A stretch of 63,313 bases of DNA, the filler included. It is 3 parts of 3 records of this genome, joined end to end, with 100 filler letters (N's around TTAATTAATTAA, not from the genome) between each part and the next. Parts side by side here need not be neighbours in the genome. Positions count along the whole stretch, not along the records: positions 40,432 to 63,313 come from SRR22947725_8050; 2 more parts are not named here. One strand, given 5' to 3'. The position numbers were made by a program, and so were the translations under genes. This document shows positions 1 to 63,313 of this stretch, in pieces (the first letter of the stretch is position 1; each line of letters begins with the position of its first letter). The notes under the pieces were generated by a model. That model was not told where the DNA came from and did not search any database. It was given only the letters and a program-made list of their open reading frames with translations.

Positions 1-619
1 AGCCGCTGCTAAGGCACCTGCCGCTAAAGCACCTGCTGCTAAGGCACCTGCTGCTAAGGCACCTGCTGCAAAGACAGCGGCCGCCAAGCCTGCTGCCGCT
101 GCAGAAAAGAAGGCACCTGCCGCGGCGACAGCTAAGAAGCCCGCAGCACAGAAGGCTCCTGTTGAGAAAGTTGCGCGACCTGGTGTGGTGAAACTCCACC
201 ACCTGCGTCCCGCACCTGGAGCCAAGAAAGCCAAAACCCGCGTGGGTCGTGGTGAAGCGTCCAAGGGTAAGACCGCTGGTCGTGGAACAAAGGGCACCCA
301 GGCCCGTTACCAGGTTCGTCCTGGTTTCGAAGGTGGCCAGTTGACCTCCGTCATGCGCACACCGAAGCTCCGTGGTTTCACGAACCCCTTCCGCGTGGAG
401 TATCAGGTCGTGAACGTCGGTCGTCTGAGTGAGCTCTACCCCAAAGGTGGAGACGTCACGATTGATGATTTGGTGGCTAAGGGGGCTGTTCGCAAGAACG
501 AAAAGGTCAAGGTATTGGCGGATGGCGACCTCAGCGTTGCTCTCACGGTGAGTGTCGACAAAGTGTCGAAGCAAGCCGCAGAGAAAATCGCTAAAGCCGG
601 CGGTTCCGTCAAAGAGTAA
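1..619 (+). CDS. rplO: 50S ribosomal protein L15 (5'-truncated by window edge; Ala/Lys/Pro-rich N-terminal extension)
   Basis: L15 motifs [28 protein letters not shown] and GFEGGQ; the frame stays open upstream of 185 to the window start and encodes AAKAP repeats. Confidence 0.96.
2..73 (+). repeat. 15-bp coding tandem repeat GCTGCTAAGGCACCT (AAKAP)n, about 4.5 copies
   Basis: Directly visible repeats, in frame with rplO. Confidence 0.85.
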
Positions 620-720
620 GCGTTTCCCCCGGTGGGGCAGCGGTTAGCGCTTTTCCACCGGGTCCGCTGAGGCAGTAAGCTCAAACCCACGTGCCAGTAG
701 GCACGGTGCAGGAGGATGAT

Positions 721-2043
721 GTGATCGGTTCCATAGGGAGAATCTTCAAGACTCCCGATCTGAGGCGAAAAGTTCTCTTTACGCTGGCCATCATCGGTCT
801 TTTCCGTCTGGGCTCCTTTATCCCCGCCCCGTTTGTTGATTACCGCAACGTTCAACAGTGTCTTGCCGGAACGGGTAACACTGCTGGCCTGTATGAGCTG
901 ATTAACCTCTTCAGTGGTGGCGCACTTCTTCAGCTGTCAATTTTTGCGCTGGGAATCATGCCCTACATCACGGCGTCAATTATTACCCAGCTGCTTCGCG
1001 TTGTGATTCCTCACTTCGAAGCCCTCCATAAAGAAGGCCAGGCAGGCCAGAGCAAACTCACTCAGTACACCCGCTACCTCACCATTGGGTTGGCACTTCT
1101 CCAGTCGACCACCTTGATTACTGTGGCGCGAAGCGGTGCGATGTTCGGTAACTCCGGAGGTCCTGCGTGTAACCAACTTTTAGCTAACGATGCCTGGTAC
1201 GCCATCATTCTGATGGTTATCACCATGACGGCTGGAACGGGCCTCATTATGTGGCTCGGCGAAATGATCACCGAACGCGGTGTGGGCAATGGGATGTCGC
1301 TATTGATCTTCGTGTCCATCGCTGCTGTCTTCCCCTCGTCCTTGTGGGCTATCGCCCAGTCCAACGGTTCCACCATCTTCGTGATTGTGATCGCTGTGGG
1401 AATTGTCATCATGGGCCTCGTCGTCTTTGTGGAGCAGTCGCAGCGTCGGGTGCCCGTCCAATATGCGAAGCGCATGGTGGGCCGCCGCACCTACGGCGGA
1501 ACGAACACCTACATCCCCATCAAGGTCAACATGGCCGGTGTTATTCCCGTCATCTTCGCCTCGTCACTGCTGTATCTGCCTGCCTTGTTGGCACAGTTCA
1601 ACACCACCAGTGCTGATGGGACAACCTCGGCATGGGTTGTCTGGATTCAGAACAACCTCACCTCCGGTGACAACCCGCTCTATATGGCGGTCTATTTCCT
1701 TCTGATTGTTGGCTTTACCTACTTCTACGTGGCTATCATCTTCAACCCCGAAGAAGTGGCCGACAATATGAAGCGCTACGGCGGCTTCATTCCTGGTATC
1801 CGAGCGGGACGCCCCACGGCGGAGTATCTCGATTACGTGTTGACCAGAATTACGCTCCCTGGCTCGCTCTATCTCGGTCTTGTTGCGCTGATTCCTTTGG
1901 TGGCCTTGGCCACGGTGAACGCCAATCAAAACTTCCCCTTCGGCGGTGCGAGTATTTTGATCATCGTGGGTGTGGGGCTGGATACGGTGAAGCAAATCGA
2001 TGCGCAGCTCCAACAGCGTCACTATGAGGGCTTGCTCAAGTGA
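721..2043 (+). CDS. secY: Preprotein translocase subunit SecY
   Basis: SIFALGIMPYITASII, GNGMSLLIF and FIPGIRAG motifs; GTG at 721 is preceded by AGGAGGA. Confidence 0.97.
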   Translation: MIGSIGRIFKTPDLRRKVLFTLAIIGLFRLGSFIPAPFVDYRNVQQCLAGTGNTAGLYELINLFSGGALLQLSIFALGIMPYITASIITQLLRVVIPHFEALHKEGQAGQSKLTQYTRYLTIGLALLQSTTLITVARSGAMFGNSGGPACNQLLANDAWYAIILMVITMTAGTGLIMWLGEMITERGVGNGMSLLIFVSIAAVFPSSLWAIAQSNGSTIFVIVIAVGIVIMGLVVFVEQSQRRVPVQYAKRMVGRRTYGGTNTYIPIKVNMAGVIPVIFASSLLYLPALLAQFNTTSADGTTSAWVVWIQNNLTSGDNPLYMAVYFLLIVGFTYFYVAIIFNPEEVADNMKRYGGFIPGIRAGRPTAEYLDYVLTRITLPGSLYLGLVALIPLVALATVNANQNFPFGGASILIIVGVGLDTVKQIDAQLQQRHYEGLLK

Positions 2044-2633
2044 CCTCCGGCACCCGACTTCTCCTGATTGGCCCACCGGGCGCGGGGAAGGGAACTCAGG
2101 CGTTGGAGCTCTCGAAAGCTTTTGGTGTCCCAGCGATTTCGACCGGAGATATTTTCCGCCACAACGTCAAGAACGAAACACCACTGGGGCTTCAGGCCAA
2201 AGCGTTTATGGACGCCGGGGACAATGTCCCCGATTCCCTCACCAATGATTTGATCACAGACCGATTAGCGGACCCGGATTGTGGTGGTGGGTTTCTCTTA
2301 GATGGTTATCCCCGCACGCCAGATCAGGTTCGGCACCTCGACGACTTTCTCGCCACTCATGACACCGCGTTGGATGTCGTCGTCCAGCTGGTCGCAGACC
2401 CCGATGTCGTGGTGGAGCGTCTTCGTTTACGCGCCATCGATCAGGGCAGAAGCGATGATGACGAAAGCGTTGTTCGCCACCGCCTTCAGGTGTATCAAGA
2501 GCAGACAGCGCCTCTGATTGATATTTTTACCAGCCGGGGCCTGGTCGCGCCGATTGATGGAATTGGTGACATCACGGAGGTCACTCATCGGATTATGGCT
2601 GCGCTGACGGCTCGGAGAATTACCCCGTCCTAA
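2040..2633 (+). CDS. adk: Adenylate kinase (short-LID type)
   Basis: GPPGAGKGT P-loop, LLDGYPRT; directly follows secY. Confidence 0.97.
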   Translation: MTSGTRLLLIGPPGAGKGTQALELSKAFGVPAISTGDIFRHNVKNETPLGLQAKAFMDAGDNVPDSLTNDLITDRLADPDCGGGFLLDGYPRTPDQVRHLDDFLATHDTALDVVVQLVADPDVVVERLRLRAIDQGRSDDDESVVRHRLQVYQEQTAPLIDIFTSRGLVAPIDGIGDITEVTHRIMAALTARRITPS

Positions 2634-2764
2634 CTTCGTGATCTGGGACTTGTGCCTGGGGAAAAGCGGGTCTAGGATAGGACTTTGGTGTCAAAAAGGC
2701 TTTTACGGTTTTTCTGCCCACAACGCATGACCAGTGCACATTCGCTACAACAAGACATGAGGCT

Positions 2765-2986
2765 ATGGCCAACAAAGACGGCGTCATTGAAATCGAAGGC
2801 TCGGTAGTCGAAGCCCTTCCCAATGCAATGTTCCGTGTGGAGTTGACCAACGGTCACAAGGTTCTTGCCCACATTTCGGGGAAAATGCGTCAGCATTACA
2901 TCCGGATTTTGCCTGAAGACAAGGTAATCGTGGAGCTCAGTCCTTATGATCTCAGCCGGGGTCGCATCGTCTACCGTTACAAATAG
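2765..2986 (+). CDS. infA: Translation initiation factor IF-1
   Basis: [27 protein letters not shown]. Confidence 0.98.
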
Positions 2987-3051
2987 GCACTGGGTAAGGA
3001 ACGGCCCGGGGATCCACTCGGGCACGAGGCCAGCGATATAAAGGAAAAAAC

Positions 3052-3165
3052 ATGAAGGTCAGCGCCAGTGTTAAGACCATGTGCGACAAGTGCAAAGTCA
3101 TTCGTCGCCATGGAAAAGTAATGGTGATTTGCGAAAATCCCCGTCACAAGCAGCGTCAAGGCTAA
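3052..3165 (+). CDS. rpmJ: 50S ribosomal protein L36 (Zn-binding C+ type; too short for the ORF track)
   Basis: Manual translation [45 protein letters not shown] upstream. Confidence 0.97.
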
Positions 3166-3182
3166 TAACTCAACACACCACC

Positions 3183-3259
3183 AGCAGGATCGAGATTCCG
3201 TCTTGGACGGAGGACTCCTCGGGGAGAGGCCCGAGCACAGATTCTGCTCCACACCTCTC
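3183..3259 (+). promoter_or_regulatory. Putative structured ribosomal-protein leader upstream of rpsM
   Basis: Stem AGCAGGATC/GATTCTGCT encloses two hairpins; loop GAGAGG is complementary to downstream CCTCTC. Confidence 0.5.
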
Positions 3260-3279
3260 ACAGCACCAGGAGAAATGAC

Positions 3280-3654
3280 ATGGCACGTCTTGCCGGAGTC
3301 GATATTCCCCGCGACAAGCGGGTCGAAATCGCCCTTACCTACATCTATGGAGTCGGTCGCACCCGCTCGAAGCAATCGCTAGAGGCCACCGGGATCGACC
3401 CCAGCATTCGCGTCAAAGATTTGACCGATGACCAGCTGTTGAAGCTGCGCGAACACATCGAAGGAATGTTCAAGGTTGAGGGTGACCTGCGCCGTGAAGT
3501 GACCGCTGATATTCGCCGCAAGGTGGAAATTGGTAGCTACCAAGGAATCCGCCACCGCCGTGGACTCCCCGTGAGAGGTCAGCGCACGAAGACCAACGCT
3601 CGCACCCGCAAAGGCCCCAAGCGCACTGTGGCCGGCAAGAAGAAGGCCGCGTAG
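3280..3654 (+). CDS. rpsM: 30S ribosomal protein S13
   Basis: [28 protein letters not shown]. Confidence 0.98.
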
Positions 3655-3699
3655 GCCTCGCTCGTCCACCCCTCAGACTAAGAATCACGGAGAAAAATC

Positions 3700-4098
3700 A
3701 TGGCAGCACCTAAAGCGTCCGTCCGGAAGCCCAGGCGGAAGACCAAGAAGAGCATTGCTGTGGGCCAGGCTCACATCAAGTCCACCTTCAACAACACCAT
3801 CGTCTCGATCACGGATCCTTCGGGCGCCGTTATCTCGTGGGCGTCTTCTGGTGGAGTGGGATTCAAAGGCTCACGTAAGTCAACCCCTTATGCTGCACAG
3901 CTGGCTGCGGAATCTGCTGCCCGCCAGGCACAGGAGCACGGCATGAAGAAGGTTGAAGTTTTCGTCAAGGGACCGGGCTCCGGTCGCGAGACAGCGATTC
4001 GTTCACTCCAGGCCGCAGGCCTGGAGGTGGGCTCGATTACCGATGTGACGCCTCAGGCTCACAACGGTTGCCGTCCGCCCAAGCGTCGTCGCGTGTAG
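3700..4098 (+). CDS. rpsK: 30S ribosomal protein S11
   Basis: [44 protein letters not shown]. Confidence 0.98.
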
Positions 4099-4222
4099 TT
4101 AGGAGCTGGTTCTGGTTTTCCAGGACTCAGCCCCACCCCTCCATAACCCCATAGTTAGTACGGCCCAGGCCGGCCCTCAACCAAGTGTCATATAGCGGAC
4201 ACTTAGCCGAAAGGAAACACCA

Positions 4223-5215
4223 GTGCTCATTGCACAGCGCCCCACTCTGACAGAAGAAACCCTCTCCGATTTCCGCTCAGCCTTCGTGATTGAGCCCCTT
4301 GAGCCAGGCTTTGGTTACACGTTGGGTAACTCCATGCGTCGCACCCTGCTTTCCTCGATCCCCGGCGCTGCCGTGACTAGCATTCGTATTGATGGCGTGC
4401 TGCACGAGTTCTCCACTGTGGAGGGCGTGAAAGAGGACGTCACCGAGATCATCTTGAACATCAAGAACCTCGTTGTCTCCAGCGAGCACGATGAGCCCAT
4501 CACCGCCTACCTGCGTAAGACCGGGTCTGGCGCTGTGACGGCCGCTGACATTCAGGCACCCGCCGGTGTTGAGGTTCATAACCCCGAACTTCACATCGCA
4601 ACCTTGAATGACAAGGCAAGCTTCGAACTTGAGCTCACCATTGAGCGCGGTCGTGGGTATGTCTCCTCTGTTCAGAACCGCAACGAGTATGCCGAAGCCG
4701 GCCAGATTCCGATCGACTCGATCTATTCACCCGTGTTGAAGGTGACCTACCGCGTCGAGGCAACTCGTGCCGGTGAGCGCACTGACTTCGACCGTCTTGT
4801 GGTGGATGTGGAAACTAAGCCTTCGATGAGCCCTCGCGATGCGGTAGCTTCCTCCGGTCGCACTCTTGTCGAGCTCTTTGGCCTCGCCCGCGACTTGAAC
4901 GCAGAAGCTGAAGGTATCGAAATTGGCCCAGCGCCGGTGGAGGTTGTTCTCTCCAGCGAAATGGCTATGCCCATCGAGAGCCTTGACCTCACGGTTCGCA
5001 GCTACAACTGCCTGAAGCGTGAAGGTATCAACAACGTGAGCGAATTGGTTGCTCTCTCCGAGCACCAGCTGATGAACATTCGTAACTTCGGTCAGAAGTC
5101 TGTGGATGAAGTTCGCGACAAGCTCATCGAAATGGGCCTCTCGCTCAAAGACCCGATCCCCGGCTTTGATGGTTCCGCTTTTTACAGCGGGCTTGAAGAA
5201 GGCGAAGAGTACTAA
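4223..5215 (+). CDS. rpoA: DNA-directed RNA polymerase subunit alpha
   Basis: [25 protein letters not shown]; alpha-[17 protein letters not shown]. Confidence 0.98.
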
Positions 5216-5272
5216 ATCCCAGTGGGGACTCCCCGCTGAATAGCCCTGTGAAAGACGGAAGAGAACACAACA

Positions 5273-5893
5273 ATGCCTAAGCCCACTAAAGGACCCCGCC
5301 TCGGAGGTGGACCTGCCCACGAGCGTTTGATGTTGGCGAACCTTGCCACTGCTTTGTTCACCCACGGTCGCATTCAGACCACGGAGACCCGAGCAAAGCG
5401 TTTGCGCCCCCTCGCCGAGAGGTTGGTGACCTTTGCAAAGCGCGGTGACCTTCACGCTCGTCGTCGGGTGATGACGATCATTCGCGACAAGTCTGCGGTG
5501 CACAAGTTGTTCATGGAGATTGCTCCTCAGGTCGACAAGCGTGAAGGCGGTTACACCCGCATCATCAAGACCGGTTACCGCAAGGGCGACAACGCCTCCA
5601 TGGCCGTCATCGAGCTGGTTTTGGAGCCCGTGAACCCCAAGCCCAAGACCAAGAAGGCAAAGCCTGAGGTAGCGAAGGCTGCTCCTGCTGCGCAGGTCGT
5701 TGAAGAAGTGACCGAGGTTGTGGAAGACACCACCGCTCCCGAAGCAACAGAGGCAACGGAATCTGTCGAGGTAGTCGCAGATGCACCCGAGGAAGCTGCC
5801 CCTGAAGAGGCCCCAGCGGAAGAGGTTGCTGTGGAAGAAGCTGCTGCACCTGCTGAAGAGGCCTTGGAAGAGGCTGCCGAAGAAGCAAAATAG
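5273..5893 (+). CDS. rplQ: 50S ribosomal protein L17 with acidic C-terminal extension
   Basis: [26 protein letters not shown], followed by an E/A-rich tail. Confidence 0.97.
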
Positions 5894-5900
5894 AGCGTCA

Positions 5901-5939
5901 CTGAAGCACCCAGTCTCCGGGCTGGGTGCTTCAGTTTTT
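5901..5939 (+). terminator. Rho-independent terminator after rplQ
   Basis: CTGAAGCACCCAG-loop-CTGGGTGCTTCAG followed by TTTTT. Confidence 0.85.
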
Positions 5940-5995
5940 CCCGAGAGCCACATAGCTTTCGGTAGCCCTCGCGTGAACTGTTTACACTGGCATTC

Positions 5996-6829
5996 GTGAC
6001 TACCCGATTGCGAATTCACTGTGCCTACCTGGGCACGGAGTATTCGGGTTGGGCAAAACAGACCCGCCTCACCACTATTCAAGGTGAGCTGGAGCACGCA
6101 CTGGCAACGGTGTTGCGGGTTTCTCGGAAAGAGATTTCCACGATTGTTGCCGGACGTACCGATTCGGGAGTTCACGCCATCGGCCAGGTCGCCCATGCGG
6201 AGCTGGCCGATTCTGTCGTGCTGACCCCCTCAGCGTTGGCCTTGTTAGCCAAGCGGGTCAACGGGGCATTGCGCACCGACGCCATCGTTGTCCATTCGAT
6301 CGATAAAGCCCCCGAAGGCTTCAACGCACGCTTTTCTGCCCTGGCGAGGCATTACGAGTATCGGCTTGCCGACCGCAGGGCGCAGAAAAACCCCCTCAAG
6401 CGAGACGTCACCGCTGTGACGGCCTATGACTTGGATGTTGCGGCAATGAGCGACGCCGCTCAGGCATTGCTGGGGCTTCATGATTTTCAGGCTTTTTGTC
6501 GGCCCCGGGCTGGTGCCACGACTATTCGCACTCTCCAGCGCTTCGACTGGGAGCGAGATAGCGAGGGGGTGTTGGTGGCACAGCTTTCTGCCGATGCTTT
6601 TTGCCATTCCATGATTCGGTCCTTGGTGGGTTCTTGTGTCGCGGTGGGGCGGGGAACAATGACCATCCCCGGTGTCCTCGCTGCTCGCACAAAAGGCAAA
6701 AGAACCAGCGAGTGGGTGACCATGCCAGCCAAGGGTTTGACTCTGGTATCAGTCACGTATCCCCCTGATGATGAACTGTGGGGCAGGGCCGAAGGGACTC
6801 GCCAGCGAAGAGGTATTCCCGCGGATTGA
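5996..6829 (+). CDS. truA: tRNA pseudouridine(38-40) synthase TruA
   Basis: AGRTDSGVHA catalytic motif, FNARFSA, AFCHSMIRSLVG. Confidence 0.95.
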   Translation: MTTRLRIHCAYLGTEYSGWAKQTRLTTIQGELEHALATVLRVSRKEISTIVAGRTDSGVHAIGQVAHAELADSVVLTPSALALLAKRVNGALRTDAIVVHSIDKAPEGFNARFSALARHYEYRLADRRAQKNPLKRDVTAVTAYDLDVAAMSDAAQALLGLHDFQAFCRPRAGATTIRTLQRFDWERDSEGVLVAQLSADAFCHSMIRSLVGSCVAVGRGTMTIPGVLAARTKGKRTSEWVTMPAKGLTLVSVTYPPDDELWGRAEGTRQRRGIPAD

Positions 6830-6854
6830 CCGGCCCCAGAATCTGCTCTAAGGT
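6826..6854 (+). promoter_or_regulatory. Putative housekeeping promoter of rplM-rpsI
   Basis: TTGACC-N17-TAAGGT. Confidence 0.55.
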
Positions 6855-6972
6855 AGGAAGTTGGTGCCAATCGCCGATTGTGTACCAGGTTGAGCCCTCC
6901 ACCGGGAGGTTCTGATACAGAACACCCACGGAGCGGGATTCACGAACACCTCGAACCGCAAAGGAATGTCGC

Positions 6973-7419
6973 ATGACGCGCACCTTTTCACCCAAGCCGG
7001 CTGATGTTCAGCGCGAGTGGCTCATCATTGATGCCACGAACGTTGTTCTGGGCCGCCTCGCTTCCCACACCGCAGCCTTGCTGCGTGGAAAGCACAAGCC
7101 CACTTTCGCGCCCCACATGGACATGGGTGACCACGTCATCATTGTGAACGCCGACAAGGTGGTTTTGACCGGTTCCAAGCTGACCCAAAAGGTGGCGTAT
7201 CGCCACTCGGGTTATCCCGGCGGCCTCACCGGAGTGACCTACGACAAGCTGATGGAGACGAACCCCATTCGGGCCGTGGAAAAAGCTATTCGCGGCATGT
7301 TGCCCAAGAACACGTTGGGTCGCGACCAGATGGCCAAGCTCAAGGTTTACACCGGCGACACCCACCCTCACCAGGCTCAGATGCCTAAGCCCTACTCTCT
7401 TGACCAGATCGCGCAGTAG
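6973..7419 (+). CDS. rplM: 50S ribosomal protein L13
   Basis: [33 protein letters not shown]. Confidence 0.98.
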
Positions 7420-7442
7420 CGCAGAAGCTAAGGACACACATC

Positions 7443-7949
7443 GTGGCTAACTCAGAAGAAACACAAGACTCCGCTGTGGAAGCAGAAGCTCCCACCTCAT
7501 TCAGCACCGAAACGCCGGTCACGGCTGAGGTTGCCGAAAAGAAGCCTCGCAAGCCACTCACCGTTGGTGGGCACGCTGTGGGCCGTCGCAAGCAAGCGAT
7601 CGCCCGCGTGCGCCTGGTTCCAGGTTCTGGCTCCTACACCGTGAACGGTCGCACCCTTGAAGAGTACTTCCCGAACAAGCTTCACCAGCAGCTCATCAAT
7701 GACCCGTTTACGATCTTGGAGCTCGGTGGCAGCTATGACGTCATTGCCCGCATTACTGGTGGCGGACCCTCCGGTCAGGCTGGCGCGTTACGTTTGGGCA
7801 TTGCTCGTTCCTTGAACCAGATTGATGAAGAAAACAACCGCGCCACACTCAAGAAGTCTGGCTTCCTGTCACGGGATGCCCGCGTGAAAGAGCGTAAGAA
7901 GGCCGGTCTCAAGAAGGCTCGTAAGGCTCCTCAGTACTCGAAGCGTTAA
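7443..7949 (+). CDS. rpsI: 30S ribosomal protein S9
   Basis: [32 protein letters not shown]. Confidence 0.98.
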
Positions 7950-7964
7950 TCGGCCCCCCACCAC

Positions 7965-9329
7965 ATGGGTCGCATTTTTGGCACCGACGGGGTCCGGGGG
8001 CTCGCAAACCGCGAGCTCACGGCAGATATGGTCGTGCGCCTGTGTCAAAGTGCGGCTTTGGTGCTCACTAAGGGTCGTCACGCTGACGAGCTCAAGGCTG
8101 AAGGCCGCCGACCTAGGGCGGTCATGGCGAGAGACCCCAGAATTTCTGGCGAGTTTCTCGGCGCAGCGGTTGCTGCGGGACTCGCAAGCTCCGGAATCGA
8201 TGTTTACGACGCGGGCGTCATTCCCACGCCGGCGGCAGCCTTTTTGGTGCGAGAAGGTGGCTTTGACTTTGGGGTGATGGTTTCGGCTTCCCACAACCCC
8301 GCCCCCGATAACGGAATCAAGTTCTTCTCCTACGGGGGCACCAAGCTTCCCGATGAGGTTGAAGACCGAATCGAAGAAATGATGCACGAGCCTGCCCTCG
8401 CCCCCACCGGCGGTGATGTGGGACGAATCCAACGCTTTGCTGATGCTGAAGACCGCTATGTCCTGCATCTGCTCCAGACACTTGACCAAGACCTCGGAGG
8501 GCTCCACATCGTGCTGGACTGCGCCAACGGTGCCGCCTCGGGAATTGCCCCGCGAGTCTTTGAAACAGCGGGCGCCACCGTCACGGTGATGGGAAACGAT
8601 CCGGACGGCCTGAACATTAATGAGGGTTGTGGCTCGACCCACTTAGAGAAGTTGCAGGAGAAAGTTCTTGAGGTAGGGGCCGATTTCGGAATCGCCCATG
8701 ACGGGGACGCCGACCGCGCTCTCGCTGTTGATCACGCGGGCCGGGTGGTCGATGGAGATCAGATCATGACGATTCTTGCTATTTCCATGAAGGAGGCAGG
8801 AACACTCGCTGGGGATACTTTGGTCACCACGGTGATGTCGAATATGGGACTTCGCGTTGCGATGTCTCGGCAAGGCATCACGGTGAAAGAAACCGCTGTT
8901 GGAGATCGGTATGTGCTCGAAGAACTTGATCGAAGCGGCGGAAGCCTCGGTGGAGAACAATCTGGTCACGTCATCCTCACGGAGCATTCGACCACGGGGG
9001 ATGGGATACTCACAGGTCTCCATCTGGCCCGGGAAGTCCATCGGACAGGTCGCTCCTTGGCGGAGCTGGCAGATCAGATTGAAATCTTCCCTCAGGTGCT
9101 TGTGAATGTTTCTGGCGTGGATCGCTCTGCTTTCGCTACCCACCCGATCGTGCATGCGGCTATTGCTGCTGCTGCGCAAGAACTGGGCGATTCAGGCCGC
9201 GTGATGGTTCGTCCTTCGGGGACAGAGGCCTTGATTCGGGTCATGGTGGAAGCCAGTGATGTTGCCACCGCCGAGCGGATAGCGGAATCGGTGGCAGGGG
9301 TTATTTCGAAAGAACTCGCCCTGGCCTAG
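7965..9329 (+). CDS. glmM: Phosphoglucosamine mutase
   Basis: [27 protein letters not shown]. Confidence 0.96.
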
Positions 9330-10273
9330 GTTTTTCTCAACAGCACCGTGTTGATCCGGTGATCTGACTCCTTGCGCAAGATGAGGGATGCCCGGGGCCT
9401 GGTGGGCAAAATGTTTTCGGTGAGGTTTGGTTCGTTGATTTCTCGCCAAATGCGCCGAGCCTCTTCTCTCGCTTGCGGTTCTGCCAAAACGGCATACTTG
9501 TGGAAGTAGCTTCGGGGGTCGCTGAAGGCGCCCTGCTGAAGCTCGACGAAGCGCTCCTCATACCATCGGGCGATATCTCCGGTTCTCGCGTCGACATAAA
9601 TTCCGAAGTCGAACAGGTCGCTAATGGCGAGTGCCGAATTTGTGGCCGGGGGAGCAAGAACGTTGAGGCCTTCGACAATCACAATGTCGGGGGACTCAAT
9701 CTGCAACGTTTCACCTTCGACGCGGTCATAGAAGAGGTGGGAATAGACCGGCGCGCCGACGGGCGAGACGCCACTTTTGAGCTGAGAGACGAACCGCAGG
9801 AGGGCTCGCCGATCGTAGCTTTCGGGGAATCCTTTGCGCGCCAGCAGCCCACCCTTGGTGAGCTCTTTGAGCGGCAAAAGGAAACCATCGGTGGCAATCA
9901 GCGCCACCTTCGGGGTGTCGGGGTTTCTCGAGAGCAGTTCGGCCAGCACCCTCGACGTGGTCGATTTACCCACCGCAACACTGCCGGCGACCCCAATGAT
10001 GAAGGGGGTGTGGGACATGTTCTCGCCCAGAAACGTCCGGGTGATGGAGTGGACATGCCTGGCACCCTCGGCGTAGAGGGAAAGAAGCCTGGCGAGGGGT
10101 TGATAGACCTCCAACACCTCTTTGGCATCCAGCATGTCCCCCACTGAGCGCACCCGTGCAAGCTCGGCTTCTGAGAGAGGCAGGGGCGCACCAGGTGCTA
10201 ATTCAGCCCAAGTTTTCCGGTCGTATTCGACGAAGGGGCTGCCGTTTTCCTGCGTGAGCCCCTCGGATGCCAT
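9326..10273 (-). CDS. coaA: Type I pantothenate kinase
   Basis: [32 protein letters not shown]; start placed at ATG 10273. Confidence 0.95.
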
Positions 10274-10328
10274 AGGGATAAGAGTAGTGCGCCTGGTCCC
10301 TGAGGGCCCATCGCCTAGACTCAATGAC

Positions 10329-12173
10329 ATGTGTGGAATTGTGGGATACGTCGGTCAGCGCTCGAGTTCTGAGGTGCTGATGTCCGGTCTTGCCCGCCTC
10401 GAATACCGCGGATATGACTCTGCCGGGGTGGCCATTGTTTCCGATAGTGGAAGCCTCGTTTCCCACAAAAGAGCGGGAAAGCTCGGTGTTCTCGCAGAAG
10501 ACCTGGTTACCAGCCCACTCGAAAGTGGTTCCACCGGAATTGCGCACACGCGGTGGGCAACGCACGGTGCCCCGACCGACGCCAATGCGCATCCCCACCT
10601 TGCCGACGACGGCAAACTTGCCCTTATTCACAACGGAATTATTGAGAACTTTCACGAACTCAAAGAAGAGTTGGTTGCCTCGGGAGAAACCTTTTCCAGT
10701 GACACCGATTCTGAAGTAGCGGCAGTGTTGCTGGGGATCGCCTATCGCGAGTCGAGGGATCTCACCCAGGCGATGATGAACGTTGTGGGTCGGTTGGAGG
10801 GTGCTTTCACCCTTCTCATCGTTCACGAGGACGCCCCGGGCGTTGTGGTGGGCGCAAGACGCAACTCACCTCTGGTGATCGGTGTGGGTGAGGGCGAGAA
10901 CTTCCTGGGCTCTGATGTTGCTGCTTTTGTTGCCTATACGCGCAAAGCATTGGCGCTGGGGCAAGATCAGATTGTCACCATTACGAAAGAGTCGATTGAT
11001 GTGATGTCGTTTGAGGGAGAGGTTGTTCATCCCCCCGAGTTCACTATCGACTGGGATGCCTCTGCTGCCGATAAGGGCGGTTGGTCAAGTTTCATGGCCA
11101 AGGAGATTTCCGAAGAACCCGAAGCAGTGGCCAACACACTTCGTGGCCGCCTGTCACCAGAGGGCGAAGTAACGATTCCTGAGCTTGATTCTTTGGATGT
11201 CTCACTCATCGACCGGGTGATTTTCATTGCCTGCGGCACCGCTGCGTATGCGGCGATGCTCGGGGCGTATGCGATGGAAAAGTGGTCGGGTATTCCCGTC
11301 ACTGTGGAGCTCTCCCACGAATTCCGTTACCGCGACCCGGTGGTGGGAGCGGGAACCCTGGTGGTGTCGGTCAGCCAGTCTGGTGAAACGATGGACACCT
11401 TGATGGCGGTGCGTTACGCCAACGAATTAGGGGCTCAAACCCTGGCGATCTGCAACACCCAGGGCGCGACGATCCCTCGGGAATCCGACGCAACCCTGTA
11501 CACCCATGCGGGACCCGAGGTGGCGGTCGCCTCCACCAAAGCATTCCTTTCCCAAACCATTGCGGTCTATCTTTTAGGGCTTTATCTTGGAGGGCACCGG
11601 GGGGTCGTATCGGCTGAGTTGGCGGCGCAAACAGCGCAAGATTTGCACAATCTTCCGGATCAAATCCAGGAAATGGTCGATACCGGCCCGAGGATTAAGG
11701 AACTCGCCGGGTGGATGGCGGACACCAGGTCGGTGCTTTATCTGGGCCGCCACGTCGGCTATCCCGTTGCCCTCGAGGGGGCCCTCAAGCTCAAAGAGCT
11801 TGCCTATATTCATGCCGAAGGCTTCGCCGCCGGCGAGCTCAAGCACGGCCCCATCGCCCTGATTGAGCCTGGCCAAATCGTGTTTGTGATGGTGCCAAGC
11901 CCGAGGGATCCCTCCTCCCTGCACAATAAAGTTGTGTCCAACATTCAAGAAATCCGCGCCCGGGGCGCGCGGGTGATCGCCATCGCGGAGAAGGGTGATG
12001 CTGCCGTGTTGCCCTATGCCGACGAAGTTATTGCCATCCCACCAGCCTCACCATTCATGGAGCCGTTGCTATCGGTTGTTCCGCTGCACATTTTTGGAAT
12101 GGAGCTGGCGGCTGCCAAAGGTCTTGATATCGATCAACCCCGTAACCTGGCAAAATCCGTCACGGTGGAGTAG
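10329..12173 (+). CDS. glmS: Glutamine-fructose-6-phosphate transaminase
   Basis: N-terminal MCGIVGY (catalytic Cys), HTRWATHG, C-terminal PRNLAKSVTVE; true start at 10329. Confidence 0.98.
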   Translation: MCGIVGYVGQRSSSEVLMSGLARLEYRGYDSAGVAIVSDSGSLVSHKRAGKLGVLAEDLVTSPLESGSTGIAHTRWATHGAPTDANAHPHLADDGKLALIHNGIIENFHELKEELVASGETFSSDTDSEVAAVLLGIAYRESRDLTQAMMNVVGRLEGAFTLLIVHEDAPGVVVGARRNSPLVIGVGEGENFLGSDVAAFVAYTRKALALGQDQIVTITKESIDVMSFEGEVVHPPEFTIDWDASAADKGGWSSFMAKEISEEPEAVANTLRGRLSPEGEVTIPELDSLDVSLIDRVIFIACGTAAYAAMLGAYAMEKWSGIPVTVELSHEFRYRDPVVGAGTLVVSVSQSGETMDTLMAVRYANELGAQTLAICNTQGATIPRESDATLYTHAGPEVAVASTKAFLSQTIAVYLLGLYLGGHRGVVSAELAAQTAQDLHNLPDQIQEMVDTGPRIKELAGWMADTRSVLYLGRHVGYPVALEGALKLKELAYIHAEGFAAGELKHGPIALIEPGQIVFVMVPSPRDPSSLHNKVVSNIQEIRARGARVIAIAEKGDAAVLPYADEVIAIPPASPFMEPLLSVVPLHIFGMELAAAKGLDIDQPRNLAKSVTVE

Positions 12174-12185
12174 CCGGAGCGCGAC

Positions 12186-12548
12186 ATGGTGGTGGGAGTA
12201 GGGGTCGACATCGTCGACATCGCGCGCTTTGAGCGCGCGTTAGCCAGGACGCCTGCCCTCGCCCATCGACTCTTTGGCGACCGAGCTGATCTTTCTCTCC
12301 CTGGTGCTTCTCTGGCGGCTAGATTTGCTGCGAAAGAGGCAACCCTGAAGGCGCTGGGGGGACATATCGAAGGATTTTCCTGGCACGACATCGATGTTCG
12401 GGGCGCACCCGGAGCGCCACCGAATCTTCACCTTTCTGGTGGGACAAAAGCCAGAGCTGCGGATCGGAAAGTGACGAGTCACCACCTTTCGCTCTCGCAC
12501 GACGCGGGGATGGCGATAGCGTTTGTCGTCATGGAGTCAGCAGCGTGA
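12186..12548 (+). CDS. acpS: Holo-ACP synthase
   Basis: GVGVDIVDIARF, ARFAAKEA, SLSHD. Confidence 0.93.
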   Translation: MVVGVGVDIVDIARFERALARTPALAHRLFGDRADLSLPGASLAARFAAKEATLKALGGHIEGFSWHDIDVRGAPGAPPNLHLSGGTKARAADRKVTSHHLSLSHDAGMAIAFVVMESAA

Positions 12549-13651
12549 GCCAGCACATGCGCGAAGCGCGCATTCGCCCGGCAGCCATTTCCCACAATGT
12601 GGAAGTGCTCAAAGCAATCGCAAAGACGCCACACATGCTCATCGTGGTGAAAGCCAATGGTTACGGTCACGGGGCTGAAACCGCAGCACGGGCAGCCCTC
12701 GAGGGCGGCGCTGACTGGCTGGGGACGGCCGACCTGGATGAAGCCCTGGAGCTTCGTGCGGCGGGGATTACCAGCCCTATTCTTGCGTGGCTCTTTGGGC
12801 CCCAGGATGACCTCGCCGAAGCGTATGAACAGGGTATTGACCTGGGTGTTTCCTCGCGTGCTCAGCTAGAAAGGGTCGCTGCGATGGCCGCGAAAAATGC
12901 GCCTGCTCGTATCCACCTGAAGCTGGATACGGGTTTGGGCCGAAATGGTGTGGATCCGAGCGAGTGGGACGCTTTCTTTTCCGCTGTCCAACAAGCGCAG
13001 AAAGCGGCCCGGGTTCAGGTCATCGGAATTTTCACCCACCTCTCGGGCGCATCCCTGGAGGCAGACGCTGAGCAGGGCAGGGAATTTGATTCTGGGGTGG
13101 CGAGGGCCCATGAATACGGCATCGTGCCAGAAATTCGCCACGTCGCCTCGAGTATTGGAACAAGTGATTCACCCGCTCTCGCTCACGACATGGTGCGGGT
13201 GGGGGCTGCGGCCTATGGCGTTCCGGTCACCGCGAGGTATCGCGAGGCCGGTTTGATTCCGGCGATGAGAGTCAGCGGTCAGGTCATTTTGACCAAGCGG
13301 GTTACTGCAGGGCGAGGGGTGGGATACGGGCACACTTATCGAACCGAGCGGGACACCACGCTGGCGTTGATTCCCTTGGGTTATGCCGATGGGATACCCC
13401 GGCATGGCTCCTCGGCTGGACCAGTGGCCATCAAGGGCGAAAAGTTTGTGGTGTCGGGTCGGGTTTCTATGGACCAACTCAGCGTGGACGTGGGGGATTC
13501 GCCGGTCACCGAAGGCCAGTGGGCGGTGTTGTGGGGGGACCCTGCAGAGGGTGACCCGAGTGCAAATGACTGGGCAGAAGCCAGTGGCACCATCGCGTAT
13601 GAGATTGTCACACGCTTGGGCGCCCGCGTTCCCCGCGTGGTTGCGCCGTGA
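12545..13651 (+). CDS. alr: Alanine racemase
   Basis: VVKANGYGHG, HLKLDTGLGRNG, GYADG, GRVSMDQ. Confidence 0.96.
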   Translation: MSQHMREARIRPAAISHNVEVLKAIAKTPHMLIVVKANGYGHGAETAARAALEGGADWLGTADLDEALELRAAGITSPILAWLFGPQDDLAEAYEQGIDLGVSSRAQLERVAAMAAKNAPARIHLKLDTGLGRNGVDPSEWDAFFSAVQQAQKAARVQVIGIFTHLSGASLEADAEQGREFDSGVARAHEYGIVPEIRHVASSIGTSDSPALAHDMVRVGAAAYGVPVTARYREAGLIPAMRVSGQVILTKRVTAGRGVGYGHTYRTERDTTLALIPLGYADGIPRHGSSAGPVAIKGEKFVVSGRVSMDQLSVDVGDSPVTEGQWAVLWGDPAEGDPSANDWAEASGTIAYEIVTRLGARVPRVVAP

Positions 13652-14154
13652 TCCTCACCATTCCCACGACCGAGGCGATGGAGTCTTTGGGGAGGTCGAT
13701 TGCCTTCGTTGCCCACGCTGGCGATGTATTTATCTTGACCGGTGAATTGGGGGCGGGGAAAACTACTTTTGCCAGGGGTTTTGGCGAAGGTCTCGCGGTG
13801 GAAACACCGGTGTCAAGCCCGACCTTTGTGGTGGCACGCGAACATCCCTCGCGCACACCGCACACCCCACCCCTGGTCCACATCGATGCCTATCGCCTGG
13901 GTTCCGCCGCAGAGTTTGAGGAACTGGATATTGATGTCCCCTCCAGCATCGTGCTTGCCGAATGGTCTGCCCCCTACGCCTCCATCTTGAGCGACACCTG
14001 GCTTGAGCTCGAATTCTACAGGCCATCCGGGGAGGGAGATGATTTTGATACTGATCAACCCCGAACCATCACCCTCACTCCTCACGGCAGTGGCGAGGCT
14101 TTTCTCGCCCGTGTTCGAGGAGCACTAGAGGGGTCACATGTTTCTCTCGATTGA
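13648..14154 (+). CDS. tsaE: t6A biosynthesis ATPase TsaE
   Basis: GELGAGKTT, SSPTF, HIDAYRL. Confidence 0.94.
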   Translation: MILTIPTTEAMESLGRSIAFVAHAGDVFILTGELGAGKTTFARGFGEGLAVETPVSSPTFVVAREHPSRTPHTPPLVHIDAYRLGSAAEFEELDIDVPSSIVLAEWSAPYASILSDTWLELEFYRPSGEGDDFDTDQPRTITLTPHGSGEAFLARVRGALEGSHVSLD

Positions 14155-14728
14155 TTCCTCCGCGGGGACCCAGGTGGCGCTGGTCGATGGTGAGGGAATA
14201 GTCCTTGCCGAGGCCATGAGCGCCGACCCCCGCGGGCACGCAGAAATGATCGGGGTCCTGTTAGAGCAGGTATTCGCGACGGCTCAGGCTGCGCCTTCCG
14301 ATCTCACCAGTGTCGTGATGGGGATAGGGCCCGGTGCCTTTACGGGCCTCCGGGTGGGAATGGCCGCAGCCAGTGCTTTTGCTCTTTCCCGGGGTCTTGC
14401 TCTCCAACCGGTCATTTCTCACGATGCGGTGGGGTATTTCAGTGACCACGACGTTGTGGTGATCTCCGATGCTAGGCGAGGTGAAGTCGCCTACTCGGTG
14501 TATCGGGCAGGAGCCCACTCTCCGCGCGAGGTGGGTCCTGCTCTGGCGAGGCCAGAGCATCTCGATGAAGCTCTGGGGGATGCCAGGCAACTGCCTCGCA
14601 TCACTGCGGAGCAGATTCCCGCAGCGCAGTTAGCCCTGGTGGCTCAGGATTATGTGGCTCGGGGGCTTGAGTTCCCGGATCCTGCGCCGCGCTATCTTCG
14701 CCAACCTGATGTGACACCACCGCAATGA
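14138..14728 (+). CDS. tsaB: t6A biosynthesis protein TsaB
   Basis: GPGAFTGLRVG, DARRGEV; operon context. Confidence 0.93.
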   Translation: MFLSIDSSAGTQVALVDGEGIVLAEAMSADPRGHAEMIGVLLEQVFATAQAAPSDLTSVVMGIGPGAFTGLRVGMAAASAFALSRGLALQPVISHDAVGYFSDHDVVVISDARRGEVAYSVYRAGAHSPREVGPALARPEHLDEALGDARQLPRITAEQIPAAQLALVAQDYVARGLEFPDPAPRYLRQPDVTPPQ

Positions 14729-15210
14729 CCTATGTCTTAAGGCGGGCTGAGCTGGAGGACCTGCCGGAGCTGATCCAGCACGAATCCGAGATTTTTGGAC
14801 ACGATGCGTGGTCACCCGAGTTGATGGTCGCAGAGGTGTCACACCCCATGAGTTACTACCTGGTGGCACGAGCAGAGGGCACCAAAGAGTTCGCCGGATA
14901 CGCCGGGCTTCGCGCTGCTCCCAGCGGCGGAGACGGGGGAGATATTCAAACAATTGCGACCCTTCCCACGCATCGCAGCAGAGGGCTCGGGCGAACTTTG
15001 TTGCGTGCGCTTCTGGAAGAAGCACGCAATCGAGAAGTGCAGGATATCTTTCTGGAAGTTCGCGCCGACAACCCCACCGCTGTGGCGCTCTATGAATCGG
15101 AAGGTTTCGCGGTGATTGATCGACGCGAAGGCTATTACCAGCCCGATGGTGTGGATGCTCTCGTGATGCGTCGGCATGATGAAGGGGCGCAAGGGGGGTG
15201 GGCACGATGA
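14725..15210 (+). CDS. rimI: Ribosomal protein S18 alanine N-acetyltransferase (GNAT)
   Basis: HRSRGLG, LEVRADN..A..LY..GF..R..YY; lies between tsaB and tsaD. Confidence 0.9.
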
Positions 15211-16280
15211 CCGAACCATTGGTCTTGGGGATCGAAACAAGTTGCGATGAGACGGGTGTGGGAATTGTTCGGGGAAAAACACTCCTCGCCCATAGTGTGG
15301 CCTCGTCCATGGAAGAACACGCCCGGTATGGCGGTGTGGTGCCCGAGGTGGCTGCCAGAGCCCACGTCGAAGCGTTACCTGCTGTCCTCACCGACGCCCT
15401 GAATAAGGCGGGGGTGACCTTCGCCGACCTTGATGCGATAGCGGTGACCACCGGACCGGGGCTCGCGGGAGCACTCATGGTGGGTGTGGGGGCAGCAAAA
15501 GCGCTTGCCGTCAGTTTGGGGATCCCGCTGTATTCCCTGAACCACCTGGTGGGCCATGTGGGGGTGGAGTGCGTGAATCGCGATCAAGAATTGGCCATGC
15601 CCACCATCGCCCTTTTGGTCTCTGGCGGACATACCTCCCTTCTCTTAGTGCGGGACTTAGCCCGAGATGTTGAACCCTTGGGTGAAACCATTGATGACGC
15701 AGCCGGTGAAGCCTTTGACAAGGTTGCGCGGGTGCTGGGTCTTCCCTACCCCGGCGGGCCTCATATCGATCGTGTGGCGAAAGAGGGCAATCCCAGCGCG
15801 ATTGCTTTTCCCAGGGGGCTGACCAGCCACAAGGATCAAGACCAACATCGCTACAACTTCTCCTTTTCCGGCCTCAAAACCGCGGTGGCGCGCTTCGTTG
15901 AGGCCCGAAAAAACGCGGGCGAAGCATTAAGCGTCCCCGATATCGCTGCTTCTTTTCAAGAAGCGGTTGCTGATGTGTTGATTCAGAAGGCGCTTGCCGC
16001 CTGCGAAGAATATGGAGTTCCCCGTCTTCTCTTGGGCGGTGGGGTTGCCGCTAACTCTCGGGTGCGGGCGCTTGCCCACGAGAGGTGTCGTGCCGCCGGT
16101 GTCGAATTGAGGGTGCCACCACTGGAGCTCTGCACCGATAACGGAGCCATGATGGCGGCGCTGGGGTCGTTGCGAATACAGAGCGGTTTTCCCGCCTCAG
16201 CCATGGGAGCCGGCGTTTTTTCGAGCCTCAGCCCGGCCATCATCCAGGTCATGGATGAGGTCACTAGGGTAGGAAGATGA
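15207..16280 (+). CDS. tsaD: t6A threonylcarbamoyltransferase TsaD
   Basis: [45 protein letters not shown]. Confidence 0.97.
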
Positions 16281-16663
16281 GTCGATTAGGCCCTTTGAGC
16301 CCCCGAGAGACTGGTCCGATTACGGAAGTTTCGGTGACAGAGATTTCTGTGGAGACTACGGGCGTAATGCCCGTCCGCAGGCCCGTTAGCGGGGGAACCA
16401 GGCTGTCGAAAGCTGCGCTGGGCACTGCGGTGGCGGCTTTGGTGACAGCTCCGGTGTTTGGCCTGGGCCTGTTCCCTGCGATTGTCGCCATCATTTTGGG
16501 TCACATCGGAAAAAAGGCTTCACCGGCTGGCCGGATGAGATCCACCGTGGCGCTGGCTCTGGGCTATGTCGCTTTGGCAATCAGCACAGCGGTTCTTGTT
16601 TTTATCCTTCTGCCCCTCTCCCTCGCATTCTTGGTGAGTGCGGGATACATCCTCGAGGGCTAG
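16277..16663 (+). CDS. Small membrane protein (DUF4190-like)
   Basis: [11 protein letters not shown]...GR..A..AL.LGY pattern with hydrophobic helices. Confidence 0.6.
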
Positions 16664-17838
16664 ACGACCCTCGAGGCAAGAATCGCGACGCGATCACCCT
16701 GATGTCTGGTCAGGATGAGGGTTTTTTCTCCGTGTCCCTTGAGAGTCATTTGGCTGCGGAACTCGTGGGGATCGATATCAATCCCACGTTTCTTGATTTC
16801 CAAAGAACCTAGATGGGCTGAAGCAACCATTGCTTTGACACGTTTGAGGTTGTAGGGCACAACTTCTTCGATCCGAAAACATTGGGCCAGGGGGCTCATG
16901 ACGGGCTGGGAAGTGCTGAAGTAGGCGATAGTTTCATCGAGCATGACACCAGAGTGTGACCGCGCTAGGTCCCCGATCAGGCGGGCTCGAATCACCGCGC
17001 CATCGGGCTCCACCAGGTAGTCCAAGAGTTCACCCGCCGGCGCGTCGGGCGAGTCTGCGCGCGAGGTCATCTCCGCGGACCCCCTGGAAGACACAACCAG
17101 TGCACTGCGGGTGACCCCTTCTCGTTGAAGCGATCCGGACCACACCACCATTTCGGCGACAGAACCCTGGTAGGAGATCCACTGGGCCTCTGCGTCCTCT
17201 GGGATGAGCCCGCGGTCCATCCCGGGTGCAAGTTTGATACCGGAGGGTCGTAAATGCGCTTGGTCAAAAACCCAATTGAGCGCGGGTGACCAATCCATCG
17301 GATCGGTCAGTCGCTGAGATCCTGATCTTCTGGCGGGATCAAACCACAGACCCTCGTAGTTGCTGAGGTCGGTTTCCTCCGCTGTGGAGTGAGTTACCGT
17401 GGCGGTGTCGAAGGGTTGCAGGTTGTAGGCAGCCAGTGCTGCTGTCACAGCATCGGCTTCGACGGCCTGCACGCGCAGGCCAGTGCCGGCGAAGGCAAGC
17501 GAGTCTCCGCCGATGCCGCACCCCAGGTCGGCAACACTTGTGATTCCGACGCTTTCAAAGCGATGGGCATGATGGCTGGATATTGCGAGCCTGGTGGACT
17601 GCTCCAGGCCATCCTTGGAAAAAAGCATGCGTTTGGCAAAGTCGCCAAATTTGTCAGCAGCCTTGAGATGCATGCCCCACTGGCCTACCACTGCCCTGAC
17701 GACCTCTGGGTCATGTCCGGCTTTTCTGAGCCCACTGACTAACGCAGCGCTATCGCTCGAGGGTTGCTCTTGGTGGAGTGTGGCCAAAAGCCTCAAAGAT
17801 TCCGGCCTCAGCAGCGCGTCGAGCTCGCTTCGGTCCAT
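16660..17838 (-). CDS. Class I SAM-dependent methyltransferase with THUMP-like C-terminal domain
   Basis: VADLGCGIGGD, DPARR, EPDGAVIRA, LEIKKRG; typical actinobacterial neighbour of groES. Confidence 0.85.
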   Translation of the reverse strand: MDRSELDALLRPESLRLLATLHQEQPSSDSAALVSGLRKAGHDPEVVRAVVGQWGMHLKAADKFGDFAKRMLFSKDGLEQSTRLAISSHHAHRFESVGITSVADLGCGIGGDSLAFAGTGLRVQAVEADAVTAALAAYNLQPFDTATVTHSTAEETDLSNYEGLWFDPARRSGSQRLTDPMDWSPALNWVFDQAHLRPSGIKLAPGMDRGLIPEDAEAQWISYQGSVAEMVVWSGSLQREGVTRSALVVSSRGSAEMTSRADSPDAPAGELLDYLVEPDGAVIRARLIGDLARSHSGVMLDETIAYFSTSQPVMSPLAQCFRIEEVVPYNLKRVKAMVASAHLGSLEIKKRGIDIDPHEFRSQMTLKGHGEKTLILTRHQGDRVAILASRVV

Positions 17839-17865
17839 GACGTTATTCTGCCAGCTGAGAGATTT

Positions 17866-17892
17866 CTGGCACTCGTATTGCGTGAGTGCTAA
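17866..17892 (+). promoter_or_regulatory. CIRCE (HrcA operator) 1
   Basis: CTGGCACTC-N9-GAGTGCTAA vs consensus TTAGCACTC-N9-GAGTGCTAA. Confidence 0.85.
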
Positions 17893-17911
17893 CTCGTTCG
17901 ATACAGTTGGG

Positions 17912-17938
17912 TTAGCACTCGAAGAGTGAGTGTGCTAA
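17912..17938 (+). promoter_or_regulatory. CIRCE (HrcA operator) 2
   Basis: TTAGCACTC-N9-GTGTGCTAA (one mismatch). Confidence 0.88.
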
Positions 17939-17964
17939 CCCTAAGTCTCAGAAAGAGGTCAACC

Positions 17965-18261
17965 GTGTCGGTCTCCATCAAACCGCTCGAAGATCGCATC
18001 GTGATCAAGCAGCTTGAAGCAGAGCAGACCACTGCTTCTGGTCTAGTTATTCCTGATACTGCTAAAGAAAAGCCCCAGGAAGGCGAAGTTATTGCTGTTG
18101 GACCGGGTCGTTTCGACGACAACGCCAACCGCGTCCCCATGGATGTTTCCGTAGGAGACATCGTTTTGTACTCCAAGTACGGGGGAACCGAAGTGAAGTT
18201 TGGCGCGGACGAGTACCTCGTCCTCTCGGCTCGTGACATCCTCGCGATCGTCGAGCGCTAA
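17965..18261 (+). CDS. groES: Co-chaperonin GroES
   Basis: [41 protein letters not shown] at 17965 follows AGAAAGAGG. Confidence 0.97.
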
Positions 18262-18276
18262 GCACCTCAGGCAGTA

Positions 18277-18309
18277 ACAAAACCCCCGCACACTGTGCGG
18301 GGGTTTTGT
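18277..18309 (+). terminator. Intrinsic terminator after groES
   Basis: ACAAAACCCCCGCAC-loop-GTGCGGGGGTTTTGT inverted repeat. Confidence 0.85.
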
Positions 18310-18339
18310 GTATCCGGGGGAGTTTTTCGGGTATAGCCT

Positions 18340-19263
18340 GTGTCGGTGGACAACCCCAACAACGGCAGGAACGGCTTCTTAGCAGCGCTCGCTGCTTACG
18401 GCCTCTGGGGTTTGTTACCTGCCTTCTTTGTGGCCCTGGACCCCACTGGTCCCGTCGAAATTCTGGCGTGGCGTATTGCCTTCTCGCTCGTTTTTTGTCT
18501 CGCCATCCTGCTGGTGTTGAAAAGGGTGAGCGTCACTCTGGGGCTTCTGCGAAACCGCAACATTCTCGGCCTTTCCGCGCTTGCTGCGGTGTTGATTCTG
18601 GTGAACTGGTCGGTGTATGTCTATTCGTCTCTCAACGCTTTCATTGTGGAGGCAGCACTGGGATATTTTATCAACCCCCTTGTCACCGTTGGCCTCGGGG
18701 TCATCGTCTTGAAAGAAAAGCTTCGGCCCCTCCAGTGGGCATCGCTGAGCCTTGCCATGATTGCCGTGGTTGTCTTGGCCGTGGGGTATGGATCTGTTCC
18801 CGTCATTTCGTTGACTTTGGCTTTTTCTTTCGGGTTCTACGGCTTTGTCAAGAACCGAATGGGTCCTCGGGTGAAGTCGGTGGATAGCCTCGCTCTGGAG
18901 ACATTGTGGTTAAGCCCTATCGCGATAGCGCTTTTGGTGTGGGTGGCCCTGGGCGAAGGACTGACGCTGGGAACACTGGGCCTGGGTCACACCGCTCTCC
19001 TGCTTTCTGTCGGCGCGGTGACCAGTATCCCGCTGCTGTTCTTCGGTGCTGCTGCCCGGCGTCTCCCCTTATCGATTATGGGGCTGATGCAATACATCGC
19101 GCCGGTGATGCAATTTTCTTTTGGAGTGTTCATTATGGGCGAGCCGATGCCGCCAGAACGGTGGCTGGGCTTTGCTTTGGTGTGGGTGGCGTTGGTGTTC
19201 TTGAGCATTGATGCGCTCACCTCACGACGCAACAGGTTGTCGCGGCCGACAGAAACCCCCTAA
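18340..19263 (+). CDS. rarD: EamA family transporter RarD
   Basis: AY.LWGLLP, EAALGYFINPL, GLMQYIAP. Confidence 0.9.
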   Translation: MSVDNPNNGRNGFLAALAAYGLWGLLPAFFVALDPTGPVEILAWRIAFSLVFCLAILLVLKRVSVTLGLLRNRNILGLSALAAVLILVNWSVYVYSSLNAFIVEAALGYFINPLVTVGLGVIVLKEKLRPLQWASLSLAMIAVVVLAVGYGSVPVISLTLAFSFGFYGFVKNRMGPRVKSVDSLALETLWLSPIAIALLVWVALGEGLTLGTLGLGHTALLLSVGAVTSIPLLFFGAAARRLPLSIMGLMQYIAPVMQFSFGVFIMGEPMPPERWLGFALVWVALVFLSIDALTSRRNRLSRPTETP

Positions 19264-19418
19264 AACGCGCTACCCGCCCGATTCATAGGGCTGAGTCTGT
19301 TACCGGGATGTAATGAAACTGGCTTGTTTTGCAAACATTTTGCGCCTAAATTAGAAAGATGTGGCTGTGTCTCGTGCGCAGTCGCTTTCTTGATAAAAAA
19401 TAAACAAAAAGGAGCATC

Positions 19419-20693
19419 ATGAGCGTATTGACTAAGGCGGGGAGTGGCTTTGCCATTCTTGCTGCCTCAGCGCTAGTGCTCAGCGGCTGTGCAGCCGCTG
19501 AAGAAGAGGCAACGACTACAGAGGAGACTACGTCTGCTGCTGTTGAGTCTTTGACTCTTAAGATCGGTACGGCCCTGCCCGTCACCGGTTCTCTTGCCTT
19601 CCTCGGGCCCCCCGAAGAGGCTGGCGTTGCGTTGGCTGCTGCTGACATTAACGCTGCCAACGCGGGCATCACCGTTGAGGTTGTCGAAGGCGACTCGGGT
19701 GACTTGGACAACAAGGCATACGAGACTGAAATCCCCCGGCTTCTCAATGAAGGCGTAAGCGTCATCATTGGTGCCGCTTCCTCGAGTGTGTCCCTGTCCT
19801 TCATTGACCAGGTCACGAAGGAAGCTGGAGTCTTGATGATTTCTCCCGCAAACACTTCCACCACTCTTGCTGACTATGACGACGACGGACTGTACTGGCG
19901 TACCGCTCCTGCAGACTTCCTGCAGGGTGAGGCACTCGGTCAGCTCCTCGCTGCTGATGGCCACGAGACTGTTGCCTTCCTCACCTTGAATGACGCCTAT
20001 GGCATCACTCTTGAAGAAGAAGCAACCAAGGCATTCGTTGCTGCAGGTGGTACCGTCCTCGGTTCCGCATCTGTCAACACCGGTGACACCAACTTGACCT
20101 CACAGGTCAACGAAGTGGTTTCTCTTGACCCCAGTGCTCTTGTTGTCATCCTCTTTGATGAGACCAAGACTGCTGTTCCTGAGATCATCGCAGCGGGATT
20201 CCCCAACGCCAACATGTACTTCACCGATGGAAACCTCGCGAACTACACCGATGACTTCCCTGCTGGCACCTTGACTGGTTCCAAGGGAACGCTTCCTGGT
20301 CCCACATCGACCAGCATCTCTGATGAGTACAAGGAACGCGCTGACGCATTGTGGAGCTCCATGGGAAACCCATCGCTGATTGAAGGCGACGTCTGGGCAT
20401 ACAGCACTGAGTCTTATGACGCAGTGATCCTTTCTGCCCTTGCTGCCCTTGCTGCCGGTTCGACCGACTCCAAGGACATGGCTGGCAAGCTGCAGGAAGT
20501 CTCCGGAGGTTCCGGTGGCGGAGAACTATGTGGTAGCTTCGCTGACTGTGCTGCCATCATCAACGCTGGTGGAGTTGCCGACTATGACGGCCTCTCCGGA
20601 CCAATCACGTTCGGCGACAACGGTGACCCCACCGAAGCTGCCATTGGTATCTACGTGTACGGTGACGACAACAAATACCTGCCAGTCGATTAA
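19419..20693 (+). CDS. Branched-chain amino acid-type ABC transporter substrate-binding lipoprotein
   Basis: Lipobox LSGC; IGTALPVTG, IIGAASS, RTAPAD..QG. Confidence 0.88.
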   Translation: MSVLTKAGSGFAILAASALVLSGCAAAEEEATTTEETTSAAVESLTLKIGTALPVTGSLAFLGPPEEAGVALAAADINAANAGITVEVVEGDSGDLDNKAYETEIPRLLNEGVSVIIGAASSSVSLSFIDQVTKEAGVLMISPANTSTTLADYDDDGLYWRTAPADFLQGEALGQLLAADGHETVAFLTLNDAYGITLEEEATKAFVAAGGTVLGSASVNTGDTNLTSQVNEVVSLDPSALVVILFDETKTAVPEIIAAGFPNANMYFTDGNLANYTDDFPAGTLTGSKGTLPGPTSTSISDEYKERADALWSSMGNPSLIEGDVWAYSTESYDAVILSALAALAAGSTDSKDMAGKLQEVSGGSGGGELCGSFADCAAIINAGGVADYDGLSGPITFGDNGDPTEAAIGIYVYGDDNKYLPVD

Positions 20694-20720
20694 GACTTGC
20701 AGCTCGCTGACCTAGGTCAG

Positions 20721-20758
20721 ACGCGAAAGGCCCCGGCGTATGCCGGGGCCTTTTGCGT
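20721..20758 (+). terminator. Terminator hairpin between the convergent SBP and livF genes
   Basis: GAAAGGCCCCGGC-GTAT-GCCGGGGCCTTTT. Confidence 0.8.
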
Positions 20759-20880
20759 GGGGGGACCGGTGAATTTCTTCGGGGTTCACTGACCGTGCCT
20801 GGCACCGCCTACCAACGCCGATCCCCGTGAAGATCTCCGCGGTATGACTCTCGGCCGCCTCAGGCGCCCGAGAGGGAGCT

Positions 20881-21612
20881 TTAGGCTCCTAGAGAGCCCA
20901 AGTAGAGCTCGATGACCTTGGGATCGTGAAGGAGCTCTCGGCCCGTTCCCGTGTAGGCGTCCTTGCCCTGATCTAGGACGTAGCCGCGATCACAAATCTG
21001 GAGGCAACGACGGGCATTCTGCTCCACCATAATTGTGGTCACACCAGCCTTGTTGATGTCCGAGACTCGGATGAATGCCTCATCCTGGCGCACGGGGGAC
21101 AAGCCCGCTGAAGGCTCGTCCAGCAGCAGCACGGAGGGGTTCATCATCAAAGCACGGCCCATAGCGACCATTTGCCGCTCGCCGCCCGAGAGAGACCCTG
21201 CACGCTGCTTGAGGCGTGCTCCCAGTTCCGCAAAAAGACTGATGACAAGTTCTAGTCCCTCGGAGTACATTTGGGGTTGTTGGTAGACACCCATTTGGAG
21301 GTTTTCCTCGATGGTGAGGCTCGGGAACACATTGTTGTTCTGCGGAACGTAGCCGACACCACGCGCTACCAACTTGTCCGCCTGGAGGCCGGTAACGTCC
21401 TCACCGTTGAGGAAGATGCTACCGCTACGGATTTTGGACTGGCCAAAGACCGCCTTCAGCAACGTTGACTTTCCTGCGCCGTTGGGGCCGATGATTCCGA
21501 TGAGCTCGCCTTTGCGAGCTTCCAAGTTAGTGCCGTTGAGGATGTCTACACCGGGTAGATATCCAGCAACAAGATTGTCGACACGGACGACCATGTCATC
21601 TGAGGTAGTCAT
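20881..21612 (-). CDS. livF: Branched-chain amino acid ABC ATPase (LivF-like)
   Basis: GPNGAGKST, LSGGERQM, LLDEPS, VEQN. Confidence 0.88.
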   Translation of the reverse strand: MTTSDDMVVRVDNLVAGYLPGVDILNGTNLEARKGELIGIIGPNGAGKSTLLKAVFGQSKIRSGSIFLNGEDVTGLQADKLVARGVGYVPQNNNVFPSLTIEENLQMGVYQQPQMYSEGLELVISLFAELGARLKQRAGSLSGGERQMVAMGRALMMNPSVLLLDEPSAGLSPVRQDEAFIRVSDINKAGVTTIMVEQNARRCLQICDRGYVLDQGKDAYTGTGRELLHDPKVIELYLGSLGA

Positions 21613-21615
21613 GAG

Positions 21616-22515
21616 TTAGCTGGTCCCCTTTGGCTCAGTGAAGCGGCCAGTGACGACCCCTAAGTCCACATCTTGGTGGCTCCCGAGGTAGGCATCGACC
21701 ACTGCCTCGTTCTTCATGACCACGTCAGGGGGACCTTCAGCGATGACGCAACCCTCGGCCATCACCACCACCCAGTCGGCAATGTGGCGAACCATTTGCA
21801 TGTCGTGTTCCACGAACAACACCGTCATGCCCTGTGCTTTGAGATTAAGAATATGACCCAGTAGAGATTCTGTGAGGGCTGGGTTTACCCCAGCCATGGG
21901 CTCGTCCAGCATCACCAAAGTGGGCTCGGACATGAGCGCTCGCGCCATTTCAAGCAGCTTGCGCTGTCCTCCTGACAGGCTCGCAGCGAAGTCATCCTTG
22001 AGCTTTAGGAGCCTGAATCTCTCGAGAATTTCGAGTGCCCGCGCCTCAATTTCTGCTTCCTGCTTTTTCCATAACCACGGGAAAATGGACTTGATCAGCG
22101 ATTCTCCGGTCTGATTCTTCGCCCCAAGCTTCATGTTCTCCAGCACCGTGAGAAGTCCCAAGGCCTTGGTGAGCTGGAAAGTTCGAACTTGCCCCATCCG
22201 GGCGACCTTGTGCGCGGGCAAACCGGCCAAGTCGGACCCAGAAAAGGACCACGAACCAGAGTTAGGTTTATCGAACCCGGTGAGCAAGTTGAACAAGGTG
22301 GTCTTTCCGGCACCGTTGGGACCGATCAGAGCAGTAATCGCGCCTCGGGGAATCTCGAGATGTTCAACGTCCACCGCAGTCAGACCACCAAAACTCCTAG
22401 AAACATGGTCAGCGACCAGAATTGGATCGACCTTTTTCACACCGGGACCGGCTTCACCAATGTGGAGTCCTGTCGACTTTTCGGGTGGCTTCTCCCCAGG
22501 GTTGCTATTTGACAA
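21616..22515 (-). CDS. livG: Branched-chain amino acid ABC ATPase (LivG-like)
   Basis: FGGLTAV, GPNGAGKTT, LSGGQRKLLE, VEHDM, AYLG. Confidence 0.88.
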   Translation of the reverse strand: MSNSNPGEKPPEKSTGLHIGEAGPGVKKVDPILVADHVSRSFGGLTAVDVEHLEIPRGAITALIGPNGAGKTTLFNLLTGFDKPNSGSWSFSGSDLAGLPAHKVARMGQVRTFQLTKALGLLTVLENMKLGAKNQTGESLIKSIFPWLWKKQEAEIEARALEILERFRLLKLKDDFAASLSGGQRKLLEMARALMSEPTLVMLDEPMAGVNPALTESLLGHILNLKAQGMTVLFVEHDMQMVRHIADWVVVMAEGCVIAEGPPDVVMKNEAVVDAYLGSHQDVDLGVVTGRFTEPKGTS

Positions 22516-23485
22516 AGGTCAACTCCCTCTTATCTCCAACAAGCCCCTGCGGTCGGATAACCACCAGGACGATCAGCAGGATACCGACCAAGACGAAGCG
22601 CAACGACCCTGCTTGAGCCGAGGACAGTGCCCCCAGCACCCCGAGGTCCGCTAGGGCGGGCAGGAGGGAACCGAGGAACGCCTGGAGGACCCAGAAAATT
22701 ACCGCCCCGAGCAGAGGGCCAAAAACGGTTGCAGCTCCACCAAGGAGCAACGCTGTCCAAACAAAGAAGGTCAACGAGGTAGCAAAAAGCATGGGGTTCG
22801 CAGAGGTCGGCATGACATACAGCGCTCCGCCCAGTCCGGCGATCACACCCCCCACTACCAGAGCCTGCATCTTGTAAGCGAACACGTTTTTTCCGAGGGC
22901 ACGCACGGCGTCCTCGTCTTCCCTAATTCCCTTGACCACTCGCCCCCACGGGCTCTTCACCAGTCGCCAGACAAACAAGAGGCAGACAGCGAGCATGACG
23001 AGGCTGAGAGTCAGCACCCAAAACTGGTTTGCGGTGTAACTCCAGGGCCCAAATCCGTAGGCGCCGGGAGGGAAAGGGTTCACAGACCGGAAGTCGTCGG
23101 CATACGCGACCAGACCGTCGGCCGAGCCCGTGGTCTTAATCCAGGTTGTGGAAAGAAGCAGCAGACGAATGATCTCGGCCGCCGCAATGGTCACAATTGC
23201 CAGATAGTCGCCTCGAAGTTGCAGAGTCGGAATACCCATCAAGAGAGCGAAAAGTGCTGAGGCAACCATGGAGGCCAAGAAAGCCGCCCACCAAGGGAAA
23301 CCGAAAGTAAGCGAAGAAATCGCGTAACCGTAGGCCCCTACTGCCATGAACCCGGCGATACCGAAGTTCAACAGGCCGACGAATCCGAAGTGAACGGCCA
23401 GTCCCAAAGCAGCCATTGCGAATGCAACGGTGACCGGGCTAAAGAGTGCCTGCGCAGTATTGACAAGCAGCGAATTCCAATCCAT
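22505..23485 (-). CDS. livM: Branched-chain amino acid ABC permease (LivM-like)
   Basis: LRGDYLAIVT, SPWGRV..IREDE.A..LG. Confidence 0.88.
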   Translation of the reverse strand: MDWNSLLVNTAQALFSPVTVAFAMAALGLAVHFGFVGLLNFGIAGFMAVGAYGYAISSLTFGFPWWAAFLASMVASALFALLMGIPTLQLRGDYLAIVTIAAAEIIRLLLLSTTWIKTTGSADGLVAYADDFRSVNPFPPGAYGFGPWSYTANQFWVLTLSLVMLAVCLLFVWRLVKSPWGRVVKGIREDEDAVRALGKNVFAYKMQALVVGGVIAGLGGALYVMPTSANPMLFATSLTFFVWTALLLGGAATVFGPLLGAVIFWVLQAFLGSLLPALADLGVLGALSSAQAGSLRFVLVGILLIVLVVIRPQGLVGDKRELTFVK

Positions 23486-23495
23486 TGCGGTTCCC

Positions 23496-24800
23496 CTAAC
23501 CTATTCGCTCTCGGCGCCCCAGGATGCCCTGAGGTCGGAAGAGAAGAACAATAATCATGACAACCAAGGCGCCCACGTACTTCAAGTCAGAAGGAATAAA
23601 CTGCGCGGACGTTTCGATTAGGAGCCCCACAATCATTGCTCCAACCAGAGCCCCAAAGGCCGTGCCCAGCCCCCCCAGTACCCCAGCCGCGAAGATGAAC
23701 AGCAGGATTTTCTCTCCCATGTCCCATTTTAGTCCGGGCCTGAAATAGGCCCACAGAATGCCGGCGAGGCCTGCGAGACCACCGGCCAAAATCCACACGA
23801 CGCGAATCACGCGATCAACATCGATCCCAGAGGCTGCGGCGAGGCCGGCGTTGTCCGAGACTGCTCGAGTTGCTTTGCCCATCTTGCTTCGCAACAACCA
23901 GAAAGCAAATCCGACGAGTACGAGCAAGCTAATGCCCATGCTGAAAATGTCGTTGACGCTCAGCGACACAGTCCTGAAAAGGTTTATTTCAGCAGACCCG
24001 AGCGCCCCAGGAAGTTGCTCGGTGCCGCCGCCGAGGAAGGCCTGCGTGACGTAACGAAGGGTAAGCGAGAGCCCAATCGAAACAATCATCATTTGCACGA
24101 TGCCCACACCGCGTTGACGCAACGGGAACCAAATCCCCCGGTCAAGCGCCCAGCCCAATCCAGCCGAGAGTGCGACGGCGAGGGGAAAGGCGAGCAGGAG
24201 CGGGATTCCCAGCGCTGAAAGGAAGAGGGTGAATAGCGCCCCGGCGGTGACCATTTCGCCGTGTGCAAAGTTGGGCAACGCGGTCGTGCCAAATACAAGA
24301 GACAGTCCGATCGCGGCCAGGCCCAACAGGAGGCCAAAGTTTAAGCCGGCAAAGATTCGCATGAGGAACTGATCAAATTGACTTGTGGGGTTCCTTTCGC
24401 CCTCGCCTATGAAAAAGTTCCAGACGACACGGTTGGAGTAGCCCCATTCCATCGATTGGGTGGCGCCGCCTTCGAGCACGGCAACTCCTTCGGGCAGCGT
24501 ATCTTCCACCAAGCTGATGTCGTAAGGGCCGGCCTCGGGAACACCAATAGACCATTTGCCTTCGGCATCGGTCGTTACTTCGGCGGTGTATCCATTGCCT
24601 TCGACAATGATGCGAACCCCTTCGAGCGGAGTTCCCTCATTCTTAACGTTTCCTGAAATCTGATTCTCATAGTCTTCACCGACAGAATCGGCAAAGGCGG
24701 GAGCTCCGGCGAAGACACCGATCACAGCGAGGAGGGAGATCAGAAGGGCTTTCGCCAGACGACTCAGTGTTCCTGGCCTCGAACGTTCGACAAATTCCAC
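23496..24800 (-). CDS. livH: Branched-chain amino acid ABC permease (LivH-like) with extra N-terminal exported domain
   Basis: NFAHGE, GKATRAVSDN..LA..SGI, RPQGILG; GTG at 24800 follows GGAGG. Confidence 0.85.
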   Translation of the reverse strand: MEFVERSRPGTLSRLAKALLISLLAVIGVFAGAPAFADSVGEDYENQISGNVKNEGTPLEGVRIIVEGNGYTAEVTTDAEGKWSIGVPEAGPYDISLVEDTLPEGVAVLEGGATQSMEWGYSNRVVWNFFIGEGERNPTSQFDQFLMRIFAGLNFGLLLGLAAIGLSLVFGTTALPNFAHGEMVTAGALFTLFLSALGIPLLLAFPLAVALSAGLGWALDRGIWFPLRQRGVGIVQMMIVSIGLSLTLRYVTQAFLGGGTEQLPGALGSAEINLFRTVSLSVNDIFSMGISLLVLVGFAFWLLRSKMGKATRAVSDNAGLAAASGIDVDRVIRVVWILAGGLAGLAGILWAYFRPGLKWDMGEKILLFIFAAGVLGGLGTAFGALVGAMIVGLLIETSAQFIPSDLKYVGALVVMIIVLLFRPQGILGRRERIG

Positions 24801-25017
24801 AGTTCCTCCGGCTACTCGGGAAAAGGAAGGGGCCGCGGGGAGTACCCTCACGTCATCCTCGACGTCAAATTTTTTCATACTTTTTAGTTCGCAAATCTTT
24901 GAAGGGGTTTTGTGCAAGTGATGCCATTATGCCTAGGTAACGCGCCGGGGTCTAACCAGTTACGATGTATCGCAACGCAATTGTGAGGTTTGAAGCGCCA
25001 TTAGCGCCTAAAAGTAG

Positions 25018-26529
<1,512 letters not shown>

Positions 26530-26552
26530 AGGGCGCCGATAGGCTACTGGTC

Positions 26553-27662
26553 GTGAATGAAGTAGAGATTGGTCTCACCAAACGAGCCACGCGTGGATAT
26601 TCCCTGGATGATGTTGCGGTTATCCCTTCGAGGCGAACCCGTGACCCTGAAGATGTGAACCTGACCTGGACGATCGATGCGTTCACATTTGATACCCCCG
26701 TCATCGCCGCTCCGATGGACTCCGTGATGTCCCCCGCTACCGCAATCGCTCTGGGCAAACAGGGCGGTCTTGGAGTACTCAACCTGGAGGGACTCTGGAC
26801 CAGGTATGAAGACCCCACTTCGGTGTATCAAGACATTGCCGGCCTTTCCGAGGGTGAAGTCACCCGCGGATTACAGCGCATCTATGCCGAGCCGATTAAG
26901 GCAGAACTGATCACGCAGCGCTTGCAGGAAATCCGTGAGAGCGGCGTTCCCGTAGCCGGGTCACTGAGTCCCCAGCGCACTCGTGAGTTTCACGAGACGG
27001 TGGTGAAAGCCGGTGTCGACTTGTTTATTATTCGTGGCACTACCGTGAGCGCGGAACACGTCAGCCAAAACCGGGAGCCGCTGAATCTTAAGGAGTTCAT
27101 CTACGAACTCGATGTTCCCGTCATCGTCGGGGGTGCTGCCACCTATACGGCGGCACTGCACCTGATGCGCACCGGTGCCGCCGGTGTGCTTGTCGGCTTT
27201 GGTGGAGGTGCCGCCTCCAGCACCCGGGCATCGCTGGGTATCCACGCACCCATGGCGAGCGCGATTTCGGATGTGGCCAGTGCGAGGCGCGATTACCTGG
27301 ATGAGTCCGGCGGGCGCTACGTTCACGTCATCGCCGATGGGGGCCTTGGCCAAAGTGGAGATATTGTCGCTGCCATCGCCACCGGCGCAGATGCGGTCAT
27401 GCTCGGATCTACTCTGGCCAGAGCCTCTGAGGCACCAGGTTTGGGCTGGCATTGGGGCCAAGAAGCTCACCACCCCACGATGCCCAGGGGTTATCGGGCC
27501 TATGTGGGCGAGGGGGGAAGCCTGGAGGAGGTGCTTTTTGGCCCCGCACATTCCGCTGATGGCCGCACCAACCTGATGGGTGCACTGCGACACTCGATGG
27601 CGACCTGTGGGTATTCCGAGCTTAAAGAATTCCAACGCGTCGACGTCGTCATCCAGCGCTAA
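26553..27662 (+). CDS. guaB3: GuaB3 family IMP dehydrogenase-related protein
   Basis: PSRRTRDP, HLMRTGAAGVLVG, DYLDESGGRYVHVIADGG. Confidence 0.9.
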   Translation: MNEVEIGLTKRATRGYSLDDVAVIPSRRTRDPEDVNLTWTIDAFTFDTPVIAAPMDSVMSPATAIALGKQGGLGVLNLEGLWTRYEDPTSVYQDIAGLSEGEVTRGLQRIYAEPIKAELITQRLQEIRESGVPVAGSLSPQRTREFHETVVKAGVDLFIIRGTTVSAEHVSQNREPLNLKEFIYELDVPVIVGGAATYTAALHLMRTGAAGVLVGFGGGAASSTRASLGIHAPMASAISDVASARRDYLDESGGRYVHVIADGGLGQSGDIVAAIATGADAVMLGSTLARASEAPGLGWHWGQEAHHPTMPRGYRAYVGEGGSLEEVLFGPAHSADGRTNLMGALRHSMATCGYSELKEFQRVDVVIQR

Positions 27663-27706
27663 ATACCCACCTGGCCTTCAGGCCTTCGCTTTAGTCTGGA
27701 AAGACG

Positions 27707-28459
27707 ATGACCAATCCTTTGAGCGTGTGGCGCGTGGCGGTGCGTCCGCGGTGGCTCGCAGCGTTAGCGCTCGCCCTCGTTGTCGCAGCGGTTTTTGCCG
27801 CCCTAGGCCAGTGGCAGCTCGAGCGCAGTATTGCTTCAGCCACCATCATCGAGCGCGACACGGAGACGGTGATTGCCTTGGATGCTCTTGAGCAACCGCA
27901 GTCGACCATGACCACCGAGGGCAGCGGTCGCATGGTGAGTATCACCTGCACGATCAATCCGGTCGATGACGTGGTGGTGACGAATCGTCAAGCAGAGGAT
28001 CGTGCAGGCTCGTGGTTAGTGCGCCATTGCGTGACGGAGGCGGGAAACTCTCTTGTTGTGGTGGCCGGGTGGTTGCAGGTCGGTAATGAGGAAGCGAGCA
28101 TCGCCGGGGATCAGGGGATAGTGGTCGGGCGCTATGTCCCTACCGAATCCCCCCAGCAAACAGATTTGTTTGATGGACAGCGAGAGGCAGTTGCTGTTGC
28201 AGAGCTGTTGAACCTCTGGCGGGACCCGGGACCCGTGTATGGGGGCTATCTGGTCATGGGGCAGGCCCCAGAAGGTTTAGACACCATTGCCACATCGGCG
28301 CCGGAGGCCGAGCGGTCTCTCAATATTTTGAACCTTTTTTATGCGCTGGAATGGGCGATCTTTGGTCTCTTTGCCCTCTATCTGTGGTTCCGCCTGGTGA
28401 AAGATGCCTGGGAGCGTGAGCTCGAAGAGGCTCAAGTGCTTGACGCTAAACTTGTCTGA
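27707..28459 (+). CDS. SURF1 family membrane protein
   Basis: N-terminal TM with LGQWQLER; C-terminal YALEW..F. Confidence 0.75.
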   Translation: MTNPLSVWRVAVRPRWLAALALALVVAAVFAALGQWQLERSIASATIIERDTETVIALDALEQPQSTMTTEGSGRMVSITCTINPVDDVVVTNRQAEDRAGSWLVRHCVTEAGNSLVVVAGWLQVGNEEASIAGDQGIVVGRYVPTESPQQTDLFDGQREAVAVAELLNLWRDPGPVYGGYLVMGQAPEGLDTIATSAPEAERSLNILNLFYALEWAIFGLFALYLWFRLVKDAWERELEEAQVLDAKLV

Positions 28460-28878
28460 TGGCTGTTCCTCTTATCCCCCGCACGGTGGTACCTGATCGG
28501 CTTCAGGGGGCGCTTGGCTGGTATCGCGTCGCGGCTTACATCACCGGTATCTTGCTGATTTTGCTGAGCGTGGAGATGGTGGCGAAATATGGATATGGGT
28601 TAGAACTGGAAATGAATGGCGGCCAAGGGTTCCTCGCTTTTGTTCCTGATGGAACCGTCCAAGCAATCAACCTGTCCTCCCTCATTCTGATCGTGCATGG
28701 CTGGTTCTATGTCGTGTATTTGTTCACCTGTTTTCGGATTTGGTCCATCTTGCGCTGGCCCCTCTGGCGTTTCCTCTGGTTGGCATCGGGTGGGCTGGTT
28801 CCCTTACTTTCCTTCCCCATCGAGCATTATGCGACGAAGACTGTTCGGGGCGTTTTGCGCGAAATACGAGGAGAGTAG
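28459..28878 (+). CDS. DUF3817-type membrane protein
   Basis: [28 protein letters not shown]. Confidence 0.75.
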
Positions 28879-30458
28879 TGAGCGAATCCGCGGCTACACC
28901 TCGCCCGGTTCTGGTCATCGACTTTGGCGCCCAGTATGCGCAGCTAATCGCTAGACGGGTCCGCGAAGCGGGCGTGTATTCAGAAATTATTTCTCACACG
29001 GCGAGCGCGAAAGACATCGCCGCCAAAAACCCTGTGGCGTTGGTGTTAAGTGGCGGCCCCTCCAGCGTCTATGAGGAGGGTTCCCCCATCTTGCAGCCAG
29101 GGATTTTGGAGCTGGGGCTTCCGGTGCTGGGAATTTGTTATGGCTTCCAGGTGATGGCCAGGGAGCTCGGCGGCGTCGTGGGAAATACTGGTTTGCGCGA
29201 ATACGGAGCCACCCAGGCCACCGTGAATCCTGACCTAACCCCTCTTTTTGCCGGGCAGCCCGGAACCCAAACCACGTGGATGTCACACGGTGACCAGGTT
29301 CAGCAGGCCCCTCCAGGATTCGATGTTCTTGCCACCACTGAGGCCACTGCTGTTGCGGCTTTTGGCTCCCTCGAGCGCTCACTCTTTGGGGTGCAGTGGC
29401 ACCCCGAAGTCAAACACTCTCCTTATGGCCAGGAAGTGCTCGATAACTTTCTTCACGACATTGCTGGCCTTGATCGCTCGTGGAACAGCGAGCACGTCAT
29501 CGCCGCTCAAATCGAAGCCATCCGCGACCAGGTGGGGGATGGCCTGGTGATGTGTGGGCTTTCTGGTGGGGTGGACTCGGCTGTGGCTGCTGCTCTGGTT
29601 CACAAGGCCATCGGGGACCAGCTCACCTGCGTTTTTGTTGACCATGGTTTGTTGCGTGAAGGTGAGCGTCGCCAGGTGGAGGAAGATTTCGTCGCCGCCA
29701 CCGGTGTCCGGCTCGTCACATTCGATGCTGCGGAAAAGTTCGTCGGAGCTCTCGCGGGGGTCAGCGACCCCGAGGAAAAACGCAAGATTATTGGCCGTGA
29801 ATTTATTCGAAGCTTTGAAGAAGCATCCACTTCGGTTGTGGAGCAAGCTCACGTTGCAGGCGGCGAGGTAAAGTTCCTGGTTCAGGGCACCCTCTACCCC
29901 GACGTGGTGGAAAGCGGTGGCGGATCAGGAACTGCCGTGATCAAGAGCCACCACAATGTCGGCGGGCTTCCCGAAGACATGGAGTTTGCTCTCGTAGAAC
30001 CACTACGGACGCTATTCAAGGACGAAGTCCGAGAAATGGGCCGCCAGCTGGGTTTGCCCGAAGCCATTGTGGGACGCCACCCCTTCCCTGGCCCAGGCTT
30101 GGGGATTCGGATTGTTGGGGAAGTCACCCAAGAACGTCTGGACATCTTGCGGGCAGCGGACGCTATTGTTCGCGAAGAAATGACCAAGGCTGGTCTGGAC
30201 GAAGAAATTTGGCAGTGCCCCGTTGTTCTTCTCGCTGATGTTCGATCTGTGGGTGTTCAAGGCGATGGCAGAACGTATGGCCACCCCATAGTGTTGCGCC
30301 CGGTCTCTAGCGAAGACGCGATGACAGCGGATTGGACCCGAATGCCCTATGACGTTCTTGCGGTTATTTCTAACCGCATCACCAACGAGGTGCCAGAGGT
30401 CAACCGAGTCGTTCTGGATGTGACCAGCAAACCGCCCGGCACTATCGAGTGGGAATAG
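28878..30458 (+). CDS. guaA: GMP synthase (glutamine-hydrolysing)
   Basis: [45 protein letters not shown] start at 28878. Confidence 0.97.
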
Positions 30459-30462
30459 CTGC

Positions 30463-30913
30463 TTACGTAGATGAACGAACAATCAGTTCGGGTTGGAACA
30501 CAACTTTTCGAGGTTTCATGCCGGAGTGACTGGCCTCTTCTTTGAGCAGCTTCAGCGCGGTCTCGCCCATGAGAGCACTGGGCTGACGGATAGAGGTCAG
30601 GGGAACAATCGCAGACGTGGCGAAATCTATGTCGTCATAGCCAACAATCGCAATATCCCCCGGAACAGCAATATCGCCTGCAGCCACGAGCGCCTGCAGC
30701 AAGCCCAGGGCAACCAGATCGTTAGCGGCGAAAATGGCGTCGGGCCTGTCTGCTTCATCCATGGCGAGCAGGCTGTGGCCAACTCGACGTCCCTCAAGAA
30801 CAGTGGTGGCCACAGTTTCCAAGACAATCAGCGACGCCTCGGGCTGGCTCTCCATAGCGCTCCGCGCTCCCAGGAGGCGATCGCGGACCTGTGGGATATC
30901 CAAGGGCCCCCCC
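30463..30913 (-). CDS. LacI family transcriptional regulator, C-terminal part (truncated by contig end)
   Basis: AIFAANDLVALG, VPGDIAIVGYDD, PLTSIRQP, ELIVRSST. Confidence 0.88.
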
Positions 30914-31013
30914 NNNNNNNNNNNNNNNNNNNNNNNNNNNNNNNNNNNNNNNNNNNNTTAATTAATTAANNNNNNNNNNNNNNNNNNNNNNNNNNNNNNN
31001 NNNNNNNNNNNNN
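30914..31013. other. Artificial contig linker (Ns flanking TTAATTAATTAA)
   Basis: N44 + six-frame stop + N44. Confidence 0.99.
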
Positions 31014-31409
31014 GCAATTTTTTAAACCGCAGAGGTCGCCGAGAGCGGGGAGATTTTGGGAGGTGAAAAAAGAAAAAAAACGAATCCACTCGGCGAGACC
31101 TCAGCGTTCTCAGCGTATGGTCCGGTCTGCTCCGCATCCGGTCTTGTCGTCGTTGCACTCCTCGAAACTGCGGTGACCCCTTGCCGAAGCCTAGTCTAGC
31201 TTTATGAGAGGAAGGGGAAGAATGAAGCTGAAGCTTGAGCATCCGCCATCACTCCAAAATTGGAAGACGTGGCTCTAATGAACAGATGGTTACTCCGTTT
31301 CGGAGTCAGACATGATTACTTACAAGTATTTTTCGACAAAACTTATGTTATTCCATTTAAAGACATTCTGACGATTTGCTCAGATCCCCAGAAGCAGGGT
31401 AAGGCAGAA

Positions 31410-31748
31410 TCAGCCTGGAGGCCAGGTCATAGGGCGGCCACCGAGCAAGTGCACGTGTAGGTGGGGGACGGTTTCGCCGCCGTCTTGACCGCAGTTGATG
31501 ACAATACGAAAACCCTTCTCCAAATTAAGCTTTTTAGCCACCGAGGCGGCCGTGAGCAAGAGATGCCCGAGTATGGATTGCTCCTCGGATCTAGCCTCGG
31601 TAATGCGCGGAATCACTATTTTAGGGACAACGAGCAGGTGAATCGGTGCCTGCGGGTCGATATCATGGATGACAATGCAGTGCTCATCCTCGTGTTCGAT
31701 TTTGGCTGGTATTTCCCGCGCAATAATACGCTCAAAAAGGGTTTTCAT
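31410..31748 (-). CDS. Histidine triad (HIT/HinT) nucleotide-binding protein
   Basis: DIDPQAPIHLLVVPK, GETVPHLHVHLLGGR. Confidence 0.93.
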   Translation of the reverse strand: MKTLFERIIAREIPAKIEHEDEHCIVIHDIDPQAPIHLLVVPKIVIPRITEARSEEQSILGHLLLTAASVAKKLNLEKGFRIVINCGQDGGETVPHLHVHLLGGRPMTWPPG

Positions 31749-31816
31749 AATCTTAAAACTTTGGATTCTGTTGGCGAAAGATGGTCACAAACTCGGCCAT
31801 TAAGTCAGTATGCGCA

Positions 31817-32296
31817 TTATAAAACCACCACCTGCAGGCGTGAGCCTTTGGTTGCCCACGCGCAGACGAGCTCGTCGATCCATTGCCGCACACGCTGGTA
31901 TCGGGCTTCGCGAGGCTTCGTCCAGTATTTGCCTGCAGGGCAGACGGCTTCCCGCAGACCAGTGACCAGGAGGAGCCCTTTACGGCGACCAGCCAGCTTC
32001 TTCATCTCCACAACAATGGCTTGGCGAATCCAGAGGGGGCTAAAGTCTTCTAACCAGGGCACATGCCAGTGGGCGAACGCGCATTCGGCTGGTTCACCCG
32101 AGTCGCCGAAGTGGAGTCGCCTTAGCTGGTCGACATACTCGCCCAACGAGATCAGCGCCAGATCGGCCGGGTGCTCCTGGTATGCGAACTCAAGCACACG
32201 GCGCGCGTGCTCTGCGCGCTCTGGGTCGGAGACGCGCCCAAGGAGCTCGTTCAGGGTCCGAAGTTGATCGACCAGGTTCGCCGTGGCTTTAGGCAT
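31817..32296 (-). CDS. Hypothetical protein (159 aa) overlapping the nrdR stop
   Basis: ATG at 32296 overlaps the end of nrdR; protein-like composition; fills the space between nrdR and HIT. Confidence 0.7.
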
Positions 32297-32753
32297 TTTC
32301 AGTGGATGCTTTGAGCTCGTTGATTTCCTGCGCCAACTCGCTGAGATCACGGAAGTCTTTATAAACGGACGCATAGCGCACGTAGGCGATCTGGTCGAGA
32401 TGTTTGAGGCGGAGCATAATCTGCTCGCCGATGGCATGCGCCGGGATCTCATGGTCGAACTCCTTTTCAAGGGCGGCCAACACGTCAGCGATTAACATTT
32501 CGATCTGCAACACGTCAATTGGGCGCTTCTCGACGGCTTTCTTTAATCCGCCCAGCATCTTAGCCCGGTCGAAGTCTTCACGACGGCCATCACGCTTGAC
32601 GACTTGCAGATCGGCGCGGAGGACTTCCTCGATCGTCGTAAAGCGGTAGCCACAATCAATGCACTCACGGCGGCGACGGATCGAGGTTTCGTTTTTACCG
32701 GTTCGGGTATCGAGCACTTTCGTCTCGAGAGAGGCACATTTAGGGCAGCGCAT
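32289..32753 (-). CDS. nrdR: Transcriptional repressor NrdR
   Basis: [22 protein letters not shown] zinc ribbon plus ATP-cone [18 protein letters not shown]. Confidence 0.97.
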
Positions 32754-32816
32754 GATAAGCAATAAGAATACAAGAGCGGGTAGCGAGAAGTCCCACTTGT
32801 CGATTTAAACAGAATA

Positions 32817-32861
32817 ATACTAGATCTAGTGCAAATCGAAAGCAATTACTATATTTAGTGA
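32817..32861. promoter_or_regulatory. Two NrdR-box-like palindromes upstream of nrdR
   Basis: ATACTAGATCTAGTGC (32817-32832) and TTACTATATTTAGTGA (32846-32861) vs consensus acaCwAtATaTwGtgt. Confidence 0.7.
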
Positions 32862-32981
32862 ATCTCCTATAAACTGCGAGCTCGATTTTAGAGCAGCCGT
32901 TAAGGCAGACATGCTGATTAAAAAAGCAAATGAAGGAGGCGTATGTAGAGCGCCTGAATCAGCTAGACGAATGGGCCAAGG

Positions 32982-33824
32982 CTACAGTGGGGCCCAAGCT
33001 CGCATGCAGTGATCCACCACATCGGCGCACTCGCGGTTTTCGCGAACGTCGTGCACCCGGACGAAGTCGACCCCGGCCTGGATGCCGAGGGCGGTCGTGG
33101 CCAGCGTGCCACTGAGGCGCGCCTTCGGGTCTTTAAGGTCGAGCAGTTTCGCAATCATCGACTTGCGCGAGGCACCTAATAAGACAGGGTAGCCTAAATC
33201 ACAAAGTTCCGGCAAACGCCGCATGATGGCCCAGTTATCTTCATAACTTTTGCCAAAGCCGAGCCCCGGATCGAGTATGATAGCATCGTCCCGTAGGCCG
33301 GCGGCTTTAACCAGGCGAATCGACTTTTGCAAAAAGCTGAGCACCGCCTCCATCACATCGCCGACGCCGGCCTCCTCGGCGGGGCGGTTGTGCATGAGAA
33401 TACAACTGGAACCCGAAGCACCGATCACCTCTGCCATGCGGGGGTCGCGCTGCGCGCCCCAGACGTCGTTGACAATATCGGCACCCACGGCGAGCGCGGC
33501 CTCGGCGACCTCAGCCTTCGAAGTGTCGATAGAGATGAGGGCGTCCGTGTGCGGACGAATTTTCTCGATGAAAGGGACCACCCGGGCGATTTCCTCCGGC
33601 ACAGGGATGGGCACATGTCCGGGGCGCGTGGACTCGCCCCCGATATCGATCAAGTCCGCACCCGCGCTGAGCATGGAATGGAAGTGCAGGGCGGCCGCAT
33701 CATGGTCGACGAAGTCACCGCCATCGGAAAAGGAATCGGGCGTGAGGTTTAAAATTCCAACCAGATAGGTGCGACGACCAAGCGGGAGAGCTTTGCGTGG
33801 GGTGTGGTAGATGCGTTCTTTCAT
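32982..33824 (-). CDS. folP: Dihydropteroate synthase
   Basis: GILNLTPDSFSDGG, GGESTRPG, DPGLGFGK, SRKS, RVHDV. Confidence 0.96.
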   Translation of the reverse strand: MKERIYHTPRKALPLGRRTYLVGILNLTPDSFSDGGDFVDHDAAALHFHSMLSAGADLIDIGGESTRPGHVPIPVPEEIARVVPFIEKIRPHTDALISIDTSKAEVAEAALAVGADIVNDVWGAQRDPRMAEVIGASGSSCILMHNRPAEEAGVGDVMEAVLSFLQKSIRLVKAAGLRDDAIILDPGLGFGKSYEDNWAIMRRLPELCDLGYPVLLGASRKSMIAKLLDLKDPKARLSGTLATTALGIQAGVDFVRVHDVRENRECADVVDHCMRAWAPL

Positions 33825-33896
33825 GGTATACGGTGGTTTGCGCAGGCTCGCCGCAGAACTGGCCTCTGAGCAACATAGGCATGCTCGCAGCCCAGG

Positions 33897-34916
33897 TCAG
33901 CCCATCGGGTATGGAAATTTTGCGGAAATGGAATCGATCTTTTGCAGCGTTTCTTCGCTCAGCTTGAGATCTGCAGCCTGAAGACTGGGCTTAAGTTGCT
34001 CGATCGAATTCGCGCCAATAATAGTCGAGGCGACGAAAGCGTGCTGCTTGCTCCAAGCTACGGCGAGTGTGACGACATCGATCTGAAGCTCCCTCGCCAA
34101 TTTAATCAGCTCGGCGGTGGTAGCGAGGCTCTTCTCATTAACAAAGCGATCGGCCATCTGACGCTGACGCTCGCCGTCGCCTTTCAGGTATTCGGTAAAG
34201 CGGGCCCCCTCGGGCAGTGCACCGTCGTTGTATTTACCACTGAGCACACCCCCGCCGATCGGCGAATACGGCAGCAGGCTGATACCTTCGCGCCGACAAA
34301 TATCGGCGAGCGCATCTTCGAAGCGACGGTTGTTGATTGAGAAATTATTTTGAATCGTCTCGTAGCGGGCGCAGCCTTTTTCCAGGGCCTTTTGGTTGGC
34401 CTTCATGGCGCCCCAGGCGGTCTCGTTGGACGAACCGATGACGCGCACTTTACCCTCTTCCTGCAACTCGGTCAGCGTCTGTAGAGTTTCCTCGTATCCA
34501 AAATCGTGATCCGGCCAGTGGGTCTGATAGAGATCCACGTAGTCCGTCTGCAAACGGCGCAGGCTCCCCTCTATGGCCATGCGGATGTGGACGCGGTCGA
34601 GCGCGGCCTTGCCCCCACGGATCGGCGGGGAAAACCAGCCATGCCCGGGGCCTGCCACCTTAGTAGCCAGCAAAATTGAACTGCGGTCTTTGCCCTTCAG
34701 CCACCGACCGACAATCTCCTCGGTGCGGTACACATATTCAGCTTTCGGCGGCACAGGGTAAATCTCGGCTGTATCGAAAAAATCAATGCCTGCCTCATAA
34801 GCATGATCCAGAATCGCGAACGATTCGCGCTCTTCGAGCGTGGAGCCGAATGTCATCGTGCCCAGGCAGATTTCCGATACTACGATGCCGCTACGGCCTA
34901 GACGTCTTTTTTCCAT
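33897..34916 (-). CDS. Aldo/keto reductase (Tas-like)
   Basis: [53 protein letters not shown]. Confidence 0.9.
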
Positions 34917-35004
34917 GTTCTCAATTTAGGCGAAAGACTCGGCGAAAGACAAACGCTTTGGGCAACGATTTTCGTAAGAGCCTGAAACCGCCACCGACCC
35001 CGCC

Positions 35005-35225
35005 CACGTCGACGCGACTGGCGTCACATCGCTACAACACAGATCGAACCCGTAGCGAACATGCGCCAGCGAGGTCGACGGCCAAACGCCAAGCCCAAAC
35101 CACGTCGACGCGAATGGCGTCGCATCGCTACAACACAGATCGAAACCGTAGCGATCATGCGCCAGCGAGGTCGACGGCCAACCACCAACCCCGCCCCACG
35201 TCGACGCGACTGGCGTCGCGCGATG
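35005..35225. repeat. 96-bp tandem array (about 2.3 units) of inverted GTAG-type REP elements (BIME-like)
   Basis: CACGTCGACGCGA recurs at 35005, 35101 and 35197; each full unit holds GTAGCGA..CGCCAG..TCGACG in both orientations. Confidence 0.8.
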
Positions 35226-35303
35226 TCCAATCAATCTTAACTTGCCTCGCTTCAAAGGAAGCCCCAACTTCGACACTAATTTTCCACAAACAACCGACTG
35301 CAA

Positions 35304-36113
35304 ATGCCTGAACTGACCCGAGCACAAAAAGACGAATTCATCGAATTCATCGCCTATCTCTGCGATGAAGCCGCCAAGGAGATCATGCCCCATTACGGCC
35401 CCGACGTGGAAATCGAGCGCAAATCCGACGCCACTCCAGTCACACTGGCCGACCGCAACGCAGAAAAACGCATCCGCGAGATACTGGCCGACCGCTACCC
35501 AGAGCACGGCATCATCGGTGAGGAATATGGCCGTGAGCGCGAAGACGCAGAATTTGTCTGGGTGCTCGACCCGGTCGACGGCACCAAATCCTTTATCTCC
35601 GGAGTCCCCCTTTTCGCGACCCTCATCGCCCTGCTCTACAAGGGCCGTCCGGTGATCGGAGCGATCAATCAACCGGTGCTCAAGCAAATGGTTATCGGCG
35701 ACTGCGAAACGACTACACTGAATGGCAAACCGGTGAGTGGCCGCGAGGCTTGTCCACTGAGCAAAGCCACCCTCTGCACGACCGACCCGATCCGTCAAAC
35801 GCTGTGGCAAAACAACGCGAACTGGACGGCGCTGCCGCCCAAAACCGCACTCTACCGCTCCTGGGGTGACGCGGGCGGCTACATCCTGCTCTGCTCTGGA
35901 TTTATCGACATCATGTGCGACCCGATGATGGAGATCTGGGACTGCGCGGCGATCCTCCCCTGCCTCGAAGGCGCGGGATTCAAAGTGACCGGATGGAAGG
36001 GGGGCGACGCCTTTGAAGAGCGCTGCATCATCGCAGCCAAAGCGCCGCTGCACGCCGAAGTCATGGCCACGCTCTATCCCGCCGAGCCTAAAGCGATCAC
36101 CCATACCTTCTAA
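35304..36113 (+). CDS. hisN: Histidinol-phosphatase, inositol monophosphatase family
   Basis: PVTLADRNAE, IIGEEYG, WVLDPVDGTKSFISG, WGD, WD.AA. Confidence 0.8.
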   Translation: MPELTRAQKDEFIEFIAYLCDEAAKEIMPHYGPDVEIERKSDATPVTLADRNAEKRIREILADRYPEHGIIGEEYGREREDAEFVWVLDPVDGTKSFISGVPLFATLIALLYKGRPVIGAINQPVLKQMVIGDCETTTLNGKPVSGREACPLSKATLCTTDPIRQTLWQNNANWTALPPKTALYRSWGDAGGYILLCSGFIDIMCDPMMEIWDCAAILPCLEGAGFKVTGWKGGDAFEERCIIAAKAPLHAEVMATLYPAEPKAITHTF

Positions 36114-36116
36114 TCA

Positions 36117-37952
36117 ATGGCCGCTCTTCTACAACATGTGCGCACAGGCCTGAGATCGGCAAGGGACTACAATACCCTGGACTTTTGGCCGCTGCGTCAG
36201 TCCTTGAAGGCATACGACCGCAGGTGCTTTAACGGCGACCTGCGCGCGGGGTTCAACGTCGCACTGCTCGCTTTCCCGCAAGGCATGGCCTACGCCCTGA
36301 TTGCGGGCCTACCTATTCAATATGGCATCTATGGTTCAGCCATCGCCGCCATCGTTGCACCCGTTTTTGCCAAGAGCCACTTGATCACACTCGGGCCGAC
36401 CAACGCGACGTCGGTCATGCTGCTCAGCGCATTTGCCAGCCTCGGTATTTTCGGAGCGGACAAACTGAGTATGGTGCCGCTACTCATTTTTATGGTGGGG
36501 CTCTTCATTGTGGTGGGGGCTTATTTCAAGGTAGCCAACCTGGTCCAATATATTTCGCGATCCGTCATCACCGGCTACATCACAGCGGCCGCACTACTCA
36601 TCATCACCAACCAAATCCCGAAATCACTGGGCTTGGAAATGAACGGCAAGGGCGCCACCTTCTACGAGTCGGTGATCTTGATGTCGCAAGCCATCCACAG
36701 TGTTCACTGGCCGACCGTCTTGATCAGCTTGGCAACGGCGGGCCTCTTTTTCGTGTTGAACAAAAAGTTCAAGTCCCTGCCTAACGTTGCCATCAGCCTA
36801 CTCGCTATTTCGGCCCTCACCGAATTCGTGATCGAGTCGCTGCATCTGAAGGTCCTCGGAAGCGAAAGCAGTATCCAATTTTTGTCTGGGATCAACGCAG
36901 CTGACTGGTCCTTGCAGGCACCCGACTTTTCACTTGGCGACGTGCATACACTGGCCAGCCCGGCATTGGCCATCGCCCTGCTCTGTATTCTGGAAGGTAT
37001 CTCCATCGGTAAATCACTGGCCGCCAGAACCGGCGCACGGCTTGATGCCAACCAAGCCATGTTCTCCATCGGCATGGCCAATATCGCCTGCGCGTTTTTC
37101 TCCGGCATGCCGGCCTCCGGGTCGCTCACCCGATCGAGCCTCAACGTGAACAGCGGCGGCCGTACGGTGCTGGCCAGCTACATTTCGGGAATGCTTGTCT
37201 TTGTAGGGGCCTTCATACTCGGACCCTTCACGCAATTTGTGCCGCAGTGCACGCTGGCCGTTCTTGTCATTGCAATTGGCATTTCTCTGATTGACCGGCA
37301 CGCCATTCGAATCGTCAACCTGACGACGAAGTCGGACGCAGTCGTCTTCGGCGCCACGTTCATGAGCGGTCTTTTCATGCCGCTGGACTCGGCCATCTAC
37401 ATCGGCGTAGGCACCTCGATTGTGCTCTTCCTGAAGAAAGTCGCCCGCCCGGAAATGGTCGAGTACGCCTTCAAAGACGATGGCCAACTCGCGGAGATGG
37501 ACAAATTCGAGCAGCGCGCCATACCCCAAATTTCGATCGTGCACGTCGAGGGTGAGCTCTTTTTTGGTGCGGCCGATCTTTTCCGAGATCAGATGCGCCG
37601 GATCTGCGAAGAGCCCAATCTCAAAATCGTCGTGCTCAAGATGCGCAACGCCCATCACCTCGATGCCACTGGAGCGATGGCACTCGAAGAACTGCTCCTT
37701 TACATGGGAGAGAAGAGACGCTACCTAATTCTCAGCGAGGTCAAGGCCGACATGGTCCGCGTGCTCAAAAATTCTGGACTCTTCGATGAAATCGAAGAGC
37801 GCAACATCTTCACTGACGAGCCGAGCAACCCCACGCTGTCGACCGCAAAGGCACTCAAGCGGGCGCAAGAACACTTAGGCACTACCACTGTAGACGTCTC
37901 AATCTACGTCGACCCCGTGCTTGATAAAACGAAACAAGGCGAGCGACCTTAG
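36117..37952 (+). CDS. SulP/SLC26 inorganic anion transporter with STAS domain
   Basis: PQGMAYALIAGLP, GPTNA, SGSLTRS, GELFFGAA, HLDATG. Confidence 0.92.
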   Translation: MAALLQHVRTGLRSARDYNTLDFWPLRQSLKAYDRRCFNGDLRAGFNVALLAFPQGMAYALIAGLPIQYGIYGSAIAAIVAPVFAKSHLITLGPTNATSVMLLSAFASLGIFGADKLSMVPLLIFMVGLFIVVGAYFKVANLVQYISRSVITGYITAAALLIITNQIPKSLGLEMNGKGATFYESVILMSQAIHSVHWPTVLISLATAGLFFVLNKKFKSLPNVAISLLAISALTEFVIESLHLKVLGSESSIQFLSGINAADWSLQAPDFSLGDVHTLASPALAIALLCILEGISIGKSLAARTGARLDANQAMFSIGMANIACAFFSGMPASGSLTRSSLNVNSGGRTVLASYISGMLVFVGAFILGPFTQFVPQCTLAVLVIAIGISLIDRHAIRIVNLTTKSDAVVFGATFMSGLFMPLDSAIYIGVGTSIVLFLKKVARPEMVEYAFKDDGQLAEMDKFEQRAIPQISIVHVEGELFFGAADLFRDQMRRICEEPNLKIVVLKMRNAHHLDATGAMALEELLLYMGEKRRYLILSEVKADMVRVLKNSGLFDEIEERNIFTDEPSNPTLSTAKALKRAQEHLGTTTVDVSIYVDPVLDKTKQGERP

Positions 37953-38061
37953 GTGTCCTTTCCCAATCGCGCGAGTTTTCGGCAGGCTCGGCACGGACTA
38001 AGCAACCGAGTTCCTCTCTATCTTCAGTTAAGGTTTCGCGGGCTGCTCCGTTCATTCATGG

Positions 38062-39228
38062 ATGTTTGAGCCAAGTCAGTCTGCAGCCATAGACGCGTTT
38101 CGGGAATTCCTCCCCCGTGCGGGGCGCGACTATGCCGCTTCACGCAACTATGACTATGGGCCGGACCAGCGGCACAATATTTCTATGCTCTCGCCTTGGG
38201 TGCGCCTGCGAGTGCTCCCAGAATGGACGATCCTGCGCGAAACGCTCAAGCAGCACAGTCCGAGCGTAGCAGCAAAATTTATCGATGAGGTCTGTTGGCG
38301 TACCTACTGGAAGGGCTGGCTGCAACAGCACCCCGGCGTGTGGGATGACTACCTGGAGGAACTGGCAAGCACACGGCGCGCATTCCAGCGGCGAGCCGAC
38401 TACGAAAAAGCCCAAATCGGCGCAACGGGGATCGAATGCTTCGACGCCTGGGCCCGGGAGCTGATCGAGACCGGCTACCTGCACAACCACGCGCGTATGT
38501 GGTTCGCGAGTATCTGGATCCATACACTCCATCTTCCCTGGGTCTTGGGCGCAGCGTTTTTCCACAAGCACCTCTATGATGGGGACCCGGCATCGAACAC
38601 CCTAAGCTGGCGCTGGGTAGCGGGTCTGCACACAGCTGGCAAATGCTACCTCGCGCGCGCCAGCAACATCGAAAAATATACAGACGGGCGCTTCAAGCCA
38701 GACGCCATACTCGCCAACGAGCCGCGAATTCCGGAGACAAGCTTCAGTCGGCCCGAAAAAGTGCCGCTGGCTGACGTGCCCCCACTACCTCAAGCTGGTC
38801 GGCTCGGCTTGATCCTTCACGAGGATGATCTTTCCGCGGTCGACTGGTTAGCGAGAGCCAGTAAGCCCACCACGGTCTGCGGATTCTTCGCCGAAGCAGC
38901 CTATCGCGCGCACGACATCGCCGAAAGAGTGATTGATTTTAGGCGGGCATGCATGGCCTCCGCGCTGCCTGCATCCGCGAAACTGGCTTCCCACACCGAA
39001 TCGGTCATTGAATGGGCCGTTCACCAAGACCTGGATGCCGTGGTTCTCGCTGAACCACCGGTCGGACTCTGGACTCCGATCGTACCTGAGCTGCGCGTTC
39101 GATTGGAGGCCCTCGGCATCGGCCTCCATTGCGCCCGGCACTGGTGGGACGCACATTTCTTTCCCCAGGCGGGAGCGGGATTCTTCAAATTAAAAAAGTC
39201 CATCCCCCAAGCGATCGAACAATTATGA
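38062..39228 (+). CDS. Short photolyase with N-terminal FAD-binding domain (NewPHL-like, inverted domain order)
   Basis: SMLSPW, EVCWRTYW, TGIECFDAW..EL.ETGYLHNHARMWFAS, LYDGDPASNTLSWRW within the first about 200 aa of 388 aa. Confidence 0.85.
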   Translation: MFEPSQSAAIDAFREFLPRAGRDYAASRNYDYGPDQRHNISMLSPWVRLRVLPEWTILRETLKQHSPSVAAKFIDEVCWRTYWKGWLQQHPGVWDDYLEELASTRRAFQRRADYEKAQIGATGIECFDAWARELIETGYLHNHARMWFASIWIHTLHLPWVLGAAFFHKHLYDGDPASNTLSWRWVAGLHTAGKCYLARASNIEKYTDGRFKPDAILANEPRIPETSFSRPEKVPLADVPPLPQAGRLGLILHEDDLSAVDWLARASKPTTVCGFFAEAAYRAHDIAERVIDFRRACMASALPASAKLASHTESVIEWAVHQDLDAVVLAEPPVGLWTPIVPELRVRLEALGIGLHCARHWWDAHFFPQAGAGFFKLKKSIPQAIEQL

Positions 39229-40205
39229 CAAGCATCTACACACAAGCCATGCGGGGAGCCCTCGCCGCCGATGCCGTCGCCATGCCTGTGCACTGGTATT
39301 ACGATACCGACGCGCTCGACCGCGACTATGGACGGCTCGAGGGCTACGTCGTCCCAAAAAACTCTCACAGCGGCAGTATACTCTGGCGCTCAAAATACAC
39401 GCCCCGAAACGAACGCGGCAACATCCTTCACGACCAGGCTCAGTTTTGGGGTCGGCGCGGGATTCACTACCACCAGTTTTTGGAGGCTGGGGACAATACG
39501 GTCAACTACCAGCTCGGGCTGGCGCTCTACCGTCTCGTCTCGGAGCACGGCGGTTACGACCCGGACGCCTGGCTCGAGCGCTACATTGCCTGCATGCTGA
39601 AGCCCGGTTGGCACAAGGACACTTATCTCGAAGAATACCACCGTGCGTTTTTCGACAACTACGCCCAAGGTAAGGCGCCGCGCAAGTGCGGGATCGACGA
39701 CCTGCACATCGGCGGCATCAGCCAAATCCCCTGTCTGCTCGCCGCACTCGACGAGGTCGGCCTGTATGCACCGGACGAATCACTAAAAATCGTCGAAACC
39801 CACATCGACCTGACCCACCGAAACCACCACGTGAGGCAAGCCGCTGCCACACTGACACGATTATTGCAGCAACTCAGCCACGGTTCCGGGCTCCACGAAG
39901 CCCTTGAAAGTGAAGCAGCCGCCTACGCAACGATCGCCCAGTTTGAAACCTGGTCGAAGTTCCCGGATCGGGTCGTGATCGGCCGTCAGTTGACGCCGGC
40001 CTGTTACTTGCCGGAATCCTTCACCGCCAGCCTCTACTTGAGCTGGAAATACGCTGATGAGTTCAGCGCAGGCATACTCGCCAATGCGCATTGCGGGGGA
40101 GACAACTGCCACCGGGGTGCCGTGGTCGGCGCCTTACTGGGCGCGGCCAACGGCGTGCCAGAGCGTTGGCGGAAAGGTCTGAAAGCACTCCCATCCCAGT
40201 CATGA
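39225..40205 (+). CDS. ADP-ribosylglycohydrolase family protein (non-canonical motifs)
   Basis: GALAADAVAMPVHWYYD, LTH, GGDNCHRGAVVGALLGA; ATGA overlap with the photolyase stop. Confidence 0.82.
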   Translation: MTSIYTQAMRGALAADAVAMPVHWYYDTDALDRDYGRLEGYVVPKNSHSGSILWRSKYTPRNERGNILHDQAQFWGRRGIHYHQFLEAGDNTVNYQLGLALYRLVSEHGGYDPDAWLERYIACMLKPGWHKDTYLEEYHRAFFDNYAQGKAPRKCGIDDLHIGGISQIPCLLAALDEVGLYAPDESLKIVETHIDLTHRNHHVRQAAATLTRLLQQLSHGSGLHEALESEAAAYATIAQFETWSKFPDRVVIGRQLTPACYLPESFTASLYLSWKYADEFSAGILANAHCGGDNCHRGAVVGALLGAANGVPERWRKGLKALPSQS

Positions 40206-40331
40206 AAAAGCAGCCCACGAATATTCAAGCCCACCTATGCCCCCTCGACCTCCGTAAGATGCAGATGACCTACGAGACGGAAAACAGTCGGCGCGTCATT
40301 TTTCTACCACCAATGCCAATCAATGACTCCG
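40202..40331 (+). CDS. Possible third operon gene, truncated by contig end
   Basis: ATG at 40202 overlaps the ARH TGA; frame stays open to the contig end. Confidence 0.35.
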
Positions 40332-40431
40332 NNNNNNNNNNNNNNNNNNNNNNNNNNNNNNNNNNNNNNNNNNNNTTAATTAATTAANNNNNNNNNNNNN
40401 NNNNNNNNNNNNNNNNNNNNNNNNNNNNNNN
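40332..40431. other. Artificial contig linker
   Basis: N44 + TTAATTAATTAA + N44. Confidence 0.99.
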
Positions 40432-40432
40432 C

Positions 40433-40729
40433 CTTGGCAATGAGGCCAACGGCATTCATGTGATGCTGGATGACCCAGAAGCCGCAACAGAAATGAGGAA
40501 AACATTACTCACTCAACTGGGCCCTGATTTTGTCGTTTCCACCTGGCTGGACCGAAATAAAGATATTTTTAATGCACTCGTGGTGGAGAAGAATATGATC
40601 CGATTCCTGCTCTTTTTTATCGTGCTGGTAGCCGCCTTCGGCATCACTAGTTCGATGATAACGTTTGTCGTTCAGAAGACTCGTGAAATAGGTATGCTCA
40701 AGGCATTGGGAGCCTCATCCAGACAAGTT
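40433..40729 (+). other. Inverted internal fragment of LolC/E family permease
   Basis: LGNEANGIHVMLDDP..EKNMIRFLLFFIVLVAAFGI..KTREIGMLKALGA; opposite strand to the N-terminal part. Confidence 0.85.
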
Positions 40730-41365
40730 GTATTCGTAGTAACCAATGTCAAAGATACCTTCAATGACATAATCATCGGCAAGCGGTGCTGTGGTCTGTT
40801 CAGCTGGATCCTTTTTAAGTACATCTCTTACCTCTCGTAGTAAGCTCATCGAATAGACCGCAACTGGATCCCCGATGCTCAGCGACAGTCTATTGGCAAG
40901 TGCCGAACCTATGAGCAGGCCATTGCCATCAATGCTCTCAAAATCACCAGCTACCACGCTTTTTTCAAGGTCGCTGACTTGGTCGCTTGTCTCCGAATCA
41001 ATGCCACGAAGAAAAGGTGCTGCAATCTGCGAGTAGCGTTCCCCACGCTGTGTTTCGATGACGATGGGACCTTCGATGAACGGCGATGCTCCTGTGACCT
41101 TGGGTTGATCACGAATAAATCTGGCTACCTGCTGATAATTTTGCATAGGCCCCCCCAGTTTTCGGACGATCAAATGAGATTCAAAGCCGATGATCCGGTC
41201 TCTTAACTGCAAATCAAAACCGGTCATCACGCTAATGACGACAATCAATACCGCCACCCCTAGAACAACACCAATGATCGAAATCAAGGTGATGATGGAT
41301 ACAAACGTCCTTCTTGGTCGCAGATATCTCAGTGCAAATAAAAGTTCGAAAGGCAGTCGAGTCAT
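40715..41365 (-). CDS. Lipoprotein-releasing ABC permease LolC/E family, N-terminal part (interrupted)
   Basis: FELLFALRYLRPRRTFVSIIT..GVVLGVAVLIVVISVMTGF; homology ends at GIFDIGYYEYN. Confidence 0.88.
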   Translation of the reverse strand: MTRLPFELLFALRYLRPRRTFVSIITLISIIGVVLGVAVLIVVISVMTGFDLQLRDRIIGFESHLIVRKLGGPMQNYQQVARFIRDQPKVTGASPFIEGPIVIETQRGERYSQIAAPFLRGIDSETSDQVSDLEKSVVAGDFESIDGNGLLIGSALANRLSLSIGDPVAVYSMSLLREVRDVLKKDPAEQTTAPLADDYVIEGIFDIGYYEYNLSG

Positions 41366-41494
41366 GATCTTGAAAACGAAGCTAAACCGGACCTCTTCTC
41401 TAAAGCAAGTTATGTCTAAGTGGAGTCATCGAAATTCGCAGGATTGGGGGTAAATTTGATCGTTGAGCATGGATGTCCGGCTGTATTTGCGACA

Positions 41495-42088
41495 TCAATC
41501 TGGTTTTCTGGATTCCTTCAAAACTTTGTGCGTTTCACCAAGTAGCCATCGCGTATCAATTGAGATTTGGAGTTGATTTGCAAAAAACATATTGATCAAA
41601 AAGAAAATTGCGGAAGTAACGATCAGATCAGTACTGAAAAACAATGAAACTAAAAGGGCAATAAGGCTCAGGTAACCAATGTTTCGAAACAGAGATACCC
41701 ACAATGAAGATTTAGGGTAAGGATTGAAATATTTTTGATTTGTATCAGCGCCCGCTATTTTTGCAGGCCCAGCGCTATCCTTTACCCACACTTCGGTGAC
41801 ATCATTGGCACCTTCAGTAAACGAAGCACCGATTTTCTTGTCATTCCCTAATTTGAGTGGTGTTGTGAAAGTGTGTTCTCCTCTTTGATATGTAACGGGC
41901 ACCTCCAGATCCACCAAGCCTTGAATCAGGCCTTTGAGATGCTCAATCGATGTTATTTTGGTACCATCAAGCTCCAATATCTTGTCGCCAGGATATAGCC
42001 CGGCCATAAATGCCGGAGAGCCATTTTTGGTGTTTTGAACTGTTGGGGTTGTGTCCATTACATAAAGATTTCCAAGCCACTTTTTCAA
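41495..42088 (-). CDS. PDZ-domain membrane protein (start may be ATG 42058)
   Basis: GSPAFMAGLYPGDKILELDG PDZ signature; C-terminal hydrophobic helices. Confidence 0.7.
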   Translation of the reverse strand: MKKWLGNLYVMDTTPTVQNTKNGSPAFMAGLYPGDKILELDGTKITSIEHLKGLIQGLVDLEVPVTYQRGEHTFTTPLKLGNDKKIGASFTEGANDVTEVWVKDSAGPAKIAGADTNQKYFNPYPKSSLWVSLFRNIGYLSLIALLVSLFFSTDLIVTSAIFFLINMFFANQLQISIDTRWLLGETHKVLKESRKPD

Positions 42089-42210
42089 AGTGAGCTATCC
42101 TTTTTTTATTATTCTTCAACAAAAGGTGAACCGCAAGAAACGTTTTATGGCTTGGAATCAGCCTCTACACTGGGGTTGCAATTCCAGATCCATCCGTCAA
42201 GGTTTAGAAA

Positions 42211-43830
42211 ATGAAGAACGAGGACAAAAAGAAGGACATTCCAAGTCCAGAGGAATTTCAAAAACAACTTTCGGATTTTATGAAGCAGAACTTTTCCGGT
42301 ATGGGGTTTTCTCCATTTGGAGGGGGCGCATCTGGTAACAAGGAATCAGCCTCTGGAAACGACGAAGAAACAAAGCAAAGTAGTATTGAGGATTTATTAA
42401 AGTTCGATTATCGCCCCAAGGGTGTAAAAGCTTATCTGGACCGTTTTGTCATTCAGCAGGATGAGGCCAAGAAAGTTTTAAGTGTGGCATTGTGTGATCA
42501 CTACCATCATGTGCGTCTGGCTTTGGAGGGTAAAGAGGCGCCCAATTATGCCAAACAAAATATCATCCTCGTCGGGCCGACTGGTGTTGGCAAAACCTAC
42601 CTGATCCGGAGTGTTGCTGATCTAATTGGTGTTCCGTTTGTGAAGGCCGATGCAACAAAGTTTTCAGAAACTGGTTACGTTGGGTCGGATGTCGAAGATT
42701 TGATTCGTGAATTATACCGCCGCTCGGACAATGATCTAAAGCGGGCTCAGTTCGGTATCGTTTATCTGGATGAGGTGGACAAGATCGCGATGTCCCAGAA
42801 CTCAGCTGGTTCACGTGATGTCAGCGGTCGTGGAGTACAAACCAACCTGCTCAAGCTCATGGAGGAGACAGACGTGTCCGTGCGCTCTCCCAATGATATG
42901 GCGAGTCAGATTCAGGCGATGATGGAATCACAAAAGGGGCAAAAGGCGGCATCCACCATCAACACCAAGCATGTCCTGTTCATCGTCAGTGGGGCCTTCG
43001 ATGGTTTGGAGCCTATCATTCGTCGTCGAATGAGTGAGGCAACCATTGGTTTCGCCTCTTCCAGAAATGGCAATCAAAAAGAAGGTGAAATGCTTGAGCA
43101 GGTCCAGACCAAAGATTTTATCGAATTTGGATTTGAACCGGAATTCGTTGGACGTCTGCCCGTACGTGTGGTTTGTAATCCTTTGGAAGTGGAAGATTTA
43201 TTTCACATCCTCAAAACATCAGAAGGTAGCATCATCCGGCAATATGAACAGGATTTTGCTGCATACGGTATCGATATTCTTTTCAAGCCGGATGGCCTTC
43301 GTCGCATTGCTGAAATGGCGGTTGAAGAGAAAACGGGTGCCCGAGGATTGATGACTGTTTGTGAACGAGTTTTCAGGAACTTTAAATATGAGCTGCCAAG
43401 TTCCGATGTAAAACGATTTGAAGTGACGCGTGAAGTGGTGGATTGTCCGGCTGAGCAACTCAAGAAGTTGTTAGCCGAGCAATCTCAAAAGGAACGGGAA
43501 GTCGCAGGCAAGATTCTGGATGAATTTGTGGCAAGATTTGAGGAATCACATGAAATTCAAATGGTTATCGAGGAAGCCGGGCGGCGTTGTCTTATTGATC
43601 ATTCTCTTACCAAAGGCATCCCCATCCGCGATCTGTGGTTGGAGCGATTCAAGGATTATCAATTTGGACTCAAACTCATCGAACAGAACACCGGCCAAAA
43701 GAAATTCATCATCGATGAAGCAGCTGCCAAAGATCCAGACAAGCGACTAAGTGATTGGGTGGTTGCAAGTTATCGCGAAAAGGAAACTCTAGCTGAGAAT
43801 GTTGACCAGAAAAACCCTGAGACCGAATAG
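42211..43830 (+). CDS. ClpX-like AAA+ ATPase (no Zn-binding domain, C-terminal extension)
   Basis: GPTGVGKT, ADATKFSETGYVG pore loop, YLDEVDKI, RDVSGRGVQ, IGF loop, PEFVGRLP, TGARGL. Confidence 0.9.
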   Translation: MKNEDKKKDIPSPEEFQKQLSDFMKQNFSGMGFSPFGGGASGNKESASGNDEETKQSSIEDLLKFDYRPKGVKAYLDRFVIQQDEAKKVLSVALCDHYHHVRLALEGKEAPNYAKQNIILVGPTGVGKTYLIRSVADLIGVPFVKADATKFSETGYVGSDVEDLIRELYRRSDNDLKRAQFGIVYLDEVDKIAMSQNSAGSRDVSGRGVQTNLLKLMEETDVSVRSPNDMASQIQAMMESQKGQKAASTINTKHVLFIVSGAFDGLEPIIRRRMSEATIGFASSRNGNQKEGEMLEQVQTKDFIEFGFEPEFVGRLPVRVVCNPLEVEDLFHILKTSEGSIIRQYEQDFAAYGIDILFKPDGLRRIAEMAVEEKTGARGLMTVCERVFRNFKYELPSSDVKRFEVTREVVDCPAEQLKKLLAEQSQKEREVAGKILDEFVARFEESHEIQMVIEEAGRRCLIDHSLTKGIPIRDLWLERFKDYQFGLKLIEQNTGQKKFIIDEAAAKDPDKRLSDWVVASYREKETLAENVDQKNPETE

Positions 43831-44026
43831 ATTTGTATTCAATGCATATATTCTAGACACATGGGGCTGCCCCATTTTCTACAATTTGGCTTCTTGGTTA
43901 TTCTAGAAAGAATCTTTTTCATCTCCCTCAAGTGGGGTTATGCCTTTACTCGTATGCAAGTGATCCATCTGTCGGAAGAGTGCGCTTTAGGTCATCATCG
44001 TTGACAAGAGTGCTACTCACTTTTTA

Positions 44027-46132
44027 TCAACCCTCAAACAAGGTCTCAAAATCTGAGATATTTTGTGACACGGTCCATATTGCGAGGCACCCTTCAGCGC
44101 TTGCCGGGTCATTGAGAACGAGTGAGCCAGTTTCAATTCTCCTATGGCTATCGAGGCGAACTGGATATTTGTCGTTCAGATTTTGAGCCCATTCATTAAA
44201 AGAATGGAATGTTGATCGCTTTAAATCGGGTGTCGACAATAGTCGAAGATATCCAGGGCAGCCTGGTGCATTATGGCGGCTTAACTCCACTGCCAAACGC
44301 CCCATCGTAAACCTTGGATTGATTTCTATGATAGGCTTCAGCCTGATTTGACCATTCGGATCTGAATAAATGGCTGCGTCGATCCCCAATGGTCCCACAA
44401 ACCCTGATTTTTCCACTGCTGGTTTGATGAATTTGATCAGATCCTGAAACATGCGGGTCATTCTGTCTGGTGATCCCTCGTGAGCAAAGCGAGCCAGCCT
44501 GGCTGAAAGTCCTCTGCTGAAGGTCGGAAGCCACAAGGTCCCTTTGTACTGACCCCGAGCATCGACCTTCAAGTGGGTCCAGTCCACAATCCGGATTCCA
44601 CCGGGTTCTACCTCCAACTGCAAAGAAAAATCGCAGAGTCTATCAAGCCAGGGTTCAATGATGACCTTTCCCTCGCGTTCGATGACATTATTTATCCATG
44701 CTAATTGTCGGTCAGAAATCTCTGGCTCCCAAAGGCGCAGCATATTCCCACCCGCAGATCCGAAAACGGATTTCACCACATGGCGGTGGAAATGCGCATG
44801 GCGGAGTACCTCAATTCGCTGGAGCACTTGATCTGTGGATGTAGCAACTTTACCAACGGTATCGGGTGAGCAATGCCAATCCTGCCAACCATGATGATCC
44901 AAGAATTGTTGGAGTTGACTGGCGCTCCAATCCTTCCCGAACAAAGGGAGAATGTTTTCTTCCCATACCTTTGCTTTTACTGGAGGGGAGGTCGTCAATT
45001 TGCCGATGAGTGGGGTGAAAAGGCTCCAAACATCACTGCTCCAGGCCCAAGGTTTGAAACTTCCCACCTTACGTTTGAGTAGTTCAGATGTTTTTTCAAG
45101 ACGTCCCTGTTCGAGGGTTTCAAACTGTGGTAAATCAAAACCCGCTTTTTTTATCGAAACCAGATATTCCAATCGGGGTTCCTCATTCAGCAAGACCACA
45201 TCATCCGCTCGACACAAGAAGGCGGGTAATATTTCCAGATCCTTTTTAAATCCGATCTGCCTTTTGTTTGGAGTGAATCCGGGGCCAGTAGCCATGTATT
45301 GCTCGGCAAAGGGATTGAATGTGTAAATGCCCGGAGTTCGGCCTTTGGATTTGGAGTAAACGTAGAGTTTGTGAATAAACTCGGAATCCAACCCGACGCG
45401 TTTTCGCCCTTCCTGATTGAATGGTTCAGCCTTTGCCCGTCGAGGTGATAATGGAAATTCCAATTGTGCTTGATAAGCTTCCCAGTCGCTTAATTCCGGG
45501 TTTTTCCATTTTCTGAACCACTTCAATCCGTAACCGACGTGACCAATTTCATCACGGTAAATCCGCTCGAGGAGTTTTTTGGAATCCATGTCTCCAATTT
45601 TTTCAAATTGGCCTGCAAAGAATTTTGAAAAATCCAGATTCGCCTGTTCAAATGTGAGAGAGAGTCGACTGACATAATCCATGGGAGTTCGCATGGGAGC
45701 GATCATTTTCCAGAAATATCCATTCACGTGATACTGTCCAAACTCGACACCTATATCTGAGAGGCGCTTGATGTATATGCGTGTGTGTTCCTGCTCATCC
45801 TTTAATGTTTTCAATACCCCTCTTCGAAAAGCCTTGGGAGCCTCTGGGAATTTCAGGAGTACGAGTGCCATCAGTTCGGTTGCCAGCAACTCATGGTTTG
45901 TGAAATAATGAAGTATTCTCGCCCGTGTGGAATCCTTTTCCAGATGATGTAAGGCAGGGAATGCTGACTTGCCCTTGTTCTCGGTAAACTGAAGCTGAAC
46001 ATTACGGTGAGGTGCGTTCGGTGCTTCAATAGAAACGCCGGGATGGCTATCCGTGATTTTTGATGGACAGTCCAATTTTACCGAAAGTTCCGGACTGAAT
46101 AGAATACGCTCGGCCAATTCTCGTAGTTCCAT
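44027..46132 (-). CDS. Ferritin-like (DUF455-type) diiron domain fused to ATP-grasp-like domain
   Basis: NHELLATEL, DEQEH, FEQANLD, DEIGHV..G.KWF; then KSVFGSAGG, IIEPWL, GPLGID, IIEINPRFTMG. Confidence 0.8.
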   Translation of the reverse strand: MELRELAERILFSPELSVKLDCPSKITDSHPGVSIEAPNAPHRNVQLQFTENKGKSAFPALHHLEKDSTRARILHYFTNHELLATELMALVLLKFPEAPKAFRRGVLKTLKDEQEHTRIYIKRLSDIGVEFGQYHVNGYFWKMIAPMRTPMDYVSRLSLTFEQANLDFSKFFAGQFEKIGDMDSKKLLERIYRDEIGHVGYGLKWFRKWKNPELSDWEAYQAQLEFPLSPRRAKAEPFNQEGRKRVGLDSEFIHKLYVYSKSKGRTPGIYTFNPFAEQYMATGPGFTPNKRQIGFKKDLEILPAFLCRADDVVLLNEEPRLEYLVSIKKAGFDLPQFETLEQGRLEKTSELLKRKVGSFKPWAWSSDVWSLFTPLIGKLTTSPPVKAKVWEENILPLFGKDWSASQLQQFLDHHGWQDWHCSPDTVGKVATSTDQVLQRIEVLRHAHFHRHVVKSVFGSAGGNMLRLWEPEISDRQLAWINNVIEREGKVIIEPWLDRLCDFSLQLEVEPGGIRIVDWTHLKVDARGQYKGTLWLPTFSRGLSARLARFAHEGSPDRMTRMFQDLIKFIKPAVEKSGFVGPLGIDAAIYSDPNGQIRLKPIIEINPRFTMGRLAVELSRHNAPGCPGYLRLLSTPDLKRSTFHSFNEWAQNLNDKYPVRLDSHRRIETGSLVLNDPASAEGCLAIWTVSQNISDFETLFEG

Positions 46133-46161
46133 GCTCGCTTGATGCAAACCGTCAGTGTTGT

Positions 46162-46941
46162 CTAGTACCAAATTAACCTGATTCCTGCGATGCCCGAAAA
46201 AGCATACAGCAAAATTTCGAAGGCACCTTGTGGAATACGGTCAATTAATCGTTTGCCAAGGAATATACCCGCAAAAATGCCCGGCAGCAACAAGACATCC
46301 ATTTTCAAGGACCAGGTATTGATGATATCCAAATCCGTCATGAATGGCACTTTGATGATGTTAACCAGAAGGAAACATCGGGCACCAATGCCCAGGAACT
46401 CCTTTTTGGGCATTTTATGAACCAGTGAGTAAATAGAGTAAACGGGGCCGGCCGCATTAGCCATCATGGTTGAAATACCGATGGTCAATCCACTCCCCCA
46501 TCTGAAAATTTCAGAATCAGGAAGCTTCTTCAAAAAATCCTGTCTGTAACTGCGTGCAAGCTGAAGGATCAGCATTACAAGGATGATGAGGCCTATTGAT
46601 TTTCTTGCTGTCGAATTGTCGATGCTTCCCAGGAAAAAGTAACCGCCGATGATACCAAGAAAACTTGGGATCAGGATGGGCCACACTTGCTTCCACGTCG
46701 CATGACGCCGGAACATCGGATAAACAGTGATGTCACAAACAATGAGCAGTGGTAATATCAAGCCTACGGACTCTTTGGCACCAAATAATTCAGCCATCAC
46801 TAAAACATTCACCAAGGCCAACCCCGGAAAACCCGTCTTTGAAAACCCGAGACTGAAAGCTCCCAATAAGGCCAGCGCCCATTGAACCCATGTGATATCT
46901 GACAACGCAATCAAGGCATGAAAGTCGCTCCCAACAGGCAT
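46162..46941 (-). CDS. TauE/SafE family exporter
   Basis: GFSKTGFPG, ESVGLILPLLIVCD, TMMANAAGP, VNIIKVP; multiple TM helices. Confidence 0.85.
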   Translation of the reverse strand: MPVGSDFHALIALSDITWVQWALALLGAFSLGFSKTGFPGLALVNVLVMAELFGAKESVGLILPLLIVCDITVYPMFRRHATWKQVWPILIPSFLGIIGGYFFLGSIDNSTARKSIGLIILVMLILQLARSYRQDFLKKLPDSEIFRWGSGLTIGISTMMANAAGPVYSIYSLVHKMPKKEFLGIGARCFLLVNIIKVPFMTDLDIINTWSLKMDVLLLPGIFAGIFLGKRLIDRIPQGAFEILLYAFSGIAGIRLIWY

Positions 46942-47048
46942 TCAATGCAAGCCATTTCGGCATGCATTCCTAACAGCTGTAAAAATTAGTCTTCCCTACT
47001 TTTGTTTTGCTTGATTAACAAATATGCGGTTAACTTGAAAATTCAAAC

Positions 47049-47933
47049 ATGATGAAATCAAATAAAAACTTACATCCAAGTTATCGGGCGCTGCTGATTT
47101 TTATCTTTTTGGCGATGATAAGTTCTGCTGCTGCTGATCAACCTTCAGATAAAAGTAAGTATCACTTATTCCACCCGACACCCGATCACTTATTGAGAGA
47201 CCTCTCAACCGATAGGCCTGATCTGACGGAATCTCCTTATACAGTGGATGCAGGCCATTTCCAGATTGAAACGGACTTCGTGAATGCTTCCTTTGATCAT
47301 GATAAGTCAGGGGGAGGCGATGTGTATTCTCGCAGTGAAACCTATGGAGGAATCAATTTTAAGATTGGATTACTGAACCAAGTAGACTTGCAAACCGTTT
47401 TCAATGTCCATGTGATCGATACGTCCAAGAATCGAATCACTGGAGCCAAAACGCGCGAGCAGGGTTTTGGTGACATCACAACCCGACTGAAGATCAATCT
47501 TTGGGGGAACGATCAAGGTCGAACCGCGCTGGGGATCATGCCCTTTCTCAAGTATCCTCTATCTGCCTCAGGTGTACGGAATGGTAAAACCGAGGGTGGA
47601 ATCATTCTTCCATTTTCCATGGATGCGGGGAAAGGCTGGGGACTGGGTGCTCAGACGGAAGTGGATTTCGTCAGCGACGGTGCCGGAGGTCATGATGCCG
47701 AATACTTCAACACAGTGACCATCGGGCACGATATCATAGGAAATCTTGCTGGTTACACTGAATTTGCCGCACTGTTGACACCTGAAAATTCAGTTGACTG
47801 GCAGGGGTTTTGGAACGTCGGTTTCACCTATGCCATCAATGCCAATACCCAATTGGACTGCGGTTGCAACTTTGGAGTGACTGATTCCGCGCCTGACTAC
47901 AATCCATTTTTTGGTATGAGCTTCAGGTATTGA
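47049..47933 (+). CDS. Putative outer-membrane beta-barrel (phenol-degradation MetA-pathway-like family)
   Basis: Signal peptide, STDRPD.TESPYTV.AGHFQIE, GFGDI..RLK.NL, C-terminal GMSFRY. Confidence 0.75.
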   Translation: MMKSNKNLHPSYRALLIFIFLAMISSAAADQPSDKSKYHLFHPTPDHLLRDLSTDRPDLTESPYTVDAGHFQIETDFVNASFDHDKSGGGDVYSRSETYGGINFKIGLLNQVDLQTVFNVHVIDTSKNRITGAKTREQGFGDITTRLKINLWGNDQGRTALGIMPFLKYPLSASGVRNGKTEGGIILPFSMDAGKGWGLGAQTEVDFVSDGAGGHDAEYFNTVTIGHDIIGNLAGYTEFAALLTPENSVDWQGFWNVGFTYAINANTQLDCGCNFGVTDSAPDYNPFFGMSFRY

Positions 47934-47934
47934 T

Positions 47935-50900
47935 TTACTTCAATTCTCTGAAACCTTGCATCACTCGTTCTCTCAGATCATCAAAGAAGGTATAAAATAC
48001 TGGAACAACGAGCAGGGTCAGGATCGTGGCTGTTGTCATGCCGCCAATCAAAGTCAGACCAAAACTCTTGTAGCTCAGACCTAGCTCGGTTGGCTCACTG
48101 AATGTCAGCGGAATCATTCCAATGATGGTGGTCAGGGCTGTCATCAAGATCGGGCGAAACCGGCGATCTGCAGCCTTCAGTAGAGCTTCTGTCCGCTCAA
48201 GCCCTTGTTGTCTGAGCCTGTTGACGTAATCCACAAGGACGATCCCATTGTTCACGACGACACCAATGAGCAATATCGTACCGACAAATCCCAGAACATC
48301 GAGATCCTTGCCGGTCAACCAATGGCTCCAAACCACGCCTATTCCAGCGAGTGGAATGGTCAGGATAATTGAAAGTGGAAGCACAAAGCTTTCGAATAGA
48401 AATCCCATCAGCAAGTAAATGAACAAGACAGAAACCATAGCTGCAAATTGAAGGTTTTTAATGGTTTCATTGGTGGACATATCGTTTTGGCTGATTCCGA
48501 ATGAAACGCCCTCGGGTAAATCCATTTGATTTGTCAGTTCTTTTATGGCCGCGTGGGTCTCCTTCGCCAGCTCCGGAGCAAGGTCGACCGTGATGCTTCT
48601 GTTGATGCGCTTATTGCGCCGACTGATGCCATCAGATGACTCCAGCATTTTGACATCCGTCAGCGTTGAAAGTGGTACTGAATTCCCATCTCGAGTGGGA
48701 ACCTGAAAATTCGAGAGATCGGTGAGACGTTCTCGGTCGTCTTCTTCAAACCGGATCCGAACAGGGATTTCCCGTCCTTCATAGTGAAAGCGCGGCAATG
48801 TTTGCCCTCTCAAAGCATAACCAACCATTCCTGCAACAAATTCGGGGTTCACGTTTGACGATTCAGTCCGATTTCGATCCACGACAAGGGCCAGTTCATT
48901 GGCTGATCTTTCCTGTCCACTGCGTATACCTATCACACCTGGTAGCGCCTCCAGCACCGGTTCGAGATCAGTAGCAATCTTTTCCAACACACCGGCATCG
49001 TCACCTTCCAGATGGAGGACATGCACTGTTTGTCCCTTAGCCTCTTCATTCTGGCTTTCCTTACCGCTCCGCAATTTAACCCCGGCCATTTTGGGTAAGT
49101 CCTCTAGCACTGATTTAGCCATTTCAGTTGCTGTTAACTGATTGTCCTCTTCCATGTCCAACCAGCCTTCAATGTTTCCGCCGCGGCCAAAATGCATCAT
49201 CATGAAACCGCTAAGTTTTAATTCTTCCTTTTTGGCTTTCATGATTTCTTCAGCCTCTTGAAAATATTCAGCGGTATCTTCGAATATGGCTTCTCTTGAC
49301 ATTTCGACGCCAATTTGAAAAGAGGCTCTATCTTCTTCCTGATTCGGCGAAAATTCAATTTCTCGAAAAATAATGCCGTAAGATAATCCCATCACCAATG
49401 CCAGCAAAATCACCAGATCCATTCTTCTTCGAAGGAAAAAGGAAAGGCAGGCGTGGTAGATTCGCTGCCATTTTTCCATGGAAACCTGGTATGTCTTCTC
49501 AAGGATCCGGTCAAACAAACGATGCACCTTGACCACGCGCGATCTGTTTGGACCATTTTTGCGTGACCTCAAGGTTAAAAATACACTGAGCGGTATGAAT
49601 ACAAGAGCAACAACAAGCGATGCACCGAGAGCAACCGAAATTGGGAGAGACAGTCGCATGAGAAAAAACTGAGCTTCACCTTCGACAAGTGAAACAGGAA
49701 GGAAAACGATGACGGTTGTCAATGTCGCCATGGTAATCGCAAGTGCTATTTCCTGAGCGCCGCGAATACATGCTTCACGCGGTGGCAGTCCGTCCTGTAT
49801 GTGTCTGTATATATTCTCTGCGACAACAACAGAATTGTCTACCAAAAGCCCGACGCAGATCACCAATCCCAGAATGCTGAGCATGTTCAAGGTTTCTCCT
49901 GCGAAGTACATGACGATCAGTGCCATCAAAAGACTGAAAGGAATAGAAAGACTCACAATCATGGTCAGCCGAAACCTCCGAAGGAAAAAGAATAAGACAA
50001 GTCCAGCCAGCAGGCCTCCGATTTCTCCACCTTCAATTAGACTGAAAATGGAAGAACTGACCATCCTCCCCTGATTAAAAAACAGCTCCATGTCCATCGT
50101 TTCGAAAAGTGGATTTGCACGCATTTCTTCCAGTAACGCGTCCAGCTTTTCCCCAACCTCCACCGCATTAGCTTCGCCCTCCTTGAATACAACAATAGCA
50201 GCTGCGGGCTTTGCGTTGACTCTTACACTGAAGTCTTTCTCAGGTTCCTCATACCTTATCCTGGCGACGTCCTTCAATTTGAGTTGATCGTTGATTGGAC
50301 GGTTCCGGAAATCCTCCAAGCTTTGATAACTGGCCACAGATCGAACAAGAAATTTCTTGTCTGATTCAAAAACATGCCCGCCTGCCATGGTGAAGTTGTC
50401 TTGACCCAATTCCTGCGCCAGTTGGTAGATATTCAAGCCGAATGCGTCCGCTTTCTGTTTGTCGATTTCAATAATCACTTCCTTTTCAAGCAGGCCATTG
50501 AGTTCAACATTTGCTATACCATCGATTCGAGATATGGGCAGGATGATCTTTTTTTCAATCAGAGAATAGTAATCAGCCATGCTGGGATCTATCGCAACTC
50601 CCAGAATGGCGACCGGAATGCCGGATGGATCATGCTTTTGAATGAAATATCGCTCCACATCTTCAGGAAACCTTGCACGGGCACGTTCCATGCGGTCCCG
50701 AACCTCTCGGTAAGCCACGGCTATATCCGTTTTAGATTTGAATTTCAAAAAAGCACTCGCACCACTTTGACCTGATCTGGAATTGATACTTTCCAGATGC
50801 TTGACCGTAGACAACTCCTCCTCCATGGGTTTGGTGATCTTCTCCAGCGTTTCTGCCGCTGGAGCATCTGACCATGGAACGTAAACGCTGAGAAATTTTG

Positions 50901-51063
50901 TTTCATATCCTCTAGGGAAAAGTTCCATTGGAAGTCCCAGGGCTGAGATCAATCCCACAACGATGATCGAAAGTAGCAGAACAAATACGGTTACCCTTCG
51001 ATCCAGTGAAAATCTTGCCAGGCGGTTTGACATGGCTTTTGAATTTTCAATATTCGGTTTCAT
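47935..51063 (-). CDS. RND efflux permease (AcrB/AcrD/AcrF family)
   Basis: GLLVDNSVVVAE, GVVVNNGIVLVD, RFRPILMT; 1042 aa. Confidence 0.93.
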   Translation of the reverse strand: MKPNIENSKAMSNRLARFSLDRRVTVFVLLLSIIVVGLISALGLPMELFPRGYETKFLSVYVPWSDAPAAETLEKITKPMEEELSTVKHLESINSRSGQSGASAFLKFKSKTDIAVAYREVRDRMERARARFPEDVERYFIQKHDPSGIPVAILGVAIDPSMADYYSLIEKKIILPISRIDGIANVELNGLLEKEVIIEIDKQKADAFGLNIYQLAQELGQDNFTMAGGHVFESDKKFLVRSVASYQSLEDFRNRPINDQLKLKDVARIRYEEPEKDFSVRVNAKPAAAIVVFKEGEANAVEVGEKLDALLEEMRANPLFETMDMELFFNQGRMVSSSIFSLIEGGEIGGLLAGLVLFFFLRRFRLTMIVSLSIPFSLLMALIVMYFAGETLNMLSILGLVICVGLLVDNSVVVAENIYRHIQDGLPPREACIRGAQEIALAITMATLTTVIVFLPVSLVEGEAQFFLMRLSLPISVALGASLVVALVFIPLSVFLTLRSRKNGPNRSRVVKVHRLFDRILEKTYQVSMEKWQRIYHACLSFFLRRRMDLVILLALVMGLSYGIIFREIEFSPNQEEDRASFQIGVEMSREAIFEDTAEYFQEAEEIMKAKKEELKLSGFMMMHFGRGGNIEGWLDMEEDNQLTATEMAKSVLEDLPKMAGVKLRSGKESQNEEAKGQTVHVLHLEGDDAGVLEKIATDLEPVLEALPGVIGIRSGQERSANELALVVDRNRTESSNVNPEFVAGMVGYALRGQTLPRFHYEGREIPVRIRFEEDDRERLTDLSNFQVPTRDGNSVPLSTLTDVKMLESSDGISRRNKRINRSITVDLAPELAKETHAAIKELTNQMDLPEGVSFGISQNDMSTNETIKNLQFAAMVSVLFIYLLMGFLFESFVLPLSIILTIPLAGIGVVWSHWLTGKDLDVLGFVGTILLIGVVVNNGIVLVDYVNRLRQQGLERTEALLKAADRRFRPILMTALTTIIGMIPLTFSEPTELGLSYKSFGLTLIGGMTTATILTLLVVPVFYTFFDDLRERVMQGFRELK

Positions 51064-51067
51064 GGGG

Positions 51068-54000
51068 TCAGCTTGTTAAGGAAGTCATTTTGACCTTGCG
51101 ATCAAGCAGGTGGTAAATGGTGGGCACCACGATCAAAGTCAGGATCGTGGAAGAAATTAGTCCAAAGATAACAGCTATGGCCATCGGCGTGCGAATCTCA
51201 GCCCCGTCACCCAGTCCAATTGCCATTGGCAACAAGCCCAAGACAGTCGTTGCCGTTGTCATTAAAATAGGTCTAAGTCTTACAGAACAAGCCTTCAGAA
51301 TGGCTTCCCTGGGAGCGATTCCTCTGGCTCGGAGGAGGTTCGTGTAATCAACCAGAACGATTGCGTTATTCACAACAATCCCGACCAACATTATCAAGCC
51401 CAGAAAAACAACAATAGACAGACTGGTATGGGTTACGATCAAGCCCAACACCGAACCGACAAATGCCAGCGGGACTGCAAACATGATAATGAATGGCTGG
51501 ATGAGTGATTCAAATTGTGAAGCCATGATCACATAAACCAAGAAGATACTCAGTCCCATTGCCAGCAATAGACTGGTCTGGCTTCTTTGCCATTCTTCAC
51601 TCTGGCCAGTAATGAAAAAGTTCATGTCAGCAGGCCATTTGATACTGTTGCTCAAAGTCTCGCTGATTGTTTTTACTGCTGTTCCAAGGGATGCGCCGCC
51701 TAGGTTAGCCTGAATCAGTGCCACCCGCTTTCCGTCTACGCGGCGAATTTCACTCGGGCCTTCGCCAATCTGGTAGTCAGCAACTGCTCGCAATGGGATT
51801 GGCTGAGTTTCACCTGGATTGACAATGAGGTCGCCAATATCCTCAATTTCTTCACGATCCTGTTCACCTAATCGTGCAATGATAGGGATACGTCGATCTT
51901 TCATATTGAATCGTGTCGCCTCATTTCCTTTGATGAGATCGCGCACCAATTCAGCGACTTGGCCTATATTTAGACCATATCGAGCCAAACGAGCGCGATC
52001 ATATGTGATCTGGATTTCCGGGGCCCCGCTGCGTAAAGTCGTCTCTACATCGGCCAGTTCCGATAGGTCACCAAGGGTTTGTTCCGCTTCACCTGAAATG
52101 GTTTTCAGTTGAGCAAGATCGTCTCCATGGATTTCAACACTGACAGGTTTGCGTGTGCTGAACAAGACCGGACGTGTCACACGGAATTTTAAGTCAGGCA
52201 CATTTTCCAATAATTCGCGCACGTTCTTCATGACACGTTTTTCACTTTCAATGGGATTGTCCTCTGGATTGATGAGGATCTTGAATCTGGCCGAATGCTC
52301 CCCTTCATCGGATCGCTTGATGTTTGCGATATCGTATCCGAAAGTAGTCAATACGGATTTGATTTCACTTTGCTCTTTCATCAGTCTTGACTCCACATTT
52401 GAAAGAACCCGAACCGTCTCCTCCAGTGGCGTTCCCACGGGAAGGTTCATTTCAAATGTGATTTCACTTTGATGTACTTCGGGCAGCAATTCTGTTTCCA
52501 GGGTCAACCCGATGAATATCGTTACAATCATAGCGCCGCACACCATGCCAATCACACTTGCCGGTCGGTCCAAGGCATACTCCAGCCATCTTGGGTATTT
52601 TTTGACGAGCCACTTAATCCCTGCCTGAGTCAAGACCAAAGGCCATTTCACAAGCATACTCCCAAACTTTCCAAGAATCGGAATGAGCCCCCTGATCAGA
52701 AATGAGGTAATATTGCCCACCGTGCCCGCAATGCATTTACCCAGAAATTCCATTGCTAATCCCAATAAGCATTTGATTAATGCATAAGGTAGAAGAATCC
52801 ATTTCCACGAGGATCGCATCCAATCAACGTCACTTCTGAAACCTTGCCATGCATCCCATCTTTTCCAGCTCACGGTCGAAAGTTCTTTTTCCTCAATCTC
52901 AGGAATAGAGCGACTTGCAAGCATGGGAATGAAGTAAACGGCTACCATGAGAGACGCGAGTAGAGATATGACGACCGCCATTCCCAGATCACCAAAAATC
53001 TGACCTGCTATACCTTCCACGAAAATCATGGGCAGGAAAACGGCGATCGAAGTGAGCGTGCTGGCTGTAACCGCGCCTCGCACCTCACGCGCGCCTCGAA
53101 TCGCTGCCTGCTTCAGATCGTCTCCTTCCTGAATGCAGCGATAGATTGATTCCAATACGACAATGGAAGAATCTACCAGCATACCTACTCCCAAGGCGAG
53201 TCCGCCAAGTGACATGATGTTGAGGGTGACCTCTGATAAGTTCAATGGAGCAAAAGTAATCAAGATACTTATTGGAATGCTCAAGGCTACAATGAGGGTG
53301 CTTTTAACATCCTTAAGAAACAGGAACAGGACAATGACGGCCAGCAGGCCACCTATGATGGCCGTCTGTCTGACTTCTCGAATACTGTTTTCGATGAAAA
53401 TAGACCGATCCGCTACCACCTCCAGGCGCGCTCCTTCTTCTTTGAATAATCGAGCCGCCATGCGTTCTGGAAACATGAATGACATGGCAGGGTTCATCTT
53501 CATCATCATCTTCATGAACGGTGACAGCTCACCCTTCTCAATCTTTCCAACACTGCGACCGACAGCCTCTGAAACAGCCACGATATTGGCATCGGCTTCT
53601 TTGTATATATCGACCTGAACGCTTTCCTTTCCGTTGGTTCGTGTCAAGATTTCACGGTCTTTGTGAGATCGGTAAACCTTTCCCAAATCTCGTATGCGTA
53701 TTTCGCCTGTGGTATCTCGCCTGACGATTGTGTCCTCAATCTGACCTTGATCTACAAATTCATTCAGAGTGCGCACCATGTATTCAGTGCGTCCTTCCTG
53801 AACCATTCCTCCGGCCACATTGATATTTTCCTGTGACAATCGAGAAATGACTTCTCGAATGGAAATTCCTGTTCGCTTGAGGGCTTCTTGATCAAGCATG
53901 ACATGGATTTCTTCTTCCAAACCCCCACGAACCCTGACCGCTGCCACCCCGGTGATTGGTTCCAGTTCCCTCCGGATCTGAATTTCAGCCAGACGCCGCA

Positions 54001-54502
54001 AACGCCTGAGCCCAATCTCTCCCTCGTAGCGAACCCCCTCGCCAGAAAGGCTGAGTTCCATGATCGGGTCAAGCGATGGATCGAAATGTAAAATCAGAGG
54101 TTTTTCCACTTCCTGAGGCAGGAACACCTGATCCAGTTTTTCAAGCGTATCCTGAGCTGCCTGCGACATGTCGGTGCCCCAGATGAATTCGAGTGAAACG
54201 TCACTTACCCCTGCACGGCTGACACTGCTGATCTCATTCAGGCCATTGACAACCCCGAGAGCTTCTTCAACAGGTCGGCTCACTTCATTCTCTACTTCTT
54301 CCGGAGCAGCTCCAGAATACTCAGTCCTGACTGTGAGGGTGGGGTAATTGAGCTCTGGCATTAACGTCACCGGCAGGCGTTTGAACGAGAAAAAGCCAAA
54401 CACAACGGCGGCTATGAACACCATTAATACCGCAACAGGACGATCTGTTGTGAAATGCTTGATTATTGTTGAGTCAGGCTGAGGCATGTGCAATCGATTC
54501 AA
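51068..54502 (-). CDS. RND efflux permease (AcrB/AcrD/AcrF family)
   Basis: GAAPEEVE, GMLVDSSIVVLE, RLRPILMT; 1144 aa. Confidence 0.93.
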   Translation of the reverse strand: MNRLHMPQPDSTIIKHFTTDRPVAVLMVFIAAVVFGFFSFKRLPVTLMPELNYPTLTVRTEYSGAAPEEVENEVSRPVEEALGVVNGLNEISSVSRAGVSDVSLEFIWGTDMSQAAQDTLEKLDQVFLPQEVEKPLILHFDPSLDPIMELSLSGEGVRYEGEIGLRRLRRLAEIQIRRELEPITGVAAVRVRGGLEEEIHVMLDQEALKRTGISIREVISRLSQENINVAGGMVQEGRTEYMVRTLNEFVDQGQIEDTIVRRDTTGEIRIRDLGKVYRSHKDREILTRTNGKESVQVDIYKEADANIVAVSEAVGRSVGKIEKGELSPFMKMMMKMNPAMSFMFPERMAARLFKEEGARLEVVADRSIFIENSIREVRQTAIIGGLLAVIVLFLFLKDVKSTLIVALSIPISILITFAPLNLSEVTLNIMSLGGLALGVGMLVDSSIVVLESIYRCIQEGDDLKQAAIRGAREVRGAVTASTLTSIAVFLPMIFVEGIAGQIFGDLGMAVVISLLASLMVAVYFIPMLASRSIPEIEEKELSTVSWKRWDAWQGFRSDVDWMRSSWKWILLPYALIKCLLGLAMEFLGKCIAGTVGNITSFLIRGLIPILGKFGSMLVKWPLVLTQAGIKWLVKKYPRWLEYALDRPASVIGMVCGAMIVTIFIGLTLETELLPEVHQSEITFEMNLPVGTPLEETVRVLSNVESRLMKEQSEIKSVLTTFGYDIANIKRSDEGEHSARFKILINPEDNPIESEKRVMKNVRELLENVPDLKFRVTRPVLFSTRKPVSVEIHGDDLAQLKTISGEAEQTLGDLSELADVETTLRSGAPEIQITYDRARLARYGLNIGQVAELVRDLIKGNEATRFNMKDRRIPIIARLGEQDREEIEDIGDLIVNPGETQPIPLRAVADYQIGEGPSEIRRVDGKRVALIQANLGGASLGTAVKTISETLSNSIKWPADMNFFITGQSEEWQRSQTSLLLAMGLSIFLVYVIMASQFESLIQPFIIMFAVPLAFVGSVLGLIVTHTSLSIVVFLGLIMLVGIVVNNAIVLVDYTNLLRARGIAPREAILKACSVRLRPILMTTATTVLGLLPMAIGLGDGAEIRTPMAIAVIFGLISSTILTLIVVPTIYHLLDRKVKMTSLTS

Positions 54503-55710
54503 TCCCTCGATGACTCTGAGTCAGATGTTTGAGGCAAAGTCACGGGAATTTCCTGATTTGGGTTTTCATCCGTATCACCCGGCAATTGCACTCTACTTCC
54601 ATCCTTGAGCCCGGTTTGTCCTGCGATGACGATTTGATCCCCTTGTTTCAACAACGAAATGGGTTCGACATTTTCAGCGTCTTCCAACCCTGCATTGAGC
54701 AGGACCCTTTCGACCTCATTGTTTGCTTTAACGCGAAAAATAAACCGTTGTTCTCCGTCATAGAGAATTCCTTTTTTGGGGAGCAATAGCGCATCAGGTT
54801 TGGATGAAGTGATGATGGAGCCATCGACATACATGCCGGGTAGAAGCGGACCGACATCCTGAAAACCCACCGTTACTTTAATCATTCCCGATTTGGATTC
54901 GACAACAGGAGCAATTCTTGCAACGTAACCATTGAACACTTTCTCTGGAAACGCGGTGGATTCGATTCTCACCACCTGGTTTTCCTGGATCTTGCTGAGG
55001 GCTTTTTCGGTGACATACAAACGTGCCACGATGGAGTCAAAATCGATCACGGTGAAAAGATCCTGACCAGCACTGACCTGATCACCTACCTTTACCATTC
55101 GTTGCGTGATTTTCCCATGGATAGGAGCATGAATTTGAGTGTAGCCAAGCTCCCTCTCAGCATCCTGAAGGTTTAGTTCAAGCTGCTGAAGCTGAAACTT
55201 AGATTGACTGAAGACTTGATCACTGATGAGGTTCTGCGCATGCAGGGATTTCTGTCGCTCATATTCCTCGCGTGATTCAAGAACTTGGTTCTTGGCCTTT
55301 GAAACCTGAATGGTCTGTATATCATCATCAAGTTGTAATAGCAAATCACCTGCTCTGACCTGACTGCCTTCCTCAACAAGCAGACCCTTGACTCGGTTGG
55401 AGGTTCTCGCCAGCACATTGACTTCGCTTTCAGCCTCCAGATTGCTGGATGCTTTGAGAACGCTTTCGATCGGACCCAAACCCAAAATTGCAACTTCGAC
55501 AGGAATGGTCGGTTTTTCCGAAGGATCGTTCTTCGTTTTATCTTTATCCCCGAAGCCCAGCTTTTCGCAAGAAATGCCCGATATGCAGAGAATCGCCAAC
55601 ATCAGGCAATGCACAGATTGCCTCAATGACCAATGACTCCCTCTGCCTTCTTTCAAGTAGTTTGTAGGTGGATGTGGTTGATAATTTGGATAATTCAATT
55701 GACCTGGCAT
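54499..55710 (-). CDS. RND periplasmic adaptor (MFP); start uncertain
   Basis: Lipobox-like ISGISC, VEEGSQVRAGDLL, IHAPIHG, LLPGMYV. Confidence 0.9.
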   Translation of the reverse strand: MPGQLNYPNYQPHPPTNYLKEGRGSHWSLRQSVHCLMLAILCISGISCEKLGFGDKDKTKNDPSEKPTIPVEVAILGLGPIESVLKASSNLEAESEVNVLARTSNRVKGLLVEEGSQVRAGDLLLQLDDDIQTIQVSKAKNQVLESREEYERQKSLHAQNLISDQVFSQSKFQLQQLELNLQDAERELGYTQIHAPIHGKITQRMVKVGDQVSAGQDLFTVIDFDSIVARLYVTEKALSKIQENQVVRIESTAFPEKVFNGYVARIAPVVESKSGMIKVTVGFQDVGPLLPGMYVDGSIITSSKPDALLLPKKGILYDGEQRFIFRVKANNEVERVLLNAGLEDAENVEPISLLKQGDQIVIAGQTGLKDGSRVQLPGDTDENPNQEIPVTLPQTSDSESSRD

Positions 55711-55928
55711 GAAAGCATTTAAGTTGTTCTGGGTAATCTTTCTTCGCGACTAAAGCCTACAAATCATGATGTTGGAACTTGCTAGACAATGTGGCCCATT
55801 TCAAGTTGTTTTAACTAAGATGATGATTCGGTTGTCCATTTCTCAGCTGGATTATTACCTGCAAACGAAGCGTCAGACGAGTGTGCTGCACTAAATTCCA
55901 ACCAGCAGTGCCTTTTCCTGACAAGAAG

Positions 55929-55961
55929 AAAAAACCGGATGCTTGGTAACAAGCATCCGGT
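55929..55961 (-). terminator. Rho-independent terminator after tsf
   Basis: Minus strand ACCGGATGCTTG-TTAC-CAAGCATCCGGT followed by a T-run. Confidence 0.85.
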
Positions 55962-56002
55962 GTGTTTCAAAATACTATCCCTAAATAGTGGGAATGCTCA
56001 GG

Positions 56003-56842
56003 CTACTCATCAGTTTCACCAACCTGGAAACGAAGGAATCGTCGGATAGAAATCTCGTCTCCGAGTTCTTTACTCGCCGATGCCACGTGTTCCTTGATTG
56101 AAATGTCCCCGTTCTGTTTCACGAAACCCTGATCAACCAGACAGATATTCTGGAAAAACTTTTCCATTTTTCCTTTCAGGATCTGCTCAACTGCTTGAGC
56201 AGGCTTGTCCTTGAACTGTTCAGCTGCGATTTCTTTTTCTTTAGCGATCAAATCGGGATCGACACTTTCGCGGCTGACACAGGTGGGGTTGGCAGCTGCA
56301 ATTTGGAGCGTGATATCTTTGACCAAACTCTTGAATGCATCCTGACTGGTTGTCTCATCTTTGCCCGCTCCTACTTCTACCAAAACACCTACTTTGGCGC
56401 CGGTGTGAATGTAAGCGGCAACCATTCCGCTACCTTCAACTTCGAGTGTGGAGTGACGGCCGATTTGGATATTTTCTCCCACTTTGGTGACTTGACTGGT
56501 TCGAATTGCTTCGAAGTCTGCCTGTGGTTCCTCAACGAGTGTTTTTGCTACGCCACTGCAAAACTCGCGGAAAGAATCGTTTTTTGCCACGAAATCAGTC
56601 TCGCAATTGACCTCAACCAAGAGACCCAGTTTGCCATCAGGTCGAATGTAGTGAGCGATGACACCTTCATTGGCGGCGCGTCCAGCTTTTTTAGCTGCGG
56701 TGGCGACACCTTTCTTGCGGAGTTCATCCACAGCGGCATCCAAATCGCCATTAGTAGCGGTCAGTGCCTTTTTACAATCCATAAGTCCCGCGTTGGTCAT
56801 GCGGCGTAATTGGCCAACGAGAGCTGCGGTTATTTCTGCCAT
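56003..56842 (-). CDS. tsf: Elongation factor Ts
   Basis: LRRMTNAGLMDCKKAL, EVNCETDFVA. Confidence 0.98.
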   Translation of the reverse strand: MAEITAALVGQLRRMTNAGLMDCKKALTATNGDLDAAVDELRKKGVATAAKKAGRAANEGVIAHYIRPDGKLGLLVEVNCETDFVAKNDSFREFCSGVAKTLVEEPQADFEAIRTSQVTKVGENIQIGRHSTLEVEGSGMVAAYIHTGAKVGVLVEVGAGKDETTSQDAFKSLVKDITLQIAAANPTCVSRESVDPDLIAKEKEIAAEQFKDKPAQAVEQILKGKMEKFFQNICLVDQGFVKQNGDISIKEHVASASKELGDEISIRRFLRFQVGETDE

Positions 56843-56919
56843 AAATATTCAGTTTCTATTCCAGATCGTTATGTTGATGCCATTTCCTGACCTGGAAGCC
56901 AGGGAATGGGAAAGAATGA

Positions 56920-57831
56920 TTATGCGGTTGGTGCGCCAGTTTCGTCCTTGGAAGCCTCGGGAGCCTCAGGTTCAACGGGAGCAGTGGTAGCTTCTGGTGC
57001 AACTGGTGCAGCTGGAATTTCTGGCTCAACCGGTTCAGCAGCAGTAGCTTCTGACGGAGGAGGTGTCACAGGTGCGACAGCTGGGGTTTCTACCTCTGCT
57101 GTTTCCGTTGCTGCAGCTTTTTCAGTAGATTCAGCAGTGCTGGCCTGTCGTTCGCTTCGGCTGAGTTGAAGCTTTTCTTGGATCGCTGTGAGGATCACAC
57201 GAATTGAGCGAATAGAATCGTCATTCCCTGGGATTGGGTGTGTTGACAAGGTCGGGTCGCAGTTTGTATCTACAATGGCAACGATTGGAATATTCAATTT
57301 ACGCGCTTCTGCCACCGCGTTGTGTTCACGTTTGAGGTCAATGATGAAAATGGCATCAGGGTATTTGTCCAAGTGACGGATACCATCCAAATTGCGATGC
57401 ATGCGGGATGCCTCACGGCGAAGCATGGATTGCTCTTTTTTGCCGTAATCGTTCAGAGTACCATCTTCCTCCATCTTCTCGATTTCCTGAAGACGTTTGA
57501 GAGACTTTTTGATGGTTTTGAGATTGGTCATCATTCCGCCCAGCCAACGTTCAGTAACATAAGGTTGACCACAAGCGGTGGCTGCTTCCTTGGTCGCGGC
57601 CTGAGCCTGCTTCTTGGTTCCCACAAAAAGCACCTTACCTCCCTTGGCCACAATCTTGGATAGAAAGTCGGTTGCTTCCTGCAAGAGAGTTGTGGTTTGG
57701 TTGAGATTGATAACGTGGATCCCGTTGCGTGCCTCAAAAATATAAGGCTTCATCTGAGGGTTCCAACGACGGGTTTGATGACCGAAATGGACACCAGCTT
57801 CCAATAATTCTTTAACGCCTAATTGACTCAC
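56920..57831 (-). CDS. rpsB: 30S ribosomal protein S2 with Ala/Pro/Glu-rich tail
   Basis: [38 protein letters not shown]. Confidence 0.98.
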
Positions 57832-58519
57832 TTTTTTATTTTTCCATTGGTTTCCGGTTCTTGGGTCAATTTCTGAGCCCGCACCGTCCCGCGGAACACG
57901 GGATTTGATTCGATGTGATTGTGGTCACCCAGACGCACTCACGTCCTGGATTTTCCGACCGTTATCATCGTATTTCCTTATTTCGCATATCGTTTGAAAA
58001 GCGAAAAGAGCGGGAAAAGTAACAAAAATATCCTTTCTAGCAATGATTAATTGCAATTTTTCGCACTTCCGAAAGTCCTTATTCATGGACGAGTTTGCGC
58101 CATGGATGCTCATCGCGTCGGAGATGATGTCATGAAATGATGGTGGAAAGTTGACTCTTCCCCAGGCCTTGACATCCTTCTTGTATCATTAGGACTTGTT
58201 TTGATGAGGGGATATTTTTCCTGTCTAGAGGATTTTGACTGCCATACGTTAACTATTATTGCGTTGGTATTCGAAGTTGCTTTAGCCGTCTTCTCAAGCT
58301 CTTTTGCTGAGGGGTATTTTCGCAGCCTCTGCACTTTTCCTTCCGAGGTGGCTATTGGTAGATTCGGTGAGCTATCTATCTTGAAGAGAGGGTTTAAAGT
58401 ATGAATCCAAAGCGACGGTGCTGGCTTTTTTTCCTTGCGTTCAGGGCTTTGAGCTAAATCAACGGATAAGTCTCAAAATAAGCTCGATTTAGAGCCTAGA
58501 TGGGACAAAATCCTTCCTC

Positions 58520-59980
58520 ATGAATTCACTTGGCAATTACCCAGTTAGGCATGGATCACCCTTAGTGTTCTCGCATAGTTTACACTGCATGTGGGTCAGC
58601 CTTCTCCTTGGAGCATTTTCCATTCTCATTGCTCAATCATCTCTCTCAGCTCGCGACCAACCGAATTTTGTCCTGATTTTTTGTGATGATCTCGGATATG
58701 GTGACCTGGGATCATACGGGCACCCAAGTATCCGGACGCCTAATCTCGACAAGATGGCTGCGGATGGAATGCGTTTGACGGATTTTTACTCTGCTGCCTC
58801 CGTTTGCACCCCAAGTCGGGCTGCCTTGTTAACGGGGCGGTATCCGGTTCGGAGCGGTATGTGCAGCGACCGTCGCCGTGTTCTGTTTCCCGACTCTTCG
58901 GGTGGTTTACCGGAATCTGAGTGGACCATAGCTGAAGCTCTAAAGTCAGAGGGGTATGCTACGGCCGCGGTTGGTAAATGGCATTTGGGGCATCGGCACC
59001 AATATTTACCCACGGAACATGGATTTGATTCTTATTATGGCATTCCATATTCCAACGATATGGACCGAGTTTCCACTGCCCCGAGAGGTGCTGCCAAGAG
59101 TTTGGAGCCGCACATCAATTGGTGGAACGTTCCTTTACTGAAAAACCAAAAAGTGGTCGAACAGCCCGTAGATCAAACAACCATCACTCGACGCTACACG
59201 CGTCAGGCCACTAAATTCATTGAATCCAATCGCGAGAATCCTTTTTTTCTCTATCTGGCTCATTCCATGCCGCACGTACCACTCTTTCGTTCCAAACAAT
59301 TTGAAGGTCATAGCCTTCGGGGTTTATACGGAGACGTGATCGAAGAAATTGATTGGAGTGTCGGACAAATTTTAAGCGCATTGACTGAGAATGGATTGGA
59401 TAAGAACACATTGGTATTTTTTACAAGTGATAATGGACCTTGGTTAACTCAAGGCCCTGCGGGTGGAACTGCTGGTCTCTTGCGCGAAGGCAAAGGCAGC
59501 ACATGGGAAGGTGGCATGCGGGAACCTGCGATTGCCTGGTGGCCCGATCAAATTCAGCCAGGTTCTGTGAGTAGCGAGCTTGCTGCCACCATTGACTTAT
59601 TTCCCACTTTTTTGAGCCTTGCTGGTGGGAATCTCTTGGCAGGCCTTGAAATCGATGGCCATGACATGTCTCCTGTCTTATTTGAACACAGCCAGTCTGT
59701 CCGCCACCATTTTGCCTACTATCGTGGAACGCAGATATTTGCATTGCGGATGGGAGCTTTCAAAGCCCATTTCATGACCAAATCGGCCTATGGACGAGAT
59801 CCAATCGAGACCCACGACCGACCTTTGATTTATAACCTTCAAGCTGACCCTTCGGAAAGATTTGATCTAGGTGAATCGAGGCCCGAACTTGTTACGGCTT
59901 TTGAAAACTTGAAGGTTCATTACCTCAATGAAGTGGAAGTGGCACCTTCGCGACTTGAGTCACGCATGCCCAAGCAATAA
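58520..59980 (+). CDS. Formylglycine-dependent (S1) sulfatase, probably exported; start uncertain
   Basis: PNFVLIFCDDLGYGD, CTPSRAALLTGR, GKWHLG, TSDNG, GKGSTWEGG. Confidence 0.93.
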   Translation: MNSLGNYPVRHGSPLVFSHSLHCMWVSLLLGAFSILIAQSSLSARDQPNFVLIFCDDLGYGDLGSYGHPSIRTPNLDKMAADGMRLTDFYSAASVCTPSRAALLTGRYPVRSGMCSDRRRVLFPDSSGGLPESEWTIAEALKSEGYATAAVGKWHLGHRHQYLPTEHGFDSYYGIPYSNDMDRVSTAPRGAAKSLEPHINWWNVPLLKNQKVVEQPVDQTTITRRYTRQATKFIESNRENPFFLYLAHSMPHVPLFRSKQFEGHSLRGLYGDVIEEIDWSVGQILSALTENGLDKNTLVFFTSDNGPWLTQGPAGGTAGLLREGKGSTWEGGMREPAIAWWPDQIQPGSVSSELAATIDLFPTFLSLAGGNLLAGLEIDGHDMSPVLFEHSQSVRHHFAYYRGTQIFALRMGAFKAHFMTKSAYGRDPIETHDRPLIYNLQADPSERFDLGESRPELVTAFENLKVHYLNEVEVAPSRLESRMPKQ

Positions 59981-60513
59981 GGCTTTATTGGATTGGCTTT
60001 TAATTGCTTTCGGCATTCTCAAACAGGGATTATTTTATCTGGCGCCCTCAAACAGCATCCATGATCTCCCTCTTGCGTATGCTTGCCATAACTTTGTTGA
60101 ATACCCTTGCGCGAGGGATTTGACTCAGAGAAGGAAGACTTCGGGAAGTATTCATATTGATGGTTGTGCTGATCTGAATCACCACGGCCCTTCTTGGTGA
60201 CGTATTTCACCGTTTGCAAACACTAGCGAGCGAGTTAACGGACACAAAACGCGACAGCGGAGCAACCAAGAAATCCGTTATCGCGCTGTGTCCATTTGAG
60301 ATTGTCCATCGTCTGCCTCACCAAAACGTCATTTTCATGGGGCATTCTTCAAGACAAAATCGAGAGTTTTGTCGGGATGAACCGACTAACTAACGGTCTC
60401 TCCAATAAACTAAACGTAGGAAGTGGCCTTAACGTGTCATTTTTTTTTCAGAAAAATCCATTTTTTGTCTTTTCACTCGTCAATAAACCCCTGTTTGCAT
60501 AGAGTATTTGAAT

Positions 60514-61657
60514 ATGTTTGAGCAGGTCAAAGAAGAGTTAGTCGCTTTAAGAGAGAAACTTTCGCATCTACGGAGGTTTCTTTGACGAGGGTAAGCTAGA
60601 CAAACGACTCATCGAGCTGGAAGCTCAGATGAGTCGCGAAGATTTTTGGAATGACAGGGATGCTGCGCAAAAACTTACGGATGAATCCGCCTCAATTCGG
60701 CGGAAGCTGGATCCCCTGAAAAAGGGTGAGACCCGATTGCAGGATATCGAAGTAATGCTTGAGCTGGGTGTCGAAGAACCAGAATCTGTTCAAGAAACAA
60801 TCGAAGCCGATCTCACCGAAGATATTTCAGCTTTTCGAAAAGAATACGATGCCCTGGAATTAAGCACCTTATTGACAGGTCCTCATGATGCAAATAATTG
60901 CATTTTAAGTATTAATGCAGGTGCTGGTGGGACAGAATCCTGCGATTGGGCAGACATGCTCATGCGCATGTACCAACGTTGGGGCGAATCGCGTGGGTGG
61001 AAGGTAGATGTCACTGATATTCTTGAAGGCGACACCGCTGGAATCAAAAGTGCGGTGATGCTCATTTCGGGTGAGAACGCATATGGTTTTTGCAAAGCCG
61101 AGCGTGGTGTTCACAGGCTTGTTCGCATTTCTCCTTTTGACTCGAACAAACGGCGTCACACGAGTTTTGCCAGTGTGGACGTCATTGCTGAAATCGCTGA
61201 AACTGAGCAGGAATCGATTCCTCCTACTGAATTTCGTGTGGATACCTTTCGGTCTGGGGGCAAGGGGGGACAGAATGTGAACAAGGTGGAAACCGCAGTT
61301 CGCATAACCCACCTTGAGAGCGGATTGTCAGTTGCTTGTCAGACCCAGCGCTCCCAGCATCAAAATCGTGCTACGGCAATGAATTTGCTCCTATCCCGGA
61401 TTTTTGCACTGAAACAGGATCAGCAAAAAAAGGACATGGAACGCTTCTATGGAGAAAAAGGCAGTGTGTCCTGGGGAAATCAAATTCGCAGTTATGTTTT
61501 TCAGCCCTACCGGATGGTAAAGGATTTACGAACCGGAATTGATACAAGTGATGTTCAGGGTGTGATGGATGGTAAATTGAATGACTTTGTAGATGGATGG
61601 CTGAGAGCAGGGTGTCCGTTGAAAAAAATTACGGGTATTGAGGAGGTAGATGCATGA
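60514..61657 (+). CDS. prfB: Peptide chain release factor 2 (programmed +1 frameshift)
   Basis: ORF0 MFEQVKEELVALREKLSHLRRFL*, then the +1 frame carries the SPF and GGQ motifs. Confidence 0.96.
60571..60586 (+). promoter_or_regulatory. prfB +1 frameshift site (internal SD + CTT TGA C)
   Basis: CGGAGG-TTT-CTT-TGA-C. Confidence 0.95.
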
Positions 61658-62454
61658 GTATTCTAGACAAAATTGTGCAAACAAAATTGATAGAAGTATC
61701 ACATCTCAAATACGATATGCCTTCCCAAGGTTATCTGAAATCCAAATTAAATCAAAGAGGTGTTCGACCTTTTTTAGATTCCTTGAGATCGCCAAGGCGT
61801 GGAGATGTCGCATTGATCGCTGAGATCAAAAAGGCGTCGCCCTCCAAAGGGGTCATCTGTTCTGATTTTGATCCTGTCCGGATTGCTCAAGCCTATCAGG
61901 ATGCAGGCGCGACTTGCTTATCAGTTTTGACGGATGTGGATTATTTTCAAGGTTCACTGGAATACCTCAAAGCTGTCCGACAGGCGGTTGATCTGCCGCT
62001 TCTGCGAAAAGATTTTATTATTGATGCGAGACAGATTGAAGAGGCAATCGATTATGGTGCGGACGCAATCTTGCTCATCGCAGCCATTCTTGATGACCAA
62101 CAATTAAAATCTCTCCATACGTTGGCGACAGGTGCCGGTTTGACCGCTTTGGTGGAAGTGCATGATGAGGAAGAATTAAATCGTGTCATGAGCGCTGGTT
62201 GCCTGCTGGTGGGTGTGAATAATAGAAACTTGAAAGACTTCTCAGTCGATTTGGAGACAACCGATCGCATGGCAAAACTATGGCGTGAATCCGGGCGACC
62301 TTCCGGTAGCGTATTAGTTGCAGAGAGTGGTATTTACTCGCGCGAGGATGTTCTTGAGGTGAAAAAAGGAGGAGCCTCTGCTATCCTTGTAGGAGAATCC
62401 CTTATGCGTGATACTTCCAATATTCAATCTAAAGTCGTTGAGTTGCTTGGTTGA
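61654..62454 (+). CDS. trpC: Indole-3-glycerol phosphate synthase
   Basis: IAEIKKASPSKG, SVLTD..F.GS, LRKDF, GVNNRNL, AESGI. Confidence 0.96.
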   Translation: MSILDKIVQTKLIEVSHLKYDMPSQGYLKSKLNQRGVRPFLDSLRSPRRGDVALIAEIKKASPSKGVICSDFDPVRIAQAYQDAGATCLSVLTDVDYFQGSLEYLKAVRQAVDLPLLRKDFIIDARQIEEAIDYGADAILLIAAILDDQQLKSLHTLATGAGLTALVEVHDEEELNRVMSAGCLLVGVNNRNLKDFSVDLETTDRMAKLWRESGRPSGSVLVAESGIYSREDVLEVKKGGASAILVGESLMRDTSNIQSKVVELLG

Positions 62455-62526
62455 GGTCCCAGCACTATCCAGCGTATAAATGGTTTGTCCTATCGGTGCA
62501 CTTACCATTAAATTCTAACATCCGTT

Positions 62527-63313
62527 ATGAATAATCTAGAAACAATCTGTTTACATGGCGGGCATACGCCCGATTCCGCTTCTAATGCACGTGCAGTTCC
62601 TATCTATCGAACAAGCTCTTTTGTGTTCAAGGATACAGAGCATGCAGCCAATCTTTTTGCACTGAAAGAACTTGGTAACATTTACTCGCGCATCATGAAC
62701 CCAACTCAAGATGTGCTGGAGCAACGCGTCGCCTCCCTTGATAATGGAGCCGCTGCTCTCGCTTTGTCTTCAGGAACAAGCGCCATTTTTTACACTGTAA
62801 TCAATTTGTGTCAGGCGGGTGATGAAATTGTATCTGCGAACAATCTCTACGGGGGTTCCTTCACTCAATTCAACGACATCCTGCCACAGTTTAACATCAA
62901 GACAAATTTCGTTGATTCCAATGACCCTGAAAATTTCCGAAAAGCAATCACGCCCAAAACCAAATTACTCTTTTGCGAAACTGTCAGTAATCCGGGGCTG
63001 GACGTTGCGGATATTGAAGCAATAGCAAAGATTGCTCATGAGCATGGCTTGCCGCTAGTGGTTGATTCGACCTTCACCACTCCCTACTTGCAGCGTCCCA
63101 TTGATCATGGCGCAGACATCGTCATACATTCCTTGACTAAGTGGTTGGGGGGCCATGGTGCTGGCATTGGTGGAATTGTAGTTGATTCTGGCAAGTTCGA
63201 CTGGAAATCCGATAAGTTTCCTCTGATGACACAGCCTGAGTCTAGCTATCATGGCGTGCGTTGGGCGCATGACCTTGGCGATTTGAGCCCAATTGCCTTC
63301 ATATTGCGTATGC
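62527..63313 (+). CDS. metY: O-acetylhomoserine aminocarboxypropyltransferase (3'-truncated; absent from ORF track)
   Basis: Manual translation MNNLETICLHGGHTPD..RAVPIYRTSSF..GNIYSRIMNPT..HSLTKWLGGHG. Confidence 0.88.
   Translation, partial: MNNLETICLHGGHTPDSASNARAVPIYRTSSFVFKDTEHAANLFALKELGNIYSRIMNPTQDVLEQRVASLDNGAAALALSSGTSAIFYTVINLCQAGDEIVSANNLYGGSFTQFNDILPQFNIKTNFVDSNDPENFRKAITPKTKLLFCETVSNPGLDVADIEAIAKIAHEHGLPLVVDSTFTTPYLQRPIDHGADIVIHSLTKWLGGHGAGIGGIVVDSGKFDWKSDKFPLMTQPESSYHGVRWAHDLGDLSPIAFILRM

Follow-up and report, generated by a model that had tools for sequence, protein, structure and literature searches.

The solved ATP-grasp ligases closest in structure to the C-terminal half of the protein described here are those of the PGM1 type, that is to say, 3wvq/3wvr ("Structure of ATP grasp protein"), which we take to be PGM1 (pheganomycin), and 8ynd ("ATP-grasp peptide ligase from Streptomyces"). 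Their three-lobed fold is shared across the whole C-terminal half, with VIA-align Z-scores of 27.8 for 3wvr_A (RMSD 3.3 over 375 residues) and 26.3 for 8ynd_H and with 356–378 residues aligned, at a sequence identity of only 12–15%. The PGM1-type ligases are stand-alone proteins of antibiotic clusters that contain precursor peptides, whereas the present ligase is fused to a DUF455 domain and has neither a cluster nor a precursor open reading frame (ORF). The ATP-grasp L-amino-acid ligase fold is also shared by LdmS of Staphylococcus aureus (7r8p/7r8q; Z-score of 23.6 for 7r8q_B), the only PDB sequence touched by our family profile (E-value of 0.13), which was described as an L-aspartate-L-methionine ligase that makes a dipeptide (PMC9486568). 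By contrast with the fusion, LdmS is a stand-alone Firmicutes protein encoded in a sulfur amino-acid operon, has no oxidase domain, and is 12% identical to the C-terminal half. A further ATP-grasp ligase of this group is BesA (8yi6; Z-score of 24.5 for 8yi6_A), a gamma-glutamyl ligase. The combination of a di-iron oxidase of another fold (HDO) with an ATP-grasp amino-acid ligase is described as an established biosynthetic theme, with 1447 HDOs encoded close to such a ligase, across 25 or more cluster types, and with MboA paired with MboC and MboD in the mangotoxin pathway (PMC13185094). The Bes and mangotoxin oxidases are heme-oxygenase-like and encoded by separate clustered genes, whereas in the fusion a ferritin-like DUF455 domain and the ligase share one polypeptide.

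Stand-alone DUF455 (COG2833) proteins of approximately 250–290 aa share the Pfam family and the ligand set with the fusion and have no ligase domain; their neighbors in five loci from related genomes of an actinobacteria-like family (an ABC1 kinase in 2, an alpha/beta hydrolase in 3) are unlike any near the fusion and gave no lead. MiaE (PF06175), the ms2i6A tRNA hydroxylase, belongs to the same superfamily and shares the di-iron carboxylate motif, and it has a contextual link to the family through a MiaA paralog coupled to a DUF455-less ligase (described below); it is, however, a single domain of approximately 200–250 aa, compared with the two domains and 701 aa of the fusion. DUF455 occurs in proteobacteria and eukaryotes, from bacteria to plants, and the DUF455 clusters of the Atlas were commonest in Chlamydiota and Myxococcota. 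No reaction or solved structure of DUF455 was found in the literature and the PDB, and one DUF455 protein was reported as less abundant with lanthanum (PMC9988556). The earlier statement that no characterized protein has this two-domain architecture agrees with our search of the literature and the PDB, in which none was found; the 2009 survey of ATP-grasp amidoligases (Iyer and co-workers) could describe it.

The window, the whole stretch of DNA analyzed, is a composite of 63,313 nucleotides (filler included) made of three parts, and the gene lies in the part derived from SRR22947725_8050 (positions 40,432–63,313). The initial annotation had read the gene as one uninterrupted 701-aa frame, and this reading was confirmed on the minus strand, a position on which that annotation was silent; the plus-strand reading of 44027–46132 is riddled with stops. 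The ORF (44027–46171) starts at a TTG and encodes 714 aa. The ATG at 46132, which gives 701 aa, agrees with the near-invariant MELR start of the homologues (M1, E2, L3, and R4 are near-invariant among 34 of them) and is supported as the start. The features of the locus are as follows:

44027–46132, minus strand: whole gene, 701 aa plus the stop codon (44027–44029), ATG at 46132 (ORF and homologue starts)
45998–46132, minus strand: N-terminal leader, residues 1–45, two short predicted helices with pLDDT of 90–96 (structure model)
45374–46027, minus strand: DUF455 (PF04305) match, residues 36–253 (E-value of 3.3e-47, 161.6 bits, gathering cut-off of 34.3)
45506–45934, minus strand: four long predicted helices with one ligand motif each (structure model and alignment)
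44030–45337, minus strand: predicted ATP-grasp ligase, residues 266–701, with pre-ATP-grasp, central, and C-terminal lobes (structure model and structure searches)
44747–44773, minus strand: KSVFGSAGG, invariant K454 and Gly-rich loop (alignment; role by analogy)
44312–44326, minus strand: EINPR, with E603, N605, and R607 (alignment; role by analogy)
46162–46941, minus strand: TauE/SafE-family membrane transporter, 29 nt upstream of the ATG (neighbor survey)

All eight sequence motifs named in the initial annotation are present in the 701-aa protein: NHELLATE (residues 79–86), DEQEH (112–116), FEQANLD (161–167), and DEIGH (194–198) in the N-terminal half, and KSVFGSAGG (454–462), IIEPWL (491–496), GPLGID (580–585), and EINPR (603–607) in the C-terminal half. 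The PF04305 match covers model positions 32–246 of 247, and the model was matched by all 68 of 68 diverse fused homologues. In the full-length structure model, long helices are predicted at residues 67–94, 100–126, 150–178, and 182–209; according to the model and the alignment, the first carries H80, E81, and E86, the second E113-x-x-H116, the third E162, and the fourth E195-x-x-H198. The E / ExxH / E / ExxH ligand pattern is thus complete, with each motif on its own predicted helix. Alignment of 102 diverse fused homologues (30–46% identity) revealed the invariant N-terminal columns N79, H80, E81, A84, E86, A89, E113, H116, E162, A164, N165, D167, E195, H198, and R243; the motifs are thus not fortuitous, and besides the six ligands the invariant columns include the second-sphere residues N79, H80, N165, D167, and R243. 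The tail (residues 210–265) is family-specific and conserved. The proposal of a ferritin-like di-iron DUF455 domain is borne out by the profile match and by the invariant ligands on the four predicted helices, and this half is predicted to form a ferritin-like four-helix bundle that most likely holds two Fe (or Fe/Mn) ions and activates O2.

The ATP-grasp half is invisible to sequence models at their cut-offs. Pfam ATP-grasp_3 gave E-values of 0.12–0.29 (11.7–12.8 bits; cut-off of 23.2) against the 701-aa protein, NCBIfam MptN gave an E-value of 0.21 (10.6 bits; cut-off of 350), and no curated ATP-grasp model reached its cut-off for residues 266–701. Among the 68 family members, the Pre-ATP-grasp model PF18604 matched 20 weakly (best E-value of 2.4e-4, below the cut-off) and PGM1_C (PF18105) matched 1; the window protein matched neither. 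Thus, public annotation names only DUF455, thousands of entries carry only a DUF455 or ferritin-like label, and the ATP-grasp assignment needs the predicted structure. The model of the C-terminal half (pLDDT of 93.1, pTM of 0.92) matched 8ynd in Foldseek with an E-value of 3.9e-18, and 788 of 999 chains re-aligned with VIA-align had a Z-score of 8 or more. The best structural matches are all labeled ATP-grasp amino-acid or peptide ligases, and PurK-type chains had Z-scores of 20.0 or less. Invariant columns of this half among the 102 fused homologues are D311, W362, K454, D585, N605, and R607, and E493 and E603 are at least 90% conserved. By analogy with ATP-grasp enzymes, we take K454 and the Gly-rich KSVFGSAGG loop to bind the ATP phosphates, E603 and N605 of EINPR to be Mg2+ ligands, and R607 to be the catalytic Arg. 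Both structure searches uphold the ATP-grasp fold that had been called from motifs, and the C-terminal half is, as modeled, an ATP-grasp carboxylate–amine ligase of the PGM1/LdmS/BesA type.

The fusion is real and widespread in one group of Verrucomicrobia. Full-length coverage was seen at 75 of 80 genome loci, and the metagenome loci are fused in 61 of 80 cases; sampling of the order found the fusion in 78 of 201 genomes, and sampling of the phylum in 16 of 401. These surveys extend it well beyond this assembly. An assembly or gene-calling artefact that joined two adjacent genes is practically excluded. The window is composite and contains a fold-back artefact at 40432–40731, approximately 3.3 kb downstream of the 3′ end of the gene, but the identical single frame was found in independent assemblies, in the metagenome loci, and in complete chromosomes (L006; G597, G612, G357, G651, and G753). 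Short contigs from the metatranscriptome libraries of three studies carry the gene as well: they cover most of it, and two bridge its junction with the TauE gene, although such contigs prove no transcript and may come from DNA carry-over. G001 lacks the fusion gene and is related only to the first, high-GC part of the window; a phylum tally for PF04305 of 20 in 301 genomes therefore concerns another phylum and was set aside.

The surroundings of the gene are poorly conserved. No neighbor cluster recurred beyond 13 of 81 clustered sources (72 with the gene). The TauE/SafE transporter is the same-strand upstream neighbor in 9 of 72 loci (the window and L001–L008), that is to say, only among close relatives, in which it is possibly co-transcribed with the fusion gene. 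A scan for promoters and terminators gave counts at the shuffle level. A search of 72 loci, up to 1.5 kb from the gene, found no conserved small ORF (25–95 aa); the top 8 recurring small-ORF clusters by number of loci lie over the ends of the gene or inside its neighbors and were read as shadow frames. The absence of conserved neighbors is consistent with the label "self-contained".

In one clade inside the fused family, the di-iron core is deleted in frame, and the N-terminal leader (residues 1–45) and an intact ligase are retained. These stand-alone ligases form a single clade (SH-aLRT of 98) nested among the fused forms, and within the order 9 of the 201 genomes sampled have one. In 8 of the 9, the next gene on the same strand is a PF01715 (IPPT/MiaA) gene, at a spacing of −4 to +9 nt, except for one genome with 56 nt; the ligase gene is thus translationally coupled to a divergent second paralog of the tRNA isopentenyl-transferase MiaA, which we designate MiaA2. 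Apart from MiaA2, nothing is conserved at these loci. The MiaA2 proteins are 70–87% identical within the group and 29–41% identical to the order's canonical MiaA, and their P-loop is GTNASGKS, compared with the canonical GPTAxGKS. Two miaA genes are present in G749 and G839, and one in the fusion genomes G303, G302, and G654. MiaA2 was found in 10 of 201 genomes, among them every one of the 9 that have a stand-alone ligase; it is unlinked in G776, which has the fused gene, and in G888, and nothing recurrent was found among the neighbors of the unlinked copies. The coupling is the first context lead for this family, from a single lineage. This replacement of the core by a coupled paralog of MiaA is newly seen, and it leaves two testable classes of candidate substrate to look for: amides of the amino-acid or dipeptide kind on the one hand, and prenylated adenosine or tRNA on the other.

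We give about even chances to the proposal that the fusion is a self-contained oxidize-and-ligate enzyme for an amino-acid-type substrate. The DUF455 site would probably hold Fe2 (or Fe/Mn) and activate O2, and the ATP-grasp site would convert a carboxylate into an acyl-phosphate, the acyl group then passing to an amine; acyl-phosphate formation and acyl transfer onto an amine are usual for ATP-grasp carboxylate–amine ligases. We infer that both sites are catalytic and work one after the other on a single small molecule of the amino-acid type. In one order, ligation comes first and the resulting dipeptide or amide is oxidized at the di-iron site; in the other, the di-iron site oxidizes first and its product is ligated. 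A single protein would then make up the whole pathway to a small modified amide or peptide, which the adjacent TauE-type transporter may export in the marine clade of the window. In favor of this proposal, stand-alone relatives of the ligase in a basal clade adjoin genes of the enolase superfamily, amidohydrolase_3, and the creatininase family, that is, amide- or dipeptide-type enzymes, and the pairing of HDOs with ATP-grasp ligases offers a precedent. The metal identity, the use of O2, the substrate class, and the coupling of both reactions are all part of this proposal rather than observed. The intact ligase of the core-deleted clade indicates that the two activities are separable and that ligation does not strictly depend on DUF455, and the full-length model, with a pTM of only 0.70 and a low-confidence stretch at 227–236, does not establish the docking of the two domains. 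Moreover, none of the conserved neighbors points to a substrate. Of the initial interpretation of a bifunctional enzyme, the domain calls and the single frame stand, and the oxidation and ligation of one substrate stay a proposal. As a fusion to a recognizable ligase, the protein offers an experimental handle on the large DUF455 family, with two assayable half-reactions in one protein.

Three other functions were weighed against the oxidize-and-ligate enzyme. The coupling to MiaA2 points away from a free amino acid and towards nucleic acids, and it leads to an enzyme of tRNA A37 (i6A-type) hypermodification. In such an enzyme, DUF455 would oxidize the isopentenyl group, a function analogous to that of the ferritin-like hydroxylase MiaE, and a carboxylate or amino acid would be joined to the modified nucleoside by the ATP-grasp domain; where DUF455 has been lost, the second MiaA paralog would directly supply the altered prenyl-adenosine. 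The presence of the distinct MiaA2 in every stand-alone-ligase genome, the rarity of canonical MiaE in the phylum (2 of 301), and the DeaD/DbpA RNA helicase that neighbors the fused gene at 9 of the 72 loci are consistent with such a role. However, the MiaA2 coupling belongs to one lineage and hence to one evolutionary event, with unlinked copies elsewhere; the one locus with a MiaA gene close to the fused gene (L149) has the canonical type; the MiaE model PF06175 matched 0 of 68 fused members even at E-values up to 1; the closest solved ligases act on amino acids or peptides; and we know of no ATP-grasp enzyme that acts on tRNA. We consider this role unlikely. A broader version, in which the fusion modifies tRNA or a prenyl-adenine nucleoside by MiaE-like oxidation of the i6A side chain and conjugation to yield an undescribed nucleoside, and in which the core-deleted lineage left the first step to a MiaA paralog of its own, perhaps with an already hydroxylated prenyl donor such as some cytokinin synthases use, appears distinctly unlikely; if true, it would give DUF455 its first function. 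The isoelectric points of the C-terminal halves (median 8.2, range 4.9–10.5) do not discriminate on RNA binding.

A modifier of proteins or ribosomal peptides, in which a PGM1- or RimK-like ATP-grasp domain adds an amino acid to a terminus or side chain and the di-iron domain hydroxylates the same target, would suit both the peptide ligases at the top of the structural matches (3wvr/3wvq and 8ynd) and a widespread gene without a biosynthetic cluster, the macromolecular target being encoded elsewhere; set against the lack of a conserved small ORF near the gene and of any recurrent protein partner in the neighbor survey, it seems improbable. Alternatively, DUF455 may be no oxygenase and may instead sense iron or oxygen, or store iron, as a module gating an otherwise autonomous ligase. 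The ligase that stays intact and conserved after the in-frame loss of the core would fit such a module, as would the weak cross-matches of fused members, which were to the EncFtn-like model (22 of 68) and the Rubrerythrin model (4 of 68) and not to known oxygenases, but the second-sphere invariance and the conserved tail (residues 210–265) suggest a substrate pocket over a plain metal store, and we regard the module as quite doubtful. Ferritin-like bundles do include non-oxygenases, which tells against the oxidize-and-ligate enzyme as well.

The open frame across positions 44027–46132 is present on the minus strand only. The longest ORF starts with a TTG at 46171 (714 aa); the ATG at 46132, located 29 nt beyond the stop of the upstream gene, reproduces the 701-aa length given in the initial annotation and agrees with the near-invariant MELR start in 33 homologues. 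The eight motifs described in that annotation were all found (residues 79–86, 112–116, 161–167, 194–198, 454–462, 491–496, 580–585, and 603–607). RNA-library contigs from three studies cover the gene, a weak indication of expression given that DNA carry-over is possible. In one of these contigs (run X1, depth 7.7), 2 bases are missing at 45781, within the DUF455 part, which may represent a frameshifted strain or an assembly error; the window sequence at this position is seen in the other three RNA-library runs.

The fusion of DUF455 with an ATP-grasp ligase is not unique to this assembly. It is full length in 75 of the 80 best genome loci, nearly all labelled Verrucomicrobia (subdivision 3, Pedosphaera or Limisphaerales), and the other 5 end at contig ends. 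Of 80 loci from a metagenome scan for which stand-alone forms, lacking DUF455, served as seeds, 61 have the fusion in a single frame, and 14 of the 19 unfused loci simply start at a contig end. The same frame in these two sets of loci rules out the fusion as an artefact. A word-indexed protein search yielded 2975 proteins at E ≤1e-3 out of 8000 candidates scored, the best 120 being nearly all ~700 aa with query coverage of 98–100%. A full scan with the C-terminal half alone as the query yielded 3093 cluster representatives at E ≤1e-3 (291 at 1e-30), and a relative was encoded in 562 of 600 pattern-matched stretches examined in species-representative genomes. Among genomes sampled evenly from the phylum, 16 of 401 carried a match, as did 78 of 201 from the order. 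Thus, the gene is frequent but unevenly distributed, and its function is accessory rather than universal. Contigs with record labels of Bifidobacterium, Klebsiella or Akkermansia muciniphila (loci L019, L023, L025, L026, L040–L042, L044, L046, L051, L062, L065, and L076) carry the Verrucomicrobia-type gene, and these labels look wrong, since the sequences lie among those of subdivision 3 in the tree.

The N-terminal half matches Pfam DUF455 (PF04305) at residues 36–253 (E 3.3e-47; 161.6 bits, cut-off 34.3). The full-length AlphaFold model (pLDDT 88.2, pTM 0.70) contains four long helices (residues 67–94, 100–126, 150–178, and 182–209), each with one predicted ligand motif: H80/E81/E86, E113-x-x-H116, E162, and E195-x-x-H198, respectively. 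As modeled, this arrangement matches the classical pattern of ferritin-like di-iron carboxylate proteins. The predicted ligand residues are invariant in 102 fused homologues with 30–46% identity to the window protein, as are N79, A84, A89, A164, N165, D167, and R243. No PDB chain was detected by sequence with either the single protein or the family profile as the query. Across 68 family members, weak secondary Pfam matches were to EncFtn-like (22), Rubrerythrin (4), and aldehyde decarbonylase (4) models, and the MiaE model gave no match, even a weak one.

Curated sequence models did not recognize the C-terminal half (ATP-grasp_3, E 0.12–0.29; NCBIfam MptN, E 0.21), which is why sources label these proteins only "DUF455" or "ferritin-like". 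The predicted structure of residues 266–701 is confident (pLDDT 93.1, pTM 0.92), and a Foldseek match to 8ynd (E 3.9e-18) bears out the ATP-grasp fold that had been proposed from motifs. Structural comparison using VIA-align gave a Z of 27.8 to 3wvr_A (rmsd 3.3, 375 residues), 26.3 to 8ynd_H, 24.5 to BesA (8yi6_A), and 23.6 to 7r8q_B, with PurK, PurD, and biotin carboxylase scoring lower (Z 16–20). The nearest solved relatives are ligases of amino acids or peptides; 7r8q is LdmS, reported to produce L-Asp-L-Met (PMC9486568). The ligase half looks catalytically competent, since K454, D585, N605, and R607 do not vary and conservation of E493 and E603 is 90% or higher. Both domains are members of known superfamilies. 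Our literature search turned up no work on either DUF455 or the fusion; a 2009 survey of ATP-grasp amidoligases might mention the architecture.

The window is composite (1–40431 versus 40432–63313), and the true surroundings of the target gene comprise only 40.4–63.3 kb of it. GC content is 0.56–0.60 until about 39–40 kb and 0.45–0.48 thereafter. Collinearity with the contigs of relatives L001 and L003 stops at 40727, and 40432–40731 repeats, in inverted orientation, the 300 bp that come next in those contigs. This segment looks like a fold-back artefact at the contig end, which explains the split MacB/FtsX frames at 40460–41365. The nearest genome to the window, G001 (1.3 Mb), does not contain the target gene; it is probably related only to the first part of the window.

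Features of the window
38062–40205, plus strand: photolyase FAD-binding-domain ORF (388 aa) and ADP-ribosylglycohydrolase ORF (TTG start)
46162–46941, minus strand: TauE/SafE-family transporter, directly upstream of the target gene (29 nt, same strand)
47049–47933, plus strand: MetA-pathway/phenol-degradation-type outer-membrane protein
47935–55710, minus strand: two tandem AcrB-type RND pumps (1042 and 1144 aa) and an HlyD-type membrane-fusion protein

The photolyase-domain and ADP-ribosylglycohydrolase ORFs, which lie in the high-GC part, overlap by ~100 nt. The TauE pairing does not extend beyond a set of close relatives (the window and L001–L008, 58–99% identity). Across 72 loci, the fused gene has no broadly kept neighbour: the commonest neighbour cluster is an ABC ATPase (13 loci), followed by a DeaD/DbpA RNA helicase, a TauE transporter, and a ClpX-like ATPase (9 loci each). 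No conserved small ORF that could encode a precursor peptide was found within 1.5 kb of the gene. The enzyme looks self-contained.

Only the ligase part is present in 9 of the 201 order genomes, with mutual identities of 49–69%; PF04305 was not found in any of the five of these genomes that were searched. In 8 of the 9, the next same-strand gene encodes an isopentenyl-transferase of the MiaA family, here MiaA2 (PF01715, E from about 1e-63 to 1e-66). The spacing is −4 to +9 nt, apart from one case of 56 nt, and the pair is predicted to be translationally coupled.

Two-gene module, stand-alone ligase and coupled MiaA2
Loci L168–L175, in genomes G749, G721, G839, G797, G820, G896, G816, and G713

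Flanks of the module differ in every genome and hold no other conserved genes; the ligase–MiaA2 adjacency outlasted a divergence that scrambled every other neighbour. By sequence, this MiaA is a paralog: it is 70–87% identical within the group and 29–41% identical to the canonical MiaA of the order, and its P-loop motif is GTNASGKS in place of GPTAxGKS. Two miaA copies exist in G749 and G839, and one in the fusion genomes G303, G302, and G654. MiaA2 occurs in 10 of the 201 order genomes, namely all 9 with the stand-alone ligase and G776, which has the fused gene and an unlinked MiaA2 copy. The phylum sample contained no close copy (best match 46% identical).

A tree of 86 of the 155 extracted C domains (each of the 16 stand-alone rows and one fused row in two) placed the eight miaA2-linked ligases in one clade (SH-aLRT 98), several nodes deep inside the fused forms; its sisters, L157 and L159, are fused and join it at 99. 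The ninth ligase (L176, genome G888), unlinked to MiaA2, falls outside this clade. At their N-termini, these stand-alone ligases retain the ~45 residues with which the fused protein begins (motifs ME.R..., LFG, LDEK, D..PG, and PGQP), and these run straight into the KGR-x-x-VFVFNPF junction. This suggests that they arose by in-frame deletion of the di-iron core, the leader match itself being weak (BLASTP E 8.9).

The reading that we favour, at an even chance, is a bifunctional enzyme in which the ATP-grasp ligase would join an amino-acid-type carboxylate to an amine, forming an amide, and the di-iron site would oxidize the substrate or the product. Such an oxidase–ligase partnership is established for another di-iron fold, HDO; at least 25 types of cluster combine HDO enzymes with ATP-grasp ligases (PMC13185094). 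A role in tRNA or prenyl-adenosine metabolism is hinted at by the MiaA2 coupling, which, being confined to one clade, amounts to a single event, and we regard this role as improbable. To a peptide or protein as the target of the enzyme we assign the same low probability, and a sensory or storage role of DUF455 seems slightly less probable still. The probability beyond the oxidizing ligase and these alternatives goes to reactions that we have not thought of.

Stand-alone ligases also form a second group, which is basal (L082, L099, L104, and L105) and adjoins creatininase-family, HD-domain, enolase-superfamily (MR_MLE), amidohydrolase_3, and PhzF-like genes, and L105 has a differing 160-aa N-terminal extension. 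Stand-alone DUF455 genes of one high-GC family (L163–L165) have neighbours of two kinds, ABC1/UbiB-type atypical kinases in 2 and alpha/beta hydrolases in 3 of the 5 loci.
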